Source: Candidatus Falkowbacteria bacterium (lineage in GTDB: Bacteria; Patescibacteriota; Patescibacteriia; UBA11705). From it: DNA of 64,000 bases. Shown one piece after another: positions 1 to 64,000 of the stretch. The DNA lies in the NCBI GenBank assembly GCA_003518055.1, contig DOZJ01000006.1, positions 136,912 through 200,911 on the forward strand. Reading direction: 5' to 3'. Within the stretch, counting starts at the first letter, position 1. Every line of letters starts with the position of its first letter. Below the pieces are notes generated by a model. That model had not been told where the DNA came from, searched no databases, and saw nothing but the letters and a program-made list of their open reading frames with translations. The position numbers and the translations under genes are program-made.

Positions 1-125
1 GGCGGGTAATTTGGGGATTAGGGCTTTTAATTACACGACATTTGAAGAAATGAGGAACAAGATTAGTGAATTAATTCGTAATTAGTTTTTGCGTCCTCCC
101 ACTAAAGTGGGCCAAAGTTTATTTT

Positions 126-1223
126 ATGGCAAAAGATTATTATAAAATATTGGGCGTGGAAAAAAACGCCAGTCAGGAAGAAATAAAAAAAGCTTTTCGG
201 AAAAAAGCTCATGAATTTCATCCAGACAAGCCGACCGGCGATGAAGCCAAGTTCAAAGAGGTAAATGAAGCTTACCAAATTCTTGGTAATGAAGAAAAAC
301 GAAAACAATTCGATCAGTTTGGAGATGCGGCTTTTTCCGGCCAGGGTTTTGGCGGCACGGGGATGAATTGGGATGACTTTAGGCGTCAGGCGCGGCAGGG
401 CGGCGGAGGGGCGCAAAACGTTAATTTTGATTTTGGGGATCTCGGAGATATATTTGGGGATATTTTTGGTTTTGGCGGGTCAAGACGCGGCGCGTCAAGG
501 GCCCAGCATGGAGCTGATATTCAAATGACGCTGAATTTGGAATTCAAAGAAGCGGTTTTTGGGGTAAAAAAAGATATCCGGGTGTCGCGGCACGTGAAAT
601 GTTCTCATTGTCATGGGAATATGGCGGAGCCGGGAACGCCGATCAAAACTTGCGGTACGTGCGGCGGCGCCGGCCAAGTGATTCAGATGCGCCGGACGAT
701 GCTCGGTCAATTTCAAACAGCGAGTGCGTGTCCGGAGTGCGGCGGTGAAGGCAAACTGGTTGAAACCAAATGTTCGGTTTGTTTTGGCGTTGGAGTGGTG
801 CAGGATGACAGCAGGCTTGATGTTTCAATTCCGGCCGGGGTGGAGAGCGGTATGACACTGCGAGTACCCGGACAAGCTCATGCCGGGATAAACGGCGGAC
901 AACCGGGAGATATATATTTGCAGCTTCGAGTGAAAAAAGATTTACGATTCACGCGTGATGGTTTTGATATTTTTGTTGAAAAAAATATTTCCATGGTTCA
1001 AGCGGCTTTGGGCAGTTCAATCGAGGTGGAAACATTGGAAGAGCCGATTGAATTAAAAATTCCGGCCGGCACCCAGCCGGATTCCAAGTTTCGATTAAAA
1101 AGTAAAGGGGTGCCAAAAATGAACACCGGCGGCCGCGGCGAGATGTATGTGGTGATAAAAGTGGAGGTTCCCAAACGATTAAGCCGGAAACAGAAAAAAA
1201 TCTTGGAGGAATTTGATGAATAA
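126..1223 (+). CDS. dnaJ: Molecular chaperone DnaJ
   Basis: N-terminal J domain (YYKILGV...HPDK), Gly/Phe-rich linker, four CxxCxGxG zinc-finger repeats and a C-terminal substrate-binding domain. 365 aa. Confidence 0.9.
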   Translation: MAKDYYKILGVEKNASQEEIKKAFRKKAHEFHPDKPTGDEAKFKEVNEAYQILGNEEKRKQFDQFGDAAFSGQGFGGTGMNWDDFRRQARQGGGGAQNVNFDFGDLGDIFGDIFGFGGSRRGASRAQHGADIQMTLNLEFKEAVFGVKKDIRVSRHVKCSHCHGNMAEPGTPIKTCGTCGGAGQVIQMRRTMLGQFQTASACPECGGEGKLVETKCSVCFGVGVVQDDSRLDVSIPAGVESGMTLRVPGQAHAGINGGQPGDIYLQLRVKKDLRFTRDGFDIFVEKNISMVQAALGSSIEVETLEEPIELKIPAGTQPDSKFRLKSKGVPKMNTGGRGEMYVVIKVEVPKRLSRKQKKILEEFDE

Positions 1224-1324
1224 GATGGGGTTGGTGGCTATTCTTGGTAACACAGAGCATGACGAGATTTTTTGGTTGTTCGGGGATAATGGTTTAATTT
1301 TATATTATAATTGGAAACTAAAAT

Positions 1325-1831
1325 ATGCCGGAAATAATCCTGTTGGCGGTGTGTGTGGCCTTGTTTGCTAAATATTTAATGCTCAACGCGCCGTTTGTGC
1401 CGACCCACAAAGTGGATTTGCAGCGAATTGGCGATATGGTTGAGCATTATGACATCAAACGATTGGTTGATTTAGGATCTGGCAACGGCCGGATAATCGG
1501 CTATTTGGCTAAAAGGTTTCCGGAAAGAAATTTCGCGGGGATTGAAATCGCGCCGCTGCTTTTTTCCCTGACCAAAATTCGGTTTTGGCGGATGAAAAAA
1601 ATAAAAATAATTTTGGGATCGGTTTTTAATCATGGTTGGCGTGATTATGACGCGATTTTTGTTTTTTGGATGCCAAAGGCGTTTGAAAAGAAAATTGAAA
1701 AAATAAAACAAAGACTGATTCAAGGACAGGTGGTGATTTCTTATGCTTTCCCCATTCCGGGGTTATCAGATCATTTGGTTGAAAAGAATGTTGAGGTCAA
1801 ACAGCTGCCGATTTATGTTTATAAAATATAG
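1325..1831 (+). CDS. Small class I SAM-dependent methyltransferase-like protein
   Basis: VDLGSGNGRIIGYL glycine-rich motif I. 168 aa. Confidence 0.45.
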   Translation: MPEIILLAVCVALFAKYLMLNAPFVPTHKVDLQRIGDMVEHYDIKRLVDLGSGNGRIIGYLAKRFPERNFAGIEIAPLLFSLTKIRFWRMKKIKIILGSVFNHGWRDYDAIFVFWMPKAFEKKIEKIKQRLIQGQVVISYAFPIPGLSDHLVEKNVEVKQLPIYVYKI

Positions 1832-1894
1832 GAAGGAGAGGGGGAAAGGGGGCGGAAGAGGGCAGGAGGGGGCGGAAGAAAATATAAAAAAAGA

Positions 1895-1922
1895 CTCACA
1901 TTGATATGTGAGATTTTATTTT
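1895..1922. terminator. Bidirectional rho-independent terminator between convergent genes
   Basis: Perfect hairpin CTCACAT-TGAT-ATGTGAG, with an A-run upstream and a T-run downstream. Confidence 0.5.
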
Positions 1923-2482
1923 CGGTATTGGTCGTAAATTTCTCGAATCAGCTCATCGGCTTCGGCCGGTGATTCGATGTATTGGAATTTGATGGCGGTG
2001 TTGAAGCCGGGGGCGATAAAGAAAGCCATTTCGGTGTGTTCACCGTGTTCGGTGTTGAGAATCAGGCGCGGCGTCATGCCTTGGGGTGTCTGATTGAGCT
2101 GGATGCGGGGAATAAATCCATGATCATCGGTCCAGACATTCTGAATCAAGAGATCGCAGATCACTGCGTCGCCCGGTTCGGCGTCGCCAAAGAAAGTCCA
2201 TTTCACGACCATATGTTTGCCGGTCAACTCCAAAACTTTTTTGGTGTGGGTAATCCAGCGAATGACCGGTTTCCCACTGGCAGTTTTCCCCTTTTCAACC
2301 CGGGCGTAGGGGTCATCTTCGTTTGGGATATAAAGGAAAACGCGTTTGATTGAGAATAAATTATGGATTTCCCTGCCGTTTGTTGGCGGCTGGCCGTCAA
2401 CTTCTTCGCCCGTTGGTTCAACCACAACGTCATCCATGGCACCGTTGTCTTCAAAATCATTCTGATCGGATACACCAGACAT
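1916..2482 (-). CDS. Hypothetical protein (moderately GC-enriched)
   Basis: 188-aa ORF with RBS AGGAGT 8 nt upstream of the ATG. GC is visibly higher than in neighbouring genes. No recognisable domain. Confidence 0.45.
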   Translation of the reverse strand: MSGVSDQNDFEDNGAMDDVVVEPTGEEVDGQPPTNGREIHNLFSIKRVFLYIPNEDDPYARVEKGKTASGKPVIRWITHTKKVLELTGKHMVVKWTFFGDAEPGDAVICDLLIQNVWTDDHGFIPRIQLNQTPQGMTPRLILNTEHGEHTEMAFFIAPGFNTAIKFQYIESPAEADELIREIYDQYRK

Positions 2483-2699
2483 TTGATTACTCCTATGGTT
2501 GGGGCAAATTGTCCCGAGGAGATCTCGGGATAAAAGGAACGGTTCAATATATTATAGTGAGCCAGGCGGGCTTTTGTCAAGGGGGCTTGCGGGTTTACGG
2601 GTATTTTGGAAATTACGGAAATTTCGGAAATAAGAAGGGGTTTTGGTTAAAGTAAACACTTGTAGTATTCGTAATCATTCGTAAATTTGCAATATAAAA

Positions 2700-2736
2700 A
2701 AAACCGCTCACTATTTAGGTGAGTCGGCGGGTAAGT
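2700..2736 (-). terminator. Rho-independent terminator of the GC-rich minus-strand gene
   Basis: Minus-strand reading CCGACTCAC-CTAAATA-GTGAGCGG followed by TTTTTTT. Confidence 0.5.
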
Positions 2737-2796
2737 TCACGTTGTGAGCTTTTTGGGATTGCCTCAGGTTTGAGGCTGTGGGGGAGTGCGGTCTTG

Positions 2797-3486
2797 CTAG
2801 CCGCGGCGCTGGACGGTCGGCTCTCGGTGGGAGTCCGCGAGGAGCGTCCGGAGGTTGACCGTGGGCGGGTTGAGCTCGCGCTGCTTCTGGTACTCCTCCT
2901 CCTCGGCGTCCTTGCGGGCGCGGAAGCAGGTGGGGCAGCAGATCGGCTCGCACTTGGCCTTCTCGCGGAGCTCGGTCGGGGTGAGGGTGTTCTGGAAGCT
3001 GCCCGGGCAGTCGTCGGCCTCGTGCACCTCGCACACGTGGGTGTGGAGAGCCTTGAACTTCAGGTTCTTGCGGCCGCCGAGCGCGATGTTGCCGCTGGCG
3101 TTGTCCTCGACGACCACCATCTTGGTGGTGGGGACGACGTTCGGCGTCTCGATCAGGTTGACGTAGCGGACGTCGCCGTGCGCCGTGGACTTCTCGTAGA
3201 CACGGACCGTGCAGACCGCGGTGCGGCCGGCGAGCAGCTTGCCGAAGAGGAAGTAGTTGATCACCAGCGTCTTGCCGGTCTTTTCCAGCAGATGGCGGGT
3301 CAGGCCGACCCACTGGAGATGCGGCGGGATCGGGGTGCCGTCGGGCAGGGTGGCGTCGGTGACGACGCGCACCGGCTGCTGATTGGGCATCAGCTCGGGG
3401 ACGCTGATCTGAACGGCGTGCTTCTCGTAGATGAGGTCGTGAGGGATGTTCTCGGGGTAGGTGTAGGGGCTCTGGAGCTCGCTCAT
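2797..3486 (-). CDS. Hypothetical Cys-rich protein in a high-GC (~65%) island
   Basis: Of three overlapping ORFs in the GC-rich block, this frame has protein-like composition, RBS GGAGGA before the ATG (MSELQSPYT...), its own terminator and a consensus promoter. C-terminal CxxxxC/CCPTC cysteine cluster. The other two frames are Ala/Arg/Gly/Leu-rich antisense artefacts. Confidence 0.55.
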   Translation of the reverse strand: MSELQSPYTYPENIPHDLIYEKHAVQISVPELMPNQQPVRVVTDATLPDGTPIPPHLQWVGLTRHLLEKTGKTLVINYFLFGKLLAGRTAVCTVRVYEKSTAHGDVRYVNLIETPNVVPTTKMVVVEDNASGNIALGGRKNLKFKALHTHVCEVHEADDCPGSFQNTLTPTELREKAKCEPICCPTCFRARKDAEEEEYQKQRELNPPTVNLRTLLADSHREPTVQRRG

Positions 3487-3564
3487 CGGATCCTCCGTAA
3501 AATGGCCCGTTTGGGCGTCATGTGGCGGCAATGCGCCGCGGGGATGGAATGTACAGTATTAAGC

Positions 3565-3593
3565 ATTATATCATATTTTTGACAAAAAGTCAA
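3565..3593 (-). promoter_or_regulatory. Sigma70-type promoter TTGACT-17-TATAAT for the GC-rich gene
   Basis: Minus-strand reading TTGACTttttgtcaaaaatatgaTATAAT. Lies directly downstream of repeat copy L. Confidence 0.5.
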
Positions 3594-3600
3594 TAGTTGG

Positions 3601-3652
3601 GGGTCGGGGGTAGGGTTTAGGGAACCATTGTGATGATTTTTGCCTAAAATAA
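3601..3652. repeat. Promoter-proximal repeat copy L (GGGTAGGGTTTAGGGA...TTGTGATGATTTTTGCCTAAAAT)
   Basis: About 50-nt near-identical copy of the sequence at 4033-4084. Each copy sits just upstream (minus sense) of a consensus promoter. Confidence 0.6.
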
Positions 3653-3653
3653 A

Positions 3654-3682
3654 ATAAAAAAATCGGCTAGATTTCTAGCCGA
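3654..3682 (-). terminator. Terminator of small membrane protein A
   Basis: Perfect hairpin CGGCTAGAAATCTAGCCG followed by a T7 run on the minus strand. Confidence 0.6.
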
Positions 3683-3692
3683 GAGGTGGGCT

Positions 3693-3962
3693 TCAGACTC
3701 GCCATTTGAGTCGATTGAATCTTGAGTGATTCGAGCGAAAGATAAAGAGTTCCCAGCTAAATACCAGCAGCGGTGGATTGATTAGCCAGATAGCTTTACT
3801 GCTGACGGCAAAGGCAATGACATCGATGACTCCGAGTAGAATTACGTTGGCCCAATAGAAGGTGAAAAAGGTGTTTTGGGTCCAGTGATAGGCGAGAGCC
3901 AGCTTCAACCAAACCACAAACAGAACTACAAGAAACAAATGCAGGCCAAGTAGAATGGTCAT
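3693..3962 (-). CDS. Small integral membrane protein A, with basic/aromatic C-terminal tail
   Basis: 89 aa, 2-3 predicted TM helices. RBS GGAGGAACC before the ATG. Consensus promoter and perfect terminator. Paralogous to the 5678..5932 product. Confidence 0.5.
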   Translation of the reverse strand: MTILLGLHLFLVVLFVVWLKLALAYHWTQNTFFTFYWANVILLGVIDVIAFAVSSKAIWLINPPLLVFSWELFIFRSNHSRFNRLKWRV

Positions 3963-4002
3963 GGTTCCTCCATCGTGGTTTAACTGTGGAATTGTATATT
4001 AT

Positions 4003-4031
4003 ATTATATCAATAATATTTTCTTTTGTCAA
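4003..4031 (-). promoter_or_regulatory. Consensus sigma70 promoter TTGACA-17-TATAAT for membrane protein A
   Basis: Minus-strand reading TTGACAaaagaaaatattattgaTATAAT. Confidence 0.55.
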
Positions 4032-4032
4032 T

Positions 4033-4084
4033 GGTAGCGGGTAGGGTTTAAGGGAGAGTTGTGATGATTTTTGGCTAAAAATTT
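4033..4084. repeat. Promoter-proximal repeat copy R
   Basis: GGGTAGGGTTTAAGGGAGAGTTGTGATGATTTTTGGCTAAAAA, a near copy of 3601-3652. Confidence 0.6.
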
Positions 4085-4099
4085 GGTGTTTTATTTACT

Positions 4100-4133
4100 C
4101 CCGTAGTGGTCGGTCGCGACCGACCACTACGGG
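4100..4133. promoter_or_regulatory. Perfect 34-bp palindrome CCCGTAGTGGTCGGTCG|CGACCGACCACTACGGG
   Basis: Exact dyad symmetry and GC-rich. Immediately upstream of the dus promoter. No flanking T-run, so it is probably not a simple terminator and may be an operator. Confidence 0.45.
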
Positions 4134-4143
4134 GATAGTTGAA

Positions 4144-4172
4144 TTGAATTTTTGGGGAAATTTGGATATAAT
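4144..4172 (+). promoter_or_regulatory. Promoter TTGAAT-17-TATAAT for dus
   Basis: TTGAATttttggggaaatttggaTATAAT. Confidence 0.45.
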
Positions 4173-4218
4173 TGTTAAATAATGAAGAATGTTCATGTAC
4201 TAAATAACAGTCGGAAGG

Positions 4219-4246
4219 TTACCCTTCGAGAACCTCAGGGTGACAA
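4219..4246. repeat. Hairpin repeat H1 (CCCTTCGAG-N-CTCAGGGTGACAA)
   Basis: Same about 28-nt imperfect-hairpin motif recurs at 4708-4737 (inside dus) and, reverse-complemented, at 49881-49910. Confidence 0.55.
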
Positions 4247-4274
4247 GAAGTAAAGGTGGTACAGAAAATGTTTT

Positions 4275-5243
4275 ATGAAAACTTTTTGGGACAAACTACC
4301 GCGGCCGTTTTTGGCCTTGGCGCCGATGGCGGGAATTTCAGATTCGGCTTTTAGACAGATGTGCTTGAAATACGGCGCTGATGTTGTTTATACTGAAATG
4401 ACGGCATTTGATGCGCTGCATTATGGCAGCGCAAAGACGCTTGAAATGTTGAAATTCAATAAACGCAAAGAGCGACCGATTGTTATTCAGCTTTTTGGTA
4501 AACGGCCGGAGACTGTTAAAAAAGCCGTGGAGATGGTTGAAACGGCCGGATTTGACGGGATTGATATTAATTTTGGCTGTCCGGCCAGAAAAGTGGTAGC
4601 GCATGGCGGCGGCATTACACTCCTGCGAGATTTGAATTTGGCGCGCGAGATGGTGCAAGCGGTCACAGAAGCGGCGACGGTTCCGGTGTCAGTTAAAACC
4701 AGAACGTCTATCCTTCGAGTGACTCAGGTTGACAAAAGGGTAACTGTGTTTGATTTTATTGATAAAATAAAAGATTTGCCGGTAAAAGCGCTCATGATTC
4801 ATGGGCGCAGTTATGAGGGTGGATTTTCTGCTCCGATTGATTTTGACGTGATTAAACAAGTAAAGGAAACATTTAACGGCGTGGTCATCGGCAATGGCGG
4901 CATCAATACGCCGGAGCAAGCGATGGAGATGTTGAATAAAACCGGTGTTGACGGTTTGGGTTTGGCGCGAGGTCTTTATGGTCGACCGTATTTGTTTCAG
5001 CAAGCCAAGGAATATTTAAATAAAGGAAAATACAAAGAAGTAACATTAAAACAAATAAAAAAAATTGCGGTTGAGCACACGGAGTTATTGGCGGAATTGA
5101 AGGGAGAGTCAGGGATGTTTGAAATTCGGAAACATTTGTTGTGGTATTTCCGAGGGTTTCCAAATGCAGCGGAATGGCGGCAAAAGTTGGTCCGGGTGGA
5201 AAGTGTGGATGAGGTGGAGGGAATATTAAAAACGATGGTGTAA
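4275..5243 (+). CDS. dus: tRNA-dihydrouridine synthase (Dus family)
   Basis: LAPMAGISD...QLFG...GFDGIDINFGCP...IHGRS motifs of FMN-dependent Dus enzymes. 322 aa. Contains in-frame hairpin-repeat copy H2. Confidence 0.8.
   Translation: MKTFWDKLPRPFLALAPMAGISDSAFRQMCLKYGADVVYTEMTAFDALHYGSAKTLEMLKFNKRKERPIVIQLFGKRPETVKKAVEMVETAGFDGIDINFGCPARKVVAHGGGITLLRDLNLAREMVQAVTEAATVPVSVKTRTSILRVTQVDKRVTVFDFIDKIKDLPVKALMIHGRSYEGGFSAPIDFDVIKQVKETFNGVVIGNGGINTPEQAMEMLNKTGVDGLGLARGLYGRPYLFQQAKEYLNKGKYKEVTLKQIKKIAVEHTELLAELKGESGMFEIRKHLLWYFRGFPNAAEWRQKLVRVESVDEVEGILKTMV
4708..4737. repeat. Hairpin repeat H2 inside the dus coding region
   Basis: ATCCTTCGAGTGACTCAGGTTGACAAAAG. Matches H1 and H3. Sits in frame (encodes ...SILRVTQVDKR...). 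Confidence 0.45.
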
Positions 5244-5352
5244 CTGGAATTACAAAAGTTTGGCGGGTAGGTTGGTTTTACAAAAGGACACAATAACCGC
5301 TGAAGTGTGATAGTTGGTGATTTTTACAAAAATTTGGCGGGGTAACTGGAAC

Positions 5353-5490
5353 TACCCACCTACGCTCTTACTTCCACCTACGCATAACGCTTATGCCTTC
5401 GCTAAAGCTATGGCATACAGGTCGGTGGACAGGGCGTAGAGCTACGGCGCCTGCCTGCCGGGAGGCAGGGGCGCGGCGGAAGTAACGAGG
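5353..5490. repeat. GC-rich dispersed repeat R1 (CCCACCTACGC / GCTAAAGC / CGGCGGGCAGG family)
   Basis: Shares the CCCACCTACG, GCTAAAGC and CCTGCCGGGAGGCAGG/CGGCGGGCAGGC cores with copies at 9570-9690, 38322-38440 and 49880-50021. Here it is frameshifted and non-coding. Confidence 0.6.
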
Positions 5491-5555
5491 GAAGAGTAAA
5501 GAGTAAAGAGGGATCGAAGATTGGTTGACTGTTAACTCGCCACTGATAATTTTTT

Positions 5556-5600
5556 TAAAAGACAAGACCCCCGGACCGTAGTCTCGGGGGCAGAACGTGG
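5556..5600 (-). terminator. Terminator of small membrane protein B
   Basis: Minus-strand reading CCCCCGAGACTACGGTCCGGGGG followed by a T-rich tract. Confidence 0.4.
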
Positions 5601-5677
5601 CCTTTGGCCAGCGTGGGTTTGATGGGATTATCCGTGGACGTGCCTGTTGGCGGGATGGTAGGGGGGGGCTGTGAGTT

Positions 5678-5932
5678 TCAGCGGATCAGATTTCTTATCC
5701 ATCGGCCGAAATAGCGGATGATTTCCCAAAGCGAACGAAAGAACAATTCTATAAACCAGAATACCACACGAAACGGCAACAAGGCAACAAAGACAAATGA
5801 ATTGCTGGCATGCTTCTTGATTTTTTTCCAGTTTTTCTCGCCCATGATCGGACGAAAGATAAAGGCGACGCCGACCAGAATCAGGTAGTAGGCGATAATA
5901 CGCCAAGCAAGAAACTGCCATTCGTTGGTCAT
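5678..5932 (-). CDS. Small integral membrane protein B (paralog of A)
   Basis: Start MTNEWQ with RBS GGAGGAACC. TM helices and a basic aromatic C-terminal tail (WEIIRYFGRWIRNLIR). Alignable with protein A (TQNTFFTFYWANVILLGV versus TNEWQFLAWRIIAYYLILVGV). Confidence 0.5.
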   Translation of the reverse strand: MTNEWQFLAWRIIAYYLILVGVAFIFRPIMGEKNWKKIKKHASNSFVFVALLPFRVVFWFIELFFRSLWEIIRYFGRWIRNLIR

Positions 5933-5957
5933 GGTTCCTCCTAGATTAGAATGTGTT

Positions 5958-5986
5958 ATTTTATCATATAATAATAATTTTGTCAA
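5958..5986 (-). promoter_or_regulatory. Promoter TTGACA-17-TAAAAT for membrane protein B
   Basis: Minus-strand reading TTGACAaaattattattatatgaTAAAAT. Confidence 0.45.
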
Positions 5987-6103
5987 ATGAGCGTGGGCTT
6001 AGACTGATTTACATTTTGGGATTTGACTGGTACAATAATCGTGAGTAATCTCGGGTAATTTTCAGGTAATAATCATTGTTTACAGAAAAAAATATAAATT
6101 AAT

Positions 6104-6823
6104 ATGAAAACAAAAACGACAACGAAAACCGGCAGTGATGAAGCGGAAAAATTAAAAAAAGACATTGTTGATGAAAATTCAGAATTGGATACAGGTTCAG
6201 AGACAATCGCTGATGAGGAGATTGAATCTGACGATGAAGATGAAGTGACAGCCAAAAAGCCCGACGGGGTTAAAAGATCAATAAAGGAAGATATCCTTTC
6301 GGTTTTGCCGCCGATTAAAGAGGTGGGAGCACCGGCCGGAGTAGTTGAAGTCAAGGAAAAAACAACCGAAGCATTGGAACAAGAAAAATTGGCATTGGAA
6401 AAAGAGCGGGAGGCGGTAAAAAAAGAAATTGAAGCTGACAAGGAAGATCTGGGTACGGTAGCGTCAGCGGCGGTCGCGGCGGCCACTCAGGACAAAAAAA
6501 ATCCAGTAATGGTGGAAGTGGAGGGAGTGCTGGAAGATGGTCTGGATCCTTATTTTTTGAAAATGACCCCGGCGGAAAAAGCTGAGTTCAAAAAAGTCGG
6601 CGAGGAAACGGCCGGCAAGGTAATGACGCTGTTGAAGGAAACAAAAGTAAAAGTGGTGAAAATTTTGGAATTGATTGCCAACTGGCTCAAAATGATTCCC
6701 GGAGTAAATAAATATTTTTTGGAGCAGGAGAGCAAGATTAAAACTGATACATTATTAAAAATGAAAGAGGAGGGGATGTTTGACCAGCCAGAGGCTCAAA
6801 CGGATGAAAACAAAATCAGCTAA
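6104..6823 (+). CDS. Highly acidic coiled-coil protein, first gene of the mreB operon
   Basis: 239 aa, Asp/Glu/Lys-rich, low complexity. Stop lies 2 nt before the mreB start. Confidence 0.45.
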   Translation: MKTKTTTKTGSDEAEKLKKDIVDENSELDTGSETIADEEIESDDEDEVTAKKPDGVKRSIKEDILSVLPPIKEVGAPAGVVEVKEKTTEALEQEKLALEKEREAVKKEIEADKEDLGTVASAAVAAATQDKKNPVMVEVEGVLEDGLDPYFLKMTPAEKAEFKKVGEETAGKVMTLLKETKVKVVKILELIANWLKMIPGVNKYFLEQESKIKTDTLLKMKEEGMFDQPEAQTDENKIS

Positions 6824-6825
6824 TT

Positions 6826-7833
6826 ATGTTTATCAAGAAAATTGGTATTGACCTTGGTACGACTTACACCCTCGTGCATTTACCGAAAAAGGGAATCGTG
6901 ATCAATGAACCGTCAGTAGTGGCGGTTTCGATTACGGACAAAAAAATTCTGGCGGTTGGTGATGAAGCGAAAGAGATGATCGGGCGCACACCCGAATCGA
7001 TTATCGCCTCGCGGCCGCTCAAAGACGGCGTGATTGCCGATTATAAAGCAACGGAGGCGATGCTTCGTTATTTTATTAATAAAGCACTTGGCGGAATTAA
7101 ACTGTTTCGACCGGAGGTGATGGTGGCGGTGCCGGCCGGAATCACTTCAACTGAACGTAGAGCGGTGATTGACGCGACAATCGCGGCCGGCGCGAGGGCG
7201 GCGTATATTATCAAAGAGCCGATCGCAGCGGCCATCGGCGCCAATATTCCGATTGGGACGGCCAGCGGTCATATGATTATCGATATCGGCGGTGGCACTA
7301 GCGAAATCGCAGTTATTTCACTTGGCGGTATTGTGGCGGCCAAGTCGGTTCGTATCGGCGGCAATCGGTTTGATAATGCCATTTCCGAGTTTATTAGACG
7401 AAAATACGGGTTGGCGGTAGGCGAGCGAACCGCGGAAAATATTAAAATTGAAATTGGCAGCGCGCTTTACGCCGAGGATCCGGATATTATGGATATCCGC
7501 GGCCGAGATATGATCAGCGGTTTGCCGAAAACGGTTAGCATTACGTCAAATGATGTGACTGAAGCGCTGCAGAAAGATTTGGAAGGAGTAATTCAGGCAG
7601 TCAAAGAGGTGTTGAATCAGACGCCGCCGGAGCTGTCAGCCGATGTGATTGATAAGGGAATTATCATGTCCGGCGGCGGCAGCCTGCTGCGCAATATTGA
7701 TCAATTGATTTCCCGCGCCATCGGCGTGCCGGTTTACGTGGCGGATGATTCTCTACTCTGCGTGGCCAAAGGTACGGGGATTGCGCTTGATAATTTGGAG
7801 ACTTATAAGCGGTCGATTTTGGCGACGCGATAG
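6826..7833 (+). CDS. mreB: Rod-shape-determining actin homolog MreB
   Basis: Collinear with bacterial MreB throughout (IGIDLGTTYT..., NEPSVVA, DIGGGTSEIAVIS, GGGSLL motifs). 335 aa. Confidence 0.9.
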   Translation: MFIKKIGIDLGTTYTLVHLPKKGIVINEPSVVAVSITDKKILAVGDEAKEMIGRTPESIIASRPLKDGVIADYKATEAMLRYFINKALGGIKLFRPEVMVAVPAGITSTERRAVIDATIAAGARAAYIIKEPIAAAIGANIPIGTASGHMIIDIGGGTSEIAVISLGGIVAAKSVRIGGNRFDNAISEFIRRKYGLAVGERTAENIKIEIGSALYAEDPDIMDIRGRDMISGLPKTVSITSNDVTEALQKDLEGVIQAVKEVLNQTPPELSADVIDKGIIMSGGGSLLRNIDQLISRAIGVPVYVADDSLLCVAKGTGIALDNLETYKRSILATR

Positions 7834-7837
7834 TTTT

Positions 7838-8374
7838 ATGACATATACGGATGCTTCATTACTCACGAATAGTATAATGTCTTCCTATGTAGAGTTGGTT
7901 GTTGGGATATTTGCAATTCGTCAGAATGGAATAGGAAATTTGTTTTGTTCTATTGGTGAGTTAAGTGTTGAATCCTCATTTAAACACCAACACTTTATAA
8001 TAGGATTACAGGATTTTATTTCAAAAATTACAACGGATGAATATAAAATGTTACACATGCAGACTGCTTTTAGACAGTTGAATCGAATGTTTATTTTATC
8101 GATGTGGGAAATATTGGTGGGGCATAATCGATATAATGATATTTGTAATGAGGAGGAAATCCAGTTTTTTCGACATATAAGAAATGGGTGTGCTCATGAT
8201 AATAAGTTAAATTTTAAGCAACTAGAAAAAACAGCTAAATGGAGAACTGTTGAGTTGAAGAGTTCTGATATTGCTAGGTCGATTTTTCCCGATGTTCTAA
8301 AAGATGGGGACCCAATTTTGTTATTAATAGATATAAATAATAAATATTTTACCCCGATTAATTTTTATAAGTAA
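7838..8374 (+). CDS. HEPN-superfamily protein (Abi_2 / AbiD-AbiF-like R-N-x3-A-H motif), predicted RNase
   Basis: FFRHIRNGCAHDNKL matches the R-x4-6-H HEPN signature in its Abi_2 RN..AH form. Start is 4 nt after the mreB stop. Gene is visibly more AT-rich than its neighbours. Confidence 0.45.
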   Translation: MTYTDASLLTNSIMSSYVELVVGIFAIRQNGIGNLFCSIGELSVESSFKHQHFIIGLQDFISKITTDEYKMLHMQTAFRQLNRMFILSMWEILVGHNRYNDICNEEEIQFFRHIRNGCAHDNKLNFKQLEKTAKWRTVELKSSDIARSIFPDVLKDGDPILLLIDINNKYFTPINFYK

Positions 8375-8385
8375 CTTTTAAATTA

Positions 8386-8862
8386 ATGAATTACGCTTTT
8401 ATTGATAGTCAAAATTTAAACTTGGGAGTTCAGGAGTTGGGTTGGAGGTTGGATTGGAAAAAGTTTAGGATATATTTAAAACATAAGTATAAGGTTGAAA
8501 GAGCTTATTTGTTTATTGGTTTTGTTGAAGATAATGGCAATATGTATCGGTTGTTGCAGTCGTACGGTTTTATTTTAGTCTTTAAGCCGACTTTGAAAGA
8601 TGGGAAAGGAAATATAAAGGGGAATGTTGATGCTGATTTAGTTTTGCGAGCAATGGTTGACAAGGAAGAATATGACCAAGCGATAATTGTTACAAGCGAT
8701 GGCGATTTTTATTGTTTGGTAGAGTATTTATACGGAAATAATAAGTTGCGTTGTGTTATTAGTCCGTGCAAGAAATATTGTTCAACATTACTTCAAAGAG
8801 CGGCAAAAGAGAAGATACATTATATGGATAATTTGTGTAAGAAATTGCAGTATTTAAAATGA
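8386..8862 (+). CDS. NYN-domain (LabA/DUF88-like, PIN-related) predicted ribonuclease
   Basis: YAFIDSQNL...VDADLVL...IIVTSDGDF reproduces the three acidic motifs of NYN/LabA nucleases. 158 aa, AT-rich. Confidence 0.6.
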   Translation: MNYAFIDSQNLNLGVQELGWRLDWKKFRIYLKHKYKVERAYLFIGFVEDNGNMYRLLQSYGFILVFKPTLKDGKGNIKGNVDADLVLRAMVDKEEYDQAIIVTSDGDFYCLVEYLYGNNKLRCVISPCKKYCSTLLQRAAKEKIHYMDNLCKKLQYLK

Positions 8863-8905
8863 AAAAGCACCGCTATTAGACTAACCTGAATAGAAGTGCT
8901 TTTTC
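8863..8905 (+). terminator. Terminator after the HEPN-NYN pair
   Basis: AAAGCAC...GTGCTTTTT stem-loop followed by a T-run. Confidence 0.4.
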
Positions 8906-9030
8906 CTATTGATTCCATTATAATTATAGCAAAATTAAGTAATTTGTCAATGTATCCACAGGGTTATAGTAGTTTTGGCTAAATTAATGGAGACCCTGAA
9001 ATAAATTCAGGGTGACGGATTGGAAAATAT

Positions 9031-10245
9031 ATGAAAATCGGCATTGATGCCTCGCGGGCGAATAAGCCCATAAAGACCGGCGTGGAGTGGTATTCATACC
9101 ATATAATTCAAGAACTCAAAAAAATTGACAGCGACAATCAATATTTTTTGTATACCAACACGCCGCTTGATATGGGGTTGGAGAAGTGTCCGGGGAATTT
9201 CAAAGAGGTGTGGCTCAAATGGCCGCTTCGCTATATGTGGACTTTGATTCGGCTCAGCTGTGAAATAAAATTCGGGAAAACCAAACCGGATTTGTTGTTT
9301 GTGCCGGCTCATACGCTGCCGCTGGTTAATCCATCCAAATCGGTGGTAACCATTCATGACATCGGATATGAACGCTTTCCGGATTTGTACAAATGGCCGC
9401 AAAGATTTTATCACAAATGGAGCTCAAGATTTGTAAAAAAACACGCGACAAAAATTTTGACCGTGTCGGAATTTTCCAAAAAAGAAATAATGGAAGTGTA
9501 TGGCGTGCCGGAGGAAAAAATCGCGGTGGTTTATAATGGGTATGATAAAGATGTATATGGGTTAAGGGGGCGTGAGGGGGCTGAAGAGGGTGGGGTTACG
9601 AAATTACCCACCTACGCTGATGCTCCGGCGGGCAGGCAAAACATTACCCGCCTACGCATGGGCTACGGCGGGCAGGCAAAAAGTTACGAAAACAAGACTG
9701 CTGTAAATGGGCAGTATATGATGTTCGTCGGCCGGTTGGAGGCGAAGAAAAATATTGAGCGTCTGCTTGACGCGTTTGTGACTTTCAAGGCCAAAAATCC
9801 TGAGGATAAACACAAACTGGTGTTGGTTGGCAAGCCAAGGCCGGAGTTTCAGCAAAAGATGATGCGGCTCGCCCTTGAAAATAAAGATAATGATATTATT
9901 CATTTTGAATATTTGAAGGCGGCCGAGGTGGCGTCGTTGTTGCATCGGGCGGATTTGTTTGTGTTTCCGTCGTTGTATGAAGGTTTTGGCATTCCGGTGC
10001 TGGAAGCCATGGCCTGCGGCTGTCCGGTGATTTGCGCCAATACGACATCTTTGCCTGAAGTCGCGGGTGAAGCCGCGATTATGTTTGATCCCGAACGGGT
10101 GGATTTGATCGTAAAGGCGATGGAAACCGTGCTTTTTAATCCCACCGTTGCGGTGGCGTTGAAGGAAAAAGGTTTGGAGCGCGTCAAGGCGTTTTCATGG
10201 AATAAAGCAGCGAGGGAGATAAAGGAGATTATGGAAAAAATATGA
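9031..10245 (+). CDS. Glycosyltransferase family 4, carrying an in-frame repeat insertion
   Basis: C-terminal EGFGIPVLEAMACGCPVI...E GT-B retaining-GT motif. A low-complexity insert (GLRGREGAEEGGVTKLPTYADAPAGRQ...GYGGQAK) is encoded by repeat R2. Confidence 0.8.
   Translation: MKIGIDASRANKPIKTGVEWYSYHIIQELKKIDSDNQYFLYTNTPLDMGLEKCPGNFKEVWLKWPLRYMWTLIRLSCEIKFGKTKPDLLFVPAHTLPLVNPSKSVVTIHDIGYERFPDLYKWPQRFYHKWSSRFVKKHATKILTVSEFSKKEIMEVYGVPEEKIAVVYNGYDKDVYGLRGREGAEEGGVTKLPTYADAPAGRQNITRLRMGYGGQAKSYENKTAVNGQYMMFVGRLEAKKNIERLLDAFVTFKAKNPEDKHKLVLVGKPRPEFQQKMMRLALENKDNDIIHFEYLKAAEVASLLHRADLFVFPSLYEGFGIPVLEAMACGCPVICANTTSLPEVAGEAAIMFDPERVDLIVKAMETVLFNPTVAVALKEKGLERVKAFSWNKAAREIKEIMEKI
9570..9690. repeat. 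GC-rich dispersed repeat R2 (tandem half-units) in frame within the GT4 gene
   Basis: TTACCCACCTACGC...CCGGCGGGCAGGCAAAA occurs twice in tandem, preceded by a G-rich GGGGGCGTGAGGGGGCTGAAGAGGGTGGGG leader. Confidence 0.6.
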
Positions 10246-10389
10246 GCGTAGTCTCCCTGAATCTTGTACCGGATTAGATCCGGTATTATTTCAGGGTAGC
10301 GACTTGTTTGTTTATAGTTTGAAACGAGTTCAGACTGACAAGGACTCGTGGGTTTATATGGAAATAAGAGTTTTGTGGTATAATTTATT

Positions 10390-11433
10390 ATGTCAGATCC
10401 CAAATTACAACTGGATTGGCAGGTGATTGGGCATGAACCGATTCTGCGGTTTTTGGAAAATAGTTTGGTCAAACGCTCACTGGCTCACGCCTATATTTTT
10501 GCCGGTCCGGCCAAAATCGGCAAGACAACAATCGCGAAACGATTTTGCCGCTTTGTTATTTGCGAGAAATTTACCAAATTGGATTTTTCGGTAAATGATC
10601 TTGCTCAGCTCGGATGTGGTGAGTGTAATCCATGCCGGATGAACGCCAAAGGTCTGTACGCTGATTTTCATATTGTTGAAAGAGAATTAAATAAGTCTGG
10701 AGTATTGAAGAAAAATATTTCGATTGAGCAGATTCGGAATTTGCGGTCACGGCTTAATAAACGATCATATCAAAATTCATATAAGGTGGTGTTAATTCCC
10801 GAAGCGGAGGCTTTGAGTGTGGAGGCTGGTAATGGGCTGCTTAAGTTTTTGGAAGAACCAACGCCCAAAACAATTTTGATTTTAAATGTTACGGACAAAA
10901 ATTTGGTTTTGCCAACCATATTGTCGCGGTGTCAGACCCTGCAGTTTGCGCCGGTGCCAAGAGAGACGGTTTATCAAGATCTTTTATCTCGCGGTTTGAA
11001 TAATAATGATGCGTGGGAGATAGCGGCATTATCAGCCGGACGGCCAACGGTTGCGGTTCAATTGGCTGAAAATAAGGACGTCTTTGATGAATATAAGAAA
11101 AATATTTCCGATATTTTTGGCTTATTGACGGTGAGTTTGAGCGAAAGGTGGTTGAGACTCGACAGCCTGCTTGGCCGGGCTGAGCAAAAACAAAAATCTT
11201 TAGCTATTATGCAGAATTTGTCGGCGATTTTCCGTGATTTGCAGTTGATTCAGATCTATCAGGATAATTTGATTCAGCATGTATTTTTGCGTGATGAATT
11301 ATCAGTATTGGGAAGACGGAACGTTTCTTGGTTTAAGAAAATCAAGCAGGTTCAGCGCGGAATAGATTTGGTTGAACGAAATGTCACTCCCCGGTTGGTT
11401 TTGGAAACCATATTGATGACTAATGAAGATTAA
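10390..11433 (+). CDS. holB: DNA polymerase III delta' subunit
   Basis: AAA+ clamp-loader fold: HAYIFAGPAKIGKT Walker A, CGECNPC zinc module, SRC-like SRCQ motif. Confidence 0.75.
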   Translation: MSDPKLQLDWQVIGHEPILRFLENSLVKRSLAHAYIFAGPAKIGKTTIAKRFCRFVICEKFTKLDFSVNDLAQLGCGECNPCRMNAKGLYADFHIVERELNKSGVLKKNISIEQIRNLRSRLNKRSYQNSYKVVLIPEAEALSVEAGNGLLKFLEEPTPKTILILNVTDKNLVLPTILSRCQTLQFAPVPRETVYQDLLSRGLNNNDAWEIAALSAGRPTVAVQLAENKDVFDEYKKNISDIFGLLTVSLSERWLRLDSLLGRAEQKQKSLAIMQNLSAIFRDLQLIQIYQDNLIQHVFLRDELSVLGRRNVSWFKKIKQVQRGIDLVERNVTPRLVLETILMTNED

Positions 11434-11476
11434 AATTGATAAAAATATTTATTTAATAAAAAATAAAGACAAAAGT

Positions 11477-12553
11477 ATGGGACGTAAAATTATTTTAACC
11501 GGATTAATTTTAATGTTGTCAGTGACTCTCACCGGCTGTATTTCATTTGGGAAAAAAGAAACAGCGGCTGGCAGTGGTGTGGGCGCAGTTGCCACCGGCG
11601 ACAGAGGAGATACTTGGGTTGCGAAATATAAATTGATGACTCCCGGCGCGATTGAGGCCAATATCGGCGGTGTTAATGTCACGACGATCGAGATGGATCC
11701 GACTGATACTAACGCGATTTATATGGGTACGCGCGGTAATGGTTTGTATTATTCTTATAATGGCGGTGACGGGTGGGATCACGCGGATGTGTTGTCCAAA
11801 GTCGCGGCCGGACAGATCAATTCAATATCGATTGACGCCAAAGATAAATGCAGCGTGTACGCGGCGGTCACCAATAGAGTGGTTAAAACCAGTGACTGCA
11901 ATCGAACGTGGCAGCAGGTGTTTAACACGGCTAAAGCTGATGAGGCGGTAGTCGATGTGGTGGTGGATTGGTTTAATACTTCTATCGTTTACGCGGCGGC
12001 AAAAGACGGTTCAGTGTATCAGAGTGCTAATGCCGGCGCCAGCTGGGCTAAATTGGCGGATGTTGAGCAAGAAATCAAAGAATTGGAAATCAGTTCAAAA
12101 GACAGCCGCGTGTTATTTATGACAACTGTGGCGGCCGGATTGTACAAATCAACTGATGGCGGTAAAAGCTGGCTGAGTATGAATGAGCGGATGGAATCTT
12201 TGGGCGGCAAGTATCGCAATGGTTACGCGGTGGCAGTGTCGAAAAATAATCCGGGCAAAGTATTTTATCTGTCGCGTCTCGGGCTGCTTCAGAGTTTTGA
12301 TAACGGTGAAACTTGGTCAAAAATCGCATTATTAACCGGTGAAAACGAAGCGACGTTCAATGCTCTCGATGTTTCAGTCAAAGATGATAATTTGATCTTT
12401 TTGGTCAGCGGCAGTACACTTTATCGCACGGTGAATGGCGGTCAGACGTGGGAAACGAGGAAGCTTCCAAGCACGGCAATTTTAACTGATTTGGATGTTC
12501 ATCTGGCAAATGACAAGCTGTTGTTTGTCGGGTTCAGTGCGCCGCAGAAGTAG
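11477..12553 (+). CDS. Lipoprotein with BNR/Asp-box beta-propeller repeats
   Basis: Lipobox LTGC. Repeated S-x-D-x-G-x-(S/T)-W motifs (TDGGKSW, NGGQTW, DNGETW, NAGASW). Confidence 0.55.
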   Translation: MGRKIILTGLILMLSVTLTGCISFGKKETAAGSGVGAVATGDRGDTWVAKYKLMTPGAIEANIGGVNVTTIEMDPTDTNAIYMGTRGNGLYYSYNGGDGWDHADVLSKVAAGQINSISIDAKDKCSVYAAVTNRVVKTSDCNRTWQQVFNTAKADEAVVDVVVDWFNTSIVYAAAKDGSVYQSANAGASWAKLADVEQEIKELEISSKDSRVLFMTTVAAGLYKSTDGGKSWLSMNERMESLGGKYRNGYAVAVSKNNPGKVFYLSRLGLLQSFDNGETWSKIALLTGENEATFNALDVSVKDDNLIFLVSGSTLYRTVNGGQTWETRKLPSTAILTDLDVHLANDKLLFVGFSAPQK

Positions 12554-12555
12554 CG

Positions 12556-12592
12556 TTTAGCGTATAGGGTATAGCGTATAGAGTGAAATAAT
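12556..12592. repeat. AGCGTTTAGCGTATAGGGTATAG repeat copy
   Basis: Same motif forms the arms of a long imperfect palindrome at 34795-34915. A weaker copy lies at 59330-59390. Confidence 0.45.
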
Positions 12593-12625
12593 ATTTCAAA
12601 ATTAGAAATTAATTGTTAATATTTT

Positions 12626-13183
12626 ATGGCCAATCAATACATTGCGAAAAATCAGGAGGACGTGGACAAAGCGATTGATCATTTTAAATCGGAAATTTCA
12701 TCTCTGCGTACCGGTCGAGCCAATCCGGCGTTGGTTGAGAATGTTTTTGTCGAGTGTTATGGCGTAAAAACTCCGATCAAGCAATTGGCGAGTATTTCAG
12801 TTCCCGAGCCGCGGGTATTGCGGATTGAACCGTGGGATAAGAGTTTGTTAAAAGAGATTGAAAAAGGGATAAGCGCGGCTAATATGGGTTTTCAAGGGGT
12901 GATTGACGGTAATATTGTCCGTGTGACCTTGCCTCAAATGACCGAGGAAAACCGCAAGGATTTGATTAAAATTTTGAAAGAAAAATTGGAGGCAGCGAGA
13001 GTGGCGGTGCGGTCGATTCGGGAAAGAATCAAGGAAGATATTATGGAGGCGGAAAAAAATAAAGAATTGAGAGAAGACGATAGATTTGAGTTTATCAAAG
13101 AACTTGATCGGGAAATCGAAATGTGGAATAGGAATTTGGAAGATATCGGAGAGGCAAAGGAAAAAGAAGTTATGACGGTTTAA
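12626..13183 (+). CDS. frr: Ribosome recycling factor
   Basis: 185 aa, collinear with RRF (...VECYGVKTPIKQLASISVPEPR...). Confidence 0.9.
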   Translation: MANQYIAKNQEDVDKAIDHFKSEISSLRTGRANPALVENVFVECYGVKTPIKQLASISVPEPRVLRIEPWDKSLLKEIEKGISAANMGFQGVIDGNIVRVTLPQMTEENRKDLIKILKEKLEAARVAVRSIRERIKEDIMEAEKNKELREDDRFEFIKELDREIEMWNRNLEDIGEAKEKEVMTV

Positions 13184-13213
13184 TCGCAATAATTATTTTT
13201 GAAATAAAATTAT

Positions 13214-13960
13214 ATGCAATTTGATAAACCATTATCTACTCCAAGTACTGCGGCTGAAATGAAAAAGCAGGAGCTGCCAAAAATGGAGTCAATTAAACTG
13301 CGGTTAAAAGTTTTACGGCATTTTACGGAGCTTCGTGAGGTTGAGGATACGAGTTATGATTATAATAGAATACAGTGGTACGATGAAAATGATAAATTGA
13401 AGCTTCCAATGCCTGAACAATATGTTAAAGATCTCAATGAGGTTTTGGAACCAATGAAAGTTGATCTGGCTGAATATATGAGGGTAATGTGTAAGAAGCA
13501 AAATAAGGATTTTGCAAAGGAATGGTCATTGGTTGAGAAATTGATGTCTACCGTAATAGAGCCTTCACGTATAAACAGTGATTTTGGCCCGGGTGGAGAA
13601 TGGATAGAAAGTTTGGGTAGTTTGGAGCGTATCTACGAGAATGAATTGGATGATATTGAACCGATTTACACCTATGTGTCAAATTATTCTGTATCATTGG
13701 CTGATTTTGCGGCAGACCCGGATGAGTACGAATCTCATTCAACCGCAGCCTACAAAGTTTTGGGTGATTTGGCGATTAGGGTGAGATACAATCAAGATAT
13801 TGATTTTAAGGCAGATTATGAAGTGACAGATTTGGAAATGTTTCATACTGATCTCAAGAAATCTATGGACCGTCTCGCTGATGAGGCTCGGGAGCTTGAG
13901 GAAAAACTAGCTCGGGTAAATGAAGAAAAAGAGCGCCGGATGAAGTTATTACAAAAGTAA
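13214..13960 (+). CDS. Hypothetical protein
   Basis: 248-aa ORF in the operon between frr and glyQS. No recognisable domain. Confidence 0.4.
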   Translation: MQFDKPLSTPSTAAEMKKQELPKMESIKLRLKVLRHFTELREVEDTSYDYNRIQWYDENDKLKLPMPEQYVKDLNEVLEPMKVDLAEYMRVMCKKQNKDFAKEWSLVEKLMSTVIEPSRINSDFGPGGEWIESLGSLERIYENELDDIEPIYTYVSNYSVSLADFAADPDEYESHSTAAYKVLGDLAIRVRYNQDIDFKADYEVTDLEMFHTDLKKSMDRLADEARELEEKLARVNEEKERRMKLLQK

Positions 13961-15340
13961 ATGACTATGAAAAATACGAACGATAATTTAATGGACAAAA
14001 TCGTCAGCTTATGCAAACGGCGCGGTTTTATTTTTCCGTGCTCGGAAATTTACGGCGGTTTTGCCAATTCATACACCTATGGACCTTATGGCGTGGAATT
14101 GAAGCGCAATATCAAAGATTTGTGGTGGAAGATGTTTGTGTCTGACCGTGAGGATATGGTTGGCATTGATGGGCCAATTATTCTCCACCCGAAAGTATGG
14201 GAGGCGTCGGGACATACGACGAATTTTAACGACGCCATGGTTGACTGCAAAAAGTGCAAAAATCGGTTTCGCGCCGATCATTTGGTGGACGAGGCGACCG
14301 GTGAAGATATGGAGGGCAAGCTGGATGAAATGACAGCGGTTTTTGCGTCAGGTAAAATCAGTTGTCCGAATTGTGGCAAAAAAGATTGGACTGAGGTGCG
14401 CAGTTTTAACATGATGTTTGAAACTAAAATGAATACGGTCAGTGGCGAAGAAGCTAATATGGCTTATTTGCGGCCGGAAACCGCGCAGGCGATTTTTATT
14501 GAATTCAAAAACGTGATTGATTCCACTAGGGTGAAGCTGCCTTTTGGGATCGCGCAAATCGGTAAAGCTTTTCGTAATGAAATCGTGGCTGGAAATTTTA
14601 TTTTTAGGTTGAGAGAATTCGAACAGATGGAGATTGAATATTTTATCAATCCAAAGATGAAATGGGAAAAGATGTTTAATGATTGGTTGGTGTTTCAGGA
14701 AGAATTTGCGTATCGTTTGGGAGCCAAGAAAGAAGATTTGCGTCATTATGAGCATCCGGATGAAAAACGCGCGTTTTATTCCAAGAAAACGATTGACATC
14801 GAGTACAATTTCCCGTTTGGTTTCAAGGAATTGTTTGGATTGGCTCATCGTTCGGATTATGATTTGAAGCGTCATGCGGAATTTTCCGGTCAAAAATTGG
14901 AATATCTGGATCAGGAAACGAATGAAAAATTCATTCCTCACGTGCTCGAGCCGACATTTGGTTTGGATCGCAGCATTTTGGTGGCTTTATTGGCCGCGTA
15001 TAGAGAAGAAGAAGTTGAAGGTGAAGTCAGAACCGTGATGGCTTTCCCTAAAGATATCGCGCCGGTTCAGGTGGCGGTGTTTCCTTTATTAAAAAACAAA
15101 GAAAATCTTGTCGCCAAAGCGCGGGAAGTTTTTGGTATGTTGAAAAAAGAATTCCGGGTGGAATTCGACGACAACGGCAACATCGGCAAGCGCTACCGCC
15201 GGCAGGATGAAATCGGTACACCGTATTGTGTCACCATTGATTTTGATACGCTGGAAGACAATACCGTGACAATCAGAGATCGGGATACGATGAAGCAGGA
15301 ACGGGTCAAAATTTCCGATTTAGCGGAAGGTTTAAGTTGA
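13961..15340 (+). CDS. glyQS: Glycyl-tRNA synthetase (alpha2 dimeric type)
   Basis: Class II aaRS motifs, insertion-domain Zn cysteines and a C-terminal anticodon-binding domain. 459 aa. Confidence 0.9.
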   Translation: MTMKNTNDNLMDKIVSLCKRRGFIFPCSEIYGGFANSYTYGPYGVELKRNIKDLWWKMFVSDREDMVGIDGPIILHPKVWEASGHTTNFNDAMVDCKKCKNRFRADHLVDEATGEDMEGKLDEMTAVFASGKISCPNCGKKDWTEVRSFNMMFETKMNTVSGEEANMAYLRPETAQAIFIEFKNVIDSTRVKLPFGIAQIGKAFRNEIVAGNFIFRLREFEQMEIEYFINPKMKWEKMFNDWLVFQEEFAYRLGAKKEDLRHYEHPDEKRAFYSKKTIDIEYNFPFGFKELFGLAHRSDYDLKRHAEFSGQKLEYLDQETNEKFIPHVLEPTFGLDRSILVALLAAYREEEVEGEVRTVMAFPKDIAPVQVAVFPLLKNKENLVAKAREVFGMLKKEFRVEFDDNGNIGKRYRRQDEIGTPYCVTIDFDTLEDNTVTIRDRDTMKQERVKISDLAEGLS

Positions 15341-15690
15341 AATATGGAGCGTCAAGAGGTCAAACAATCAGATGTCTTGAAAGAATTGGAACAGTTGAAA
15401 ACGCCGGTAAGACGCTTTACGGAACAGGCGGCGCGTTCAGAGGGGGTGGATTTGGTGAAATCGAGCGTCGGTTGGTTTTGGAGTTGAAGTCAAGGGGGTA
15501 TCTTCATGGCCGCCAAGCCAGATCTTGGGTTGAGGCTGGTGGTGATCCGACAAAAGCGATGCATAATTACAAATTTTACCATTTTGCCATTGGTAGCAGT
15601 CTTGGGTTAGATAAATCCCTTTGGCCGCTGTATGATGATTTCCCGGGAGATGATTCAGTAATAAAAATTTTAAATAGTTGGGTTAAATGA
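15337..15690 (+). CDS. Hypothetical protein
   Basis: ORF overlapping the glyQS stop. No recognisable domain. Confidence 0.3.
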   Translation: MKYGASRGQTIRCLERIGTVENAGKTLYGTGGAFRGGGFGEIERRLVLELKSRGYLHGRQARSWVEAGGDPTKAMHNYKFYHFAIGSSLGLDKSLWPLYDDFPGDDSVIKILNSWVK

Positions 15691-15857
15691 TAATCAAATC
15701 AGGCTTAGCGGCCTGTTTTTGTTTTACGTTGTAAATCGCCTAATGATTTAGATGTGAAGAAAATAATTGAGACATGTTTCTTCTTATATGAGTTATTTTA
15801 TTGAAAGAAATAAAAAGGCTATATTGCTTAAAATAAGTCTAAATTAGACTTTATCGG

Positions 15858-15886
15858 TTGACATTTTTGGTAAAATGTGATATCAT
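15858..15886 (+). promoter_or_regulatory. Promoter TTGACA-17-TATCAT for the GC-rich Zn-ribbon gene
   Basis: TTGACAtttttggtaaaatgtgaTATCAT, followed by RBS GAAGGGAGGGGA. Confidence 0.5.
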
Positions 15887-15936
15887 GATAGGTCACCTAA
15901 TCGTGCGAGTAGCACCATTACGAAGGGAGGGGAGCC

Positions 15937-16476
15937 ATGAACGGCGGAATCGAGATTCTGTGTCCGAAGTGCGGCAGCTACGCCCACAATGGGCGGGACA
16001 ACTTCTGCGCCTCCTGTGGGCACCGGTTCGAGGCCAAGGACCGCGTCAAGCGGATCGGCGAGCTGCGCGACGAGGGAGTCTATCGGATTTCGATGGAAGC
16101 CTTCGAGGCAGAGTGTAACTGTGAGCCGCGGGAAGGTGGCTACCTCGACAGCTTGGTTGGCCGACATGCCACAGCCGTCCTGATCAAGCTGAAGTATCCG
16201 CGAGAGACCCACCCATACCTCTGCGGCTACTGTGGCAAGCGCGTCTCGGATTCGACCGACGGCAAGTGCGACACCTGCGCTCAGCAGCTGTGGGTGGAGC
16301 GGACCGACGAGTCCGAAGCCCGCTGGTGCTGGAACATGGAGTCGTACGGCACAGCGGTCAACTGTACCTGCGGCCTCGAGGTCTGGACCGACATGCCAGA
16401 GTGCCCCAAGTGCCGCAAGCCGATCGACGAGATCGTCGAGGCGGCATCGGAAGATGACGCAGACGACGACGATTAG
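15937..16476 (+). CDS. High-GC (~62%) multi-zinc-ribbon protein with acidic C-terminal tail
   Basis: Five or more CxxC pairs (CPKCGS...CASCGH, CGYCGK, CDTC, CTCG, CPKC) and a terminal EDDADDDD. Codon usage is G/C-rich at third positions, unlike its neighbours. Has an AT-rich host-type promoter and RBS. Confidence 0.55.
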   Translation: MNGGIEILCPKCGSYAHNGRDNFCASCGHRFEAKDRVKRIGELRDEGVYRISMEAFEAECNCEPREGGYLDSLVGRHATAVLIKLKYPRETHPYLCGYCGKRVSDSTDGKCDTCAQQLWVERTDESEARWCWNMESYGTAVNCTCGLEVWTDMPECPKCRKPIDEIVEAASEDDADDDD

Positions 16477-16630
16477 AGCTTGGTTAGTTCGTCATTTCAA
16501 GTGACAAGGATAAATTTAATCTTTGATTTGTGAGAAGGTTGATAAACAGCCTTCTTTTTTGTTAATTTATTGGCTTTGATAAAGTTAAGTGATATAATAT
16601 GAATGAGTTAATTTATATTTATTTTTAAAA

Positions 16631-18397
16631 TTGTCTATGTTTGCAACAACCAAAGAAAAAGTTTATTTTATTGTTTTAATTGTGCTCGGGGTTTTGCTGG
16701 TGGTGTCAAACGCGGTGACGGTTTATTTTTTGGTCAGTCAAAATGATGATGTTTTACCGAATCAGGAAGATTTGACGAACGATCAAGGAGTAAATACCGA
16801 TGTGCCTGTGCCTAATAACGAAGATCAAAACGAACCGGACACTATTGTAGAAGATAATACTTCCGGTCAGCTGGAGGTCGAGTGGTTTGAGTTTCCGGCC
16901 AATGACACCGCGAAAAATTTTATCCCTTATACCTGGTATAGCGGCGATGAAGCCAAACAAAGAGAATTGACGCAGATGGTTGGATCATCGACTAAAGCGG
17001 GCCAAATCACGTCCGGTCAATTTAATAATTCACCTATTTATTTGGTTGAGGTCTATCCCGATGGGATAGGGTTTAGCAATGATTATTTTTGGTTAATTGA
17101 CGATCAAGAGAATAATCAATTGGTGGTGCTGGACAAGTATTCTACCTATTCAGGGGTAACTGAGTTGAGTAAATTGTTTGTTTTTAACAAAGATTTGACG
17201 ATTAAAAACTGGGACGCGCCGGAAACAATCAATATTCCAGGTAGTTCCTATAAACTGGTTCGGGCGGAAATGAGATCGGTGCGGTTAATCTCGAGTTATA
17301 ATTTAACGCGGCAATTCAAATACAATAATGATGATTATGTTTATTGGGATCAGAATTCCGGATGTTTTATCATCAAACGTCAAGGAAATACGGTCCAGGA
17401 TTATTATTTGGACGTGGAATTCATGACTGGCAATAGGGAAAGCGGCGGCTTGGCGCTTACTAACCAGATTTTGAAGTTTCGCTGGAACGGCGGAGCAAAC
17501 AATGATAAAGAATATGAGACGACCAGAATGACCGGCTGCGGTTCGGCCGGATGTTATTCTTATGTGACTAATTTGAAAGAAAGCGAATTGATAAAGGTGG
17601 GAGAAACAGCTACCGATGGTATTTTATATGCCTATAATACAAACATTAAATTTGAAGATTTGGATAAAGGACACAGGCTATGGAGTTCTTATAAATCATA
17701 TTATCCGGGTTATGATGAAGAAAGCGGTGAAACCTTGGAAAAAGATAATTTTGCCAACTATTTATCCGATTATCCACTGTTATATTGGAAAGATCCGTTT
17801 GGCCGCTGGATGGAATTTATCTATATCAAATATCAACCGGCGGTGGAATGCGGTAAACCGGTGATTTATTTGTATCCGGAAGAAGATATGAATATTGACG
17901 TGAAAGTTGAGCCGACCGGAGGGATCAAAATCAGCGAGCCGAATTATGGAGACGGCTGGTCAGTCAAAGCGTCCACCGATAGCCAACTGTTTAATTTGAG
18001 TGACAAAAAAACTTATCCGTATTTATTCTGGGAAGGCTATGGGTACAAATATACTCAGCCGGATAAAGGCTATGTGGTAAAACAGGCGGAAGTAAAACCG
18101 TTTTTAATGCACATTTTGGGTCAACTTGGGTTGAGTGAAAAAGAAACCGCTGATTTCAATGAGTTCTGGGTGCCAAAAATGCAGGAAAAGCCATATTATT
18201 TCATCACCTTTCTGCCTCAGACGGAATTTGATAAAATCGCGCCGTTAACCGTTACGCCAAAGGCTGATACCACCATCCGCGTCTTTATGGATTACAAGGG
18301 TTTGGATGAATGGCAAAATGTTGAGCCGCTTAATATTCGAACACCGAAAAGAAATGGCTTCACGGTAGTCGAGTGGGGCGGCGCGCTGCATGACTAA
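16631..18397 (+). CDS. Membrane-anchored large extracellular protein, hypothetical
   Basis: N-terminal TM helix. 588 aa. Confidence 0.5.
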   Translation: MSMFATTKEKVYFIVLIVLGVLLVVSNAVTVYFLVSQNDDVLPNQEDLTNDQGVNTDVPVPNNEDQNEPDTIVEDNTSGQLEVEWFEFPANDTAKNFIPYTWYSGDEAKQRELTQMVGSSTKAGQITSGQFNNSPIYLVEVYPDGIGFSNDYFWLIDDQENNQLVVLDKYSTYSGVTELSKLFVFNKDLTIKNWDAPETINIPGSSYKLVRAEMRSVRLISSYNLTRQFKYNNDDYVYWDQNSGCFIIKRQGNTVQDYYLDVEFMTGNRESGGLALTNQILKFRWNGGANNDKEYETTRMTGCGSAGCYSYVTNLKESELIKVGETATDGILYAYNTNIKFEDLDKGHRLWSSYKSYYPGYDEESGETLEKDNFANYLSDYPLLYWKDPFGRWMEFIYIKYQPAVECGKPVIYLYPEEDMNIDVKVEPTGGIKISEPNYGDGWSVKASTDSQLFNLSDKKTYPYLFWEGYGYKYTQPDKGYVVKQAEVKPFLMHILGQLGLSEKETADFNEFWVPKMQEKPYYFITFLPQTEFDKIAPLTVTPKADTTIRVFMDYKGLDEWQNVEPLNIRTPKRNGFTVVEWGGALHD

Positions 18398-19268
18398 GCT
18401 GAATAAAATATTATTGTTAAGTGTAATTCTCCTTGGATTTTTTCAAGGAGGATTACTTTTTTTGGGTTTGAATCGCGTTGATGTCAGTCCGGCCGGAACT
18501 CATCGCAGTTTATACGTCTCCAAGAGTTTTTATGATGATGCTTATCGGCTGGCGGGTGATGGGTTTGATTTAAATGATGATGAAGTCGTGGCGGCGATTG
18601 TGCCGCACCATTTATTCGTTAAAGATCGATCAGCGGCGTTGTTCAAGGCTTTGTCTAGATTTGATTTTCAGCGAATTATTATGATCGGGCCGGATCATTT
18701 GAATGATGCTAGGGCGTCGATTGTAATCTCAGATTATGATTGGCAAACACCATACGGCAGTTTGTCGTCTGATTCACGGTTGGTCTCAAAGATTTTAGAC
18801 GCTGGTCTGGCGGCCACTGATGAACAGGCGATGGGGGCGGAGTTTGCAATCAGTGGGTTGGTCCCGTTCGTGAAAAATAGTTGGCCGGAAGCTGATTTTG
18901 TGCCGATAATCATTGGAACCGACGCGGAGAGAGAAAATCTAGATAAACTGGTTGATTTTCTGGTTGAAAATTCAAATGGCAAGACATTGCTGTTAACCAG
19001 CGTGGATTTTTCTCATTACAAATCACCGGCCGAGGCGGAAGCGCAAGATAAAATTTCAGTGAAAGCGATTGAAGATTTTGATTTTGAAAGAGCTTTTACA
19101 TTGGATGTGGATTCTCCCCAGTCGATATACATGATTCTAAAATATGCCGCGCGTATTGGGGCAAATTTAACGCAGTTGTTGTCTCATACAAACACCGGAT
19201 TGATTCAGCCGGAGAGTTCACAGACGGCGGTCACTCACAATATAATTGTTTTTACCAAACCAAGATAA
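18390..19268 (+). CDS. MEMO1/AmmeMemoRadiSam-system-protein-B-like protein
   Basis: AAIVPHH motif typical of the Memo/extradiol-dioxygenase-B fold. Overlaps the upstream gene by 8 nt. Confidence 0.35.
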   Translation: MTKLNKILLLSVILLGFFQGGLLFLGLNRVDVSPAGTHRSLYVSKSFYDDAYRLAGDGFDLNDDEVVAAIVPHHLFVKDRSAALFKALSRFDFQRIIMIGPDHLNDARASIVISDYDWQTPYGSLSSDSRLVSKILDAGLAATDEQAMGAEFAISGLVPFVKNSWPEADFVPIIIGTDAERENLDKLVDFLVENSNGKTLLLTSVDFSHYKSPAEAEAQDKISVKAIEDFDFERAFTLDVDSPQSIYMILKYAARIGANLTQLLSHTNTGLIQPESSQTAVTHNIIVFTKPR

Positions 19269-19345
19269 TTATTGTTTTTGTTTGATGAAAACAGCCGGCA
19301 TGATTGATTTCTCGAAATTATAAAAAAGACTTGATAAGTCTTTTT

Positions 19346-20089
19346 TTAGTAATCGCGGTCGAAATGTTTTTGGGAGATGAATCTTGGCTGCTCCGGATCT
19401 ACTTGCCAGCAGTTGAATTCTTGTTCCGCGGCACAGAGGGGAAAACAGGTATGGTTTTGACAGTACCCTTGATGTTCGGCCGCGGTCAGGCAGGGCAAGA
19501 CGGTTTTGTCTTTGTCATTGAGGTCGCATTCGGGAGCAAAAGGAACGGCGGCTGGCGCTTCGATCGGTTTGGTTACGGTTACGGTCAGCTCATATTCGAT
19601 AAAATCTGAATCTGATGCTGATTCAGAGTCAGAGTCAAAGTCTGAACACTCACTTCGCATCTTCTGCTTGATCATGGTGATAAATGTTTCATCATAATCT
19701 TCTTGATTTTGATCCATTCCTTCCGCCATAGACAGAATCAGTGAATAAGCCCAGCAGCAACGTTTGGCAGCGGCCAAGGCGATTAGTTGAAACTGGTGAT
19801 CTAAAATGGTTTGTTCTGCCGGGTGCAGATCATTTAGATGCTCGGCGCAGGTTGGCTCCATTTTTAACAGTTGAAGTGATTGGGTGTGTCGATACATCTG
19901 CTGCAAGGTTGAAATCAGCTGAACGCAATCATATGATTGTTTTTCGGTTGATGCCGACAAAGCAACGACGCTTTTGACGTGAAAATTGATTTGTTCTGCG
20001 CACTCACTGCTGTCAAAGGTCTGGGCGTTTAATCTGATGGCGAGAATGACCCCCAAGATGAGCAACGGAATCGGCAGAAATTTGCGCAT
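19346..20089 (-). CDS. Secreted Cys-rich protein with acidic Ser/Asp tract
   Basis: Signal peptide, more than 12 Cys, and a SDFDSDSESASDSDF tract. 247 aa. Confidence 0.5.
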   Translation of the reverse strand: MRKFLPIPLLILGVILAIRLNAQTFDSSECAEQINFHVKSVVALSASTEKQSYDCVQLISTLQQMYRHTQSLQLLKMEPTCAEHLNDLHPAEQTILDHQFQLIALAAAKRCCWAYSLILSMAEGMDQNQEDYDETFITMIKQKMRSECSDFDSDSESASDSDFIEYELTVTVTKPIEAPAAVPFAPECDLNDKDKTVLPCLTAAEHQGYCQNHTCFPLCAAEQEFNCWQVDPEQPRFISQKHFDRDY

Positions 20090-20250
20090 GATTTGCCTCC
20101 TGTTGGTTGGGAGATATTATGATATTAAAAGCGATAATTTCTGTCAATGAGGCATTTATGATTCACGGGGGTGATTGGGCTTGAATGTTTGACAGATTTT
20201 AGTATTTATGTTAATGTTGTTTGTTCAGTTCAACCACAAAAGGAGGAGAG

Positions 20251-21048
20251 ATGTTTACAGTTATTACTGTCATCATGGTTATGATCAGTTTGATGGTTCA
20301 TGAATTCGGTCACGGCTGGGCGATGACGCGGCATCAGATTCCGATCAAGGAAGCCGGAATCGGTTTTGGCCGGAAATGGATTCCTCACTTCTGGTTCGAG
20401 TGGCGTGGGGTGCCGATCAAGGTGACGCCGCTTATTCTCGGCGGTTATGTGATGCCGGCGGAAGAAAGCGAGAAGTTGATTGAGAATGCGTCATACAAGG
20501 TTAAGGCGGAAATTTTCGGCGCTGGGGTTCTAGGCAATATTTTGTTTTTTTATGTCATGCAGGTGCTGGCAATCATCATTCATCCCGAGTGGGGTTTTGA
20601 CTGGATTTATTTGGGCCTGCCGTTTTGGGCCATTACAAGTATTGTCGCTGTTATGCTGTTGTTCAGGAGATTTTGCTTTGAATGGTTGTTTATTATGATC
20701 GGTTTGGCGCAATTGGGATTTTTGGTTTATGCCTTATTCATTCATAATCCGTTCGAAGTGATGGCCGGTCCGGTCGGAGTGGTGAATCTGGCGGTGGTTC
20801 ATCCGGCAGATGATTGGACCGTGACTATGGCTGATGTGTTCAGTCGAGCCGGTTTGATCTCGTTGTTGATTGGTTTGACCAATATGTTGCCGTTGTTTCC
20901 CTTGGATGGCGGCCGGATTATGGCAGCGTTGTTTCATCGATTCAACTGGAATCGGGTCAAGAATTTTTATACAGTGATTAGTTCTTTGGCTATGCTGGGG
21001 CTGATTATCTTGGCGTTGACCTCGGATGTCGTGAAGTTGTTGAGATAA
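20251..21048 (+). CDS. Site-2 protease family (M50) intramembrane metalloprotease
   Basis: HEFGH in a TM helix plus an LDGG second motif (NMLPLFPLDGGRIM). Multi-TM protein. Confidence 0.7.
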   Translation: MFTVITVIMVMISLMVHEFGHGWAMTRHQIPIKEAGIGFGRKWIPHFWFEWRGVPIKVTPLILGGYVMPAEESEKLIENASYKVKAEIFGAGVLGNILFFYVMQVLAIIIHPEWGFDWIYLGLPFWAITSIVAVMLLFRRFCFEWLFIMIGLAQLGFLVYALFIHNPFEVMAGPVGVVNLAVVHPADDWTVTMADVFSRAGLISLLIGLTNMLPLFPLDGGRIMAALFHRFNWNRVKNFYTVISSLAMLGLIILALTSDVVKLLR

Positions 21049-21082
21049 AGTTAACTTTCCCCACAATGGTAGGAGAAAAAAC

Positions 21083-21694
21083 ATGAGCGCCAAACGAGTA
21101 CCGGTTAGAGTACTCCCAATGGATTTGTTTGACGGCAAATATACTCGGTATTTGGGGTTTCAGCACGTTCCGGTGATTCATGAAGATAACGTGGCGGCCG
21201 CTGTGCAGGAGATTATGGTTTTTCTAAACCAAAATCGTGTAAATAAAGAACACAATGATGGAGCTGAGTTTTTGCGGGCATTTGCCAGTGAAATCTTGTT
21301 TGTCTGTACCAGAAAGCAGGTTGAAGTCATGGAGTTGGTGCGTGACTTTGACGCGCTGAAACCGAGTGACCTTATGCAAGCCGTCAGATCGGAGATGCGC
21401 GGTTGGCATCAGAGAAGGTATCATTCGGTGTTGGCTAATTGGAAGAGTTTGAAGCAGCTGGGGTTGGGGCTAATGGATGCATGGTATCTCGGTACGTGTT
21501 TGTTGGAGGCGTTGCGGCACGCGGCTGGAACCGCGGATTCAAGAGAGGATTCCAAGCAGTTCCTGGTTTGGTGGGAGTTGGTGAGTTGTAGAGTGGATTT
21601 GATTGGGATGGAGATGTCAATCATTGATGGTACGCGAGACACGGTGGCTAGAATGGTGAGTAATGAACAAGCGAGTGTGATTCGATACTGGTAA
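21083..21694 (+). CDS. Hypothetical protein
   Basis: 203-aa ORF. No recognisable domain. Confidence 0.4.
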   Translation: MSAKRVPVRVLPMDLFDGKYTRYLGFQHVPVIHEDNVAAAVQEIMVFLNQNRVNKEHNDGAEFLRAFASEILFVCTRKQVEVMELVRDFDALKPSDLMQAVRSEMRGWHQRRYHSVLANWKSLKQLGLGLMDAWYLGTCLLEALRHAAGTADSREDSKQFLVWWELVSCRVDLIGMEMSIIDGTRDTVARMVSNEQASVIRYW

Positions 21695-21776
21695 AATATT
21701 AAACAGCTAATAAATATTAGTTGTTTTTTTGTTTTTTATGGTATAATTTTTTTATAAATAATCTAGTTCATCTGTT

Positions 21777-22775
21777 ATGCGGCATGTGGATGTAGTAACA
21801 ATCGGCAGCGCGATCAAGGACGTGATGTTTTATACTAATCATGGAGAATTGATATCCAATAAAAATGATTTGACAGCGCAGACGCTGTTGGCTTTTGAAT
21901 ATGGCGCCAAGATTGAGATTGATGAACTTTATCTCAATTACGGCGGCGGAGCGCTGAACGTGGCGGTCGGGTTGAAAAATTTCGGTTTAAAAGTAGCGCC
22001 GCTGGTCAATATCGGTGATGACGCGGCCGGACGGGAGATATTTAATTTTTTGAAACATAAAAGGATAAATACCGGTCTCGTGACGATTGATAAGACGCAT
22101 CCGACCGGATTCTCATATATTGTGAGTTTGAGATCTGATCGCGACCATACGATTTTTACCTATAAGGGAGCCAGTGTTTTTCTTGATACTTCACACATTA
22201 GTCATTTGACAGCGGATTGGTATTATATTTCAGCGTTGTCAATGCGGTTTTGGGCCAAGGAGATTGACCGGGTAATCGATATAAAAAGGTATCGAAGCCG
22301 AAAAAATTTGACTGAGCCAAAGATAGTTTGGAATCCCGGTCGACGGCAGTTTGATGAATCTTTGAAGATGCTTAGAATACTTCCGCATATCGATTTATTG
22401 ATATTGAATAAAGATGAGGCCATTGAGCTGGTGTTGAAGGTTTTGGGCCGAGGCGTTGAACGACAGCGGATCAATCAATCACGGTATTTGCTTGATGAGC
22501 TTCGACGGCTTGAGATAAAAAATATTGTCATTACAGCCGGGGCGAGAGGCGCCTATGGGCTTGATGATCGAGGCCGATATTATTTCAAGGCCAGTTTAAA
22601 GCGCAAAAAAGTTGATACGGTTGGCGCGGGCGATGCATTTGCTTCCGGTTTCGTGGCTGCTTGGCATCAAACAGGGCGGTTTGATCGAGCCATGGAATGG
22701 GGGATCAAAAACAGCGGCGCGGAATTAACAGAGGTCGGCGCCCAAAATGGTTTGTTGAAAGGAAAAATAAAATAA
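21777..22775 (+). CDS. PfkB-family carbohydrate kinase
   Basis: GGGALNVA N-terminal motif and a GAGDAF C-terminal ATP-site motif. Confidence 0.75.
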   Translation: MRHVDVVTIGSAIKDVMFYTNHGELISNKNDLTAQTLLAFEYGAKIEIDELYLNYGGGALNVAVGLKNFGLKVAPLVNIGDDAAGREIFNFLKHKRINTGLVTIDKTHPTGFSYIVSLRSDRDHTIFTYKGASVFLDTSHISHLTADWYYISALSMRFWAKEIDRVIDIKRYRSRKNLTEPKIVWNPGRRQFDESLKMLRILPHIDLLILNKDEAIELVLKVLGRGVERQRINQSRYLLDELRRLEIKNIVITAGARGAYGLDDRGRYYFKASLKRKKVDTVGAGDAFASGFVAAWHQTGRFDRAMEWGIKNSGAELTEVGAQNGLLKGKIK

Positions 22776-22933
22776 AAGATAAAAGACACTGATACCAAGT
22801 GTCTTTTTGTTTCAAAGATAAATTTAGCGTTTTTTAATTTTATTTTAGGCATGACCCAATTTATTCTATGATAAAGTCGATATTTTAGGATGTTCAAAAT
22901 CAATCAGTCATGATATATTGTTTTTAGCGAAAT

Positions 22934-24508
22934 ATGTATAAAATACTCAGCAAAAAAATTCATTCAATCGCCGGCGGAGCGTTGGTAGTGGCGGTTTTAG
23001 GTATAATCAGTCGGTTGTTTGGCGTCATTCGCGATCGAATCTTGGCGGGCGAATTTGGCGCGGGCAGCGAATTGGATATCTATTACGCGGCTTTTCGTAT
23101 TCCTGATTTAGTATATAATTTTGTAATTTTTGGCGCGATTTCAGCGGCATTCATTCCGTTGTTTACCAAGTTGGTGGTAGATGATGATGCGGTTGAATAC
23201 GGTAAAAATAAAAAGGCTTGGGATTTTTTGTCAAATGTTATAAATGTTTTTTCAGTCATGTTGATTATTGTTTGCGGAGTGTTATTTATTTTTGCCAGAC
23301 CGCTCATGTCGGCCATTACTCCGGGATTTACATCAATTGAGGTGACCGCAATCGTTTTATTAACTCGGATAATGTTTTTGAGTCCATTGCTTTTGGGTAT
23401 TAGTGGAATGATCGGCGGTGTGCTGCAGGTGTATAAAAGATTTGTGATATTTTCTCTGGCGCCGATTTTTTATAATCTTGGGATTATTTTTGGGGTTTGG
23501 TGGCTGGTGCCGATTATGGGTTTGCCGGGGCTGGCCTGGGGGGTGGCGTTGGGCGCGGGTCTGCATTTGATCATTCAGCTGCCGGCTTTGAGGCGGTTGG
23601 GATATCAATATCGGACAATTTTCAATTGGCGGGACAAAAATTTACGGTCGGTTTTTGTCTTGATGCTGCCGCGAGTGCTGGGCTTGATGGCTTCTCAAGT
23701 AAATCTGATTGTGATTACGATTTTCGGTTCTTTTTTGGCTTCCGGAACAATTACGATTTTTAACTTAGCCAGTAATTTACAATATTTCCCGATCTCTTTG
23801 GTCGGAATATCATTGGCGGTGGCGTCATTCCCGGTTTTGACGCGCAAATTTGCTCAAAGCGATGATGCCGGTTTTCGGGAGACTCTCGGAGCAACATTTC
23901 GTTTGATATTGACGGCGATAATTCCAATTTCAGTTATTTTTATTTTATTAAAATGGGAAATCGTGGCTTTGGTTTTAGGTACAGGTGAATTTTCTGCTCA
24001 GGATATTGCTCTGACCGCGAATGCTTTGGCCCTTTTTAGTGTTAGTTTGTTCGCGCAGGCATTGCTGCCGCTGCTGGCTCGGGCGTTTTACGCTAGACAC
24101 AATACATGGCTGCCATTTATTGTCGGTTTATTAAGCGCCGGAGTTAATGTGTTTTTGTCATGGCTTTTGGCTGATGCTTATGGAGTTTTGGGGTTGGTTT
24201 GGGCGTTTAGTTCAAGTTCGATATTTAATTTTATTTTATTGTTTGTATTTTTACGTTATCATGCCGGCAATTTTGATGATAAAGCATTAATTTCAACTTT
24301 ATTTAAGTCGTTAACCGCCACCGCTGGAATGGCGGTGGTAGTGGTGACTTCACAAAGGGTTATATTTGAATTATTTGTTTTGAATCAATTATGGCGAATT
24401 GTTGTGGCAACCGGTTTGCTGGTAATTTTGGCTATGGTGGTTTACGTCGGTATAGGATGGCTGTTAAATATGAAGGAGTTGAAAGAGATTTACAAGAAAA
24501 TGATATAA
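22934..24508 (+). CDS. murJ: Lipid II flippase MurJ/MviN
   Basis: ISRLFGVIRDRILAGEFGAGSELDIYYAAFRIPD signature. About 14 TM helices. 524 aa. Confidence 0.85.
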   Translation: MYKILSKKIHSIAGGALVVAVLGIISRLFGVIRDRILAGEFGAGSELDIYYAAFRIPDLVYNFVIFGAISAAFIPLFTKLVVDDDAVEYGKNKKAWDFLSNVINVFSVMLIIVCGVLFIFARPLMSAITPGFTSIEVTAIVLLTRIMFLSPLLLGISGMIGGVLQVYKRFVIFSLAPIFYNLGIIFGVWWLVPIMGLPGLAWGVALGAGLHLIIQLPALRRLGYQYRTIFNWRDKNLRSVFVLMLPRVLGLMASQVNLIVITIFGSFLASGTITIFNLASNLQYFPISLVGISLAVASFPVLTRKFAQSDDAGFRETLGATFRLILTAIIPISVIFILLKWEIVALVLGTGEFSAQDIALTANALALFSVSLFAQALLPLLARAFYARHNTWLPFIVGLLSAGVNVFLSWLLADAYGVLGLVWAFSSSSIFNFILLFVFLRYHAGNFDDKALISTLFKSLTATAGMAVVVVTSQRVIFELFVLNQLWRIVVATGLLVILAMVVYVGIGWLLNMKELKEIYKKMI

Positions 24509-24601
24509 AAGACGATTTAAATTGATAAAATGGCTAAAGGGGCTGTTTTTTTTATTACACTAGTAAATGGTTACTGACTTGGAAAGTTCATCTGGTTCGG
24601 A

Positions 24602-24630
24602 TTGACAATTTGTGAATTATCTGATATCAT
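24602..24630 (+). promoter_or_regulatory. Promoter TTGACA-17-TATCAT
   Basis: TTGACAatttgtgaattatctgaTATCAT. Same -10 variant as at 15881. Confidence 0.4.
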
Positions 24631-24676
24631 TCATGGTTCAACTCAAAACTGAACGTCAACACAACAGGGGGTGGTG

Positions 24677-25021
24677 ATGAGCAACGGTAGACAATTTCTC
24701 ACTATTTGCTTTTTGCGACATTTGTACACGGTTACGCGTCAAGAAGGAGATGGTATTGAATCTGTTGACTCCTCGCTTGATGTTTCCTTGTTTTGTCCGT
24801 ATTGCGGCACTGCGGCCATTTGGTTTGGGCGATTGGGCGTTGGCGGGGATGGGGTCGAGGAAACAGATATTGAGTATCGTTTGATTCCGATTCGGCTGGG
24901 AGAAGAAGAAGTTATAGTTAAGAGTGTCAAGGCGATGCCGGCCAAAAAGCTTGGTTGGTGGAAAGATGGTCCTTGGCGGCGGTATTGGACTGCCACCGGA
25001 CGGATTGAGACGGTTGAATAA
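24677..25021 (+). CDS. Hypothetical small protein
   Basis: RBS AGGGGGTGGTG before the ATG. One CxxC pair. Confidence 0.35.
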   Translation: MSNGRQFLTICFLRHLYTVTRQEGDGIESVDSSLDVSLFCPYCGTAAIWFGRLGVGGDGVEETDIEYRLIPIRLGEEEVIVKSVKAMPAKKLGWWKDGPWRRYWTATGRIETVE

Positions 25022-25155
25022 GCGGCTTGAATCAGGGCTGCTTTTTTGATAAAAGGGCATAGTTATATATACAGCAACATTTTATCAGTTTTTGACGTTT
25101 AGTTTATTTGAAGGGAGTTGATTTAACTTAATAAATCAGGTATAATTGGTTTATT

Positions 25156-26979
25156 ATGACTGAAAAAATCCGTAATTTTTGTATCATCGCACATATCGAT
25201 CATGGGAAGTCAACATTGGCTGACCGGTTTTTGGAATTGACGGAAACGGTTGAAAAGAGAAAAATGCACGATCAATTGCTCGATCAAATGGATTTGGAGC
25301 AGGAACGGGGGATTACGATTAAGTTGCAGCCGGTTCAGATGAATTATAAGGGTTATGTTTTGAATTTGATTGATACGCCTGGTCATGTGGACTTTTCTTA
25401 TGAAGTATCCAGGTCTCTGGCGGCGGTTGAAGGCGCGATTTTGTTGGTTGATGCTACTCAAGGCGTGCAGGCGCAAACGGTGGCCAATTTGTATCTGGCG
25501 ATTGAGCAGGGATTGGAAATTATTCCCGTGGTTAATAAAATCGATTTACCGGCGGCTGATGTGAACAAGGTCTCCCAAGAAATAATTGATTTGATCGGGT
25601 GCAAACGCGAGGAGATATTAACTGCTTCGGGTAAGACCGGCGATGGGGTTTTGGCCTTGCTCGATCAGGTGATTGAAAAAGTACCAGCCCCAAATGAAAG
25701 TTCGGACAAAGATTTACGGGCGTTGATTTTTGACTCTTATTACGATGAATATAAAGGCGTAGTGGCTTATGTGCGGATTTTTGACGGACAAGTAAAGTTC
25801 GGTGATGGGTTGTATTTTTTTGCCACGCAGGCAGATGGGGAAGTCTTGGATGTTGGAGTGCTCAAGCCGCAATTGAAGACTCTGGGACATTTGGGCAATG
25901 GTCAGATTGGTTATCTGGTGACAGGGCTAAAAGATATTGAGTTGTGTCGCGTCGGTGATACAATCACCCTGAGCAAGAAAAGTGTTCAGCCGTTGGCCGG
26001 TTATAAAGAAGTTAAACCGATGGTTTATGCCGGTATTTTTTGCGAAGAAGGCAATGAATACAATGAGCTGCGGGACGCTATCAATAAGTTAAAATTAAAT
26101 GATGCATCGTTGATTTTTGAACCGGAAAATTCCCCTGTTTTAGGTTTTGGTTTCCGTTGCGGATTTCTGGGGTTGTTGCATTTGGAGATATTTACCGAAC
26201 GATTAAGACGAGAGTTCGGATTGACGATTGTCATTACCACACCGAGCGTAGCTTACAAAGTAACGCAAAAAAATGAGTCAAAGATTGACATTAGAATAAA
26301 AAAAGAACAAATAATTGATTCACGGACTTTTGTCATGAAAAATCCCAATGAATTTCCCGATCCGTCGGCGATTGAACATATTGAAGAACCAATCATGAAT
26401 GTTGATATTTTGTCGCCAAAAGAATATATCGGGAACATCATGACATTGGTTCAGGATTCTCGAGGGGTGTATTTAAATACTGAATACATTGGAGAAGACC
26501 GGGTCATACTACATTATCATATTCCATTGGCCATGGTCATTGTCGATTTTTATGATAAATTAAAGAGCACATCGTCGGGTTTTGCCTCAATGAATTATGA
26601 AATTTGGAAATATGAAAGAGCTGATCTGCAAAAAATGGATGTTTTGGTTGCGGAAAAGCCGGTTGAGGCGTTTGCGACGATTGTATATCGGGATTCAGCT
26701 TTTAACACGGGTAAAGTGATTGTAACGTCACTCAAGGAAACTATTCCCAAACACCAATTTGTAATCAAATTACAGGCGGCAATTGGCGGCAAAGTGATTG
26801 CGTCAGAAAGAATATCGGCCATGCGCAAGGACGTAACAGCCGGGTTATATGGCGGAGATCATTCTCGAAAACAGAAATTATTGAATAAACAAAAAAAGGG
26901 AAAAAAGAAAATGATGGAAATGGGCGTGGGCAAAGTGAATATCCCGCAGGAAGCGTTTATTAAAGTGATGAAGCGGTAG
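25156..26979 (+). CDS. lepA: Elongation factor 4 (LepA)
   Basis: GTPase motifs AHIDHGKST and DTPGHVDF. C-terminal LepA-specific domain. 607 aa. Confidence 0.9.
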   Translation: MTEKIRNFCIIAHIDHGKSTLADRFLELTETVEKRKMHDQLLDQMDLEQERGITIKLQPVQMNYKGYVLNLIDTPGHVDFSYEVSRSLAAVEGAILLVDATQGVQAQTVANLYLAIEQGLEIIPVVNKIDLPAADVNKVSQEIIDLIGCKREEILTASGKTGDGVLALLDQVIEKVPAPNESSDKDLRALIFDSYYDEYKGVVAYVRIFDGQVKFGDGLYFFATQADGEVLDVGVLKPQLKTLGHLGNGQIGYLVTGLKDIELCRVGDTITLSKKSVQPLAGYKEVKPMVYAGIFCEEGNEYNELRDAINKLKLNDASLIFEPENSPVLGFGFRCGFLGLLHLEIFTERLRREFGLTIVITTPSVAYKVTQKNESKIDIRIKKEQIIDSRTFVMKNPNEFPDPSAIEHIEEPIMNVDILSPKEYIGNIMTLVQDSRGVYLNTEYIGEDRVILHYHIPLAMVIVDFYDKLKSTSSGFASMNYEIWKYERADLQKMDVLVAEKPVEAFATIVYRDSAFNTGKVIVTSLKETIPKHQFVIKLQAAIGGKVIASERISAMRKDVTAGLYGGDHSRKQKLLNKQKKGKKKMMEMGVGKVNIPQEAFIKVMKR

Positions 26980-27348
26980 TTTAAAGCGAGAAAAGCGAGA
27001 TAAGCAAGACAAGCGAGAGAAGTTAGTATGTTGAGTTTATTTATGTGGTTTTGCTTATTTCTCTTAAAACTTTCTTGCTTAATTGGCTTGTGAAAAAAAG
27101 ACTACTCGGGTTGGAGTAGTTTTTTAATCGTCGAGGCTTATGTTTGTCGGTTTTAGACAGTCTTTGAAGGATGTTTTGATTGTGGTTATGTCAATGGTAC
27201 TGGAGAGTGTTTTAATAAAACGCTGGCGCGAATGTAAACATTATCATGGAAAACAACATAAAGATAACGATGACCGTCCACACGATTTTTTGGGCTTTTT
27301 TCATACAATATAGTAAAATAAGTTTATGATTTATAACAATTAGACTTT

Positions 27349-29076
27349 ATGCTGGAAAAGAGGTGGCGGGTGTCCGAACAACCACCGGATAATTTTATTA
27401 AAGAATTTTCCGATTATAATCCAATCTTACGTCAACTATTATATACGAGAAATCTCAAGAGCGCAAAGCAGATAGAGGCTTTTTTGCGTCCGCGGTATGA
27501 GGCGCTTCATGATCCGTTTCTTTTCGCGGATATGTCCAGGCTGGTATCTCGGATATATCAGGCCATTGATACTGGTGAAAATATCATAATTCATGGAGAT
27601 TATGACGCGGACGGCGTGACCAGTACGGCCGTGATGTATGAAACGTTGAAGGCGCTTGGAGCTCGGGTTGATGTATTTATCCCCCATCGGGAAAAAGACG
27701 GTTACGGCCTTCGGCCCAAAACAATCGATCGGCTCATCAATGAAGGTTATAAATTGTTGATCACGGTTGATTGTGGGGTGACTAATGTGGCAGAAGTCAA
27801 AATGGCGATGGATGCCGGTTTGGATGTGATTGTGACCGATCATCATGAACCTTTGGATATTTTACCAGAGCCATTAGCCTTGATAAATCCCAAAGTTGAC
27901 CCAAATTATCCCTTTCAGTATTTATGCGGTGCTGGCGTGGCGTTTAAAGTGGCTACGGCGTTAATCAAAAATTATCATGGTTCTGATAGCTGGGCGAATT
28001 ATGGCGGGCCGGAGGGTTTTTTGAAATGGCTGCTGGATTTGGTGGCAATTGGTACGGTCGCCGATGTAATGCCGCTCGTTGATGAAAATCGGGTTTTGGT
28101 TAATTACGGTCTGATCGTGTTGCGACAAACAAGGCGGCCGGGAATCAGAAAATTGGCGGCGGAAGCCAATATTGATCTGGCGGCGGCTGATAGTTATACC
28201 ATCGGTTATCAAATCGCCCCCCGACTAAACGCGGCCGGTAGAATTGAACATGCCAGAGAAGCCTTTGAACTTTTGACCACTATGGATGAGGATGAAGCTT
28301 ATAAATTGGCGCACAAACTTCAAGAAACCAATTTGGGGCGGCAAAAAATTACGGATGAGGTTATGATAACGGCCAAGGAGAAATTGGTACAGCAAGAGGG
28401 GCAAAAAATGTTATTTTTGTATGATGAAAATTGGCATCCGGGTGTGGTTGGTCTCGTGGCCGGCCGAATCGCGGAGGATTATTACCGGCCGGTTTTGGTG
28501 ATGACGATGATTGATGGCCAGATTGTCGGTTCCGGCCGGAGCATCAGCGATTTTAATATTACCGAGGAGCTGATGGCGGCGGAAAAGTATTTGGCTCGCT
28601 ATGGCGGGCATGCGGCTGCTTGCGGTTTTACTCTGAAAAACAAAGATGAGTTGGCGGACTTTACCAGTTTCTTGGCGGATCGGGCGCGGCAGAGCTTGAC
28701 GGATGAACATTTAATTCCGATTATTTATGCTGAAACCGAGTTGGCGATGACTGAGATTAATCTTGATTTGGCTGAGCGGTTGAAAACCTTGTCACCGTTT
28801 GGCGAGGGCAATGAAAAACCGAGATTTATTTTGCGCGACTTGATGGTTACATCGTTGGATTTACTTGGAGACAAGGAACAGCATTTGCGGTTGATGGTCA
28901 GGAATGGCCATAGTCCGGCGGTGAAGAAGGTGATGGGATTTGGTTTGGGTAAAACTTGGGGCGGAGTGCTCAACGCGGGGGATAAAATTGATCTTATGGT
29001 TGAATTGAGTGTTAATGAGTGGAATGGCAGTCGAAACGTGGAAATGAAAATTGTGGATTTGAAATTAAAAGCGTAA
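27349..29076 (+). CDS. recJ: Single-stranded-DNA-specific exonuclease RecJ
   Basis: DHH family motifs (IIIHGDYDADG, VIVTDHH) and a DHHA1 domain. 575 aa. Confidence 0.85.
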   Translation: MLEKRWRVSEQPPDNFIKEFSDYNPILRQLLYTRNLKSAKQIEAFLRPRYEALHDPFLFADMSRLVSRIYQAIDTGENIIIHGDYDADGVTSTAVMYETLKALGARVDVFIPHREKDGYGLRPKTIDRLINEGYKLLITVDCGVTNVAEVKMAMDAGLDVIVTDHHEPLDILPEPLALINPKVDPNYPFQYLCGAGVAFKVATALIKNYHGSDSWANYGGPEGFLKWLLDLVAIGTVADVMPLVDENRVLVNYGLIVLRQTRRPGIRKLAAEANIDLAAADSYTIGYQIAPRLNAAGRIEHAREAFELLTTMDEDEAYKLAHKLQETNLGRQKITDEVMITAKEKLVQQEGQKMLFLYDENWHPGVVGLVAGRIAEDYYRPVLVMTMIDGQIVGSGRSISDFNITEELMAAEKYLARYGGHAAACGFTLKNKDELADFTSFLADRARQSLTDEHLIPIIYAETELAMTEINLDLAERLKTLSPFGEGNEKPRFILRDLMVTSLDLLGDKEQHLRLMVRNGHSPAVKKVMGFGLGKTWGGVLNAGDKIDLMVELSVNEWNGSRNVEMKIVDLKLKA

Positions 29077-29235
29077 AGAAATCGGATTTGTTTCTGGGAG
29101 TTATTTCGGGGTATGAATTTAGTTCATGTTTGATTTATAATTTTAAATAATTACTGAAACCATGTTATGCAATAGGGTGCCGTGAACTCAACACACGGTT
29201 TAGGCTGACGAAAAAAAACAATTTAAAATAATAAT

Positions 29236-29640
29236 ATGAAACTGAAAATTTATTCTGATGGCGGTGCTCGAGGTAATCCCGGACCGGCCGGAATCGGCGT
29301 GGTGATTTATAATCAGGACGGCGACGTTGTACATGAAATTAGTAAATATATTGGCGAAACCACCAATAATCAAGCGGAATATCAGGCGATAATTGCCGGG
29401 TTGAAATACGCAAAATCAATCAAAGCGCCTGAGGTTGATTGTTATCTTGATAGTGAATTGGTGGTCAAGCAAGTAAATGGCGAATACAAAGTTAAGGATC
29501 AGAATTTAGCTGAGCATTTTTTAACCATTTGGAATTTGAAAAAGTATTTCAAGACAATTCGATTCAGCCACGTGAGGCGTGAACAAAATAAAGCGGCGGA
29601 TAAACTGGTCAATCAGGCGCTTGATCTTCGGAGCAAGTAA
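29236..29640 (+). CDS. rnhA: Ribonuclease HI
   Basis: DGGARGNPGPAG...TNNQAEYQA...D motifs. 134 aa. Confidence 0.85.
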   Translation: MKLKIYSDGGARGNPGPAGIGVVIYNQDGDVVHEISKYIGETTNNQAEYQAIIAGLKYAKSIKAPEVDCYLDSELVVKQVNGEYKVKDQNLAEHFLTIWNLKKYFKTIRFSHVRREQNKAADKLVNQALDLRSK

Positions 29641-29709
29641 ATCATTTGACGGTTGATTTTTTTTGTGTTAATCTTTATTGTTCTTCAGCCCCAAGGAGAG
29701 GAGAGATAA

Positions 29710-30477
29710 ATGACTCGAGAAGAAGCCAAGAGTTTGGTGTTGCGGCGGTTGAAGTTGGCTGATGTATGGGAGCCGTCGACATGGATAATCCTTTCGGGGC
29801 TGGTTCTTGTGGGATCACTCTTTGTTTATGCCACCTATGATGGATCATTTGAAACAAAGGATTTGTCGCTGGTAGTCTTGTTGATTCATCTCGGAGTTTG
29901 GTTGGTTGTAAACGCGTTTTTTTCTGTCCGATGGTTTTGGTTTAGAAAACTGGCAAAAGAGTTTGACGCAAGATACGGGGTTGGTCGATATTTTGAACGA
30001 GAGACATTTAGAGATGAAATTTATGCTCTGGGCGAGTTTGGCTCGGATGGGGAAGTCGATGAAATTATTGCTTTCCGCCTGAATCGTTTTCCTCCAGGAT
30101 TTCACAGTTTTGGTCGGTTTTGTACTACGGTTTATAGTGATCATTATGAGGTGCCGTTGGAGGTGCCGGTTGGGCAGAAAAAGCCGCTGTTTATTGAAGT
30201 GGAGTTTAAATTTAAGAACGGTACGGTTGATGAAATGATGGCAGGAATTGAAGCTGGCCGGAAGCCGTATTCGGTTGATGATCCGGATGATCTGATTCAT
30301 CATGTGATTCAAGCGGCAAGGATTATCCCTGAAGAGTTGGGTGATTTTGAACCAAAAGAATTAGCCGCGGCTGAATTGAGGTTGCAGGATATTGTGCTGC
30401 GGCATCGGGAAAAGTTTGAGCCGCCCGGATTGAAGCTGACCGGAGTCAAGCTAAAAGGAATTTCCAGACAATTTTAA
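29710..30477 (+). CDS. Hypothetical membrane protein
   Basis: Two N-terminal TM helices. 255 aa. Confidence 0.4.
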   Translation: MTREEAKSLVLRRLKLADVWEPSTWIILSGLVLVGSLFVYATYDGSFETKDLSLVVLLIHLGVWLVVNAFFSVRWFWFRKLAKEFDARYGVGRYFERETFRDEIYALGEFGSDGEVDEIIAFRLNRFPPGFHSFGRFCTTVYSDHYEVPLEVPVGQKKPLFIEVEFKFKNGTVDEMMAGIEAGRKPYSVDDPDDLIHHVIQAARIIPEELGDFEPKELAAAELRLQDIVLRHREKFEPPGLKLTGVKLKGISRQF

Positions 30478-30672
30478 CAGATAAAGTTGGTAAAAGCCGA
30501 CTTTTTTGTTTTAAGCGAAAATTTATTTGCATTATTTATTAATGATTGGTTATTGTTTATTTGTGATTGTTTATTGTTTATTTATGATTAAATTCGCTGT
30601 GGTGGATAATTGTTTTAATTTTCAGCCCTTTGTGGTATAATTTTATTGAATAGAATAACTATTTAGCAGTTT

Positions 30673-31767
30673 TTGCATATGGGTTTATTTAAAAAAAGCC
30701 AGGATGAGAAAAGTTATCTTGGTGTGGATATCGGCGGCAGCAGTATAAAATTGGTTGAGTTGTCAAAATACAAAAATCGTCCGCGGTTGTTGACATATGG
30801 TTATCTTGAGCGATCGACCAAGTCAGCGGATGAAAGTTTGCTTGAGAATCCGACAGCGATGGCTGAGGCGATAAAAAAAGTGGCTGATCAGGCCAAAGTT
30901 CAAACCAAGGATGCGATAACTGCGCTGCCGGCGTCTTCGGTTTTTAGTACGATTTTGAATCTTAACGGCTTGACGCCCAAGGATGTCGCGTCGGTTAAAA
31001 AAGTCACTGAGGCGATTGAAAAAGAAGCCACCAAGGTTTTGCCCATGCCGGTTGATGAGATGGTGTTGGATTGGAAGATTGTCAAGCAAAACGGCGAGGG
31101 CGATAACGGAAACAGTGTTCAGGTTTTGTTGAACGCGGCTTCAAAGAGTTTGGTCAAAAAATTCATTGAAATTTTCAAGAAGGCGGGTTTCAATCTTTTG
31201 AGTTTGGAAACAGAATCGTTTGCCATGTCCAGAGCGCTGGTTGGTAAGGATAAGTCAACGGTGATTGTGATTGATATTGGCGCGTCCAATACTGATATTT
31301 CGATTGTTGATAATATGATTCCTCATATGAGCCGGTCGGTTGATGTCGGCGGTTATACCATTACCAAAGCATTGGCTGAATCCATGGGGATCTCAATTGA
31401 TCAAGCAGAACAATTTAAACGAGATTTGGAGCATTATGTCGGGGAATTGCCTGAAGGCAGAAAGATTCCTGAGGTGATTGAGAAAATCATGGAGCCGATT
31501 GTTAATGAAATCCGTTATTTGTTGGATTTTTTCGGCAAGCAGCCGGGTAATGAGGGTAAAAATGTTGATCGCTTGATTTTGTCCGGCGGAACCGCTAAGA
31601 TATTTAACCTACCGGATTATTTTACTGAAATGTTTAACATCAGAACTTTTTTGGGTAGTCCGTGGGCGAGAATTATATATCCGGATGATTTGAAGCCGGC
31701 GCTTGATCAGGTTGGATCACGGTTGACGGTGGCGGTTGGCTTGGCTTTGAGGGAGCTCGATAAGTAA
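30673..31767 (+). CDS. pilM: Type IV pilus assembly ATPase-fold protein PilM
   Basis: Actin-like fold: LGVDIGGSSIKLVEL...VIDIGASNTDISIV. Precedes the pilin genes. Confidence 0.75.
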   Translation: MHMGLFKKSQDEKSYLGVDIGGSSIKLVELSKYKNRPRLLTYGYLERSTKSADESLLENPTAMAEAIKKVADQAKVQTKDAITALPASSVFSTILNLNGLTPKDVASVKKVTEAIEKEATKVLPMPVDEMVLDWKIVKQNGEGDNGNSVQVLLNAASKSLVKKFIEIFKKAGFNLLSLETESFAMSRALVGKDKSTVIVIDIGASNTDISIVDNMIPHMSRSVDVGGYTITKALAESMGISIDQAEQFKRDLEHYVGELPEGRKIPEVIEKIMEPIVNEIRYLLDFFGKQPGNEGKNVDRLILSGGTAKIFNLPDYFTEMFNIRTFLGSPWARIIYPDDLKPALDQVGSRLTVAVGLALRELDK

Positions 31768-31824
31768 GTGCTAATATAACGTTCGAATTATACATTTCCA
31801 TTTCTAAGCGCAACATTAGTAACT

Positions 31825-32292
31825 ATGAAAAAAAGAAACGGATTTACGCTTATAGAGATTTTAGTGGTGGCCGCGGTTTTGGCGATTTTGTTTTTGATTG
31901 GTTTGATGTCATTGAATGGGATCAAGGAAAAGGGCCGCGATGCCAAGAGAATTAATGATTTGATCAATTTACAGCAGGCAATGGAAATTATTTTTGAGCA
32001 ATCGGGGAATTATCAGATGGCCTGCGGTGGCGGAAATTACGTTGGCGCGGTTAGCGGGTGCAAGGGCGATGGTGATGAGTTTTTACTGGACGAATATTTA
32101 AACGCGATTGACGCCATTAGTGATCCCTTGGAGCGAGTTACTGCCTGCGATGCCGGTTGTTCAAGCGGGCAATGCAATTATGCTTTTCAGGTAATCGAAA
32201 ATAATACTTTTGCCGTGACTTTTTGGCTTGAACGCAATGTAGGTGAATTTGGGCCGGGCTGTCATGTGTTGACTGAAAGGGGCATAAAATAG
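31825..32292 (+). CDS. Type IV pilin / pseudopilin
   Basis: Class III signal KKRNG|FTLIEILVV with Glu+5. Cys pairs in the C-terminal domain. Confidence 0.7.
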   Translation: MKKRNGFTLIEILVVAAVLAILFLIGLMSLNGIKEKGRDAKRINDLINLQQAMEIIFEQSGNYQMACGGGNYVGAVSGCKGDGDEFLLDEYLNAIDAISDPLERVTACDAGCSSGQCNYAFQVIENNTFAVTFWLERNVGEFGPGCHVLTERGIK

Positions 32293-32294
32293 TT

Positions 32295-32747
32295 ATGAAA
32301 ACGCAAAAGGGATATTCGATAATTGATATATTGATAACCATTGCTCTGGTGGTGTTGGTAGTTTTAATAATTTTGGTAATGTTTTATTTTGTCAGCAAGG
32401 ATTCTCGAGATGTTAAACGAATCAGTGACATGGATGCAATTCGAAGCGCGATGGCCAGAGTGAAGGTTCAAACTGGGACGTTTATAGACTCTGGCTGTGG
32501 TGTCGGGGCGGTCAGCGAGTGCCAATCCGGTTTGTTGTCAAGAGTTTTACCGACAGTGGCCAAGATGAGTGACCCGAAAGGAAGAGTCTTGTGTACTCAG
32601 AATTGCACTGAGGCCTGCGAATATTCTTTTGTTACGGCTCCGACAGAGGCTGAATTTTCAGTTTTATTTTATTTGGAAACCGGAGCTGGTAATTACAGCC
32701 AAAAAGGGTGTTACGTTTTGACTCAGGATGGGATTAAGCTACGCTAA
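32295..32747 (+). CDS. Type IV pilin-like protein
   Basis: KG|YSIIDILITIALV prepilin-like N-terminus, hydrophobic helix and C-terminal Cys pairs. Confidence 0.55.
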   Translation: MKTQKGYSIIDILITIALVVLVVLIILVMFYFVSKDSRDVKRISDMDAIRSAMARVKVQTGTFIDSGCGVGAVSECQSGLLSRVLPTVAKMSDPKGRVLCTQNCTEACEYSFVTAPTEAEFSVLFYLETGAGNYSQKGCYVLTQDGIKLR

Positions 32748-34023
32748 TATTATGTCGACACGAAGAGAATTTATTTTTTTTATCACAGCCATTTTGGTGC
32801 TGATTTTTGCGTTATTTCAAGCCAGTGAAGCGGGCGCGGCGGTTTTGGATGTCAAGGTTTTATATTTGGATCAAAGTACGGTGGCTCGGGGATATACGGT
32901 CAAAAGCGCGGATGAGAATTTTTGGCTGCCGGTATTGCCGAGTTTGTATTCTGAACCGGTGACAGTGAAAATCGAGACATTATCGATAGGCACTCCAATC
33001 CCTGATGATAGACAAGGTGTCAGTCAATCATATATTTATGACATAAAGAAATCCGAGCCCGGAGTTTTTGATAAATCGGTTATTGTGGCCGTCAAAATGA
33101 CTCAGCCGTCGGAGACGGCGGTCGTGTGTTTTTATGACCGATCGCAGCAGCGTTGGCGTGAGTTACCGACGACGATCGATTCTGTGCGTGGTTTAGCTAT
33201 TGCCAAAACCGTGTTTCCTTACGCTGAAGTGATGGTGATGACTGAGGGGCAGGAACAAGCACCAGTGCCGGTGATTTTATCTTTGGAAGAACAGTTGACG
33301 GCGCAATCGGCGATTGTGATTGATCAAGATGGTAATGTTTTATTTGAAAAAAATGCCGATGAGGTTCGGCCGATAGCCAGTTTAACGAAATTGGTGACAG
33401 CGGCAGTCTTTCTGGATTATAATCCGGGTTGGGATAAACAGGTGACGATTGTGGCGGCCGATAATGTCGGCGGCGCGAGTGTGCCGTTTGAACCCGGTGA
33501 TGTGGTTTCGGCCAAAGATTTGTTCTACGCCACCCTGGTTGGCTCAAAAAATAACGCGGCTAGAGCTTTGATGCGGGCGTCCGGGTTGAGTGAAGTCGAA
33601 TTTATCTCCGCCATGAATCAAAAAGTAAAAAGCTGGGGATTGATAAATACGAAGTTTGTGGAGCCGACTGGATTGAGCGAATTGAATGTGTCAACGGCGA
33701 GAGAAATGATGGAAATTTCCAGAAAAACATTGAGTCAATACGAATATTTACAGGCTTCAACCACGTTGTGGTATGAAATAAAATATACCCGCGGCGCGGA
33801 GGCGAAAACTTTTTGGTGCCGCAATACCAATCAGAAATTACTTGAACGCGATTTGTATGTGACCGGCGGTAAAACCGGATTTACTTATGAGGCGGGATAT
33901 AATTTGGTTACCAAGGCGCGATTGACAAAAGACTCCAATCGAGAATTGATCGCATTGGTTTTGGGCGCTAAAATCAGTATGAATTACGAAGAAGTTTATT
34001 TGCTGCTTAAAAAGTTTTTATAA
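32728..34023 (+). CDS. Serine-type D-Ala-D-Ala carboxypeptidase (S11, PBP5/6-like) with N-terminal extension
   Basis: SxxK active site ASLTK. Downstream S-x-N-like and KTG motifs (GGKTGFT). Confidence 0.7.
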   Translation: MGLSYANIMSTRREFIFFITAILVLIFALFQASEAGAAVLDVKVLYLDQSTVARGYTVKSADENFWLPVLPSLYSEPVTVKIETLSIGTPIPDDRQGVSQSYIYDIKKSEPGVFDKSVIVAVKMTQPSETAVVCFYDRSQQRWRELPTTIDSVRGLAIAKTVFPYAEVMVMTEGQEQAPVPVILSLEEQLTAQSAIVIDQDGNVLFEKNADEVRPIASLTKLVTAAVFLDYNPGWDKQVTIVAADNVGGASVPFEPGDVVSAKDLFYATLVGSKNNAARALMRASGLSEVEFISAMNQKVKSWGLINTKFVEPTGLSELNVSTAREMMEISRKTLSQYEYLQASTTLWYEIKYTRGAEAKTFWCRNTNQKLLERDLYVTGGKTGFTYEAGYNLVTKARLTKDSNRELIALVLGAKISMNYEEVYLLLKKFL

Positions 34024-34027
34024 TTAT

Positions 34028-34738
34028 ATGCATAGTGAAGGTAATGGAATGCAACCAATCAAAGAAGAATCTCCGATCCAAGTGCAGGCTGAGGTTAAGC
34101 CGGAGAAAAAGAAAATTGACGGATCGGTCAGGGTTAATATAACGGCTATAGCCGCTTTGGTGGTGGCTTTGGCGAGTCTATTTTATTTTGTTTATTTGAA
34201 TTCAAATCAAAAGGTTCAGATCGCGGAATTGGATTTACGTTTGAGTAAGGTTGAGAATACAGTCAAGGATGTTCGGGCGGATACGCAGGAGCTTCAGGAG
34301 AGTACGGAGACAACGGCCATCAGCGCTGACGGGCTGGTAGTGAAGTCATTTGTCAGTACCAAGGGCGGATATCAATTTAATTATCCGGAAGCTTGGAAGA
34401 TTGAGACTTTTGAGTTGAATGAGGTGGTTCAAAATGTTTATTTCGGCCCGGGCGCGACCGTTGAGAAAGGTCTTGGCCAGGTGAAAATGATAAAGTACGA
34501 CAAAAGCGTAGATGCTTATTTGGCTGAAAATGAATCTGAAGTTGAGTTTGAAAATACCACCAGAGGCGTGATCAATGGGGTCAGTGTGACCAAGGCTGAT
34601 TTTAAGTCCGGTAAGGTGAATGGATTCGCGGCTTTTTTTATCAAAAATGGGACGATATATTCTCTCCAGCTCAATAGCATTGACCCGAAAGATAAAGTTT
34701 TGTTTGATGTGCTGGTCAAGAGTTTTGAAATCAAATGA
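34028..34738 (+). CDS. Membrane-anchored hypothetical protein
   Basis: Single TM helix. 236 aa. Confidence 0.4.
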   Translation: MHSEGNGMQPIKEESPIQVQAEVKPEKKKIDGSVRVNITAIAALVVALASLFYFVYLNSNQKVQIAELDLRLSKVENTVKDVRADTQELQESTETTAISADGLVVKSFVSTKGGYQFNYPEAWKIETFELNEVVQNVYFGPGATVEKGLGQVKMIKYDKSVDAYLAENESEVEFENTTRGVINGVSVTKADFKSGKVNGFAAFFIKNGTIYSLQLNSIDPKDKVLFDVLVKSFEIK

Positions 34739-34794
34739 TCGGAGTCGTGTTTGAACTGAAATTTATCACTCGTCGTTGACTCGCGGCGGGTTTT

Positions 34795-34915
34795 TTGTTA
34801 TTATAAGAGCGTTTAGCGTTTAGGGTATAGGGTATAGTGATTAGATACTTACGCTATATTCATTATATATACAGTTATCTTATTATAAGCGCTAACCGCT
34901 ATACGCTAAACGCTT
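34795..34915. repeat. Long imperfect palindrome built from AGCGTTTAGCG/TATAGGGTATAG repeat arms
   Basis: Left arm GAGCGTTTAGCGTTTAGGGTATAGGG. Right arm CGCTAACCGCTATACGCTAAACGCT, followed by TTTTTT. Confidence 0.5.
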
Positions 34916-34919
34916 TTTT

Positions 34920-36005
34920 ATGATATTCAAACTCAAGAAAAATATTACGGTGGCTGTGGGTATGAGCGGCGGTGTAGATTCGTCAGTCGCGGCGGCACTA
35001 TTGAAAAAACAAGGCTATAATGTCATTGGCGTATATTTTATTACTTCAGCCCAGACTACCAGCGGCAAAATTAGGGATAACATCTGCTGCTCGCTCGAAT
35101 CGATGATGGATGCGCGTAAAGTCGCTCAGCAGCTTGGGTGTAAATTTTATACTATTAATTTGCGGACCGTTTTTAAACAAAAAGTTTTTGATGATTTTAT
35201 TCATGAATATGAATCCGGTCGAACGCCCAATCCGTGTATTCATTGCAATAAATTCGTAAAATTTGGCGAGGCGTTGCAGAAGGTAAAGGCGATTGGGGCT
35301 GATTATTTGGCGACCGGCCATTATGCTCGGGTCAAAAAGTCGCGGGATGGAAAGTTTCATCTATACGAGGGCAAGGATAAAAAAAAGGATCAAACATATT
35401 TTTTGCATTCATTAACGCAAGAGCAGTTGGCGCATGTCATTTTCCCCTTGGCCAAACTGATCAAACCGCAAGTTAGAAAATTGGCGGCCAAGTTTAAGTT
35501 GCCGACGGCCAGTAAAGTTGAATCACAGGAAATTTGTTTTATTCCTGACGGTGATGTGGCCAAATTTTTACGCGAGTATATTGAATTCAAGCCGGGGGAT
35601 ATCATTGATGTTGAAACAAAAAATAAAATCGGCCGACACGATGGGCTGCAGCAGTATACGGTTGGGCAGAGAAAAGGTATCGGTCTGCCCGGTGGCCCGT
35701 GGTATGTCGCGAAATTGGATATAAAAAATAGTATCTTGTGGGTGACAACCGATCTCAATGTGATAAATAAAAGTTTCATGCGGCTCAAAGATATTCATTG
35801 GATTACCGGTGAACCGAAATTACCAACCAGAGTTACGGTAAAAATACGTTACAATTCAGAGCCAGTGGCCGTAAAAGTAAACCCAAAACAAAACGGTTTT
35901 TATCTTGTAGAATTCAAAAAACCGCAAAAAGCTATTGCCCCGGGTCAATCGGCCGTATTTATGAAAAAAAATGAGTGTCTGGGTGGAGGGATAATCGATG
36001 AATAG
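34920..36005 (+). CDS. mnmA: tRNA-specific 2-thiouridylase MnmA
   Basis: PP-loop SGGVDSS, catalytic Cys and a C-terminal beta-barrel. 361 aa. Confidence 0.85.
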   Translation: MIFKLKKNITVAVGMSGGVDSSVAAALLKKQGYNVIGVYFITSAQTTSGKIRDNICCSLESMMDARKVAQQLGCKFYTINLRTVFKQKVFDDFIHEYESGRTPNPCIHCNKFVKFGEALQKVKAIGADYLATGHYARVKKSRDGKFHLYEGKDKKKDQTYFLHSLTQEQLAHVIFPLAKLIKPQVRKLAAKFKLPTASKVESQEICFIPDGDVAKFLREYIEFKPGDIIDVETKNKIGRHDGLQQYTVGQRKGIGLPGGPWYVAKLDIKNSILWVTTDLNVINKSFMRLKDIHWITGEPKLPTRVTVKIRYNSEPVAVKVNPKQNGFYLVEFKKPQKAIAPGQSAVFMKKNECLGGGIIDE

Positions 36006-36089
36006 TATAGGCTGGTTTAATTTGCCAGTTGACAAATTATCGGTATATAGTATGTTGATGAGTTCATTTACAAGCCAAGGAGGGGCTCC

Positions 36090-36269
36090 ATGATTCAAAA
36101 ATTAGTTGCCATTTTAACGGTTCTGACTTTGTGGCTCGTGTATTTTCTTGTTTATTTACCAACGACAAAAGATTCAATCTACGTGGAAGCTTATGTGGGA
36201 ATTCTGGTTTTTACTGCTACTTATTGTGGGGTGAAGATCATTAGAATTAAGAATAAAGACAATAAATGA
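36090..36269 (+). CDS. Small 2-TM membrane protein (tandem paralog 1)
   Basis: 59 aa, RBS AAGGAGGGG. C-terminal motif ATYCGVKIIRIKNKDNK is shared with the next ORF. Confidence 0.4.
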   Translation: MIQKLVAILTVLTLWLVYFLVYLPTTKDSIYVEAYVGILVFTATYCGVKIIRIKNKDNK

Positions 36270-36314
36270 TACTTGTTTTTTCTGTCTCTCAACTACAGCC
36301 CAAAGGAGTACCGC

Positions 36315-36509
36315 ATGATCAGAATTCGCACCATTATAATTATTCTAGTTGTTTGCTGGTTGATCTTTGGCGTTATTTGGCGATTTATTGCCAGCTCGTT
36401 TATTTGGGGGTTTATGTTCGTTTTGATGTTGTTTGCCACGGCTTGCGGGGTGATTGCGATTAGACAAAAAATCAGGGGAAATAAAAACCGCGATTTACGG
36501 TTATTATGA
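36315..36509 (+). CDS. Small 2-TM membrane protein (tandem paralog 2)
   Basis: 64 aa, RBS AAAGGAG. C-terminal motif ATACGVIAIRQKIRGNKNRD. Confidence 0.4.
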   Translation: MIRIRTIIIILVVCWLIFGVIWRFIASSFIWGFMFVLMLFATACGVIAIRQKIRGNKNRDLRLL

Positions 36510-36587
36510 GAACGAAGAAAATCGTTCTTTTTTGTTTGAACTTTGAATGTGGTGGTGGTATGATTTTGTATCCCCAAAGGAAAACGG
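36508..36587. repeat. Direct repeat DR-a (terminator hairpin GAACGA..TCGTTC + T-run + RBS module)
   Basis: About 80% identical over about 78 nt to DR-b at 37093-37170. Confidence 0.5.
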
Positions 36588-36694
36588 TTTTTATCTCGTA
36601 GAATTCAAAAAATCGCAAAAAGCTATTGCCCCGGGTCAATCGGCCGTATTTATGAAAAAAACGAGTGTCTGGATGGAGGTATTATAAATGAATA
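36576..36694 (+). pseudogene. Duplicated 3' end of mnmA (about 120 bp, frameshifted fragment)
   Basis: More than 90% nucleotide identity to 35884-36003, with a 1-nt deletion in the A-run. Located about 570 bp downstream of the intact mnmA stop. Confidence 0.6.
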
Positions 36695-36804
36695 ATTAAT
36701 CTGATGTTATCTTGATGTTTTTGGTATTTTAATTAACCCTTGACAATCATATACAATCTGGTAATATATGTAATCTTGTCCCCAGCAAGCAAAAGGAGGG
36801 GCCG

Positions 36805-37086
36805 ATGTCAGGATGTCAGTGTCATTGTGCTACGGTTGAAGTTCAGACCAGAATTCATTTTTTCTTTAAGGAAGATGAGGTCACGATCAATTTTCAACCT
36901 AGAAAGGCTGACCCTGTGGTTGAGGATCGCAATCTTGATCGGGCGTGGTCTATGGCGCCGGAATATGTTAAAGCGGTTGTTTTTTATGATCTGGTAGTGG
37001 CGACGACTCAAGAATTGAACGAAGCATGTCATAAGGTTGTCTGTACCAGCCAGCCGATTCGAGTGTCGCAGGCCTTTACTCGGTGA
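36805..37086 (+). CDS. Small Cys-rich hypothetical protein
   Basis: 93 aa with MSGCQCHC N-terminus. Own promoter TTGACA...TAATAT, RBS AAAGGAGGGG, and terminator GAACGATAAGATCGTTCTTTTT. Confidence 0.35.
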   Translation: MSGCQCHCATVEVQTRIHFFFKEDEVTINFQPRKADPVVEDRNLDRAWSMAPEYVKAVVFYDLVVATTQELNEACHKVVCTSQPIRVSQAFTR

Positions 37087-37092
37087 TGATTT

Positions 37093-37170
37093 CAGAACGA
37101 TAAGATCGTTCTTTTTGTTTGACATTGATAAGTGGTCGTGGTATGGTTGTCTGTTCCCAAAGGAAGGGGG
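37093..37170. repeat. Direct repeat DR-b
   Basis: Second copy of the terminator-RBS module. Confidence 0.5.
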
Positions 37171-37177
37171 AAAAACG

Positions 37178-38218
37178 ATGACAACGAATATTGCGAGCGG
37201 ACTGAAGGGCGTTATTGATAATTTTAATGAAAAACCGTTTTTAATTGTGGTTACACAAGTTGATCCTGATGCTTTGGGTTCTGCTTGTGGTTTGGCTGAA
37301 ATTATTCGGATTCTTGGCGGTAAAGTGGAATTGGTTTATTGCGGATATGTTGCTCATCCGCAGAATCGAGCCATCTTCAATCGATATAATTTGGAAACGG
37401 TTTTTAAGTCAATTGCGGATTTTACGACCTTTGACGGCTATAATGTTTGTTTGGTTGATTCGAGTACAATCGGAGACGTGAGGCTGGGACCGTTTAAGCG
37501 GACGTTCAAACCGGTAATCGTAATCGATCATCATCGTGGTCATGATTTTGAGTGTCCGGAGGTTCCATATTGTTTGATTGAAGAGGTCGGAGCTTGCGCC
37601 ACGTTAATCGTGGAAATCATCAATGAATTGAACTTGGTTTTTGATGAGAGCAAGAAATATTTGAGTTACCTGTTGGCATTGGGAATTTATACTGATACCA
37701 AGAGCTTGATTAGCGCAGGGGAGAGAGATCGTACGGCTTTTGGCGAAATTACCAAGAATATTTCTGAAACTGAACTTTCAAAGATGATTGAGTATCCTCT
37801 GCCCGATACATATTATCGGAATATGAAGCATGCGCTTCAGAGAATGGAGCAGCGGGGATCTCGGGTGTTGACCAACATCGGTTATATTAAGCCGGATGAA
37901 GGTGATGATCTTTCAACAATTGCTGATTTGTTAATTCGCCATGACGGTGTCAGTTTGGTTGTGGTTTGGGGTGTGATTGGCGATAAGGTGAGAATCAGTT
38001 CTCGCAATCGGGACATTTCTGTTTCTTTACTGACTTTTATGAAAGAGCGGTTTGGTGAACGTTCAGGTGCCAAGTTGACGCCTGATGGCCGAGGCGAGGG
38101 AGGGGCGATTCTTGATTTGAATTTCTATACTTTCTGGTTGTGTGACACCAATAGGAGCGTAGTTGCTGATGCCGTTAATTTGAAGCTGCAATCGCTAGTA
38201 TTCCCGACAGAAGAATAG
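37178..38218 (+). CDS. DHH/DHHA1 phosphoesterase, NrnA-like nanoRNase / pAp phosphatase
   Basis: DHH motif VIVIDHHRGHD and glycine-rich DHHA1 motifs. 346 aa. Confidence 0.6.
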   Translation: MTTNIASGLKGVIDNFNEKPFLIVVTQVDPDALGSACGLAEIIRILGGKVELVYCGYVAHPQNRAIFNRYNLETVFKSIADFTTFDGYNVCLVDSSTIGDVRLGPFKRTFKPVIVIDHHRGHDFECPEVPYCLIEEVGACATLIVEIINELNLVFDESKKYLSYLLALGIYTDTKSLISAGERDRTAFGEITKNISETELSKMIEYPLPDTYYRNMKHALQRMEQRGSRVLTNIGYIKPDEGDDLSTIADLLIRHDGVSLVVVWGVIGDKVRISSRNRDISVSLLTFMKERFGERSGAKLTPDGRGEGGAILDLNFYTFWLCDTNRSVVADAVNLKLQSLVFPTEE

Positions 38219-38321
38219 ATAAGACGTAATTAAGAGCTAAAAATGCTCTTTTTTCATTTGCAAAACTTAGTAGAATAAGATAGAATGTTTGTATTAACTA
38301 CAACTTGTCACATTGAGTTTG

Positions 38322-38440
38322 CCGAAGGGTACGACATGCTTCCCGCCTACGTTACACCCTATGCTAAAGCTTCGGGTGTCAAGAAAACTCCGGCGGGCAG
38401 GCGAGAGCCTTCCACCTTCACTCAAGTTTCGGTGGACAAG
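38322..38440. repeat. GC-rich dispersed repeat R3, in frame upstream of alaS
   Basis: ATGCTTCCCGCCTACGTT...GCTAAAGC...CCGGCGGGCAGGCGAGAGCC. Encodes MLPAYVTPYAKASGVKKTPAGRREPS, contiguous in frame with AlaRS. Confidence 0.6.
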
Positions 38441-38457
38441 CAGTATGACAAAAAGAA

Positions 38458-40309
38458 TATGACGACTCACGAGCTCAGAAAAAAATATTTAGACTTTTTT
38501 AAAAGTAAAGGGCATGCCATCATTCTTTCCGCCTCTTTGATTCCGGAAAATGATCCAACGACATTATTTACCGGTTCCGGTATGCAGCCGATGGTGCCAT
38601 TTTTGCTTGGGCAAAAACATCCGCTTGGGACAAGAATTGCGGATTCGCAGCGGTCTTTTCGAACGCAAGATATAGAAGACGTGGGCGACAATAGACACAC
38701 GACTTGTTTTGAAATGCTTGGTAACTGGAGCCTCGGAGATTATTTTAAAGCAGAGCAAATTCCGTGGATGTTTGAATTTTTGACAGAAGAATTAAGGCTT
38801 GATCCCAATCGATTATACATTACCGTCTTTGGCGGCCAGAAGGAAATCGGGATTGACCGTGATGATGAAGCGGTTGAATTGTGGCAAGAGCAATTCAAGA
38901 AAAAAGGGATTGACGCTAAGGCGCTCGATGATGCGAAAGTTGATGGTATGCGCGACGGCCGGATTTTCTATTATGATGAAACCAAAAACTGGTGGAGTCG
39001 AGCTGGTATAACTTCAAATATGCCGGTCGGTGAACCGGGTGGCCCCGATTCGGAGATATTTTGGGATTTTGGCGTTGAAAGAAAAATACATGAAAATTCT
39101 ACTTACAAAAATGAAGAATGCCATGTAAATTGCGATTGCGGCCGATTCGTGGAAATCGGGAACAATGTTTTTATGCAATATATTAAAGCTGAAACTGGTT
39201 TTGATGAGTTATCGCAGCGAAACGTGGATTTCGGCGGTGGATTGGAACGCATGACAATGGCCACGATTGATTCACCGGATATTTTCCATATTGATTTGTT
39301 TCAAGTGGCGATAAAAAAACTGGAAGAACTCAGCGGAAAAAAATATAATGATAATGTTGAGGATGACAAAGCCTTTCGAATAATTGCCGATCATCTGAAA
39401 GCGGCGACCCTCTTAATTTATGATGGTGCGATTCCATCAAATGTGGATCAAGGTTATTTCACCCGCAGATTAATTCGACGGTCAATCCGTTATGCCAATC
39501 AATTGGGTATTACTAAACATTTTGCGATCGAAATAGTGGGATCATATATTGAATATTATTCTCAGGTTTACAATATTGCAGAAAAGAAAAATTTTATTAT
39601 TCAAGAAATTCTCAAAGAAGAAGAAAAATTCAGCAAAACTTTGGAGCGGGGAATCAAAGAGTTTGAAAAAATGGCGGAGAAAAAACAGATGAGCGGCGAG
39701 GAAGCGTTTGTTTTGTTCTCAACCTATGGCTTTCCATTTGAAATGACAGAGGAGTTGGCCAAGGAAAGCGGATTTGAAATTGACAGAGTCGCCTTTGATG
39801 CCAAATTTGCCAAGCATCAGGAACTCTCCCGTCAAGGCGCGGAAAAGAAGTTTAAGGGTGGGTTGGCTGATCATTCGGAGAAAACCACAAGATTGCATAC
39901 CGCCACTCATTTGCTTCATGCGGCGCTCCGAAAAGTTTTGGGCGATCATGTGTTTCAGAAGGGCAGCAATATTACGGAAGAACGGCTTCGATTTGATTTT
40001 TCCCATCCGGAAAAGATGACACCAGAGCAGCTTGAACAAGTTCAGACGTTGGTTAACGGCTGGATAAAAGCCGATTATCAGGTGAGCTGTGAGGAATTGC
40101 CTTACGATGAAGCCAGAAAACGAAATGTGATGGGTTTGTTTGACGATAAATATGGTGATATAGTAAAAGTGTATTCGGTTGGCGATATCTCAGCTGAAAT
40201 GTGTGGCGGACCGCATGTTACTCATACCGGTGAGCTTGGACAGTTTGAAATAAAGAAAGAAGAAGCCAGTTCGGCCGGTGTCAGAAGAATTAAAGCAATA
40301 TTAAATTAA
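38458..40309 (+). CDS. alaS: Alanyl-tRNA synthetase (catalytic + editing domains, no C-Ala domain)
   Basis: Class II core (FTGSGMQP, GNWSLGDYFK) and editing-domain HxxxH...CGGxH. The upstream in-frame ATGs at 38285/38336 would add a repeat-encoded extension. Confidence 0.8.
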
Positions 40310-40318
40310 TATCAAAAT

Positions 40319-40579
40319 ATGGGGGAACGAAATATCCCAAGACGAGAGCCGTCATTGCATGACCCTGATAGAGTAGAAACTTTTATTAGAGTGGCACAGT
40401 TAATAGAAGCCGGACGTTTGCGTGAGGTGCCGGCGCAAGATTTTGGTGTTTACGTCGATATTTTTGGCCGGAGTTTAGACCAATTACGACGCGATGATCC
40501 GGATACATATGAAGAATTCCGTCGAAAGTTGCAGGTTAGATTTGAGGCGTTTAAGGAACTTAATCGAAATATTTTATGA
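40319..40579 (+). CDS. Hypothetical protein
   Basis: 86-aa ORF. No recognisable domain. Confidence 0.3.
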   Translation: MGERNIPRREPSLHDPDRVETFIRVAQLIEAGRLREVPAQDFGVYVDIFGRSLDQLRRDDPDTYEEFRRKLQVRFEAFKELNRNIL

Positions 40580-40845
40580 CAAAAAAATGTGATCAATGCG
40601 GTGCGCCGATTGAAGGTTTTTTGGCCAAAATTTCGGCTCTGCTTGGAGTAAAAAAATCAGAGGCCAATCCAAATCAATGCAATAAATGTGATGCGCAGCC
40701 GGCCAATGAATCAAACACTGATCCAAATAAATCAGTCGAAATTACGCCGGCGTCGAATGGCGATGTGGCGGATGAAATTATCGATGAAAAAGATATGGTA
40801 CCAACCGAAAACGTGGATTCAGCGGCTGAAAAACATGAAATGTAA
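40576..40845 (+). CDS. Small zinc-ribbon protein
   Basis: CDQCGAP...CNKCDAQP cysteine pairs. 89 aa. Confidence 0.35.
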   Translation: MTKKCDQCGAPIEGFLAKISALLGVKKSEANPNQCNKCDAQPANESNTDPNKSVEITPASNGDVADEIIDEKDMVPTENVDSAAEKHEM

Positions 40846-40888
40846 ATGATAGAAAATAGAAAACACTCTGGATTCAGAGTGTTTTTTG

Positions 40889-41254
40889 TTAGTCTGGAAA
40901 TCCGCAGTCAATAAATGCAAAATCAAGCGGATTGTCATCTCTGCGGGCTGATCTTGGTCGTTTGCTGCGGTGGTAGCGATCCCAGGCTTTTTTAGTTTCT
41001 TGCTCTCTCCACTCTCGCCAAACTCCTCCGAAAAGCTGATTGAAAAGCTTGAAAATGATTTTTTTATTTTCAAATTTTTTTAGATGAGTTTGGTAAAATG
41101 GATAGTAATTCTCATCATAAAATTTGGCGAGAGCTAATAATCTATTTCTGAGCGCTAGTAGCTGGCAATGGATAAATGTGTCTCTTTCAAAACGGGCGAG
41201 ATGGCGGTTATAAAGTTTATATACTAAACTGGCGAGCCAAAGCCGTAGATTCAT
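40889..41254 (-). CDS. Hypothetical basic protein
   Basis: 121-aa ORF divergent from the four-helix-bundle gene. No recognisable domain. Confidence 0.35.
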   Translation of the reverse strand: MNLRLWLASLVYKLYNRHLARFERDTFIHCQLLALRNRLLALAKFYDENYYPFYQTHLKKFENKKIIFKLFNQLFGGVWREWREQETKKAWDRYHRSKRPRSARRDDNPLDFAFIDCGFPD

Positions 41255-41404
41255 GATGCCTCCTTGTGGGTCGGTGATGTTGATAACTTAGCATTTTTGC
41301 GTTTTTTGTCAAGGTAGCATTAAGCGTGATTTGTTGGTAAAATATAGTTCACGGTTTAAAGTCGTAACGCGTAACTCGAGATCCGTAATTCGTTTGAATA
41401 AAGT

Positions 41405-41779
41405 ATGGCTTATGATTTTTATGATTTAGATACCTGGAAAGTTGCTCATAGCTTTGTGATGGATATATACGAGTTGTCAAAATGTTTACCTAATGATGAA
41501 CGTTTTGGTTTAATTAGTCAGATTCGGCGTGCAGCTGTTTCTATAACTTCTAATATCGCTGAAGGGCATTCTCGCTTTTATTTTAAAGATAAAGTAAGAT
41601 TTTATTATTATGCAAGGGCTTCTGCAGCGGAAGTGTTGAGCCAACTTTTTATTTTTCGGGATTTGGGCTATTTGAATGAAAGCGAAATGACTAAAATGCT
41701 AGAAAAATGTAATAGAGTTAGAATGTTAATAAATGGCATGATTAGGGCAATCGAAACAGAAAATCAGAATGAGGTTTAA
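41405..41779 (+). CDS. Four-helix-bundle protein (the TIGR02436 / 23S rRNA intervening-sequence protein family)
   Basis: LISQIRRAAVSITSNIAEGHSRF...ARASAAEV matches the family signature (L.SQ.RRAAVSIPSNIAEG...ARGS..E). Confidence 0.8.
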   Translation: MAYDFYDLDTWKVAHSFVMDIYELSKCLPNDERFGLISQIRRAAVSITSNIAEGHSRFYFKDKVRFYYYARASAAEVLSQLFIFRDLGYLNESEMTKMLEKCNRVRMLINGMIRAIETENQNEV

Positions 41780-41804
41780 AATCAGTTCGAGCGAATATCG
41801 AATT

Positions 41805-44381
41805 ATGAATGACGAAAAACAAAATTTATCTATGCCCGAACCCACTCCAATGTTCAAACAATACAATGACATCAAAGAAAAATATTTGAATGATATTCTC
41901 TTTTTTCGTATGGGGGATTTTTATGAGATGTTTGGGGAGGACGCAAAGGTGGCGTCAAAAATTTTGAATATAACTTTAACGAAAAGAGCCAAGGGGACGG
42001 AAAATGAAATCCCGATGTGCGGTATTCCTTATCACGCGGCTGAGGGGTATATCGCCAAATTAACTAGAGCGGGGAAACGAGTGGCTGTATGCGAGCAAAC
42101 CAGCGATCCGGCGTTGCCGGGGATTGTCAAACGGGAAGTGGTTCGGATTGTTACTCCGGGTACTACTATGGATGACAGTGTTTTGGAGACCGGGCACAAC
42201 AATTATATTTTGAGTTTAATCTTGCAAAAAGATATCTGGGGTTTGGCATTGTGTGATTTGACGACAGGGGAGTTCCAAGCGAGCGAATTCAATGACTTTG
42301 AAATTATAAAAACCGAGGTTAACCGATTGGCTCCAAGTGAAGTGGTGGTGGTTCCGGAATTGTTCAATGATTCCCGTTACCATTCATATATTAAAACGTT
42401 GAAAAATATTCAGGTTTATACCTTGCCTCCGTATGTTGAAGCGGAGAAAGGTTTGATTAAACAGTTTAAGGTGAAAAATTTAGCTTCATTTGGTTTGGCG
42501 TCTTTACCCATGGCGATCGAGGCGGCTGGTTTGCTTTTAGCGTATCTTTCCGAGATGCAAAAAACATCACTTGAACATTTGCTGACAATCAAGAGATACG
42601 CGGCGGAAAATTATATGGTATTGGATCAGTCGACGATTCGTAACTTGGAATTGTTTCAAAACAATTGGGATTTTTCTCGTCGCGGCAGTTTGATCGAAGT
42701 GATTGATCGCACTCAGACGGGTATGGGCGCCCGGCTGCTGCGTCGTAACATGATTTTACCGTTTATCAGCGTGAATCAAATAGAAAAAAGACATGAGGCG
42801 GTGGCGGAATTGATCGACCAGCCGATAATTTGCAGCGATATTGGACTGAATTTAAAGCAAATGGCTGATTTTGAACGCTTGATTGGACGGATCGGGTGCG
42901 CTCGAGCTAATGCCAGGGATTTGGTGGCGCTTAAAAACAGTTTGTTATTGGTCGAACCGATTGTTAAGGTTTTGGTTGAGGTAAAATCAGAGGCATTATT
43001 GTCAATCAGAAATACTTTGCCTAGAAATGAAGTTTTGATTGATTTGATTCAAAATACGTTAGTGGATGAACCGCCGATCTTTTTAACTGAGGGCGGCATG
43101 ATTAGACCGGGGGTACATCAAGAATTAGATGAACTCCGTCAAGTGTCACATGGCGGCAAAGAGTGGCTGATGCGCTATCAATCTGAGCAGGTGGAATATT
43201 CTGGTATTTCTTCTTTAAAAGTTAAATATAACAAAGTTTTTGGATATTACATTGAAATCAGCAAAACAAATTTAGACTCGGTGCCGGAAAAGTATATCCG
43301 GAAACAGACTTTGGTCAACGCCGAACGGTTTATCACGCCGGAATTGAAAGAATACGAAGACAAAGTTCTTGGGGCGGAAGATAAAATTAGCCAGATTGAA
43401 TATCAATTGTTTAATGAATTGCGGGAAAAGGTGGTGAAATATTTTGCCGGCGTCCAAACAACCGCGCAATTAATTTCTGAACTTGATGTGATACTCAGTT
43501 TTGTCATTAGCGCGAAAGAACGGAAATATTGCCGGCCGCAGATGAATGATCGTGATGAAATTCGAATTGTTGATGGTCGTCATCCGGTGATTGAAACCAT
43601 TGAAGAGTTTTATGTCCCCAACGACACGGTTTTGGATCATGAGGCCAACGAATTGGTGATATTAACCGGTCCCAATATGAGCGGTAAATCCAGTTATTTG
43701 CGGCAAGTCGCGCTGATGACATTAATGGCGCAGATTGGATCATATGTTCCGGCCAAAGAAGCTAATTTGGCGGTGGCTGATCGAATTTTTACTCGGGTTG
43801 GAGCCAGCGATAATTTGAGCCAAGGTGTTTCAACTTTTATGAATGAAATGCAAGAGGCGGCCAACATTCTGAATAACGCGACAAAGCGTTCGTTGATAAT
43901 CTTAGATGAAATCGGGCGCGGCACCTCGACTTTTGATGGGGTGAGTATTGCGTGGGCGATTGTCGAATATATTCATGATATGATTCGAGCCAAAACTTTG
44001 TTTGCCACTCATTATCATGAACTGACCGATTTACCCAACAAACTTCAAAGAGCGGAAAATTATTGTGTGGCGGTGTCTGAAAAAGATGGCCGGGTGATTT
44101 TTCTTCATAAAATTATCAAAGGTGCGACCAGTGACAGTTATGGCATAGAAGTTGCCAAACTGGCCGGTCTGCCGGCCAAAATAATCGATCGAGCCGAAGA
44201 AGTGCTTCGCGAGCTGGAAGAAAAATCAAATATCCAAATCGATAAACCGGTCCAAACAAGTTTACAATTGTCACCGAGAGAAGAAAAATTAACGCGCGAA
44301 ATCGCCAAGGTCGATCCAAATAATTTAACCCCGATTGAAGCGTTGCAGCAGATTGAAAAATGGAAACGGGAGCTAGAGTAA
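41805..44381 (+). CDS. mutS: DNA mismatch repair protein MutS
   Basis: N-terminal mismatch-binding domain (FFRMGDFYEMFGEDA), Walker A GPNMSGKSS, and a DE...TH motif. Confidence 0.9.
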   Translation: MNDEKQNLSMPEPTPMFKQYNDIKEKYLNDILFFRMGDFYEMFGEDAKVASKILNITLTKRAKGTENEIPMCGIPYHAAEGYIAKLTRAGKRVAVCEQTSDPALPGIVKREVVRIVTPGTTMDDSVLETGHNNYILSLILQKDIWGLALCDLTTGEFQASEFNDFEIIKTEVNRLAPSEVVVVPELFNDSRYHSYIKTLKNIQVYTLPPYVEAEKGLIKQFKVKNLASFGLASLPMAIEAAGLLLAYLSEMQKTSLEHLLTIKRYAAENYMVLDQSTIRNLELFQNNWDFSRRGSLIEVIDRTQTGMGARLLRRNMILPFISVNQIEKRHEAVAELIDQPIICSDIGLNLKQMADFERLIGRIGCARANARDLVALKNSLLLVEPIVKVLVEVKSEALLSIRNTLPRNEVLIDLIQNTLVDEPPIFLTEGGMIRPGVHQELDELRQVSHGGKEWLMRYQSEQVEYSGISSLKVKYNKVFGYYIEISKTNLDSVPEKYIRKQTLVNAERFITPELKEYEDKVLGAEDKISQIEYQLFNELREKVVKYFAGVQTTAQLISELDVILSFVISAKERKYCRPQMNDRDEIRIVDGRHPVIETIEEFYVPNDTVLDHEANELVILTGPNMSGKSSYLRQVALMTLMAQIGSYVPAKEANLAVADRIFTRVGASDNLSQGVSTFMNEMQEAANILNNATKRSLIILDEIGRGTSTFDGVSIAWAIVEYIHDMIRAKTLFATHYHELTDLPNKLQRAENYCVAVSEKDGRVIFLHKIIKGATSDSYGIEVAKLAGLPAKIIDRAEEVLRELEEKSNIQIDKPVQTSLQLSPREEKLTREIAKVDPNNLTPIEALQQIEKWKRELE

Positions 44382-44494
44382 AAACGGTTAATTATTTAAA
44401 TTAAATTTTTAATGTTGACAAAAGTTATTTTTGTTTGTATATTTTTTTGAAGTCATATTAAGTATTATCCACACCACCAAGAAGGGAGGCCGAG

Positions 44495-44842
44495 ATGCTA
44501 GCGGGTGTAGCGACTCTTGGAGCCCTCGTTATTGTTTTTTCCTTGATTTGTTTTGTTTTTATTATCGGGGCGAATACCTCGACCAATTCTCCAAGGGCGG
44601 CTTTGGGGGCTTTGGCCATGATTTCTTGGGTGATTACTACCTCTTTGCTGATTATTTTCTTTATTTTTGTCGTGGGCAGCGGTTCAATGGTAGTGGTTCT
44701 TCTGGGTTGTTTGGCGTTGTTTTTTCAGCTGGTAATGGCTTTGAGTATGTTTGGGGGTGAACTCGCTATCGCTTTGTCCAGTATTATTTCTTTGGGCATG
44801 AATATTTCGTTTTATGTGGTTACTTTGGCTAATTTGAGTTAA
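44495..44842 (+). CDS. Small polytopic membrane protein
   Basis: Own TTGACA-17-TATATT promoter, RBS AAGAAGGGAGG, and terminator AACAG..CTGTTTTTTT. Confidence 0.45.
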   Translation: MLAGVATLGALVIVFSLICFVFIIGANTSTNSPRAALGALAMISWVITTSLLIIFFIFVVGSGSMVVVLLGCLALFFQLVMALSMFGGELAIALSSIISLGMNISFYVVTLANLS

Positions 44843-45024
44843 AACAGTATAAAAGATGCTGTTTTTTTGATGGCAGACAGATGTCGGTATTTTATTTTGA
44901 AAGAATTGTTTATGATCACGGCGTTAACAGTAGTGTTCGGATTGTCTTGACAAACATGATAAAAAGAATAAGGTAAACTGTTAAGTTCCTTTAAAATTTT
45001 CCACGAAAACAAGGAGGACGAGCC

Positions 45025-45813
45025 ATGCTGTGGAACATAGTAATTTTAGTTTGCGCACTGGTAGCCATTTTGACCGGATTGGGTTTTATCATTTCCCACT
45101 TATTGGCGAGCGGCCGCGGTGAGCAGGCGGATACGGTTTATCGAGTTAGTCGTGGTATTCATGGTTTTGCGCGAAAAGTTGTCGGTATGGGCCGTGATCG
45201 TTTCGGAGTCAATCAGGATGCCGGAAAGTCGGGCCTTAAAAATATGGTGCTATTAACATTGTGGGATATGGTGGAGAAGAATTTGGACCAATGGAATCCG
45301 GCTTTGCAGGTGAAACGTGACTTTGAACAGCTGATTCAATCTACAATGCAGCTAATTGTCGAGGCGCAGATCAACGCGGAAAGATTAGGATCAGCTGAAG
45401 CTCAGGAGTATTTGGTTGAATGCCTGGAAGATTTGCGGACAATAGCGGCGAGACTTCCCCAATTGGAATCAATCGTTGAAACGAAAAATCAGATTATCCA
45501 AATATGGCGTGACGTTGAACTAATCGCCAAGGCGCAGAGTTTTAATGATAGCAACAAGTCTGAAACTGATTCTGCTTCAAGCGCCGGGTCGGCCAAAAGT
45601 TATTATGAGATTTTGGGGGTTGCCTCGGGCGCGACTTTAGAAGAAATTAAGCACGCGTATAAAAATCTAGCGGCGTTGTATCATCCGGACAAGTACGCTC
45701 ATTTGGCTGATGATATGAGGCAGGAGGCTGAACGGCGATTCCGAGAAATTAATTTGGCTCACTCTGTTTTGTCGGATAGACAGAAAAGAAGCGCTTATGA
45801 CCAATCACTTTGA
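45025..45813 (+). CDS. Membrane-anchored J-domain protein
   Basis: N-terminal TM helix, coiled-coil middle, and a C-terminal J domain with HPD (YYEILGV...YHPDKY...RSAYD). Confidence 0.6.
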   Translation: MLWNIVILVCALVAILTGLGFIISHLLASGRGEQADTVYRVSRGIHGFARKVVGMGRDRFGVNQDAGKSGLKNMVLLTLWDMVEKNLDQWNPALQVKRDFEQLIQSTMQLIVEAQINAERLGSAEAQEYLVECLEDLRTIAARLPQLESIVETKNQIIQIWRDVELIAKAQSFNDSNKSETDSASSAGSAKSYYEILGVASGATLEEIKHAYKNLAALYHPDKYAHLADDMRQEAERRFREINLAHSVLSDRQKRSAYDQSL

Positions 45814-45822
45814 CCAAGGAGG

Positions 45823-46617
45823 ATGCTGATGACTGATGATAAACTAGAGCGTGTTGCCTCGGTTGATATTGGACGGTTGCGGCGAAAAAGAATGGCGGAA
45901 CAAACTGTTGGCGCACTTGTGGCTGGAAAAAACATGGTTCCAGATTTGCAATTGGTGGTGATGGCTGATATTACCGGCAGTATGTATAAATACTTTGATG
46001 AAGTAAGGCAAAAATTTGCTGAAATTGTGGCGGCGGTAAAAAAAGAAGTGCCCCGATCACAATTCGCGGTTTTTGCTTATCGTAATCATGGTGATGAAGA
46101 TCGATATGATCAGATATTTTACGCGTCACCATTATCGAGTGATGAAGAAGCAGTTGCGAAGTTTATTCGTGACATTAAACGCGGCGGCGGTGGATCGGAC
46201 GCGCTTACTTGCATGGAAGATTGTCTGCGGGAAGCAAATGGTTTGACGTGGCAGTCAAAAGCGCAGAAAGCGATAGTGATTGTTGGCGACATGCCTCCTC
46301 ATGGAGTGTTGGATTCGCTGGATAAATGTTATCGAGGGATTGATTATCGAGCGGAGATTTCTGCGTTGAAGAATAATGGTGTCCGGATTTATCCGGTTTT
46401 TTGCGGCGACAATCAGCGAGTGAAGGATTTTTATCAATCAATGGCGGTCCAAACCGGCGGCCGATTGATGGATTTGGCGCATATTGGTGAAATTGTTACA
46501 TTACTGGTCGCTGTTTGCATGAAAGAAACAGGCAAGTTGGATAAGTTTTTAGCCGATTTACGGGCGCAAAAACAGCTTAGTCCCGGTCAGGAACGGATTA
46601 TCAAAGCTTTGTTGTGA
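45823..46617 (+). CDS. von Willebrand factor A (vWA) domain protein
   Basis: MIDAS DxTGS (VVMADITGSM), GGGSDA and VIVGDMPPHG motifs. Start is 10 nt after the J-protein stop, with RBS GGAGGA. Confidence 0.65.
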   Translation: MLMTDDKLERVASVDIGRLRRKRMAEQTVGALVAGKNMVPDLQLVVMADITGSMYKYFDEVRQKFAEIVAAVKKEVPRSQFAVFAYRNHGDEDRYDQIFYASPLSSDEEAVAKFIRDIKRGGGGSDALTCMEDCLREANGLTWQSKAQKAIVIVGDMPPHGVLDSLDKCYRGIDYRAEISALKNNGVRIYPVFCGDNQRVKDFYQSMAVQTGGRLMDLAHIGEIVTLLVAVCMKETGKLDKFLADLRAQKQLSPGQERIIKALL

Positions 46618-46764
46618 TAGCGGATAGCTTAAAGAGTTATCCGTTTTTGTTGTTTTAACTATAACTACGGAAGTTAGACCGTGTTATAAAATATATCAGA
46701 ATAGTATTTTATTGTATTTTTTATCTTATTTTAGCTAAATTTCTGTAGTTATAGTTAAAGCCAA

Positions 46765-46793
46765 TTGACAAATATAAAAAACTATGCTGTAAT
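46765..46793 (+). promoter_or_regulatory. Promoter-like TTGACA-17-TGTAAT upstream of the GC-rich noncoding element
   Basis: TTGACAaatataaaaaactatgcTGTAAT. Confidence 0.35.
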
Positions 46794-46828
46794 GGACTAT
46801 TGACAATCAAGATTGGTTTTATTGACGT

Positions 46829-46959
46829 GGGCAGCGCGATTAGTCGCAATTAGGTTACTGTTCGTGAAGTTAGTTTGTTAACTTCGCGCTGCCCAGTTCT
46901 TTTGAGACCAACACCCTGAAAGGAAGTAAAGATTTGATTCTTTCTACTGGGTGTTTTTT
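46829..46959 (+). terminator. Two consecutive strong stem-loops, each followed by a T-run
   Basis: GGGCAGCGCGA...TCGCGCTGCCC (11-bp perfect stem with a nested hairpin) followed by AGTTCTTTT. AACACCC...GGGTGTT followed by TTTTT. Confidence 0.45.
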
Positions 46960-46967
46960 GAAAATTC

Positions 46968-47763
46968 AGGAGCGCCTCCTGGATGGCCCCCACTGCAAAA
47001 TTGATGGGCCGAAATTCATAGGCGTTCCAATCATAGTAATGCCGGAGCATTGGAGAGTCTACCCTGGAGGGTGACTGGTCAGGAATGACCACCAGTGTTT
47101 CCGGCTTGTTGTTCCCCCACGCGGATGCCCTGCGCGCTCGTTCTGAGCCGCCGGTCGTAAGGGGGATGCGACGGAGCTAAGGCTCTTGTCCGCAATCGCT
47201 TCGGGGCGGCATTCATGTCGTTCGGCGGCGGGTTTCGCGGAGATTTGAGCCCGAGCGCTCCGTATTGGGAGAGAGGGTTTTGGCTACCTGGCGTCGAAAG
47301 ATGCCAAAGGATAAGCTGACAGGGGGCAAATCTGTCAGTGGAAATCCGGGGGTACCTAGACCTTCGGAGTGGTGGCTGATCCCACCATCCAAGCCACGTA
47401 CCGGCACAAGCATGCCTACGATTTGGCGGGCCGGTATGGTCGTGTTGAGTGGCAACAATCCCTGATTGTGGCGTATCGGCAGCAGGTCTGTCGGCGTTCA
47501 GTGGGGTGAGCCGCGGCGACATTAGTTGCCAAAGAGGTTGGCGAAGGCTTAGTAGGATGGGTCTTCGCTGAACGCGCCCTCTGGCAGCAAAAAGACAGCA
47601 CAGGCGATTGGGTAGCGCAAACCCGGACGTCTGACGCTCCTCTAGGATAAAATTGGGGATTGCGGTGAAGATGAGAACGTGCCCCCGTTTGATTCCGAGC
47701 CTCTTTCCCCGCGTTTATAAATTTAATCCCGCTGGCGTCACTACGTCTGCGGGCTTTGTTTTT
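46968..47763 (+). ncRNA. Candidate large structured noncoding RNA (about 800 nt, GC about 60%, class unknown)
   Basis: No protein-like ORF on either strand (only Arg/Pro-rich artefacts). Many local hairpins, including UUCG-capped (47356-47372; cgcUUCGggg around 47215) and GNRA-capped (GGCGTC-GAAA-GATGCC, 47290-47305) stems. 3' end has stem CCCGC..GCGGG followed by a T-run. Strand is inferred. Confidence 0.45.
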
Positions 47764-47952
47764 AAAAAAAATATTTGTTTTGTGAATGTAGGTAGAGGGT
47801 TGAAGGGCAACTCCTTTTTTTGTCCACATTGCTAAACGAGTTTTTTGTGGTAAATTGTAGATATCATGGGAAATTTATAGAAAAAAAGAAATTGATTGAA
47901 ATTTATTGGTTGACCATCTAAATTTCCATTTATTTCAAATAATTTCATTATT

Positions 47953-49779
47953 ATGAATAGTGATAGCAAAATAAAAATATTACCACCGGAATTGGTGAAT
48001 CAGATTGCCGCTGGTGAGGTGGTTGAACGGCCGGCTTCGGTGGTAAAGGAATTGGTGGAGAATTGTCTGGATGCTGGGGGGCGGAATATTTCGATTGAAC
48101 TTACTAACGGTGGGGTTGATTTGATTCGAATTACGGATGATGGTTCGGGAATGTCGCCGGAAGACGCTCGGTTATCAATCGCTCAACACGCTACCAGTAA
48201 AATAAAAACTATTGATGATTTGTTCAGTGTCGTGACCATGGGATTTCGCGGTGAGGCTTTGGCCAGTATTTCTTCGGTCAGTCAGTTCAAATTAACCACA
48301 AAACAAAAAGGCCGGATGGCCGCGACGCAGCTGAGTGTATTTGATAATCAGATTGAAACAGTGGAGGTCGGCGCGCCGGAGGGGACTACAATTGAAGTGA
48401 AAAATCTTTTTTATAACATTCCGGCGCGTAAAAAATATTTGAAGACGGCGGTGACGGAATATAATCATATTGTGGATTTGTTTCTGTACTATGTTTTGCT
48501 TCACAAACAGATCAATTGGACGCTCAGCCACAATGGAAAAGTCGTGTATCAATTTACGGCGATAGATGATCACCAAGGTCGAATTTTTGAAGTTTTGGGT
48601 CGAGAGGTGGCGGAGAATTTACTTGATGTTGATTATAATGGCGTGGAATTCAAAATCAAGGGTTTTATCGGCCGGCCGCAGATTGCCAGAAACAATCGCA
48701 AGCTGCAGTATTTGTTTGTGAATAATCGACCGGTAGATGAATATGTAATCGCCAAGCAGATTAAAGATGCTTTTGCCACGTTGATTCCGCATACTTTATA
48801 TCCGGTTTATATTTTATCGCTTGACATTGAGCCGAGTGCGGTGGATGTGAATGTTCATCCACGAAAAATGGAAGTGCGATTTTCCGAGCCGCAAAAGATT
48901 TATAAAATGATATATCGGGTGGTGGCGGAGACACTCGACAAGAATGAATTGACCAAACAGATTCATGATTTTGAGTCTACGTCCGAAGTGATTTTCAAGC
49001 AGCGAGAAAGGTTTCAGGGGGCCAATCAGATGCCGGTTCAAACTAACTGGCGCGGTGGTGAAACCGGTTTAACCGGACAATTTAATTCCCAGATTAGTCA
49101 AAAGTTTGATTTTGTTCCACAGGGGAATCACAATCAGGTTGTTTTGGGCGCAGTTGAAAGTGAAGATTCAAGTATAACTAATCACAGGGGATTTAAAGTA
49201 ATTGGTCAGGTTAATCGGTCATATATTGTGGTTGAAACAAATAGCGGACTCAAAATATATGATCAGCACGCTTCAAGTGAGCGGGTACAGTTTGAGAAGT
49301 TAAAGCAAGACTGGCAAGCGGGGCATGTCAGTCAACAGACATTGCTTTTACCCGAGCAGATTGTTTTTCCGCCGCAGGAAATTCATGTAGTGGAAGGGAA
49401 TTCAGAGTTTTTACAGATTATGGGATTCACGCTGGAGCCTTTTGGCGGTAATACCTACATTTTAAGCGCTGTCCCGCAGCTTTTAATTGACAAAAACGTC
49501 AAAGAAGCGCTGAAAGAGTTGGTCGGGTTATTGCTTGAATCACCAAATTCGGTCGGTAATAATCAGGAAGATATGCCTGATTCGGTTCGCCGCGTCATCA
49601 ATATGATGAGCTGTCGTAGTGCCGTCAAATTTGGAGATGAATTATCTGTACCGGGAATGTATGCTTTGATTGAAGCGCTTGAAGCCAATCCCAGCCAATA
49701 TACCTGTGTTCACGGCCGGCCATGCGTGATAGAATATAAGTATGAAGAATTGGAGAAGCTATTTAAGAGAAGGAACTAG
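47953..49779 (+). CDS. mutL: DNA mismatch repair protein MutL
   Basis: GHKL ATPase motifs (ELVENCLDAG, DDGSGM, GFRGEAL). C-terminal dimerisation domain. 608 aa. Confidence 0.9.
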   Translation: MNSDSKIKILPPELVNQIAAGEVVERPASVVKELVENCLDAGGRNISIELTNGGVDLIRITDDGSGMSPEDARLSIAQHATSKIKTIDDLFSVVTMGFRGEALASISSVSQFKLTTKQKGRMAATQLSVFDNQIETVEVGAPEGTTIEVKNLFYNIPARKKYLKTAVTEYNHIVDLFLYYVLLHKQINWTLSHNGKVVYQFTAIDDHQGRIFEVLGREVAENLLDVDYNGVEFKIKGFIGRPQIARNNRKLQYLFVNNRPVDEYVIAKQIKDAFATLIPHTLYPVYILSLDIEPSAVDVNVHPRKMEVRFSEPQKIYKMIYRVVAETLDKNELTKQIHDFESTSEVIFKQRERFQGANQMPVQTNWRGGETGLTGQFNSQISQKFDFVPQGNHNQVVLGAVESEDSSITNHRGFKVIGQVNRSYIVVETNSGLKIYDQHASSERVQFEKLKQDWQAGHVSQQTLLLPEQIVFPPQEIHVVEGNSEFLQIMGFTLEPFGGNTYILSAVPQLLIDKNVKEALKELVGLLLESPNSVGNNQEDMPDSVRRVINMMSCRSAVKFGDELSVPGMYALIEALEANPSQYTCVHGRPCVIEYKYEELEKLFKRRN

Positions 49780-49879
49780 GTATGAATAAAGACAAGTTAA
49801 AAAATTGAACAGAAATTTTCGTTGCATATAAATAGCGAGTGAGAAGAAAGAAGTATTTAACGATTATTGTATGAAAAGT

Positions 49880-50021
49880 TTGTCACCCTGAGGAACTCGA
49901 AGGGTGAGTCTTTAAACGCTTGTCTATGCTTCCCACCTACGTTAAAACTTCTGCCTTCGTTAAAACTCCGGCAGACAAGCCGGCGGGCAGGCGAGAGCCT
50001 CAGCATGACAAGTTTACTTAA
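49880..50021. repeat. GC-rich dispersed repeat R4 with intact 31-codon ORF (49926..50021)
   Basis: Contains ATGCTTCCCACCTACGTT...CCGGCGGGCAGGCGAGAGCC. Encodes MLPTYVKTSAFVKTPADKPAGRREPQHDKFT, homologous to the R3-encoded extension of AlaRS. Confidence 0.55.
49881..49910. repeat. Hairpin repeat H3 (reverse complement of H1/H2)
   Basis: GTCACCCTGAGGAACTCGAAGGGTGAG. Directly abuts repeat R4. Confidence 0.55.
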
Positions 50022-50026
50022 TTATT

Positions 50027-50740
50027 ATGCATGAACAGCCCACACAACAAAATATCAAGGAAGCGTTATTGAATTTGCCGTCGGTCAAAAAGGTTTTTGA
50101 GCAGCTGGGATATTTTGTCTCTTTGTATCATGAGGCGGAAGAAGGAAAGAAAAACGAGGTCTTGGGGCGGATGAAAAAGTTTTTGCCCCAATTTGATGTC
50201 TTGTTGGATAAAATGGCGGCGGCGGCACATTATTCGATTGATGATTTTGTTAATGATTTGATGGCGACGGATCGGCTTGAAGCTTTGAGACAAGCGTTGG
50301 CCGGCGCTGAAAATAAACGGGATTTTTCCGTCGGTGTCTTTAATATTGATTACAATCCGGCTGAGCATCGTTATGTTTTACATATGCCGCCATATCAGGG
50401 GCAAGATTTTCAGGCCGACTTTACAAGATCCATGTATTTATTGGCGGAGAAGATGGCCGCGGATGAAAAGGTTGAATTGGTTGAGGGCTATTCTTGGATT
50501 TTTAATATTCCTTTTGTCGGCGATTTGTTTAACAATGCCAGATTTGAGGATACAAGAAAAACGGAGCGTAACATGAATACGCGCGGCGAGTTTTCCGGTT
50601 CTCAGCGGTCAGCTTTATTATTCAACAAAAAATCACTCCGAGAGTATTTGCAAACAGGAGAAATGCCCATCACCACTGGACGGGTTTATTTGAGGGATGA
50701 TTTTTTGCGTGATTATTTAGAACCGACAAAAAAACAATAA
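50027..50740 (+). CDS. Hypothetical protein
   Basis: 237-aa ORF. No recognisable domain. Confidence 0.4.
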   Translation: MHEQPTQQNIKEALLNLPSVKKVFEQLGYFVSLYHEAEEGKKNEVLGRMKKFLPQFDVLLDKMAAAAHYSIDDFVNDLMATDRLEALRQALAGAENKRDFSVGVFNIDYNPAEHRYVLHMPPYQGQDFQADFTRSMYLLAEKMAADEKVELVEGYSWIFNIPFVGDLFNNARFEDTRKTERNMNTRGEFSGSQRSALLFNKKSLREYLQTGEMPITTGRVYLRDDFLRDYLEPTKKQ

Positions 50741-50966
50741 GTGGTAATGATTGATGTTTTTATGGTTGTTTTTTTTTGACAAATTTGATTTTGGTGTGTA
50801 TGTGGATAATAATTCGTCTTAAATTTGACAAAATATTCGATTTTAGTTATTATAGTGATACTTATTTAAGCCGTGAGGATAAATAATATTTTTTTGCTAA
50901 TTTACGCTGATTAACAGTGATATAAAGGGTGGCTACACACGTTAATGACGCAAACACCATAAAGTG

Positions 50967-50994
50967 TTGACATTATTTTATTTTACTGTATAAT
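50967..50994 (+). promoter_or_regulatory. Promoter TTGACA-16-TATAAT for infA
   Basis: TTGACAttattttattttactgTATAAT. Confidence 0.5.
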
Positions 50995-51011
50995 TAAGCT
51001 AGCTTTAACGC

Positions 51012-51230
51012 ATGGGAAACAAAAAAGACGTGATTGAAATGACGGGTGTGGTTGAAGAATTGCTGCCGGCGGCCATGTTTCGTATTGCTCTTGACAATGG
51101 CCACGAAATAACCGGTTTGCTGTCAGGGAAAATGCGGATGAATAAAATTCGTATTCTACCTGGTGACAAGGTTAAATTGGAGTTGACTCCATACGATTTG
51201 ACCAAGGGGCGAATCGTATATCGGTATTAA
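51012..51230 (+). CDS. infA: Translation initiation factor IF-1
   Basis: 72 aa, S1-like OB fold (...[16 protein letters not shown]...). Confidence 0.9.
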
Positions 51231-51253
51231 CTTCGAGCTCGATGATCGCGAAT

Positions 51254-51279
51254 AGCGGTTGGGGCCGCTTGTCATTTTT
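51254..51279 (+). terminator. Hairpin + T-run after infA (terminator/attenuator)
   Basis: AGCGGttggggCCGCT followed by tgtcaTTTTT. Confidence 0.4.
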
Positions 51280-51301
51280 ATGTCTAAAAAATATTTTTAA
51301 T

Positions 51302-51415
51302 ATGAAGGTTAGATCTTCGGTAAAAAAAATGTGCAAAGATTGTAAGGTTGTCAAACGCAAAGGGCGAGTGGTGATCATTTGCAAAAATCCTAAGCATAAA
51401 CAGCGTCAGGGTTAA
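51302..51415 (+). CDS. rpmJ: 50S ribosomal protein L36
   Basis: [37 protein letters not shown]. 37 aa, CxxC...C...H Zn ribbon. Not in the ORF track because it is below the 60-aa cutoff. Confidence 0.8.
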
Positions 51416-51500
51416 TTTGGTATACAAATTTACTTGCCAAAGGACCAGTTAGTCCTAAAGGCGGACAAAACTACGAATACTACTAAAATTTTAAATTAAT

Positions 51501-51890
51501 ATGTTACGTATTTCAGGTGTTACACTTCCAAACGAGAAAAGAGTCGAAATCGCTTTGACCTATGTTTATGGTATCGGATTGGCTCATAGTCAGGATATTT
51601 TGGCGCAAGCCAAGGTGAGTCCGGATACCCGGGTCAAAAATTTGACTGAAGATGAGGAAAGCCGAATTCGCCAAGTCATTGAGGCTAACTATAAAATCGA
51701 GGGTGAACTTCGACGCGAGGTTTTGACCAATATCAAGATATTAAAGGAAATTAAATCGTACAGAGGTTCTCGTCACGTTAAGGGGCTGCCAGCTCGAGGC
51801 CAGAGAAGCAAAACGAATTCTCGGACTGTCCGCGGCAATGTTCGTCGAACAGCTGGAAGCGGTCGTAAATTGTCAGCGCAAAAAACATAA
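51501..51890 (+). CDS. rpsM: 30S ribosomal protein S13
   Basis: [26 protein letters not shown]... Confidence 0.9.
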
Positions 51891-51946
51891 TGATAACAAC
51901 GTTAGTTTATAAATATTACCAAATTACGAGTACAAATTAATTAAAT

Positions 51947-52405
51947 ATGGCAGAAGAACAACAGACAACTGAACAACAACCGGTAGCGGAAACAACGGTT
52001 GATGAAAAATCAACCAAAAAAGTGAAAGCGGCAAAGGGACGAAAAAAAGTTATTAGACAAGTTTCTCTAGGCCGGGCTTTTGTTAAGGCTACATACAATA
52101 ACACCTTGATTACTTTTACCGATCAGAATGGCAATGTGCTTGCGACTTCGAGCGCGGGGGAGAATGGCTTTAGCGGTCCACGCAAAGCGACTCCGTATGC
52201 CGCGTCGGTGATTGTCAAGAAAGCCGCGGAAAAAGTTGCTCCTTTTGGATTGAAAGAGGTTAATGTTTTTGTAAAAGGTGTTGGGTTGGGCCGAGAGTCT
52301 GCAATTCGTTCAATTAATGCCAATGGGATTAATATATTATCAATCAAGGATGTGACGCCGATTCCTCACAATGGATGTCGTCGTCGTAAACCTCGAAGAG
52401 TATAA
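51947..52405 (+). CDS. rpsK: 30S ribosomal protein S11
   Basis: Core ...ATSSAGENGFSGPRKATPYAA..., with an N-terminal acidic extension. Confidence 0.9.
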   Translation: MAEEQQTTEQQPVAETTVDEKSTKKVKAAKGRKKVIRQVSLGRAFVKATYNNTLITFTDQNGNVLATSSAGENGFSGPRKATPYAASVIVKKAAEKVAPFGLKEVNVFVKGVGLGRESAIRSINANGINILSIKDVTPIPHNGCRRRKPRRV

Positions 52406-52414
52406 TCGAAGACT

Positions 52415-53059
52415 ATGCCAGAAATAACTACACAACAAGATGCTAAATGCAGAAGCTGCAGACGCTGCGGCCGAAAGCTTTTTTTAAAAGGTGATCGTTG
52501 TCTTACCCCAAGTTGCGCCGTGACAAAGAGAAAGTATGGCCCGGGTATGCATGGTGAAAAGAAAGTGGCCAGCCGAACCTCAGATTATGGCAGCCAATTG
52601 AAGGAAAAACAATCAGCCAGAACTTCTTATAATTTGCGCGAACGACAATTCAAAGCTTATTTTGACAAAGCGGTATCACACGAGGGTGAAACCGGTCAAA
52701 ATTTTTATCAAGTTTTGGAATTGCGTTTAGATAATATCGTAAGACGGTTGGGTTGGGGCAAGTCCATGAAGCACTCCAGACAGCTGGTGAACCATGGTCA
52801 TTTCTTGGTTAACGGTAAAAAGGTATCTATCCCTTCCTATCAAGTGAAAGTAAATGATATAATTACAGTCAAGGAAGCCAGCATGAAGAATCGACAAGCA
52901 TTCGCTGATTTGGCGGAGAGAATGAAGGGCAAGGAAGTCGCTGATTGGTTGTTTTATGATGAAAAAGAAATAAGCGGCAAAGTTGTTGGAGTGCCGAATG
53001 TCAGTAAAGTGGCTTTAGATTTTGACTTGAAAGCGATTATTGAGTTCTATTCACGTTAA
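52415..53059 (+). CDS. rpsD: 30S ribosomal protein S4
   Basis: N-terminal Zn-ribbon (CRRCGRK...C..C) and S4 RNA-binding domain. Confidence 0.9.
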   Translation: MPEITTQQDAKCRSCRRCGRKLFLKGDRCLTPSCAVTKRKYGPGMHGEKKVASRTSDYGSQLKEKQSARTSYNLRERQFKAYFDKAVSHEGETGQNFYQVLELRLDNIVRRLGWGKSMKHSRQLVNHGHFLVNGKKVSIPSYQVKVNDIITVKEASMKNRQAFADLAERMKGKEVADWLFYDEKEISGKVVGVPNVSKVALDFDLKAIIEFYSR

Positions 53060-53142
53060 TAAATAAAACCACCGAGTTGTAACCCAGGTTTATTTGTATC
53101 CGATGGAGGGTAGAGTAGCCAGGGCAGCTCGACAAAATGTGT

Positions 53143-53877
53143 ATGGAGTTATTTCTCCTTCCGTCAAAAATTGAATATAAAAAAGGTGAAAAACCGAATG
53201 AAGCGGTGTTGGAAGTAGAGCCGTTGTATTTCGGATATGGTACCACCATGGCGAACGCGTTGCGTCGAGTTTTGATGTCATCATTGCCGGGAGCGGCGGT
53301 GACAGCGGTGAAAATCAAGGGTGTAGATCAAGAATTTTCAGCGATAGAAAACGTAAAAGAAGATGCTTTGAATATAATTTTAAATTTAAAAAAATTAGCG
53401 GTAAAAGTCCACAGCGATGAACCGATAAAACTCAAGCTAAAAGTAAAGGGTGCAAAGACAGTGACGGCCGACGACATTGAGAAGAATAGCGATGTGGAAA
53501 TTATCAATACTGATTTGGAAATTTTGACTTTGACGGATAAAAAGGGCGAAATTGACATGGAAATTACAGTGGAAAAAGGCAGAGGATATATTCCGGTTGA
53601 GGAAAGAAGCCGCGATGATTTGGAAATCGGGACGATGATGGTTGACTCGGTTTTTTCTCCGGTAAGAAATGTGGGATATCAGGTGGAAAATGTTCGTGTC
53701 GGCGATATTACGGATTATGATAAATTGACCATGAATATTGAGACTGATGGCACGCTCACTCCGGAAGAAGCGGTATCCCAAGCGACTAAAATTTTAATAG
53801 ATCACTTTTCTTTGTTGCAGGGAGACAAAAAAAATGTCGACTTGAACGATGAAGAAGAGCCATCGGCCGCCGAATAA
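53143..53877 (+). CDS. rpoA: DNA-directed RNA polymerase alpha subunit, N-terminal domain only (no alphaCTD)
   Basis: NTD dimerisation/assembly domain motifs (GYGTTMANALRRVLMSSLPGAAVT). ORF ends after about 245 aa. rplQ starts 90 nt later, leaving no room for an about 80-aa alphaCTD. Confidence 0.8.
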   Translation: MELFLLPSKIEYKKGEKPNEAVLEVEPLYFGYGTTMANALRRVLMSSLPGAAVTAVKIKGVDQEFSAIENVKEDALNIILNLKKLAVKVHSDEPIKLKLKVKGAKTVTADDIEKNSDVEIINTDLEILTLTDKKGEIDMEITVEKGRGYIPVEERSRDDLEIGTMMVDSVFSPVRNVGYQVENVRVGDITDYDKLTMNIETDGTLTPEEAVSQATKILIDHFSLLQGDKKNVDLNDEEEPSAAE

Positions 53878-53966
53878 TTTTTAACATAAAGTTTTTAATT
53901 CTATTGCCAAGCCATTCATATCGATATGGCGCGTTAACCAGGCCGGTAGATAAATAACAGCGAAGT

Positions 53967-54320
53967 ATGCGACACAATAAACAAGGAAAAAAATTAGGAC
54001 GAACTCGGGACCCGCGAAATGCCCTGCTTAGAAGTCTGGCGACTAATTTTGTTTTGGCCGGAGGGAAGATTAAAACGACTGAAATCAAGGCTAAAGCGGT
54101 TAAGCCAATCATTGAAAAATTTATTACTGTCAGTAAAGTGAATAGTCTGGTGGCGAGAAGGAAGCTGCTTGAATATTTTTATCAAGAAAAAGCCGTAGAA
54201 AAACTCCTCAGTGAAATCGGACCTAAGTATAAGGATAGAAACGGCGGTTACACCAGAATTATTCATATTGGAGCTCGCAGAGGTGATAACGCTGAAGAAG
54301 TGATTTTAGAATTAGTATAA
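53967..54320 (+). CDS. rplQ: 50S ribosomal protein L17
   Basis: [24 protein letters not shown]... Confidence 0.9.
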
Positions 54321-54331
54321 ATATTTTGAAT

Positions 54332-54682
54332 ATGGTACGACAAACACACACAATTGACGCGACAGATAGAGCCTTGGGCCGTTTGGCGTCCGAGGTGGCG
54401 AGTATTTTGCGCGGAAAGAATAAAGTAACATTTCAACCACACATTGACGGCGGAGATTTTGTGGCTGTAAAAAATGCCGCAGGGGTAAAATTAACCGGTA
54501 AAAAAATGATCCAGAAGGTATATCACCGTTATTCCGGCTATCCGGGTGGTTTGAAAACAACAAAGGCCGGAGATTTGATGAAGAAAAATCCTGAGAAATT
54601 GATTCATGATTCGGTATTAAAAATGTTACCGAAAAACAGACTCCGATCGGAAATGATCAAGCGATTGAAATTTGTAAAATAA
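54332..54682 (+). CDS. rplM: 50S ribosomal protein L13
   Basis: [29 protein letters not shown]... Confidence 0.9.
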
Positions 54683-54697
54683 TTGTATACTTATAGT

Positions 54698-55153
54698 ATG
54701 GTACAAAAAACCACTAAAACTGAAGAAAAAGAAGTAATCAAGGAAGTTGATCCCAAGAAAAGGGCAGAATATTTGTATTCCGTGGGCAAAAGAAAGACTT
54801 CTGTTGCTCAGGTTCGTGTCTTCAAAAAAGGCGAAGGTGAAATTGTGATCAACGAAAAGAAATTGCATGAATATTTTCCGACCAAAGAGCGTCAAGAAAC
54901 AGTAAAAGCGCCTCTAACTTTAATTGGTCAAGGCGATAAATTGAATGTTTCGGTCAAGGTTCTTGGCGGCGGCACCGTTAGCCAATCGGAAGCGATTCGA
55001 CACGGTGTATCCTTGGCGTTGGTGCAGTTGAATCCTAATTTTCGAAAACCATTAAAAAAGGCCGGTTACATTACCCGCGATGCCCGTAAGAAAGAGCGTA
55101 AGAAACCAGGTTTAAAACGCGCTCGTCGAGCACCGCAATGGAAGAAACGTTAA
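54698..55153 (+). CDS. rpsI: 30S ribosomal protein S9
   Basis: C-terminal ...GYITRDARKKERKKPGLKRARRAPQWKKR. Confidence 0.9.
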   Translation: MVQKTTKTEEKEVIKEVDPKKRAEYLYSVGKRKTSVAQVRVFKKGEGEIVINEKKLHEYFPTKERQETVKAPLTLIGQGDKLNVSVKVLGGGTVSQSEAIRHGVSLALVQLNPNFRKPLKKAGYITRDARKKERKKPGLKRARRAPQWKKR

Positions 55154-55264
55154 TTTTTGTCCAATATTGATTTTTCATCAAAAGATTCGCCTGTTAAGGT
55201 GGATCTTTTTTTCAAAGTTTAGACACTTTACCGCAAGTAAATTTATAGATATAATAAAGTTATT

Positions 55265-56710
55265 ATGATGAAAAAAACGGTTGCTCAAAATACGTCATAT
55301 TTAACATTCTCTTATATCGCGCAAAAGCTGTTATCTTTTGTTTATTTTGTGCTAATAGCGAGATTTTTGGGGGTTGAAGATTTGGGAAAATATACTTTTG
55401 CTCTGTCTTTCACCACGATGTTCGCGGTATTTATTGATTTGGGTTTGACGTCGGCTTTGATTAGGGAGATCGCGAAGTATACTGAAAAAGCGAAAGATTA
55501 TATTTCGGCCATAATCGGGGTAAAGCTAATCCTTGGCGTTTTGACTTATGTCGCGGTGGTTATAGCCATAAATTTAATGGGGTATCCGCTGCTGACCAGA
55601 CAATTGGTTTATTTGTCGGCAATCGTAATGGTTATGGATTCAATTACATTATCACTTTGGGGGGTTTTTCGCGGCCAGCAAAATTTAAAATTGGAATCAT
55701 TGAGTGTGATTTTGAATCAATTTTTAATTGTGACCATCGGGTTCGTGATTATATATTTAAATTTGCCCTTGACCTATTTGATGGCTCCGTTTATTGTTGC
55801 TAGTTTGTTTAGTTTAGTATTTGCTTTGACGATGATTAAATTACGCGTCGGTTCATGGCCGCAGATCCACTTTAATCATGAATTGCTGAAGCCGTTGCTT
55901 GTAATCGCGTGGCCGTTTGCTTTGATCGCTATTTTTAGCCGAATATATGGCAATGCTGATTCGGTTTTATTGTCATATTTACTGGGCGCTGACGGCGATA
56001 AAGCGGTTGGCTGGTATCAGGCAGCCATGAAGATTCCATTTGCTTTACAGTTTATCCCTTCCGCGTTTGCCGCGGCGATTTTTCCGGCGTTTAGTCATTA
56101 TTTTCATTCAGACCGGAAACAACTGACTTATATATTCAATAAGACCATGCTGCTTTTAACCATAATTGTGGTTCCGATGGCTTTTGGTTTGGTCAGTATT
56201 GCTCCGGAGGCGGTGGTTATATTATTCGGTTCTGAGTTTATGCCTTCAATTATAGCGCTGCAAATTTTGGCTTTGGGGCTGATTTTTGTCTTTTTGAATT
56301 TTCCCTTGGGGTCGCTATTAAATAGCTGTGATAAACAAGTTTTGAATACGAAAATGATGGGAATAGTATTGGTTATAAATTTGGGTTTGAATTTTATTTT
56401 TATTCCTCATTATCAATATGTAGCGTCCGCCATAATTTTCTTATTTACTCATGGTTTGTTGTTTGCCATGAGTTTACTCGCAGCCAAAGATATTATCCCA
56501 TACAGCAAAAGAAATTTAGTGTTAGTCTTTTTCAGAACAATAGTTAGTTCAATTGCGATGGTGGCCGTGGTTTTGTTTTTGAAGGCGTATATTGGTGTTT
56601 TTGGGGCTATTATCCCGGCGGTAGCGGTTTATTTGGTGGTATTGTATGTTATAAAGGGGTTTACGAAGGAGGACGTAATCTATTTAAGACAAGCCATTGT
56701 GAAAAAATAG
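55265..56710 (+). CDS. Polysaccharide/oligosaccharide flippase (MOP superfamily, Wzx-like)
   Basis: About 14 TM helices. N-terminal pattern of PST-family flippases. 481 aa. Confidence 0.6.
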   Translation: MMKKTVAQNTSYLTFSYIAQKLLSFVYFVLIARFLGVEDLGKYTFALSFTTMFAVFIDLGLTSALIREIAKYTEKAKDYISAIIGVKLILGVLTYVAVVIAINLMGYPLLTRQLVYLSAIVMVMDSITLSLWGVFRGQQNLKLESLSVILNQFLIVTIGFVIIYLNLPLTYLMAPFIVASLFSLVFALTMIKLRVGSWPQIHFNHELLKPLLVIAWPFALIAIFSRIYGNADSVLLSYLLGADGDKAVGWYQAAMKIPFALQFIPSAFAAAIFPAFSHYFHSDRKQLTYIFNKTMLLLTIIVVPMAFGLVSIAPEAVVILFGSEFMPSIIALQILALGLIFVFLNFPLGSLLNSCDKQVLNTKMMGIVLVINLGLNFIFIPHYQYVASAIIFLFTHGLLFAMSLLAAKDIIPYSKRNLVLVFFRTIVSSIAMVAVVLFLKAYIGVFGAIIPAVAVYLVVLYVIKGFTKEDVIYLRQAIVKK

Positions 56711-56713
56711 TTT

Positions 56714-57433
56714 ATGGTACAATATTTTCATAAGGCTGAGAAAATTAAAGCGTACATGTCTGATGGAGCTGATGACAATCTATCGTTAAAGTGGGGCAGA
56801 GCGCATGGTGGAGCAAATAGGACACTTTTTTTATCAAAATTTGGATTAAATGTCAGTAACTTAATCACCGCCGAGCAGGTTCATGGATCTCACGTTGCAG
56901 TGGTTGGAGCTAAAGAGCGGGGAATGGGGTCGGAAAACAAAGATTGGATCAAAAAATGTGATGGCTTGATTACGAGTGAACGGGAGGTGATTTTGGGTGT
57001 AGAAACCGCCGATTGTGCGCCGATTTTGTTTTGGGAGGATAAAAAGGGAATAATTGGTATTGCTCACTCCGGTTGGCGCGGTACGGTCAAGAATATAGCT
57101 CAGCAAATGGTTAATAAAATTGTTCAACTTGGAGGAAATGTGAAAAATATTCAAGTGGAAATCGGCCCGCATATTGGTAAATGCTGTTTTGAGATAAAGA
57201 AGGATGTCGCGGATGAATTTATAAATTGGCCCAAGGCATTGAGTTGTGTTGGGACGAAAAAATATCTTGATTTGACTGCTGTGATTAAGTCGCAACTGAT
57301 ACAGTGTGGGGTGAATAAACGGCGTATTTTATCTTCTAAACATTGTACAGCCCATGAACAAAATTTTTATTCATACCGGAGACAAGGTGTAGATCTTGAC
57401 GGAGCGATGCTCAGTGTTATTATGATGATATGA
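56714..57433 (+). CDS. YfiH/PgeF-family laccase-domain protein (peptidoglycan editing factor / purine nucleoside phosphorylase)
   Basis: GSHVAVV...ETADCAPILFWE...GIAHSGWRG motifs of DUF152/Cu-oxidase_4. Confidence 0.7.
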   Translation: MVQYFHKAEKIKAYMSDGADDNLSLKWGRAHGGANRTLFLSKFGLNVSNLITAEQVHGSHVAVVGAKERGMGSENKDWIKKCDGLITSEREVILGVETADCAPILFWEDKKGIIGIAHSGWRGTVKNIAQQMVNKIVQLGGNVKNIQVEIGPHIGKCCFEIKKDVADEFINWPKALSCVGTKKYLDLTAVIKSQLIQCGVNKRRILSSKHCTAHEQNFYSYRRQGVDLDGAMLSVIMMI

Positions 57434-58572
57434 GAAAAACATTACTTTTAACAATGGATTTTCCACCGGAAATTGGAGGTGTGGCGAATTATTGGGGCAA
57501 TCTATTGCTAAATTTGCCTGAAGACAAGGTGGTGGTATTGGCGCCGGAGAATGATAATTCTTTGGATTTTGATGTCAAACAAAAATATGTAGTTTATCGA
57601 AGACGGTTGTTGACAACGAGTAGCCGTGTTTGGCCACGTTGGTGGCCGTATTTGTGGCAGGTTTATCGACTTTGTCGGGTTGAATCACCGGAGCAGATTA
57701 TTGTCGGACAGGTTTTACCCGGAGGAACTATAGCTTGGTTGATGAAAAAAATATTAAATATTCCATATATTTTATCATTTCATGGTTTGGATATATCAAT
57801 GGCTCAAATGACTAAAAGACGAAAAAAATGGTTTAGATTTTTAGTGAATTCTGCGAGCAAAATTATTGTTAATAGTGATTTTACCAAGCAAAAATTAATT
57901 TTGGTAATGGGTACAGTTAAGGCTCCAATCGAAATTGTTTATCCGTGCGCCTCAATATTACCGCTGAATGAATATTCAGATTTGATATTGAATGATTTCG
58001 TCGATAGATATAGCGTGAAAAACAAAAAAATAATTTTGTCAGTGGGACGATTGGTTGAACGTAAAGGTTTTGATCAAATGATTAGAGTGGTGTCTAACAT
58101 TAGACGAAAAATGCCGTTCATTCATTACTTTATTGTGGGCCGCGGACCGGATAAAAATAGATTGGAATCAATTGTAGTTCATCATAACGCGGAAAAATAT
58201 GTGACGATTTTGTCTGATGTATCTGATGATGAATTACCATATTTTTACAAACTCGCTGATTTGTTTGTCATGCTGCCAAGGGAGTTGGCGGATGGTGATG
58301 TCGAGGGCTTTGGGATAGTTTTTTTGGAGGCCAATCTATTTCATTTGCCGGTTTTGGCCGGGAATAGCGGAGGCGTGCCGGAGGCGGTCGAGAATAACGT
58401 GAGCGGTGTTTTGGTTGATTCAAGCGATATAATGCAGATTCAGCAAGCGGCGGAGTCGCTACTAAAGAATGATGAAAATCGGCGGTTAATGGGTGATTTG
58501 GGATTTGAGAGAGCTCAACGGCTGTACAATTGGCCGGCTCAGGCAAAAAGATTAGAAGCTTTTTTGGGCTAA
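57430..58572 (+). CDS. Glycosyltransferase family 4
   Basis: EGFGIVFLEA...GGVPEAV GT-B C-terminal motif. 380 aa. Confidence 0.75.
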   Translation: MRKTLLLTMDFPPEIGGVANYWGNLLLNLPEDKVVVLAPENDNSLDFDVKQKYVVYRRRLLTTSSRVWPRWWPYLWQVYRLCRVESPEQIIVGQVLPGGTIAWLMKKILNIPYILSFHGLDISMAQMTKRRKKWFRFLVNSASKIIVNSDFTKQKLILVMGTVKAPIEIVYPCASILPLNEYSDLILNDFVDRYSVKNKKIILSVGRLVERKGFDQMIRVVSNIRRKMPFIHYFIVGRGPDKNRLESIVVHHNAEKYVTILSDVSDDELPYFYKLADLFVMLPRELADGDVEGFGIVFLEANLFHLPVLAGNSGGVPEAVENNVSGVLVDSSDIMQIQQAAESLLKNDENRRLMGDLGFERAQRLYNWPAQAKRLEAFLG

Positions 58573-58615
58573 TTTTGGCGATAATTGTGTGATTTTATCG
58601 AGCTGAATAATGAGC

Positions 58616-58803
58616 TTGACGAAATATTTATCTTTTGCTAAAATATAAATACAAATTAATTCCGCAGACTGCAAGTGTCGATAGACTTAAATATCTTGCA
58701 TAGGAACGAATAAGAGCTTACGGTCTTTGAGCCGTTAGTTTTTAGAAGATAAGTCTGCGGGGAACCGGAGATATTTTTTTACTAATTATTCATTTTTAAC
58801 AAT
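58616..58803 (+). promoter_or_regulatory. rplJ promoter (TTGACG-17-TAAAAT) and structured 5' leader (L10-leader-like autoregulatory element)
   Basis: About 150-nt untranslated leader enclosed by a long-range pairing CCGCAGAC (58662-58669) / GTCTGCGG (58753-58760), consistent with an L10(L12)4-binding leader. Confidence 0.45.
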
Positions 58804-59322
58804 ATGGCTAAAACTAAGCAGCAAAAAGAAGATTTTATTTCTTTGCTCAGAGACAAGCTGTCTGAAGCCAAAGGTGTTGTGGTCGTGAGTTACACTGGTT
58901 TAAATGTTCCTAATACCGAGGAACTTCGCAATAAGTGTAAAAACGAGCAAGTCAACTTCATGGCGGTCAAAAAGACCTTGCTAAAGAAGGTGTTGAGTGA
59001 GTTGAAACTTGATGACGTGGAGCTGGATTACTCGGGTAGTTTGGCCGTGGCCTTTGGTCGTGAGGATGAGATCGCTCCGGCAAAAATCTTGAATGATTTT
59101 GCTAAAAAACATGAAGAAATAGTGTTTAAGGGCGGAATTCTAGAATCAAAGATTATCGGGGTTGAAGGCGTAAAGGTATTGGCGGCAATTCCAAGTAAAC
59201 CTGAATTGTACGCAAAACTTGTCGGATCGTTGAATGCTCCGATCAGTGGATTTGTCAATGTGATGGCGGGAAACTTACGGGGTTTGGTGAACGTGCTTAA
59301 CGCAATTAAAAATAATAAATAA
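58804..59322 (+). CDS. rplJ: 50S ribosomal protein L10
   Basis: 172 aa, collinear with L10. Confidence 0.9.
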   Translation: MAKTKQQKEDFISLLRDKLSEAKGVVVVSYTGLNVPNTEELRNKCKNEQVNFMAVKKTLLKKVLSELKLDDVELDYSGSLAVAFGREDEIAPAKILNDFAKKHEEIVFKGGILESKIIGVEGVKVLAAIPSKPELYAKLVGSLNAPISGFVNVMAGNLRGLVNVLNAIKNNK

Positions 59323-59400
59323 TTAACGAAGTGTTTAGCGATTAGAGTTTGTAATTATTAGATACAACGCTATACGTTTAACACTAAGATTGATAACATT

Positions 59401-59844
59401 ATGACAGATGAAAAAAAGCCAGTTGAAGAAACAACTGTAGCCGAAGAAAAGAAGGCGGTTGAAGTACCGGCGAAATTCAAATCTTTGGTAGAGGAAATTG
59501 AAAAAATGTCGGTTATGGATTTGGCTGAGTTGGTCAAAATTTTGGAAGATAAATTCGGCGTGAGCGCGGCGGCCCCAATGATGGCTATGGCCATGGGACC
59601 AGCTGCCGGTGCTGAAGCGGCGGTAGAAGAGAAATCTGAATTTGATATCGAACTTGCTTCAGGCGGTGCAAATAAAATTGCCGTTATTAAGGTGGTTAAG
59701 GAAGTAACCGGTCTTGGTTTGAAAGAAGCCAAAGATTTAGTTGATGGCGCTCCAAAGGTAATCAAACAGGCCGTCAAAAAAGAAGAGGCGGAAGTCATCA
59801 AAACCAAAATTGTTGAAGCTGGCGGGCAAGTCAATTTGAAGTAA
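59401..59844 (+). CDS. rplL: 50S ribosomal protein L7/L12
   Basis: Ala-rich hinge ([19 protein letters not shown]) and a C-terminal GTPase-interaction domain ([20 protein letters not shown]). Confidence 0.9.
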
Positions 59845-59938
59845 GATAAAATTTAGTTATACGATAAAGAGCTCTCCTGTCCGGAGGGCTCTTTTTTTAG
59901 TTTAATTTGGTTTAACTTGAAGTTGCTAGGTAGCTGGT

Positions 59939-62083
59939 TTAAAGAGTGAATTTATATATTCCGCCGTCGGCAATTAGATACCCAGATTGACCGTCAGGGC
60001 TGACCTGAATTGATGTCGTGGTAACGATGCCTGAAAAAATTATTTGACGAATAATCGATCCTTGTTTGTCGGTAATGATTAACCGGTTGTTGGCCGGATC
60101 AGAAAGGAAAAGATTGTTTAGCTCCGGTGTGGTGAAAATATGATTGGCGGCGTTGGTTGTGGGATCCAAACTCGGTGAATTGATAGTGTCAGGAGCCCCG
60201 GCGTAATATTTTTGAAGTTTTCCCGTTTGATTGAGGGTGTAAATACTACCATCAACAGTGAGATCAGAAAAGCTGGAAAAATCGGTTTCAGCAGACAACC
60301 AGATCGTACTAGCGCCGGTTCCCAGATTATTCGTTTTGACAATTTGTGATTGAGTTAACAAGTACAGATTACTGTTGTAAATTTTGAAACTGATGGGTTG
60401 ATTGTCCAATGTTTTTATGGGTTGAAAGCCGTTGGGAGTAAATTTAACCATCCGATTGTCTTTGGTTATCATAATGACATTTCCGTTGTTGTCGTTGTCA
60501 GCCAGAGTGATGTCAGCCTCATAATTAATGATCTTGTCGATAGTTTTGGTTTGAGAATTGACAGTAGCGACGGTTTGGCCGTTGCCGAAAAGGTAAAGCT
60601 CATTCTGAGCAATCAATATTTTGGTGGTCGATAATTTTTCGCCATTTATTTCAAGCGACATGATTTTTTCCGGCACGATGTTTTCAATATGGGAAATTTT
60701 ATTTTTCAGGTCAATAATTTTTGTCTGAAGCTCTTCGTAGTTTATTTTTTGATTGTTGGTGTCCTTAGGTAATTGGCTTAGTTTGGCGGCGGCTTCGGTA
60801 ATGAAGACTAGGCTTTGATCTTGATTCTTGTAGATATAATTAGATTCGGCATCGGCAATCAAGGTTTTGACCGATTCAATTTGAGTTTTGTAGGTGGCGG
60901 ACGCGGCGTGGACGTTTTTTTGATATTTTGACCAGAAAATACCGCCGCTTAATAATAGGCCAAACATAATTATAGCCGTAATGATATAAAGACCGTTTTT
61001 GGGTTTTTTTGTCAAGCTGAGTATGTTCTTAATTGAGAATGATCTGGTCTCGACGTTTTTGGGGGTGGTAATGACGTTTCCGGTCTTTTTGAACGATAAT
61101 AAAGCCAATATGGTGGATTTTAATTGGTTTAATGTCCGTGAAATGGCTGTTCGTCCGGATTTATTGGTCGTCGGATCGAGAGAAAATATTTTGGAGATAA
61201 AGATCAAAGCGCGTTTGGCATGTTTGGTAATATTAAGAGCAAAGCTTGGTGTGAGAAGTTTTTCGGTGGTTTGGGTGGTGTTGATGAAACTGGCAATGGA
61301 CCGCTCTGAATCGGATTTGGGGTTATTATCGAGGGCGAGTTCATGTTTTAAAAATATCGTACAATGACTTTGAAAGTTTTTGGTGTGCAATTCTTTTAGT
61401 TGAGTTTTGAAATAGTCTATGGCTTCATTTAAGCTATTGTGACTTATAATATGCAAAATTTTGGCCGGGGATATCAGGTTGTGAACAATTTCGGTCATAA
61501 TGACAATGGTGTCATAAAAGTTGAGTTGGCCGGAGGTGATAGAGGAAAAAATTTTGACTTTATTGTTTATGGTTTGGTTTGGCTGGGGAGCGGAGTCAAT
61601 GATGCTAACCAGTTTATAGTCATTTTTTTTGGTTTTATGAACCACGTACGCGTTTATTTGGCCTTTACTGGTGAAGTAAAGTTGACTTTCCGTGTTGTCG
61701 GTATTCGGCTTCACGATGCCGATAAAATAGCTTAGGTTTTCAAGGATTAAATTGATCTGCCCGATTTGGATTAGTTCGATGATTTTTTGATTGGTTTTGT
61801 TAAGAGCGAATTCAAAAATTGTTTCAAGGTGGCATTTTGTCGGGTCTGGTGAACTGGTAATCTGTTGGTAGTAGCTTTCGTTCAGACCGTTGAGGATAGT
61901 GGTGTAAACTTTTTCCGCTTGATTTGGGTCAGTGGCTCTTATTTCAATAATGCCAAAAAGAAAACCACCGTGTTTTTCTTTGTTTTCCGGAAAAATTTTA
62001 AAATTTTGACAGAAATAATCTGACGATTTTTTGGGATTATCGATGGTTAAATCCTTGATTGACAATAAATGGTTTTCTGGCAT
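59939..62083 (-). CDS. Large membrane protein: cytoplasmic N-domain, one TM helix, extracellular beta-rich C-terminal region
   Basis: 714 aa, TM helix at about residue 365, Asn/Thr/Ser-rich C-terminal half. No confident domain assignment. Confidence 0.5.
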   Translation of the reverse strand: MPENHLLSIKDLTIDNPKKSSDYFCQNFKIFPENKEKHGGFLFGIIEIRATDPNQAEKVYTTILNGLNESYYQQITSSPDPTKCHLETIFEFALNKTNQKIIELIQIGQINLILENLSYFIGIVKPNTDNTESQLYFTSKGQINAYVVHKTKKNDYKLVSIIDSAPQPNQTINNKVKIFSSITSGQLNFYDTIVIMTEIVHNLISPAKILHIISHNSLNEAIDYFKTQLKELHTKNFQSHCTIFLKHELALDNNPKSDSERSIASFINTTQTTEKLLTPSFALNITKHAKRALIFISKIFSLDPTTNKSGRTAISRTLNQLKSTILALLSFKKTGNVITTPKNVETRSFSIKNILSLTKKPKNGLYIITAIIMFGLLLSGGIFWSKYQKNVHAASATYKTQIESVKTLIADAESNYIYKNQDQSLVFITEAAAKLSQLPKDTNNQKINYEELQTKIIDLKNKISHIENIVPEKIMSLEINGEKLSTTKILIAQNELYLFGNGQTVATVNSQTKTIDKIINYEADITLADNDNNGNVIMITKDNRMVKFTPNGFQPIKTLDNQPISFKIYNSNLYLLTQSQIVKTNNLGTGASTIWLSAETDFSSFSDLTVDGSIYTLNQTGKLQKYYAGAPDTINSPSLDPTTNAANHIFTTPELNNLFLSDPANNRLIITDKQGSIIRQIIFSGIVTTTSIQVSPDGQSGYLIADGGIYKFTL

Positions 62084-62174
62084 ATTAAGAAATAAAATTC
62101 TTTGGTCGGTTGACGGTTCAAATCTTAGTGTATTATACTATAATAAATGCCTAATGTAAATATTATGACCCAAT

Positions 62175-62810
62175 ATGCTTGATCAATTATTTGGTTCAAA
62201 AACTAGGGTGAAAATGATAAAGTTATTTCTCAGTAATCCTGAACGGATGTTTTATGTCCGAGAATTGACAAGATTAACTGATTCTCTGATAAATTCGATT
62301 CGACGAGAACTGGATAATTTGTTGGAGGTCGGATTGATAGAAGTCGTTACACCTGAACAGGAAAATGGTTCAGTACCGAAAATCGTCGAGGAGACGGCAA
62401 CTAGAGGCGTTAACGCCAAGAAATATTATCGATTGAATAAACGGAATATATTCAAAAATGAACTGGATGCACTTTTTTGTAAAAACAAAATGATGATTGA
62501 AAAAAGATTCGCCGAAAAAATCAAGGAGGTCGGTCAAGTTAATTATCTGGCTTTGAGCGGAATTTTTGTTGACAACCGTAAATCCCCAACTGATTTGGTG
62601 GTGATTGGATCGTTTGAAAAGAAAGATATGATTAGAGCGATTAATCGGTTTGAACAGGAAATAGGAAAGAGGATTAAATTTACAATCATGGATTTAAAAG
62701 AATATAAACTGCGTCATGATATTGCGGATCGTTTTCTGCTTGACATCCTCGATGAGAGTCAGCAAGATTTGATTATCGTCAATCAATTGTCAGAAATAGA
62801 CAATTTATAG
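62175..62810 (+). CDS. Hypothetical protein with N-terminal winged-helix-like region
   Basis: 211-aa ORF. N-terminus KTRVKMIKLFLSNPERMFYVRELTRL resembles a wHTH. Confidence 0.35.
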   Translation: MLDQLFGSKTRVKMIKLFLSNPERMFYVRELTRLTDSLINSIRRELDNLLEVGLIEVVTPEQENGSVPKIVEETATRGVNAKKYYRLNKRNIFKNELDALFCKNKMMIEKRFAEKIKEVGQVNYLALSGIFVDNRKSPTDLVVIGSFEKKDMIRAINRFEQEIGKRIKFTIMDLKEYKLRHDIADRFLLDILDESQQDLIIVNQLSEIDNL

Positions 62811-62833
62811 TATAATGATGATGATATAATCTA

Positions 62834-64000
62834 AACGATTTTTATGAAAAAATATTTGATGGCGGTTTTTTTTATCGTTATGCTGGCGGGATGTGTGATG
62901 TGGGCTTTTTCCGCTCGGGCGCAAATTGAAGATGCAACTGAGCTCCGTGTTTATAGTCATGGCTTGGAGCTGCAACAGAAGCTGGAATTGTTCGCGGATG
63001 ATTTTCCCGGCTATTTGGATTTCGATTTGATTGATCTCGGAGGTGATGGGATTGATGAAGTTTTGCTTGGAATGGGATATCAAGCGAAACCCACGGTGCG
63101 TTTGCTTCGAAATGATGGCAGTGAGATAAATTCATGGCAGCCGTATGTGGCTGGTTATGAGGGGCGGGTGAATGTGGCTTCTTATGATTTTGATGGTGAT
63201 GGTCTGGAGGAAATTGTGACCTCTCCCGGTGAGGGCGGCGGACCTCAGATTCGGATCTTTGACGGTTATGGCCAACCGAAATTTTCTAATGGATTTTTTG
63301 TATATGATAAAGGTTATCGCGGCGGTGTAGAAATCGCCATCGGTGACGTTAACGGTGATGGCCAAGTGGAAATCGTATCCAGTCTTTATGCTGATGGAAA
63401 GAATATTATTAATTTTTATGATCATTCTGGGACCAAGGTGTTGAGTGATATTGTGATAGATGCTGTTGATGCATTCGAACCCATGAAAATCACAGTTTTG
63501 GATGTGGATTCTGATGGTCTGGATGATATTATTATGGGTTCAAGCGCAGGGATGCGGTCGACCGTTTTAGCCTATAATATTTTTGGTGAGAAAGTTTTGG
63601 AGTTTGATGCCTATGCTTCTGGTTTTAGAGGCGGGGTTGATGTGTCTGTGTCTTATTTCAACGGAGTCCCATATATTACCACCGCGGCCGGATTCAGCGG
63701 CGGACCTCACGTGAGATTTTTTGATGTTAATGGACAATCGAGAATTAATCCGACATTCTTTGTTTATGATAAAGACTTTCGGGGTGGTGTGAATGTGGCA
63801 TATGGCAACTTGATTGGAAATAACGAGGTAGTGGTTGTGCCGCAGACATTGCAGTTAGGCGGTGATTTGCCGGCTGGTTATAAAGTGATTAAGGTTGATT
63901 TATCAGAGCAAAAATTGTACGCCTATACTCGTGGCCGGTTGGAAAAATCGTTTTATATTTCTTCCGGCAAGTGGGGATATGATACGCCGATCGGAACATT
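62834..64000 (+). CDS. FG-GAP/VCBS-repeat beta-propeller fused to L,D-transpeptidase (YkuD) domain; 3' end truncated by the window
   Basis: Signal peptide. Repeated D-x-D/N-G-D-G-x-x-E/D-I motifs (DFDGDGLEEIV, DVNGDGQVEIV, DVDSDGLDDII). C-terminal ...KVDLSEQKLYAYTRGRLEKSFYISSGKWGYDTPIG is the start of a YkuD catalytic domain. Confidence 0.6.

Follow-up and report, generated by a model that had tools for sequence, protein, structure and literature searches.

A GC-rich gene for a three-ribbon protein in a Falkowbacteria-like genome: a compositional outlier with syntenic orthologues

In bacterial genomes, a deviating base composition is routinely taken as a sign of horizontal transfer, and we ask here whether this shortcut holds for a single GC-rich gene in a 64,000-nucleotide stretch of DNA from a Candidatus Falkowbacteria bacterium (hereafter the window). 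The gene, which we term ZnR, has an overall GC of 0.624 against a window mean of 0.424 (sliding 540-bp windows: mean 0.424, standard deviation 0.047), and only three segments across the 64 kb exceed a GC of 0.55. Its boundaries are abrupt, with GC at 0.22-0.32 up to position 15900, at 0.58-0.68 from 15901 to 16450, and at 0.20-0.32 past 16500. Codon positions of ZnR show GC1/GC2/GC3 of 0.59/0.47/0.82; this GC3 stands more than 3 standard deviations above the native genes, being about 0.44 in those flanking it and averaging 0.46 (standard deviation 0.10) over the 59 long ORFs of the window. The codon usage resembles that of classical high-GC bacteria, with CTG, GGC, GCC, GAG, AAG, GAC and ACC. 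We show that the shortcut fails for ZnR, which appears to be a syntenic, vertically inherited outlier whose GC-richness has outlasted complete synonymous turnover between the window and one of its relatives.

An earlier note on this DNA had described a 179-codon ORF of about 62% GC between AT-rich genes, with anomalous composition, a near-consensus promoter, a strong Shine-Dalgarno element, five or more CxxC pairs arranged as successive zinc ribbons, a poly-acidic end and no recognised family. As a description this is borne out throughout by the ORF and GC profile, by the features collected in the Table and by the family searches reported below.

The gene for this small protein with three putative zinc-binding ribbons is real and strongly signalled. 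Its sequence, extending up to 10.5 kb across both GC boundaries, recurs in five separate assemblies or samples. The earlier note had wondered about read support, and the locus proves identical in these assemblies, which derive from different runs. A chimeric contig or another artefact of assembly or binning, for which nothing speaks beyond the composition step itself, is practically out of the question given identical junctions in all five, whose contigs reach 354 kb. The strong codon periodicity indicates that the high GC is a property of the coding sequence and not of a structured RNA. A structured non-coding RNA misread as an ORF was likewise rejected on the codon-position values and on the folding of the transcript, which is not exceptional (minimum free energy z = -2.0, with 0 of 20 shuffles folding equally well). 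Elsewhere in the window, at 46800-47770, lies a candidate structured RNA with GC1/GC2/GC3 of 0.62/0.61/0.57 and z = -7.0.

The signals around ZnR would delimit a self-contained unit, comprising a strong native promoter, a leader of about 45 nucleotides, a strong ribosome-binding site, the 179-codon gene and a terminator (Table). Transcription would start near 15893. The core of the ribosome-binding site, GGAGG at 15926-15930, lies 6 nucleotides upstream of the ATG, and the promoter of the downstream gene begins at 16570, just past the putative terminator.

Table. Features of the ZnR locus (positions counted from the first letter of the window)
Feature	Position	Strand	Details
Sigma-70-type promoter	15858..15886	+	-35 TTGACA 15858-15863, 17-nt spacer, -10 TATCAT 15881-15886; 11/12 matches
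TG of extended -10	15878-15879	+	Inside promoter spacer
Putative 5' UTR, ~45 nt	15893..15936	+	Contains ribosome-binding site AAGGGAGGGGAG; start of GC rise
ZnR coding sequence	15937..16476	+	179 aa, stop within coordinates; GC 0.62, GC3 0.82, pI 4.8, 15 Cys
Zinc ribbon 1 (predicted)	15961..16017	+	C9, C12, C24, C27; CPKCG...FCASCG; 4/4 Cys invariant in 30 members
Central small beta-rich/alpha domain	16048..16206	+	Residues ~38-90; family motif YIG..G.YRITF.PVE.EF...; conserved block, alignment A1
Zinc ribbon 2 (predicted)	16222..16278	+	C96, C99, C111, C114; THPYLCGYCG...GKCDTC...W..R; Cys and W119 invariant in 30 members
Zinc ribbon 3 (predicted)	16363..16413	+	C143, C145, C156, C159; NCTCG...MPECPKC; E(T/S)EARW just before
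Acidic C-terminal tail EAASEDDADDDD	16438..16473	+	Residues 168-179; 8 of last 12 residues D/E
Intrinsic terminator-like hairpin and T-run	16532..16566	+	10-bp stem; hairpin 16532-16556; ends monocistronic unit

ZnR contains exactly five CxxC motifs, at residues 9, 24, 96, 111 and 156, and CxC motifs at 60 and 143; twelve of its cysteines form three Cys4 sets (9/12/24/27, 96/99/111/114 and 143/145/156/159), each predicted to bind zinc as a ribbon. With the family alignment, AlphaFold2 raised the mean pLDDT from 41 for the single sequence to 85, and predicted the ribbons confidently, with 10-residue block means of 86-95 over residues 11-30, 91-120 and 141-160 and of 94-95 across residues 81-110. 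The central domain is predicted to hold strands at 47-53, 56-62 and 79-85 and a helix at 70-74. The predicted fold returned no match at E<1e-3 in the PDB or BFVD. Searches of Pfam, NCBIfam, PHROGs and PADLOC yielded only sub-threshold matches to generic ribbons and no curated family: all 11 Pfam matches fall below their cut-offs, the best being DZR_2 at 23 bits against 27, and the first ribbon attracts the DZR, DZR_2 and Zn_ribbon models.

An exhaustive HMMER search of 1.84 billion cluster representatives recovered 45 matches at E<1e-3, about 33 of which we judge to be true members of one family. Such a search was needed, for a word-indexed protein search returned ZnR itself only from the single-sequence query and 6 proteins from a profile; a search of the JGI metagenomes and IMG/VR with a three-member alignment returned no related loci. 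The family is rare, has been seen solely on metagenomic contigs from small genomes of low GC, and shares a core of about 125 residues in which a small alpha/beta domain is placed between two ribbons. It constitutes a previously unnamed zinc-ribbon family whose fold is confidently predicted and lacks a structural relative. The ten best two-ribbon members align with residues 8-125 of ZnR at phmmer E-values of 1e-9 to 5e-17, and the weakest at up to 1e-3. Across 30 members C9, C12, C24, C27, C96, C99, C111, C114 and W119 are invariant, and ZnR displays the complete family pattern of an N-terminal ribbon, the YIG..G.YRITF.PVE.EF core and the THPYxCGxC..V...GxCxxC...W..R ribbon. The third ribbon is shared with only two other proteins, its cysteines being invariant in this three-member subfamily (alignment A2) and absent from the ~125-residue members. 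The best non-self matches of ZnR are 44% and 39% identical and both lie on low- or medium-GC syntenic contigs. Three-ribbon proteins group as a single clade, and the third ribbon would be an addition to the family core made within a narrow Falkowbacteria-like clade. At all seven loci of two-ribbon members that could be compared with their hosts the composition is host-like (GC3 0.33-0.45, context GC 0.38-0.44), indicating that the family is not intrinsically GC-rich.

Several known systems resemble parts of ZnR. Like the generic double ribbons of bacteria and archaea described by Pfam DZR (PF12773), DZR_2 (PF18912), Zn_ribbon_3 (PF13248) and Zn_ribbon_15 (PF17032), to which 18-22 of 30 family members show weak matches, it pairs, in each ribbon, CxxC knuckles at a spacing of 10-12 residues and with CPxCG or FCxxCG wording; unlike them, it scores below every gathering threshold, and these models cover neither the central domain, nor the THPYxCGxC...W..R second ribbon, nor the third module. 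Haloarchaeal DUF7129, DUF7575 and DUF7577 are also small, acidic, Cys-rich proteins of GC-rich genes, with sub-threshold matches to ribbons 2 and 3, but the similarity (22 versus 30 bits) is confined to the ribbons, and the ZnR family resides in low-GC genomes at host-like composition. The sole sequence echoes of a functional kind, all weak, are with ribbons of components of ribonucleoproteins and polymerases, namely L37e (eL37), Rpb12/RpoP, Nop10 and NOB1. These too are small, Cys4-bearing and nucleic-acid-associated, and match ribbons 1 or 2 at E-values of 5e-4 to 0.1; however, the similarity amounts to 25-35 residues of Cys spacing, with neither a shared architecture nor a fold-level match. 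The product would be a small, acidic, cytoplasmic protein with three Cys4 ribbons around a small beta-rich core. We infer, with low confidence, that it is probably a binding protein or adaptor that depends on zinc and has a nucleic acid or a ribonucleoprotein as its partner, and the variable C-terminal tail, acidic in the window protein, might modulate the binding of that partner.

Rather than a macromolecule-binding adaptor, ZnR could be a buffer for zinc or another metal, or a metallochaperone. In favor of this are the Cys content of 8-10%, the metallothionein-like GCPGNCGCNGYCGNACHCQGH tail at the end of the orthologue P0003, the capacity of the acidic tail of the window protein to bind cations, the weak matches of four members to the HypA ribbon, and one family member in whose vicinity, at a distance of three genes, a CsoR-type metal repressor adjoins an HMA/cupredoxin protein. 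We consider it rather unlikely, as the neighborhood is not conserved across the family, the invariant cysteines are fully explained by structural Cys4 ribbons and the tails are not conserved. The same variability bears on the earlier suggestion that the tail recruits proteins or mimics DNA. Acidic-tail recruiters and DNA mimics are exemplified by the C-terminal tail of SSB and the phage Ocr-type mimics, and the window protein resembles them in its acidic C-terminus and its pI; unlike them, it lacks an OB fold, a phage context and a structural match. The suggestion is not supported by the comparison of orthologues, in one of which (P0002) the tail is missing and in the other (P0003) Cys/His-rich. 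Nor did we find specific PADLOC or PHROG matches pointing to a DNA-mimic or anti-defence context, and the neighbors are chromosomal housekeeping genes.

We observed that both three-ribbon orthologues, at the loci L087 and L086 of related genomes, occupy the same collinear slot between RRF/GlyRS and PfkB. The gene order is MreB-GT4-delta'-BNR-RRF-p248-GlyRS-p117-ZnR-...-PfkB-MurJ in the window, MreB-ABC-GT4-delta'-BNR-RRF-ZnR-PfkB-...-MurJ in L087 and GlyRS-ZnR-PfkB in L086. Homology among the orthologues at the DNA level begins at the -35 box, such that the promoter and the 5' UTR are alignable: the layout TTGACA/T-17(TGn)-TAxxAT aligns in all three, ACGAAGG(G)AGG(G)GAGyCATGA is common to the leaders of the window and L087, and a hairpin and T-run of similar kind follow the gene in both L087 and L086. 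The retention of the slot in three lineages argues for vertical inheritance and against a recent import; ZnR would predate the split of these three lineages at the least, all of which have retained it in the interval from GlyRS/RRF to PfkB. It is absent from 80 RRF-anchored loci, which represent more distant relatives (RRF is 100% identical in one 1.1-kb fragment, from the window's organism, and otherwise at most 61% identical), and this absence leaves room for a transfer into the ancestor of the clade. No family member was found near GlyRS at 80 GlyRS-anchored genome loci. An 80-residue two-ribbon ORF in the same slot in L110 and L111 was considered as an orthologue and set aside, as the pairwise E-value of 7e-4 reflects mostly Cys spacing.

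The earlier note had read ZnR as a second foreign gene, independently acquired and now driven by a host promoter. The sharp GC step, the extreme GC3 and the protein-cluster search that returned only ZnR itself are what a recent import would predict, but this reading is contradicted by the syntenic orthologues with homologous, alignable promoters in two related genomes, by the grouping of the three proteins as one clade, by the host-like GC of the rest of the family and by the want of mobility signatures; we hold it to be highly improbable. The genes flanking ZnR code for no integrase domains, the window contains no tRNA or tmRNA genes, and the sole flanking repeat is a 14-nt imperfect AT-rich direct repeat, which we rejected as a target-site duplication given its short length, its AT-richness and its imperfect match, and given that the flanks of the orthologues differ. 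A common donor for the two GC-rich genes of the window is not supported either, their GC3 being 0.82 versus 0.94-0.96 and their proteins unrelated. The note had further proposed examining the GC of the homologues' hosts: no GC-rich donor emerged among the 1.84 billion representatives, and the seven two-ribbon members compared are all host-like. Homologues of matching composition in related low-GC genomes would, in its reasoning, have marked the gene as not foreign; homologues do exist in such genomes, but the true orthologues do not match their hosts and are both GC-enriched. The GC3 of ZnR is 0.82 in the window, 0.64 in L087 and 0.69 in L086, with flanking genes at about 0.44, 0.24-0.38 and 0.51-0.69, respectively. 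The L087 gene is accordingly a GC3 outlier relative to its flanks, and in L086 GC3 is within the range of the neighbors and the anomaly lies mostly at codon positions 1 and 2.

This enrichment might be the slowly decaying, neutral remnant of an ancient transfer in which the ancestor of the three lineages received the gene from a GC-rich donor, as the codon usage, the absence of ZnR from more distant relatives, the varying GC3 of the orthologues (as predicted by partial amelioration) and the raised T3 with still low A3 in L087 would allow. Between the window and L087, however, the flanking orthologues retain a synonymous identity of only 0.02-0.12, that is, 88-98% turnover, and the ZnR pair retains none (-0.06). 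With synonymous turnover this advanced, the neutral trace of a single old transfer should have faded: by our calculation, a simple F81-type relaxation from GC3 = 1.0, a relic needs a residual identity of at least 0.31 (at least 31% of sites unsubstituted), a bound that assumes simple site-independent relaxation and clearly rejects the relic for the window-L087 pair only. As no donor was found and gene families of the clade that are unrelated to ZnR persist in the same way, we regard such a relic as unlikely. Lateral circulation within the clade would evade the decay, in that a GC-rich pool (an unsampled phage, plasmid or other element) repeatedly refilling a GlyRS-PfkB hot spot would make the copy of each lineage younger than the divergence of the genomes, and hence still GC-rich. 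Indeed, the distance from GlyRS to PfkB ranges between 0.9 and 4.4 kb and the GC-rich orphan genes found there differ from one relative to another, the family member P0022 lies within more than 25 small co-oriented ORFs of viral appearance, and a GC-rich family following GlyRS retains a synonymous identity of 0.21-0.24 versus about 0 in the flanks. In these respects, a one-gene deviation in GC and GC3 within a variable interval between conserved anchors, ZnR resembles horizontally acquired islands. It differs from them in its syntenic orthologues and in lacking a donor or mobility genes; further, the promoter, 5' UTR and position are common to the three orthologues, the synonymous sites of ZnR are saturated like those of the flanks, IMG/VR contigs hold no homologue, the 1.84 billion representatives hold no GC-rich source, no integrase, tRNA or repeat marks a boundary, and divergence of the flanking DNA is too great to permit homologous replacement. 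Circulation is thus a minor, though not negligible, contender.

On balance we lean, by a modest degree, toward ZnR being native and monocistronic, encoding a binding protein of the zinc-ribbon type and held GC-rich by active maintenance, keeping in view that the three-ribbon subfamily numbers three and that the orthology and GC-persistence arguments rest on this small sample. An ongoing force would then keep the gene GC-rich; the likeliest is selection that targets the transcript or the choice of codons, with biased gene conversion less likely. Selection acting through mRNA structure was rejected as the cause, the unexceptional z-score weakening this argument. The GC-richness could instead serve an overlapping function, either an antisense gene read in the frame of the codon complements, which carries no stop over the full gene length in any of the three orthologues, or an RNA structure within the mRNA, consistent with the shuffling result; we deem this very unlikely, given that an open antisense frame is automatic in any GC3-rich gene, where TTA, CTA and TCA codons are absent, that the folding z-score is weak beside that of the candidate RNA at 46800-47770, and that the codon periodicity denotes a single coding frame. 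Should such persistence, shared with further orphan families of the clade, be confirmed, these genomes would offer a compact natural system for studying what maintains base composition gene by gene, and a warning for the detection of horizontal transfer in genomes of the Candidate Phyla Radiation (CPR).

Persistent GC-richness is likewise found in several further orphan families of the clade. In 1.7 Mb we flagged 37 GC-rich ORFs, among which are families of syntenic orthologues whose GC3 lies at 0.6-0.97. A Pfam/PHROG scan of 11 distinct proteins of GC-rich ORFs gave no matches, and our literature search on GC-rich genes in CPR/Patescibacteria found nothing relevant. We tentatively raise the possibility, itself doubtful, that in this AT-rich group of ultrasmall bacteria a class of lineage-specific, monocistronic genes, ZnR among them, is held at GC3 of 0.6-0.97 beyond the full turnover of neutral sites. 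This would imply a gene-specific force on composition, unlike the usual equation of a GC island with horizontal transfer; candidates are selection for transcripts that resist nucleases or last long, control of translation through codons, and strong local biased gene conversion. Outside the ZnR trio, a promoter of the type TTGACA-17-TGn-TAxxAT, sought as a regular expression, precedes 6 of the 12 GC-rich ORFs inspected, and the 80-residue ORF of L110 matches it as well.

The GC-rich ORF with paired CxxC motifs, a distinctive tail, a promoter and a ribosome-binding site described in the earlier note could be confirmed, and constitutes the three-ribbon gene of the table below. Its GC content is 0.624 against 0.424 for the whole window, with 0.59, 0.47 and 0.82 at the first, second and third codon positions. 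Third-position GC (GC3) averages 0.46, with a standard deviation of 0.10, over the 59 long ORFs of the window; the sole ORFs far outside this distribution are this gene and the one at 2797-3531. Measured in 50-bp steps, the GC content is 0.22-0.32 up to about 15901, then abruptly 0.58-0.68, and drops back past about 16450. As the gene has its own promoter and is followed by a hairpin with a T-run and by a separate promoter for the next gene, it forms a monocistronic unit. We excluded a chimeric contig, because contigs of five different assemblies or samples encode exactly this protein, at loci matching the window with 100% identity for stretches of up to 10.5 kb. On either side of the promoter-gene-terminator unit lies a copy of an imperfect 14-nt direct repeat (ATGAGTTATTTTAT at 15788-15801 and ATGAGTTAATTTAT at 16603-16616), which is probably due to chance in AT-rich DNA.

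Coordinates of the features in the window and of GC-rich orphan families at related loci
Feature	Location	Strand	Basis or details
Three-ribbon gene	15937-16476	+	ORF, 179 aa
Promoter TTGACA-17-TATCAT	15858-15886	+	Promoter scan, 11/12 matches, TG extended -10
Hairpin and T-run	16532-16556	+	Same scan as promoter
Promoter of next gene	16570	+	Promoter scan
GGAGG core	6 nt 5' of ATG of three-ribbon gene	+	Sequence
Other GC-rich gene of the window	2797-3531; flanks 2491-3741	-	244 aa, GC3 0.94-0.96
Candidate large structured RNA	46800-47770	+	~950 nt, GC 0.51-0.59, no codon periodicity
Ribosomal protein L10 leader (Rfam)	58644-58788	+	56 bits, exceeds gathering score
Post-GlyRS orphan family (orthologous)	L100:12068-12634, L101:14708-15439, L105:12054-12941, L106:11959-12585	-	
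Small predicted membrane protein, 5' of MreB	L096:4628-4927, L100:4296-4694, L101:4570-4956, L103:4178-4456, L105:3921-4289, L106:4492-4860		

The encoded protein has 15 cysteines, with five CxxC pairs and two CxC motifs, and ends in EAASEDDADDDD. Searches against Pfam, PHROGs, NCBIfam and PADLOC recovered nothing above threshold, just generic zinc-ribbon matches below it, and a word-indexed protein search gave no match besides the gene itself. When 1.84 billion cluster representatives were searched exhaustively with HMMER, 45 proteins were recovered at E<1e-3; by our reading of the sequences, about 33 of these make up one coherent family, about 125 aa in length, and the remainder are long proteins with unrelated ribbon repeats. 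Family members have a ribbon at the N-terminus, followed by a conserved block (YIG..G.YRITF.PVE.EF...) and a second ribbon (THPYxCGxC..V...GxCxxC...W..R), with C9, C12, C24, C27, C96, C99, C111, C114 and W119 invariant across 30 aligned sequences. End-to-end matches to the window protein are limited to P0002 (190 aa) and P0003 (201 aa); the three proteins share an extra module, E(T/S)EARW...CxCG..V...MPxCPxC, which constitutes a third ribbon, and group as one clade in a neighbour-joining tree. We take the three-ribbon gene to be derived from the rare two-ribbon family through gain of this third ribbon.

Provision of the family alignment raised the AlphaFold2 pLDDT from 41 to 85, with the ribbons and a three-stranded core predicted confidently. 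Foldseek found no match at E<1e-3 in the PDB or among viral predicted structures, and a PDB profile search matched only isolated ribbons, such as those of eL37, Rpb12, Nop10 and NOB1. The earlier assignment as a zinc-ribbon protein holds and can be sharpened to three ribbons within a defined family; the accompanying idea that its acidic tail recalls DNA-mimic or recruitment tails is not supported, as the tail is missing in P0002 and replaced by a Cys/His-rich one in P0003. On function, the evidence goes no further than a variable-tailed module for zinc-dependent binding; our preferred guess for its partner is a nucleic acid or ribonucleoprotein, and a role as a metal buffer would be the minority alternative. 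The protein is new as a variant, the modules themselves being known.

The gene order in the window (MreB-GT4-delta'-BNR-RRF-p248-GlyRS-p117-gene-...-PfkB-MurJ) is collinear with that at L087, the P0003 locus (MreB-ABC-GT4-delta'-BNR-RRF-gene-PfkB-...-MurJ), with flanking proteins 40-91% identical, and at L086 the P0002 gene lies immediately between the GlyRS C-terminus and PfkB. The nhmmer alignment of these three orthologous loci begins at the -35 box and runs onwards; all have a TTGACA/T-17-TGn-TAxxAT promoter and a hairpin/T-run terminator, and the leader ACGAAGG(G)AGG(G)GAGyCATGA is common to the window and L087. Many metagenomic loci anchored on RRF keep the block MreB-GT4-delta'-BNR-RRF-GlyRS-(variable)-PfkB-MurJ. 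No family member is present in any of the 80 RRF-anchored loci, in which RRF identity is at most 61% except for one 1.1-kb fragment from the window's own organism; hence, the three-ribbon gene is confined to a narrow clade. Directly 5' of PfkB, the slot of the gene in L086, a mildly GC-rich ORF of 80 aa that encodes two zinc ribbons (CPRC..CGHC, CMCG..CPVC) is present at L110:12831-13073 and L111:3987-4229; it resembles the window protein weakly (E = 7e-4).

Members with two ribbons are scattered over unrelated neighborhoods that have no partner gene in common. One such context, with PriA, Def and ClpB, looks bacterial, and two look archaeal from their Pfam content only (TrmB regulators, in one with Archease and RtcB). 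At L173:7001-7922, the tandem paralogs P0017 and P0009, each ending in ...PFLC, are found amidst TrmB regulators, Archease and RtcB; L091 has a neighboring CTP-transferase/AAA gene in common with this context (46% identity), and both contigs may be archaeal. P0022 falls within a stretch (L177:3172-11716) where more than 25 small ORFs follow one another in the same orientation and Pfam matches are almost lacking; this stretch resembles part of a virus or mobile element.

The genuinely unusual part of the finding is the persistent, gene-specific GC-richness. Gene GC3 in the window is 0.82 against about 0.44 in the flanks; the corresponding values are 0.64 against 0.24-0.38 at L087 and 0.69 against 0.51-0.69 at L086, where the gene is not a GC3 outlier and its overall GC is still 0.60 against 0.48. 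Seven two-ribbon members have a GC3 of 0.33-0.45 on contigs of 0.38-0.44 GC; hence, GC-richness is a property of the three-ribbon clade alone and not intrinsic to the family. In codon usage, the window gene is similar to high-GC bacteria (C3 0.48, A3 0.08) and unlike the window's ribosomal-protein genes (GC3 0.34-0.45), and the mRNA is only mildly more stable in folding than shuffles (z = -2.0). The antisense codon-complement frame is stop-free over the full length of all three genes (15937-16476 in the window, L087:8001-8606, L086:305-877); however, this follows automatically from their want of TTA, CTA and TCA codons, and we regard an overlapping RNA or antisense function as very improbable.

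The earlier note had posited an independent foreign acquisition. For orthologues, we compared the same-codon frequency at conserved degenerate residues with within-gene codon shuffles, obtaining observed/null values of 0.36/0.40, 0.51/0.44 and 0.37/0.37 for the three pairs of three-ribbon genes; in flanking genes of the window and L087, the fraction left unsubstituted amounts to just 0.02-0.12, even for MreB (91% protein identity). In a simple relaxation model, with GC3 starting at 1.0 and each event redrawing the base from native third-position frequencies, retention of 0.82 and 0.64 in the two lineages would by our calculation require that no fewer than 0.67 x 0.46 = 0.31 of the sites had escaped any event, against a residual of -0.06 +/- 0.08 for the three-ribbon genes of the window and L087. 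A neutral relic of a pre-split transfer is thereby rejected for this pair only, and this, with the syntenic orthologues in L087 and L086, leaves an independent acquisition unsupported. Our preferred reading of the gene is that of a native unit, inherited vertically within a narrow Falkowbacteria-like clade and probably transcribed strongly, whose GC-rich state is probably upheld by an ongoing force. An ancient transfer followed by non-neutral retention is possible; lateral circulation of GC-rich genes via a hot spot appears unlikely.

A scan of 1.7 Mb of loci for ORFs with coding periodicity whose GC3 exceeds the local median by 0.25 or more flagged 37, among them several families in syntenic positions across different genomes. 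The post-GlyRS family (188-295 aa, with very acidic C-terminal tails) fills the variable interval where the window has its zinc-ribbon gene, and displays a GC3 of 0.76-0.81 against a local background of 0.30-0.32; strong promoters of their own precede three of the four genes (L101, L105, L106), the L100 ORF being cut by the locus end. Residual synonymous identity between L101 and L106 is about zero in the flanks and 0.21-0.24 in the orthologues themselves (40% protein identity, GC3 0.81 and 0.76), against at least 0.48 needed under the relic model. The predicted membrane protein upstream of MreB has an Arg/Pro-rich (Arg-rich) tail and a GC content of 0.53-0.63 against 0.38-0.42 at six loci; clustering gave five distinct loci (six contigs, L102 being identical to L101), and L103, a BLAST singleton, was added by eye. 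Paired GC-rich genes occur in L163 and L165. By regular expression, the promoter type of the three-ribbon gene was found at 6 of 12 inspected GC-rich ORFs outside the three orthologues and at the 80-aa ORF of L110. Pfam and PHROG scans matched none of 11 distinct GC-rich orphan proteins. The window's other GC-rich gene, which has no Pfam or PHROG match and is embedded in GC-rich flanks, has a promoter of the same architecture (TTGACT-17-TGa-TATAAT) and is weakly paralogous (28% over 85 aa, E = 1e-8) to the adjacent gene 1916-2482, the GC3 of which is only 0.57.

GC skew is positive in all 400-bp bins of the window (1-64000), giving a monotonic rise of cumulative skew, and the + strand carries nearly all of the long ORFs; this places the window on a single replichore with a strong gene-strand bias. 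The candidate structured RNA, placed between a 264-aa gene and a mutL-like gene, has a TTGACA-17-TGTAAT-like promoter near 46766, a hairpin and T-run near 47725-47765 and an MFE z-score of -7.0; it has no Rfam match at E<=1 and contains no tRNA or tmRNA. The L10 leader lies upstream of ORFs of 172 aa (58804-59322) and 147 aa (59401-59844), which we take to be probably L10 and L12.

Follow-up and report, generated by a model that had tools for sequence, protein, structure and literature searches.

The islet described here lies directly downstream of mnmA in the window, i.e. the whole 64,000-nucleotide stretch of DNA that we analyzed (Table 1). It derives from an uncultured groundwater bacterium of the candidate phyla radiation (CPR), with a small, streamlined genome. 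The islet is bounded on one side by mnmA, whose product displays the tRNA_Me_trans HUP (E 5e-77), PRC-barrel (3.5e-23) and C-terminal barrel (1.9e-21) domains, and on the other by a gene for a DHH-family protein, whose homologs carry the JGI name nanoRNase/pAp phosphatase. Three small ORFs are found between them, coding for proteins of 59 (TM1), 64 (TM2) and 93 aa, each with an AGGAG-type RBS 5-6 nt upstream of its ATG.

Table 1. Coordinates of the genes, repeats and signals of the islet within the window.
Feature	Coordinates	Strand	Basis or detail
mnmA (tRNA 2-thiouridylase), 361 aa, intact	34920..36005	+	Pfam domains
Repeat copy A, the functional mnmA 3' end	35882..36004	+	unit 1 start CCCAAAACAA (35882-35891)
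Promoter-like sites upstream of TM1, TTGCCA-18-TATAGT and TTGACA-16-TATGTT	36022..36056	+	consensus scan
TM1, orphan small protein of 59 aa, two hydrophobic segments	36090..36269	+	ORF, AGGAGG RBS, hydropathy
TM2, orphan small protein of 64 aa, two hydrophobic segments	36315..36509	+	ORF, hydropathy
Module C: hairpin (36508-36529), T-run, promoter-like TTGAAC-17-TATGAT (36536-36564)	36508..36572	+	copy of the pre-DHH module
Novel joint CCCAAAGGAA, unit 2 start	36573..36582	+	three-way comparison
Repeat copy A', a pseudo-copy of the 3' end of mnmA, displaced and frameshifted	36573..36694	+	alignment, Pfam
Promoter-like site of the 93-aa gene, TTGACA-16-TAATAT with TG	36740..36767	+	TTGACAA and leader motifs conserved in the sister species
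93-aa gene, 5 Cys	36805..37086	+	ORF; no Pfam family
Module C': hairpin (37094-37112), promoter-like TTGACA-17-TATGGT (37119-47), RBS region CCCAAAGGAA (37156-65)	37094..37165	+	
DHH-family phosphoesterase (NrnA-like), 346 aa	37178..38218	+	Pfam DHH E 1e-8

A preliminary description of this DNA presented TM1 and TM2 as paralogous two-TM proteins. Both ORFs and the pair of hydrophobic segments in each are indeed present. Their relationship is less clear: the two show 30% identity in a global alignment with a common ATxCGVxxIRxK tail, and in tblastn run without composition correction (E 5e-5) each is the sole match of the other in the window, but BLASTP finds no match between them; taken together these comparisons weakly suggest paralogy. 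The possibility that such proteins recur elsewhere or on mobile elements found no counterpart: profile searches of 5.8 billion proteins returned only the self matches, and there were no homologs in IMG/VR, in phage genomes (blastn) or elsewhere in the window, nor did either ORF match a Pfam family. The JGI and ENA gene callers place a 65-aa ORF in another frame (36266-36463) where we recognize TM2.

The promoter-driven, cysteine-rich ORF that had been noted after the second mnmA end is likewise present as the 93-aa gene. Its product is 42% identical to that of L093:7739-8017, which occupies the same position in the sister species, and a HMMER search of 1.8e9 cluster representatives recovered a single true ortholog (P0244, E 7e-12). 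Proteins with TPR_12 repeats also scored in these searches via many weak stretches; we treat these matches as spurious because Pfam calls no TPR on the query. The AlphaFold (AF2) model of the 93-aa protein has a pLDDT of 54.6 and is not usable.

Two pairs of direct repeats are embedded among these genes. The first, A and A', is the strongest direct repeat of the window: its two copies align over 123 nt at 91.06% identity and with a single gap, as recovered by blastn, alignment and repeat families D1 and D3, and a 31-nt probe from it matches only these two places in 64 kb, with none expected by chance. Thus, the duplication of the mnmA 3' end with greater than 90% identity and a 1-nt deletion, as initially reported, stands. 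The deletion, of one base in an A-run, puts A' out of frame; A' can still be matched to a fragment of the MnmA C-terminal barrel (PF20258, tRNA_Me_trans_C, E 1e-5). A 46-aa ORF covers this pseudo-fragment; we rejected it as a functional gene because it lacks an RBS. The second pair corresponds to the approximately 80-nt terminator and RBS module that had been seen to occur twice: C together with the joint (36508-36582) and C' share the hairpin stem GAACG..CGTTC, the T-run, -35/-10-like hexamers and CCCAAAGGAA. The promoter part of this module occurs in the window at C and C' only, at zero mismatches. No Rfam family matches in or near the islet.

The two-unit array and its joint

The anatomy of the islet had been correctly described, but whereas these repeat pairs were originally taken as separate features, together they make up a single head-to-tail array of two units. 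The unit boundaries are marked by the motif CCCAAAnnAA, which occurs at 35882, 36573 and 37156, the last of these being the RBS of the DHH gene, giving periods of 691 and 583 bp. Unit 1 (35882-36572) contains the two orphan small membrane-protein genes and unit 2 (36573-37155) the 93-aa gene, and each of them has the same internal order: an mnmA 3' end, a promoter-leader, a coding sequence and a terminator/promoter/RBS region.

The flanking parts of the two units correspond by homology, with order and orientation preserved: A and A' at 91%, the leaders as top-ranked matches, and C and C' with 51 of 61 aligned bases identical and 4 gap columns from hairpin to spacer. When 95 upstream regions from the window were compared with the leader of the 93-aa gene, that of TM1 ranked first, with a score of 20 as against a mean of 6.7 (sd 3.2) and a maximum of 15 for the others, although this similarity could partly reflect the common promoter and RBS consensus. 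The TM1 promoter-leader (36004-36092) is only weakly homologous to its counterpart. The interiors of the units, i.e. their coding sequences, are unrelated, with a local alignment score of 12 versus 11.5 +/- 1.3 for shuffled sequences. At the boundary between the units, the joint CCCAAAGGAA (36573-36582) matches C' at 10 of 10 positions and the mnmA sequence CCCAAAACAA at 8 of 10. That A/A' and C/C' jointly form a two-unit array indicates duplication-type or illegitimate recombination.

A transposon or MITE was considered and rejected: repeat analysis revealed that the 691-bp unit does not end in inverted repeats, and a target-site duplication would be much shorter than the 123-nt repeat.

Independent assemblies and relatives of the locus

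At least six independent assemblies, which differ in assembler and sample, show the islet in an identical arrangement: these include a JGI assembly (L001), four ENA groundwater assemblies (L002, L004, L005, L104) and, from other studies, the fragments L105 and L106. Identity ranges from 99.95 to 100%, with SNPs solely in mnmA outside the repeat, and the whole islet is spanned by one 1.9-kb contig. All eight contigs bearing TM1 have the stacked arrangement or fragments of it. Hence, we regard it as extremely improbable that the islet is an assembly artefact, be it a chimeric joining of two strain variants or an expanded repeat, the latter having been envisaged at the outset. Short-read unitigs (L006, L111, L112) do break inside the repeat, all starting at 36632; however, beyond the recurrence of the arrangement, the joint is unique sequence, an overlap of 6-10 nt could not have created it at k=127-141, and A and A' differ at 11 positions.

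The nearest comparator is a sister species, with MnmA 76% and DHH 52% identical to those of the window; as these values bespeak a distant relative, the comparison does little to constrain when the event took place and in which direction. In the sister species mnmA is followed by a 92-aa ortholog of the 93-aa protein with a homologous promoter and terminator, and then by the DHH gene, and both the TM genes and the mnmA duplicate are absent. A homologous hairpin, T-run and spacer follow its 92-aa gene. As judged from this shared order, the 93-aa gene is ancestral to the locus and unit 2 retains the ancestral state, with C' being the ancestral copy of the module, which serves the DHH gene. The presence in the sister of the ortholog, terminator and DHH gene, with neither TM genes nor duplicate, marks module C as a copy of chromosomal DNA rather than the end of an element.

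More broadly, the backbone PilM ... Peptidase_S11, mnmA, alaS and MutS is conserved in the relatives, while the gap between mnmA and alaS varies in content and, between 72 bp and about 2.3 kb, in length. L114 has the 72-bp gap, and L099 one of 710 bp with no called genes; L115 and L116 have other ORFs; in the sister species (L093, L087) the gap holds a pseudogene of an IS200-like Y1 transposase, the 92-aa gene, an IS and the DHH gene; and in the window it holds TM1/TM2, the pseudo-mnmA end, the 93-aa gene and the DHH gene. The content after mnmA thus differs in every relative examined, which agrees with the fallback proposal of the preliminary description that this is a recombination hotspot. 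These comparisons support the mnmA-alaS interval being a flexible islet that would take up lineage-specific DNA throughout this Falkowbacteria-like group. None of the five relatives, i.e. the sister species and four more distant ones, has a duplicated mnmA end, each showing a single one. The collections searched held no strain-level relative, and GTDB species genomes no closer relative by MnmA (best match 47%); a metagenome scan with the DHH protein gave no match, and one at the DNA level with a degenerate mnmA-end pattern retrieved the sister species only. Type IV pilus-like genes (PilM, N_methyl) are located 3 kb upstream of the islet.

The duplicated gene end had originally been viewed as the signature of site-specific integration. 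On such a reading, a small integrase-less element would have entered the mnmA 3' end and brought a replacement gene end, with the 123-nt repeats as attL and attR. Both a decayed island and a cis-mobilisable cassette moved in trans were considered as variants. Such an event could account for direct repeats that include a gene 3' end around 0.57 kb of orphan DNA, for an intact mnmA alongside a degenerate distal copy and for a sister species lacking the insert. The inner ends of the insert, however, do not behave as those of an element: the right inner 75 nt are a copy of the chromosomal terminator/promoter/RBS of the DHH gene, orthologous to the module after the 92-aa gene of the sister, the joint to the displaced mnmA end lies at the 8/10 microhomology between that module and mnmA, and on the left the inner promoter-leader is similar to the leader of the resident 93-aa gene. 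As was first noted, there is no integrase: a tyrosine or serine recombinase is encoded neither in the insert nor in the 6 kb to each side of it, and another 20 ORFs of the window likewise include none. The cargo was found nowhere else, whether among the 5.8e9 proteins, in IMG/VR, in phage genomes or in the metagenome DNA scan, and a full-text literature search combining mnmA with integration site and attB yielded nothing relevant. Given the chromosomal inner end, microhomology joint, homologous leaders, lack of integrase and inverted repeats, and a cargo without parallel, the integration reading is unsupported and we hold it to be improbable.

Origin of the array

We consider it probable that the islet is a two-unit array produced in a variable interval by microhomology-mediated illegitimate recombination, and not by an integrase. 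The ancestral order would have been mnmA, promoter, 93-aa gene, terminator/promoter/RBS and DHH gene. A single exchange would then have linked CCCAAAGGAA, the RBS region preceding the DHH gene, with mnmA codons of similar sequence (CCCAAAACAA) that lie about 0.6 kb upstream, thereby placing a second unit, comprising mnmA 3' end, promoter-leader, coding sequence and terminator/promoter/RBS, in tandem with the first. The mnmA gene would have retained an intact end, with the other copy of the end degenerating into the frameshifted pseudo-fragment. The two units are best seen as diverged alleles of one locus from two related lineages, one with the two small membrane-protein genes and the other with the 93-aa gene, which were probably stacked either by homology-facilitated illegitimate recombination (HFIR) after DNA uptake or by unequal exchange. 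The repeats, the joint, the ancestral state of unit 2, the lack of a recombinase in the DNA searched and the variability of the interval are observed, whereas we infer both the mechanism of exchange and the two-lineage origin from the scar; a single-unit donor allele of the TM type was not found among the contigs with TM1 or the 93-aa protein. One point against the HFIR form is that HFIR usually deletes recipient DNA rather than duplicating it, whereas here recipient DNA was duplicated.

The case for diverged alleles comes from the units differing only in their coding sequence and from the mnmA ends differing mainly at synonymous sites. Between A and A' there are 5 synonymous and 3 nonsynonymous substitutions (dS 0.26, dN 0.036, dN/dS 0.14), and the synonymous distance is near that between C and C' (0.185). 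A model of decay in place would predict about 7.9 nonsynonymous changes in the pseudo-copy as against the 3 observed (P 0.046; n=8 substitutions); if the stop codon is counted, 6 of 9 differences are synonymous (P 0.05-0.12 under the same kind of model). This argument is drawn from 8 substitutions and could be skewed by gene conversion between A and A'.

These values bear on a related scenario, in which the ancestral unit was duplicated in place at CCCAAAnnAA by slippage or unequal crossing-over and TM1-TM2 later replaced the upstream coding sequence. It yields the joint and the flank homologies equally well, is compatible with the total number of A/A' substitutions (8 versus 12.1 expected, P 0.15), and dispenses with a donor lineage, none of which has been observed. 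As the unit interiors are unrelated, a simple duplication is insufficient, and one must assume either a donor allele or that the coding sequence was replaced later; the in-place scenario takes the latter course and hence requires a second event, with an exact coding swap from the start codon to about 15 nt before the stop. In view of this and of the deficit of nonsynonymous changes and the preponderance of synonymous ones noted above, we judge it rather unlikely. It agrees with the diverged-allele reading in the joint and in the non-integrase nature of the event, and differs only in the source of the second unit.

The unrelated coding sequences would also be accounted for if a chimeric filler of about 200 bp (36490-36694), consisting of module C and the mnmA end, had been copied locally during break repair or template switching; a microhomology joint between two non-adjacent local sequences is typical of the latter. 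In this scenario the filler is placed between an already adjacent TM1-TM2 pair and 93-aa gene. It is very improbable: three joints are needed instead of one, the outer ends of the filler would match the mnmA stop codon and the TM2 end by chance, and both the promoter-leader similarity and the excess of synonymous differences are left unexplained.

A wider reading, to which we accord a low probability, would have three conserved expression signals, namely the 3' end of mnmA, the promoter-leader and the terminator/promoter module, act as fixed handles of a chromosomal slot for a recombinase-free exchange and occasional stacking of small-protein cassettes among related Falkowbacteria; in a related version, the 691-bp unit would be a minimal element of a new kind, brought in trans to the 3' end of mnmA.

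As for consequences, the proposed illegitimate exchange would have created a new self-contained TM1-TM2 operon and, pointing into the mnmA pseudo-fragment, an orphan copy of the promoter, while leaving the expression signals of the 93-aa and DHH genes unchanged. Thus, one microhomology joint would have sufficed to place a two-gene orphan membrane-protein operon beside an essential tRNA-modification gene, and the scar shows that the gene content of a small, streamlined CPR genome can change with no mobile-element machinery. If the two-lineage reading holds, it would provide natural evidence for DNA uptake and HFIR in this group and would mark the mnmA-alaS interval as a site in which to seek strain-specific small proteins.

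Comparison with known systems

The scar is fairly ordinary and does not open a new class of system; its features can be set against four known types of event. HFIR, as summarized in PMC6382021, joins DNA at microhomologies of 3-10 bp beside a homologous anchor (de Vries & Wackernagel, 2002); it is described there from naturally transformable bacteria (also Prudhomme et al., 2002; Meier and Wackernagel, 2003). The islet resembles such products in having one side in the conserved, homologous mnmA, the other joint at CCCAAAnnAA with 8/10 matches, and orphan DNA between them. It differs in that 123 nt of recipient DNA are duplicated and in that the incoming DNA has a homolog of the downstream module of the recipient; further, HFIR is known from naturally transformable bacteria, whereas here it is read from the scar alone. 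With microhomology-mediated tandem duplication or unequal crossing-over the islet shares the head-to-tail units, the single novel microhomology joint and the flanks that are homologous in order, but not the interiors of the units, which here are unrelated.

Integrative elements that target gene 3' ends and supply a replacement end include ICESt3 at fda, SCCmec at rlmH/orfX and the islands at tRNA and tmRNA genes; their integrase-less derivatives are the CIMEs. The direct repeat with a gene 3' end, the intact target gene and the degenerate distal copy are common to these and the islet. Unlike them, the islet has no recombinase, a chromosomal inner end, an insert of only 0.69 kb and a cargo found nowhere else. 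Finally, flexible islets and replacement hotspots between core genes display, like this locus, a conserved backbone with variable content, which after mnmA includes IS elements. Here the scale is very small, involving single small ORFs, and the two variants, instead of alternating between genomes, are stacked in one.

Two head-to-tail units behind mnmA

The DNA from the 3' end of mnmA up to the DHH-family phosphoesterase gene (DHH) is composed of two head-to-tail units bounded by CCCAAAnnAA sites (see table). Each of these has the same order of parts: an mnmA 3' end, a promoter-leader, a coding sequence and a terminator/promoter/RBS module. The two repeat pairs, namely the mnmA ends (A and A') and the terminal modules (C, after TM2, and C', before DHH), belong together as parts of these units. 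Both duplications, reported in the preliminary description, were recovered: a probe from the mnmA-end repeat matched at those two places only, against 0 expected, and the modules have 51/61 aligned bases in common. The displaced mnmA end is frameshifted, yet can still be identified as a fragment of the MnmA C-terminal barrel. When 95 upstream regions of the window were compared with the 93-aa gene's leader, the promoter-leader of TM1 scored best (20; others: mean 6.7, sd 3.2, maximum 15). The coding parts are unrelated (TM1+TM2 versus the 93-aa gene: score 12; shuffles: 11.5 +/- 1.3). The sole novel joint lies where the units meet.

The window derives from a groundwater bacterium of the candidate phyla radiation, an uncultured member of Candidatus Falkowbacteria. 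Because at least six independent assemblies agree at 99.95-100% identity, the arrangement is not an assembly artefact; the JGI contig Ga0103682_10000028 carries the locus, and the NCBI entry DF272_05945 is identical to the DHH protein of the window.

Features of the islet, the window and the sister species (window positions unless a contig is named)
Feature	Position	Details
Unit 1 (TM1-TM2)	35882-36572	691 bp
Unit 2 (93-aa gene)	36573-37155	583 bp
mnmA end A	35882-36004	last 123 nt of mnmA
mnmA end A'	36573-36694	91% identical to A; one 1-nt deletion in A-run
Modules C; C'	36508-36582; 37094-37165	terminator hairpin, T-run, promoter-like hexamers, CCCAAAGGAA
CCCAAAnnAA sites	35882; 36573; 37156	within mnmA, as CCCAAAACAA; both others as CCCAAAGGAA
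Novel joint	36573-36582	10/10 versus DHH RBS region; 8/10 versus mnmA codons
TM1	36090-36269	59 aa
TM2	36315-36509	64 aa (NCBI, DF272_05935); JGI and ENA assemblies: 65 aa, other frame, 36266-36463
93-aa gene	36805-37086	
Imperfect palindrome	34799-34925	~125 nt, directly upstream of and overlapping mnmA ATG (34920); RNA fold -42.9 kcal/mol, z -5.4 versus shuffles
Short-period motif	12552-12585; 34808-34840	AGCGTTTAGCGT, then (A/T)TAGGGTATAG-type heptamers
G+C-rich repeats (CCCRCCTACG ... CGGCGGGCAGG)	5355-5460; 9607-9636; 9647-9676; 38342-38401; 49932-49991	all + strand; weak hairpin potential
N-terminal extension of longest alaS ORF	38285-38458	58 aa
Ribosomal protein L10 leader	58644-58788	RF00557, 56.4 bits; upstream of ORF at 58804
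Direct-repeat pair	63235-63328 / 63697-63790	94 nt, 70% identity, spacing 462 nt
Direct-repeat pair	3602-3649 / 4033-4080	48 nt, 83% identity, spacing 431 nt
Sister Y1 transposase gene	L093 7122-7607	92 + 60 aa; Pfam Y1_Tnp E 1e-3 on second part
Sister insertion sequence	L093 8116-8193; L087/L088/L089 1-140	between 92-aa gene terminator and DHH

Genes of the islet

The three ORFs described earlier (59, 64 and 93 aa) are present with good ribosome-binding sites. TM1 and TM2 have two hydrophobic segments apiece, and their proposed paralogy is weak but probable: they share 30% global identity and a C-terminal motif, and tblastn without composition correction pairs them at E 5e-5, although BLASTP gives no match. 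The pair is equipped with a promoter-like site and a terminator of its own and with two strong ribosome-binding sites; that both ORFs stayed intact at about 30% mutual identity argues for their being real genes. The second ORF is called differently among annotations; judged by the RBS and by its resemblance to TM1, the 64-aa frame is preferable. Both are orphans, this cargo being found nowhere else among 5.8 billion proteins, IMG/VR and phage genomes; a metagenome DNA scan with an mnmA-end pattern met only the sister species.

The 93-aa gene is conserved in the sister species only; its product belongs to no Pfam family, and the structure model obtained for it cannot be used. An exhaustive search gave weak multi-stretch matches to large TPR_12/TPR_10 repeat proteins (E 4e-11 to 1e-3), probably through score summation over repeats; Pfam calls no TPR on it. 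Transcription from module C's copy of the promoter would enter the mnmA pseudo-fragment, where no start codon follows the module C RBS.

The mnmA-alaS interval and neighbouring repeats

The collections searched hold no strain- or species-level relative. In the closest, a sister species (MnmA 76%, DHH 52% identical), a frameshifted IS200-like Y1 transposase gene comes after mnmA, and behind it lie a 92-aa orthologue of the 93-aa gene (promoter and leader conserved, 42% identity), an insertion sequence inside which every contig breaks, DHH, alaS and MutS. Past the end of this orthologue stand a terminator hairpin, T-run and spacer that share homology with modules C and C'. This gene order, with neither TM genes nor a second mnmA end, indicates that unit 2 (93-aa gene, C', DHH) represents the ancestral state and that the module behind TM2, C, was copied from chromosomal DNA. 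The Y1 gene begins 2 nt past the mnmA stop codon, leaving no space for a left-end hairpin. The insertion sequence's transposase (N-terminus MAKTIKEERLRWVLPIV, C-terminus ...YNNLEHCGLDGKTPNEF) looks rve-like; its short pieces have no Pfam match.

More distant relatives retain the backbone PilM ... Peptidase_S11, mnmA, alaS, MutS, and the mnmA-alaS gap measures 72 bp in L114; in L099 it is 710 bp with no genes called, and other ORFs occupy it in L115 and L116. DHH lies elsewhere in still more distant relatives. Given this variation, the interval is a hotspot for lineage-specific DNA, in line with the recombination hotspot that the preliminary description had offered as an alternative.

For the palindrome at mnmA, a gene with no obvious RBS, two possibilities are a MITE-like scar and a hairpin controlling translation; four additional genes occupy this position in the sister species. 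The short-period motif (4 matches versus 0.25 expected) stands behind a stop codon at 12552 and also makes the arms of this hairpin. The G+C-rich repeats, one tandem pair (9607-9676) among them, match no Rfam family and may be REP-like, a possibility notable in that the sister species has an IS200/RAYT-like gene at mnmA. One copy adjoins the islet in the DHH-alaS spacer, and the longest alaS ORF reads through it; the ATG of MTTHELRKKY (about 38459) is the probable conserved start, as in relatives with AlaRS of 602-631 aa. The L10 leader is the only Rfam family at gathering score in the window.

Integration versus illegitimate recombination

The duplicated mnmA end had been read as a signature of site-specific integration. 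Such integration should leave DNA specific to the element at either inner end and, as a rule, a recombinase gene. In this islet the right inner end consists of the chromosomal promoter module of DHH, and the left one is similar to the promoter-leader already resident, leaving that reading unsupported. The reported absence of a recombinase holds for the insert, up to 6 kb on either side and 20 other window ORFs; there are no terminal inverted repeats.

Instead, a single illegitimate exchange between two CCCAAAnnAA sites would yield both repeat pairs and the joint. Since the unit interiors differ, either the stacking brought together alleles that already differed, or one copy had its coding sequence replaced afterwards. 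A and A' are separated by 5 synonymous and 3 nonsynonymous substitutions and by a change of stop codon from TAG to TAA (dS 0.26, dN 0.036, dN/dS 0.14); between the terminal modules, which are intergenic, the distance (0.185) is similar to this dS. In-place neutral decay of the displaced copy predicts about 8 nonsynonymous changes against the 3 seen (P 0.046). These differences favour alleles distinct before stacking, the numbers being small and suggestive only.

A short way upstream of the locus are type IV pilus-like genes. Homology-facilitated illegitimate recombination has a known signature: an anchor in a conserved gene with a joint of 3-10 bp microhomology (PMC6382021). The islet resembles this in both its conserved-gene anchor and its microhomology joint. 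Overall it is a further instance of an already known kind of event.

Follow-up and report, generated by a model that had tools for sequence, protein, structure and literature searches.

GC-rich hairpin repeats in a Candidatus Falkowbacteria genome and the probably incidental peptides that they encode

Results

Repeat-bearing loci in the window

The DNA analysed was a 64-kb window from a Candidatus Falkowbacteria (Patescibacteria/CPR) genome, and all positions refer to this window. The alaS gene follows a DHH-family gene (37037–38218), with a composite of GC-rich hairpins, R3, between the two. A second composite, R4, lies after mutL, and further copies are found upstream and downstream of dus and within a GT4 gene (9031–10245). 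The coordinates of these features are collected in Table 1. The first-pass annotation had read R3 as a peptide, MLPAYVTPYAKASGVKKTPAGRREPS, that begins at ATG 38336 and runs in frame into alaS without a stop, R4 as a free-standing ORF of 31 codons from ATG 49926 to a TAA at 50021 encoding MLPTYVKTSAFVKTPADKPAGRREPQHDKFT, and the GT4 gene as encoding the related LPTYADAPAGRQ. These readings of the DNA were reproduced: translation from ATG 38336 gave MLPAYVTPYAKASGVKKTPAGRREPSTFTQVSVDKQYDKKN followed by MTTHELRKKYL..., the alaS frame being open already from ATG 38285, and the GT4 translation contained ...KLPTYADAPAGRQNITRLRMGYGGQAK....

Table 1. Repeat copies and neighbouring features, in window coordinates
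Feature	Position	Strand	Remark
Isolated head-module copy (TTGTCACCCTGAGGTTCTCGAAGGGT)	4221..4246	-	~30 nt upstream of dus start, opposite strand
Intergenic composite downstream of dus	5351..5480	+	
Unit TATGCC/GGCATA nested inside TCCACC/GGTGGA	5392-5422		within composite 5351..5480
Hairpin CCTGCC-GGGA-GGCAGG	5449-5469		within composite 5351..5480
First 30-nt hairpin unit in GT4	9607..9636	+	in frame, read PTYADAPAGR; absent from closest homologue
Second 30-nt unit in GT4	9647..9676	+	different frame, read RLRMGYGGQA; absent from closest homologue
Terminator-like hairpin and T-run after DHH-family gene	38232..38250	+	consensus scan only
Sigma-70-like promoter TTGCAA-17-TAGAAT	38258..38286	+	9/12 consensus match, not evidence of function
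R3 head hairpin module (TTGTCACATTGAGTTTGCCGAAGGGTACGAC)	38305..38335	+	
R3 120-nt block (ATGCTTCCC...GACAAAAAG)	38336..38455	+	
R3 outer unit CCCGCC...GGCGGGCAGGC	38342-38402	+	
R3 nested unit, stem ACACCC/GGGTGT	38354-38384	+	within outer unit
R3 third unit, stem TCCACC/GGTGGA	38411-38441	+	
alaS CDS from conserved start (MTTHELRKKYLDFF...)	38459..40309	+	616 aa
R4 composite, intergenic, after mutL	49880..50012	+	terminal inverted repeats TTGTCACCCTGAGG / CCTCAGCATGACAA
R4 head hairpin	49880-49908	+	
31-codon ORF	49926..50021	+	wholly inside or abutting R4
R4 outer unit	49932-49992	+	
R4 nested unit, stem TCTGCC/GGCAGA	49950-49980	+	within outer unit

Architecture and covariation of the repeat family

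The basic unit, 30 nt long, opens with a 6-bp stem and TAC, continues through an apical mini-hairpin that varies and covaries, and closes with TWC, the second arm of the stem and a CARG tail. Units combine by nesting and by concatenation, and the composites are mosaics in which this unit is joined by another, "head" hairpin. The inverted repeats TTGTCA...TGACAA and CATGCT...AGCATG delimit whole composites. At R4 the terminal repeats read TTGTCAC..TGAGG and CCTCA..TGACAA, and at R3 the TTGTCA of the head, which is the left terminal repeat, pairs with TGACAA at 38446–38451; the motif ATGACA(A/C) stands at the end of every composite copy.

Across 42 distinct units, 94.4% of cells were paired and 8 of 9 pairs showed changes on both sides, values reached by none of 500 shuffles; controls slid along the sequence were paired at 30–51% only. 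When the pattern was made stem-agnostic, 66 of 69 matches had at least 5 of 6 complementary positions, with 12 distinct stem pairs represented (e.g. TCTGCC/GGCAGA and TATGCC/GGCATA), and the apical stems covaried freely among copies. Searches for CCGGCGGGCAGGC with up to 2 mismatches gave 6 occurrences against 0.55 expected, and CCCRCCTACGY occurred 7 times against 1.68 expected. The repeat family is confirmed as more than a chance match.

Insertions within GT4 and cysteine desulfurase genes

A GT4 homologue of 80% identity provides an empty site, reading AAATTA^CAAAATATTA^CAAAAGG where the window holds two exact 30-nt inserts. In the structural model of the protein, which is otherwise confident (mean pLDDT 83.7), the insert falls within residues 180–219, where pLDDT is below 50. 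The two units are real in-frame insertions, each predicted to add 10 residues to a disordered loop between domains. The gene carrying them is named only "hypothetical protein" on record.

No target-site duplication was visible at the two GT4 empty-site comparisons, and both inserts immediately follow (A)TTA(C). These features recall the hairpin-based IS200/IS605 elements, in whose single-strand mode of transposition IS608 inserts 3' of TTAC without duplication, but the likeness comes from a single gene, whose two sites are tandem copies of TTACAAAA. IS608-like targeting of TTAC, which the GT4 sites had suggested, was rejected on the 5' flanks of 127 copies, in which there is no conserved TTAC.

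A cysteine desulfurase gene (L224) also carries the 120-nt block of R3, in frame and with identical borders; ATA replaces the ATG there, and the insertion separates residues that are neighbours in solved cysteine desulfurases. The possibility that "KQYDKK" is native cysteine desulfurase sequence that travelled with the element was rejected on the ATGACA(A/C) motif common to the composite ends; moreover, the loop between the conserved motifs GVL and HFITT, without the 40-residue block, is within one residue of the length in a solved homologue. Such in-frame copies amount to natural insertion experiments and mark loops of essential enzymes (GT4 and cysteine desulfurase) that tolerate 10–40 extra residues.

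The start of alaS

An in-frame N-terminal extension of AlaRS, as proposed by the first-pass annotation, was carried by none of the 120 best homologues. Their coverage of the ORF is only 91%; they start with MTTHELR or MTTNELR, equivalent to M59 (ATG 38459), and position 1 of the Pfam profile aligns with ORF residue 63. The NCBI annotation likewise lacks the extension, giving a protein of 616 aa that starts at M59. At an orthologous alaS locus the repeat is absent and a 53-nt AT-rich spacer takes its place. Mean unpaired probability was 0.69 around ATG 38459 vs 0.35 around ATG 38336. We infer that 38459 is the start codon in actual use. The putative promoter upstream of R3 has its -10 box on ATG 38285, so a transcript from it would begin downstream of that codon and carry the repeat in the alaS 5' leader. 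Situated between this promoter and the conserved start, R3 would most likely form a structured 5' leader rather than an N-terminal extension.

It is decidedly unlikely that R3 provides a real extension, with AlaRS starting at ATG 38336 or 38285 and being 41–58 residues longer. The frame is open from 38285 through into alaS, but 3 of 6 frames are open across R3, including 2 of the 3 sense frames, so the prior for the alaS frame being open is about two in three and its openness is unremarkable. ATG 38336 would be the first AUG of a transcript from the promoter-like site and has a GAAGGG stretch 6 nt upstream, to which little weight attaches in a window where a Shine-Dalgarno-like motif was seen in only 4 of 35 genes; its surroundings are also the more base-paired of the two, and ATG 38285 is the codon that the -10 box overlaps. 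A 674-aa AlaRS is on record only as a longest-ORF gene call (JGI/IMG and ENA sources), which agrees with an extension, as does the translation of the same block within other proteins; the homologues and the repeat-free orthologous locus speak against it. Some translation of an extended AlaRS may nevertheless occur, given GAAGGG and the alaS frame. For annotation, repeats of this kind are a source of false N-terminal extensions in CPR genomes, where they could also give rise to spurious small ORFs.

Frame usage, codon positions and lengths of the copies

All composites that were checked within genes, namely those in the cysteine desulfurase, in a linker protein (L214) and in the R3–alaS ORF, are read in the frame of the first-pass annotation (n = 3). 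That annotation had further claimed that the family carries a conserved, translatable frame. Genic copies elsewhere are read in all five open frames (three sense, two antisense), those at low-GC loci being distributed as 8, 4 and 6 in sense frames 1, 2 and 3 and 4 in antisense, and the window itself already breaks the pattern with the second GT4 unit. Entropy at codon positions 1, 2 and 3 of the proposed frame was 0.63, 0.58 and 0.50, the third position being the least variable, and the 42 DNA units encode 37 distinct peptides. Comparison of codons among the units yielded 36 synonymous and 116 non-synonymous differences with no third-position excess. Other copies show no conservation of frame, so the peptide-gene reading fails by the criterion that the annotation itself had set.

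The 30-nt unit is free of stop codons in 5 of its 6 frames. When centres of 8 and 38 nt are set aside, the three modulo-3 classes of centre length are evenly represented (23, 26 and 19), and at low-GC loci a length of 3n was found in 19 of 19 copies inside long ORFs, the intergenic figure being 30 of 52 (Fisher p = 3e-4). The first-pass annotation had offered a choice between selection for tolerance within ORFs and the dispersal of a genuine small-peptide gene. The first is supported by the 3n lengths of genic copies, the scarcity of stops and the exact in-frame insertions; the second is not supported, given the mixed frames, the change of ATG to ATA in another copy and the lone relative described below.

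A dispersed small-protein gene with the consensus MLP[AT]YV...KTPAGRREP, selected as a peptide, is very improbable. R3, R4 and L214 do share ATG-(C/G)TT-CCC in the same frame, but this ATG belongs to a CATG-containing inverted repeat, and other copies are in different frames or are intergenic with non-3n lengths. Codon-usage log-odds in the frame are slightly positive, at 0.10–0.13 per codon against a gene mean of 0.31. Among 1.84 billion representative proteins the 31-aa ORF has one real match, from a sister strain, in which the upstream 180 nt are identical, yet four codons differ, all by non-synonymous and none by synonymous change, and a different stop gives 51 aa vs 31 aa. The one relative among 5.8 billion clusters is the cysteine desulfurase insertion that lacks the ATG. 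No match to the repeat peptides, the 31-aa ORF included, was found in Pfam or NCBIfam, and no pipeline on record makes a gene call for the 31-aa ORF sequence. The 31-codon ORF in R4 is incidental.

The repeat is, with good probability, selfish or structural DNA of the REP or Rickettsia-palindromic-element type, and the peptide an incidental translation of a hairpin repeat. Peptides would appear because GC-rich palindromes hold few stop codons. Inside genes, survival would be limited to stop-free copies of 3n length, and the ATG of the peptide would be chance content of the terminal inverted repeat.

Orientation of copies and RNA families

A further reading holds that the hairpins, beyond selfish DNA, are or have become RNA cis-regulatory elements, which might affect mRNA stability or attenuation or, as an alaS leader, tune translation. 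E. coli REP elements have regulatory roles at the mRNA level. The core-unit copies of the window are sense to operons, all except the small hairpin at 5449–5469, and the R3 leader, directly before alaS, would have a folding energy of about -49 kcal/mol (z = -2.5). Among intergenic copies in other genomes, however, 9 have both flanking genes co-oriented, 15 have both opposite and the rest are mixed, and copies that abut tRNA-Gly and tRNA-Pro genes run antisense to the tRNA. In the orientation shown, the apical loops frequently read C(UUCG)G or UNCG, but C(TTCG)G has a complementary strand that likewise makes a stable DNA mini-hairpin, so the loops cannot discriminate RNA from DNA. The idea of a sense-strand RNA element, which the UUCG loops had prompted, was dropped on the mixed orientation of flanking genes, and a regulatory role in RNA is rated unlikely here. 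Even at E = 10, Rfam returned no known RNA family at either repeat locus, and no T-box or other leader family at 38250–38480. At gathering thresholds, the sole Rfam match in the whole window was an L10 leader at 58644–58788.

Copies in other genomes

One 31-mer is found without any change across many phyla, and the genomes with the core unit are almost all metagenome-assembled genomes (MAGs). Of the 96 stretches that a scan of metagenomes with GGCGGGCAGGCGAGAGCC yielded, L214 alone is a true relative; almost all are chance matches from GC-rich genomes. Plasmids (72,556) and phage records (50,697) from cultured hosts gave chance-level partial matches only and IMG/VR gave one match; the plasmid, phage and IMG/VR collections provided no link of the element to viruses or plasmids. 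A neighbouring 237-aa ORF had no match in PHROGs or PADLOC.

The prevalence of MAGs, together with the lack of a convincing match among these records from cultured hosts, would fit an artefact of assembly or binning. Such an origin is hardly credible when the same GT4 with inserts and the same 674-aa alaS ORF recur in several independently assembled samples, the inserts keep the reading frames of conserved enzymes intact and the stems covary; chimeric joins from a 30-nt repeat should also be impossible at the k = 127–141 of these assemblies.

Searches of the literature on palindromic repeats of the candidate phyla radiation and on MITEs of Patescibacteria found no description of the repeat family, and a search by repeat sequence words gave unrelated primer matches only.

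Discussion

The closest parallels to the family include the REP/BIME and REPIN sequences, repetitive extragenic palindromes of Enterobacteria and Pseudomonas that are mobilised by RAYT tyrosine transposases (PMC3116915, PMC3479197). Both are GC-rich imperfect palindromes of ~30 nt that occur in many copies, form mosaics with short motifs and are mostly intergenic, and here the complementary strand (CCTACG) carries the GTAG tetranucleotide. It lies, however, within the hairpin loop next to the 3' arm, whereas in REP it is outside, immediately 5' of the stem. Copies here are nested or in direct tandem rather than inverted doublets, and many are intragenic. The presence of one 31-mer in many phyla also differs from REPIN-RAYT systems, which are described as mostly vertically inherited in the RAREFAN preprint (10.1101/2022.05.22.493013).

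In behaviour, the family resembles the Rickettsia palindromic elements (RPEs), palindromic repeats of ~100–150 bp, a size to be compared with the R3 and R4 composites, that are reported in frame in unrelated housekeeping genes (Ogata et al. 2000, as cited in PMC10969869). As in those repeats, in-frame insertion in conserved genes keeps the ORF and adds a peptide at a surface or loop. The host phylum differs, and the likeness is meant as one of behaviour, not of descent. The present elements also differ in having a basic unit of only 30 nt, in being read in all five open frames and in being built from nested smaller hairpins.

Bacterial MITEs, such as Correia, ERIC, BOX, Nezha, Chunjie and QMITE (PMC10969869), share with the family a small, non-autonomous and structured form, terminal inverted repeats (TTGTCA...TGACAA), presence/absence polymorphism among relatives and occasional ORF fusions. 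The lack of target-site duplication at the two GT4 comparisons is atypical for classic MITEs, and MITEs are usually AT-rich, whereas the present elements are GC-rich in an AT-rich genome. We know of no parent insertion sequence for the repeat family.

We infer a mobilising activity behind the repeats. As non-autonomous DNA elements they would spread by duplication, nesting in one another and inserting at new sites, and the hypothetical mobiliser would probably be some enzyme or process that works on hairpin DNA in single-stranded form. Among those ORFs of the 64-kb window that were scanned, none was identified as a TnpA, another transposase or any other mobilising gene. A broader reading, possible but on the doubtful side, is that the family is a new counterpart of REPs and RPEs that spans phyla, a horizontally spreading hairpin family that is almost unchanged across many phyla and whose peptides are a side effect. 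Its hosts would be mostly uncultivated members of CPR classes, Acidobacteriota, Bacteroidota, Omnitrophota, Planctomycetota, Proteobacteria and others. Insertion would be precise and without duplication, with nesting into the repeat's own loops, and would reach essential genes (in frame) and, in tRNA-Gly and tRNA-Pro genes, the first five bases; the driver would be a hypothetical hairpin-specific (single-strand DNA) activity. The copies beside tRNA genes are flanked by a CCCGC repeat, which may be a partial tandem unit. If this cross-phylum distribution is true, the question becomes which conserved activity could copy a hairpin of 30 nt in hosts so different.

The presence or absence of elements among close relatives makes them useful strain markers and possible recombination sites. 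A relative with 75% AlaRS identity has zero elements in its syntenic 22-kb region, and elements vary between close relatives, one of them lying at a strain-specific junction.

Structure, not peptide, is conserved in the repeats

Re-reading of the sequence bore out the open frames described in the first-pass annotation: ATG 38336 opens MLPAYVTPYAKASGVKKTPAGRREPSTFTQVSVDKQYDKKN with no stop before MTTHELRKKYLDFFKSKGH... of alaS, MLPTYVKTSAFVKTPADKPAGRREPQHDKFT is encoded from ATG 49926 to TAA 50021, and KLPTYADAPAGRQNITRLRMGYGGQAK is present within the GT4 gene (9031-10245). DNA words common to the repeats greatly exceed chance in the window, with six occurrences of CCGGCGGGCAGGC at up to two mismatches (0.55 expected) and seven of CCCRCCTACGY (1.68 expected). 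The conserved feature of these repeats is their structure and not the peptide. Across 42 distinct units, standard pairs fill 94.4% of cells and eight of nine pairs have changes on both sides; none of 500 shuffles reached the observed pairing scores, and slid controls gave only 30-51% pairing. A pattern blind to stem sequence found at least 5 of 6 complementary positions in 66 of 69 matches, with 12 different stem pairs. Apical stems covary and are of various lengths (GCTCC/GGAGC, GTCCC/GGGAC etc.), often with a C(TTCG)G closure. In the frame of the peptide that R3, the repeat upstream of alaS, encodes, column entropy is 0.63, 0.58 and 0.50 at codon positions 1, 2 and 3, an order that is the reverse of that expected of coding DNA. 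Translation of the 42 units yields 37 different peptides, with 116 non-synonymous and 36 synonymous codon differences from the commonest unit. Openness of the frames is nothing special: three of six are open across R3 and five of six across the unit.

The basic unit of about 30 nt consists of a 6-bp stem (commonly CCCGCC/GGCGGG), TAC, an apical mini-hairpin, T(T/A/C)C, the returning stem and a CARG tail, and its copies in the window were located by a covariance model. Units occur both nested and in tandem. R3 and R4, the intergenic repeat carrying the 31-codon ORF, are four-part composites of a separate head hairpin (TTGTCAC..TGAG...), an outer unit, an inner unit and a tail terminating in ...ATGACAA. 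The inner unit sits in the loop of the outer unit and has the same architecture, and its different stems are fully compensated (ACACCC/GGGTGT, TCTGCC/GGCAGA). Inverted repeats (TTGTCA...TGACAA, CATGCT...AGCATG) bound the whole composites. No family matching the repeats was found in Rfam.

Repeat copies and associated features (window positions unless a locus is named)
Feature	Position	Context	Basis
Unit copies	9607, 9647	in GT4	covariance model
Unit copy	49950	nested within R4	covariance model
Unit copy	5392	nested in intergenic composite after dus	covariance model
Third unit of R3	38411		covariance model
Weaker nested unit	near 38358		covariance model
Head-only copy	4221-4246	opposite strand
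R4 right-end comparison	49999-50740	vs L126 (sister strain) 480-620, L123 (more distant relative) 19310-19550
tRNA-abutting copies	L007, L013, L014, L035, L065, L089, L090, L092, L097, L098, L100, L105
Example tRNA-abutting copy	L089 73-103	vs tRNA-Gly 1-77
Micro-arrays round units	L113, L116, L018, L042, L031, L081, L068, L037, L004, L002; window 9590-9700
Duplicate pairs near mnmA	35877-35970 / 36568-36661; 35965-36004 / 36655-36694; 36529-36582 / 37112-37165
AGCGTTTAGCGTATAGGGTATAG-type repeat family	12552-12591; 34802-34920

Insertions and empty sites

Three kinds of site show the elements present or absent, with exact borders. Both GT4 units are absent from the closest GT4 homologue, P0122 (80% identity), whose DNA reads AAATTA^CAAAATATTA^CAAAAGGTTACGAAAAC; the window carries exactly 30 nt at either caret, and comparison with P0122 revealed no duplication at the two sites. 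The inserts are read in different frames (PTYADAPAGR and RLRMGYGGQA). In the AlphaFold model of GT4 (mean pLDDT 83.7), only residues 180-219, the interdomain loop bearing the inserts, fall below pLDDT 50. The allele with inserts was found again in several independent assemblies, and the in-frame inserts are real insertions of selfish or structural DNA that are translated. Within the GT4 linker the two units occupy the same position in successive TTACRAAAA repeats. An IS608-like TTAC target, hinted at by the GT4 sites, was rejected because it is not general in the flanks of other copies.

All open frames of R3 and R4 were concatenated and searched against 5.8 billion protein clusters, which returned a single protein, the cysteine desulfurase P0243. 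It bears ILPAYVTPYAKASGVKKTPAGRREPSTFTQVLVDKQYDKK between residues that directly neighbour each other in solved homologues; its DNA has a 120-nt block in common with window 38336-38455, with identical borders, and reads ATA where the window block has the "start" ATG. Another copy lies in frame within the linker of a different protein (locus L214). In a relative with 75% AlaRS identity, the syntenic 22-kb region is free of the elements, and a 53-nt AT-rich spacer stands in front of alaS.

Copies in other genomes

GTDB species representatives were searched with an exact pattern for the core, giving more than 119 stretches. Among the matches listed, carriers belong to many CPR classes, Acidobacteriota, Bacteroidota, Ignavibacteria, Omnitrophota, Planctomycetota, Verrucomicrobiota, Proteobacteria, Chlorobi and one archaeon. 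Nearly all of these listed carriers are MAGs; the few isolate matches (Mycobacterium, Streptomyces, Zimmermannella) seem to be coincidental hits within GC-rich DNA. Plasmid and phage collections gave no convincing match to the core unit. An identical 31-mer, CCCGCCTACGCCAAGGCTTCGGCGGGCAGGC, is found among the matches listed in Omnitrophota, Kerfeldbacteria, Acidobacteriota and other Patescibacteria MAGs.

Outside the two common classes, centre lengths of the listed matches are spread evenly over the three classes modulo 3 (23, 26, 19). Genic and intergenic copies were separated in low-GC loci, where long ORFs can be trusted, giving 19 listed copies within long ORFs and 52 between genes. Length is divisible by three in all 19 of these genic copies versus 30 of the 52 intergenic ones (Fisher p = 3e-4). 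Copies that break the frame are selected against in genes, and this filter for stop-free insertions of length 3n agrees with the earlier suggestion that the repeats are tolerated within ORFs. By frame, the genic copies listed are spread 8/4/6/4 over sense 1, 2 and 3 and antisense. Frame is therefore not conserved in other copies, which the first-pass annotation had itself named as evidence against a conserved translatable frame (MLP[AT]YV...KTPAGRREP), and that proposal was given up.

About 12 of the listed core hairpins abut the 5' end of tRNA-Gly or tRNA-Pro genes with an overlap of about 5 nt, tRNA positions -1 to 5 making up the hairpin's 3' arm GGCGGG. In 11 of 12 cases the element is followed at its far end by a second CCCGC, which looks like a 5-nt duplication that leaves the tRNA intact. 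Units are also often embedded in tandem direct repeats of 7-10 nt that start with CAR, as in the unit tail (CAAGTAA, AGAAGAC, GAGCCTT, CAAAGCT...).

The alaS start and the 31-codon ORF

The mechanical alaS ORF, of 674 aa, begins upstream of ATG 38336, at ATG 38285. Its residue 63 corresponds to position 1 of the Pfam profile, and the best 120 homologues all cover only 91% of the ORF and begin with MTTHELRQKYLDFF or a close variant. The gene is recorded in a 616-aa form at NCBI (HCC23685.1) and in the 674-aa form in JGI/ENA sources. A promoter-like TTGCAA-17-TAGAAT (38258-38286), a consensus match only, overlaps ATG 38285; this putative promoter would put R3 in the alaS 5' leader. In the modelled leader the region round ATG 38459 is predicted to be more accessible than that round ATG 38336 (mean unpaired probability 0.69 versus 0.35). 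A Shine-Dalgarno-like motif precedes only 4 of 35 long genes in the window, so the GAAGGG before 38336 is of little weight. It is unlikely that any of the extended AlaRS is translated, and both this extension and the 31-aa ORF are better viewed as hazards for annotation. In several genes TATAAT-like boxes stand 6-8 nt ahead of the ATG (e.g. 10390, 25156, 55265), suggesting mRNAs with a very short leader or none.

Among 1.84 billion representative proteins, the 31-codon ORF has one real relative only, P0241 (51 aa); it comes from a sister strain that matches the window exactly over the 180 nt upstream. Inside the element the two differ by four codon changes, all non-synonymous, and the stop is not conserved; the small-peptide gene proposed for this ORF was abandoned on these grounds. 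The P0241 change GGCGGG to GGTGGG removes an A·C mismatch in the CCCACC stem. No protein family matches the ORF, which is called as a gene by no pipeline. Its other match, P0242, listed in the public collection as a 358-aa "protein", is a CRISPR-like array translated in three frames, a further case of repeats getting into protein databases; the array repeats read FQSTPANKPAGD / FNPRPPTNQRAT / VSIHARQQTSGR. The sister strain (L126) is identical as far as R4; similarity is lost completely within and beyond the right end of the element. A more distant relative (L123) is without both R4 and the 237-aa ORF at 50027-50740, which matches no family. R4 thus lies at the edge of a strain-specific island.

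Relation to known elements

The hairpin elements behave as REP/BIME mosaics, and their intragenic copies behave as the Rickettsia palindromic elements, which fuse in frame to housekeeping genes (PMC10969869). They differ from REP/REPIN elements in GTAG position, inverted doublets and extragenic-only distribution, and from MITEs in the target-site duplication hallmark; the family was therefore filed as short palindromic repeat elements in the broad sense, outside any named family. No description of it was found in the searchable literature. Units may be copied by an activity recognising hairpin DNA; no mobilising gene was identified among the ORFs scanned in the 64-kb window. Among the matches listed, the orientation of intergenic copies to neighbouring genes is inconsistent and copies adjoining tRNA genes are antisense to the tRNA, which argues for a DNA-level over a sense-RNA element. 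A secondary role of the hairpins as mRNA structure is possible. The observation itself is real, its peptide reading is a by-product and its interest as it stands is low; the part worth pursuing is the cross-phylum hairpin family.

Other features of the window

A perfect 34-nt palindrome, CCCGTAGTGGTCGGTCG|CGACCGACCACTACGGG (4100-4133), single-copy in the window, lies between an unannotated ORF and dus and is REP-like because it bears GTAG...CTAC. Also upstream of dus are two 48-nt direct repeats (3602-3649 and 4033-4080; GGTMGSGGGTAGGGTTTARGG...GTGATGATTTTTGSCTAAAA) with 83% identity, 431 nt apart. A second copy of the 3' end of the mnmA-like gene (34920-36005) lies some 690 nt downstream with 94% identity, and further fragments are repeated nearby; 36.0-37.1 kb looks like a rearranged, partly duplicated region. 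Another repeat family, of AGCGTTTAGCGTATAGGGTATAG-type words, has an inverted pair immediately 5' of mnmA and a further occurrence at 12.55 kb. Small bAvd / 23S-rRNA-IVP-like four-helix proteins are encoded beside mutS in the window (41405-41779) and beside alaS in a relative (L120 2576-2947). The sole Rfam match in the window is a ribosomal protein L10 leader (RF00557) at 58644-58788, with 56.4 bits.
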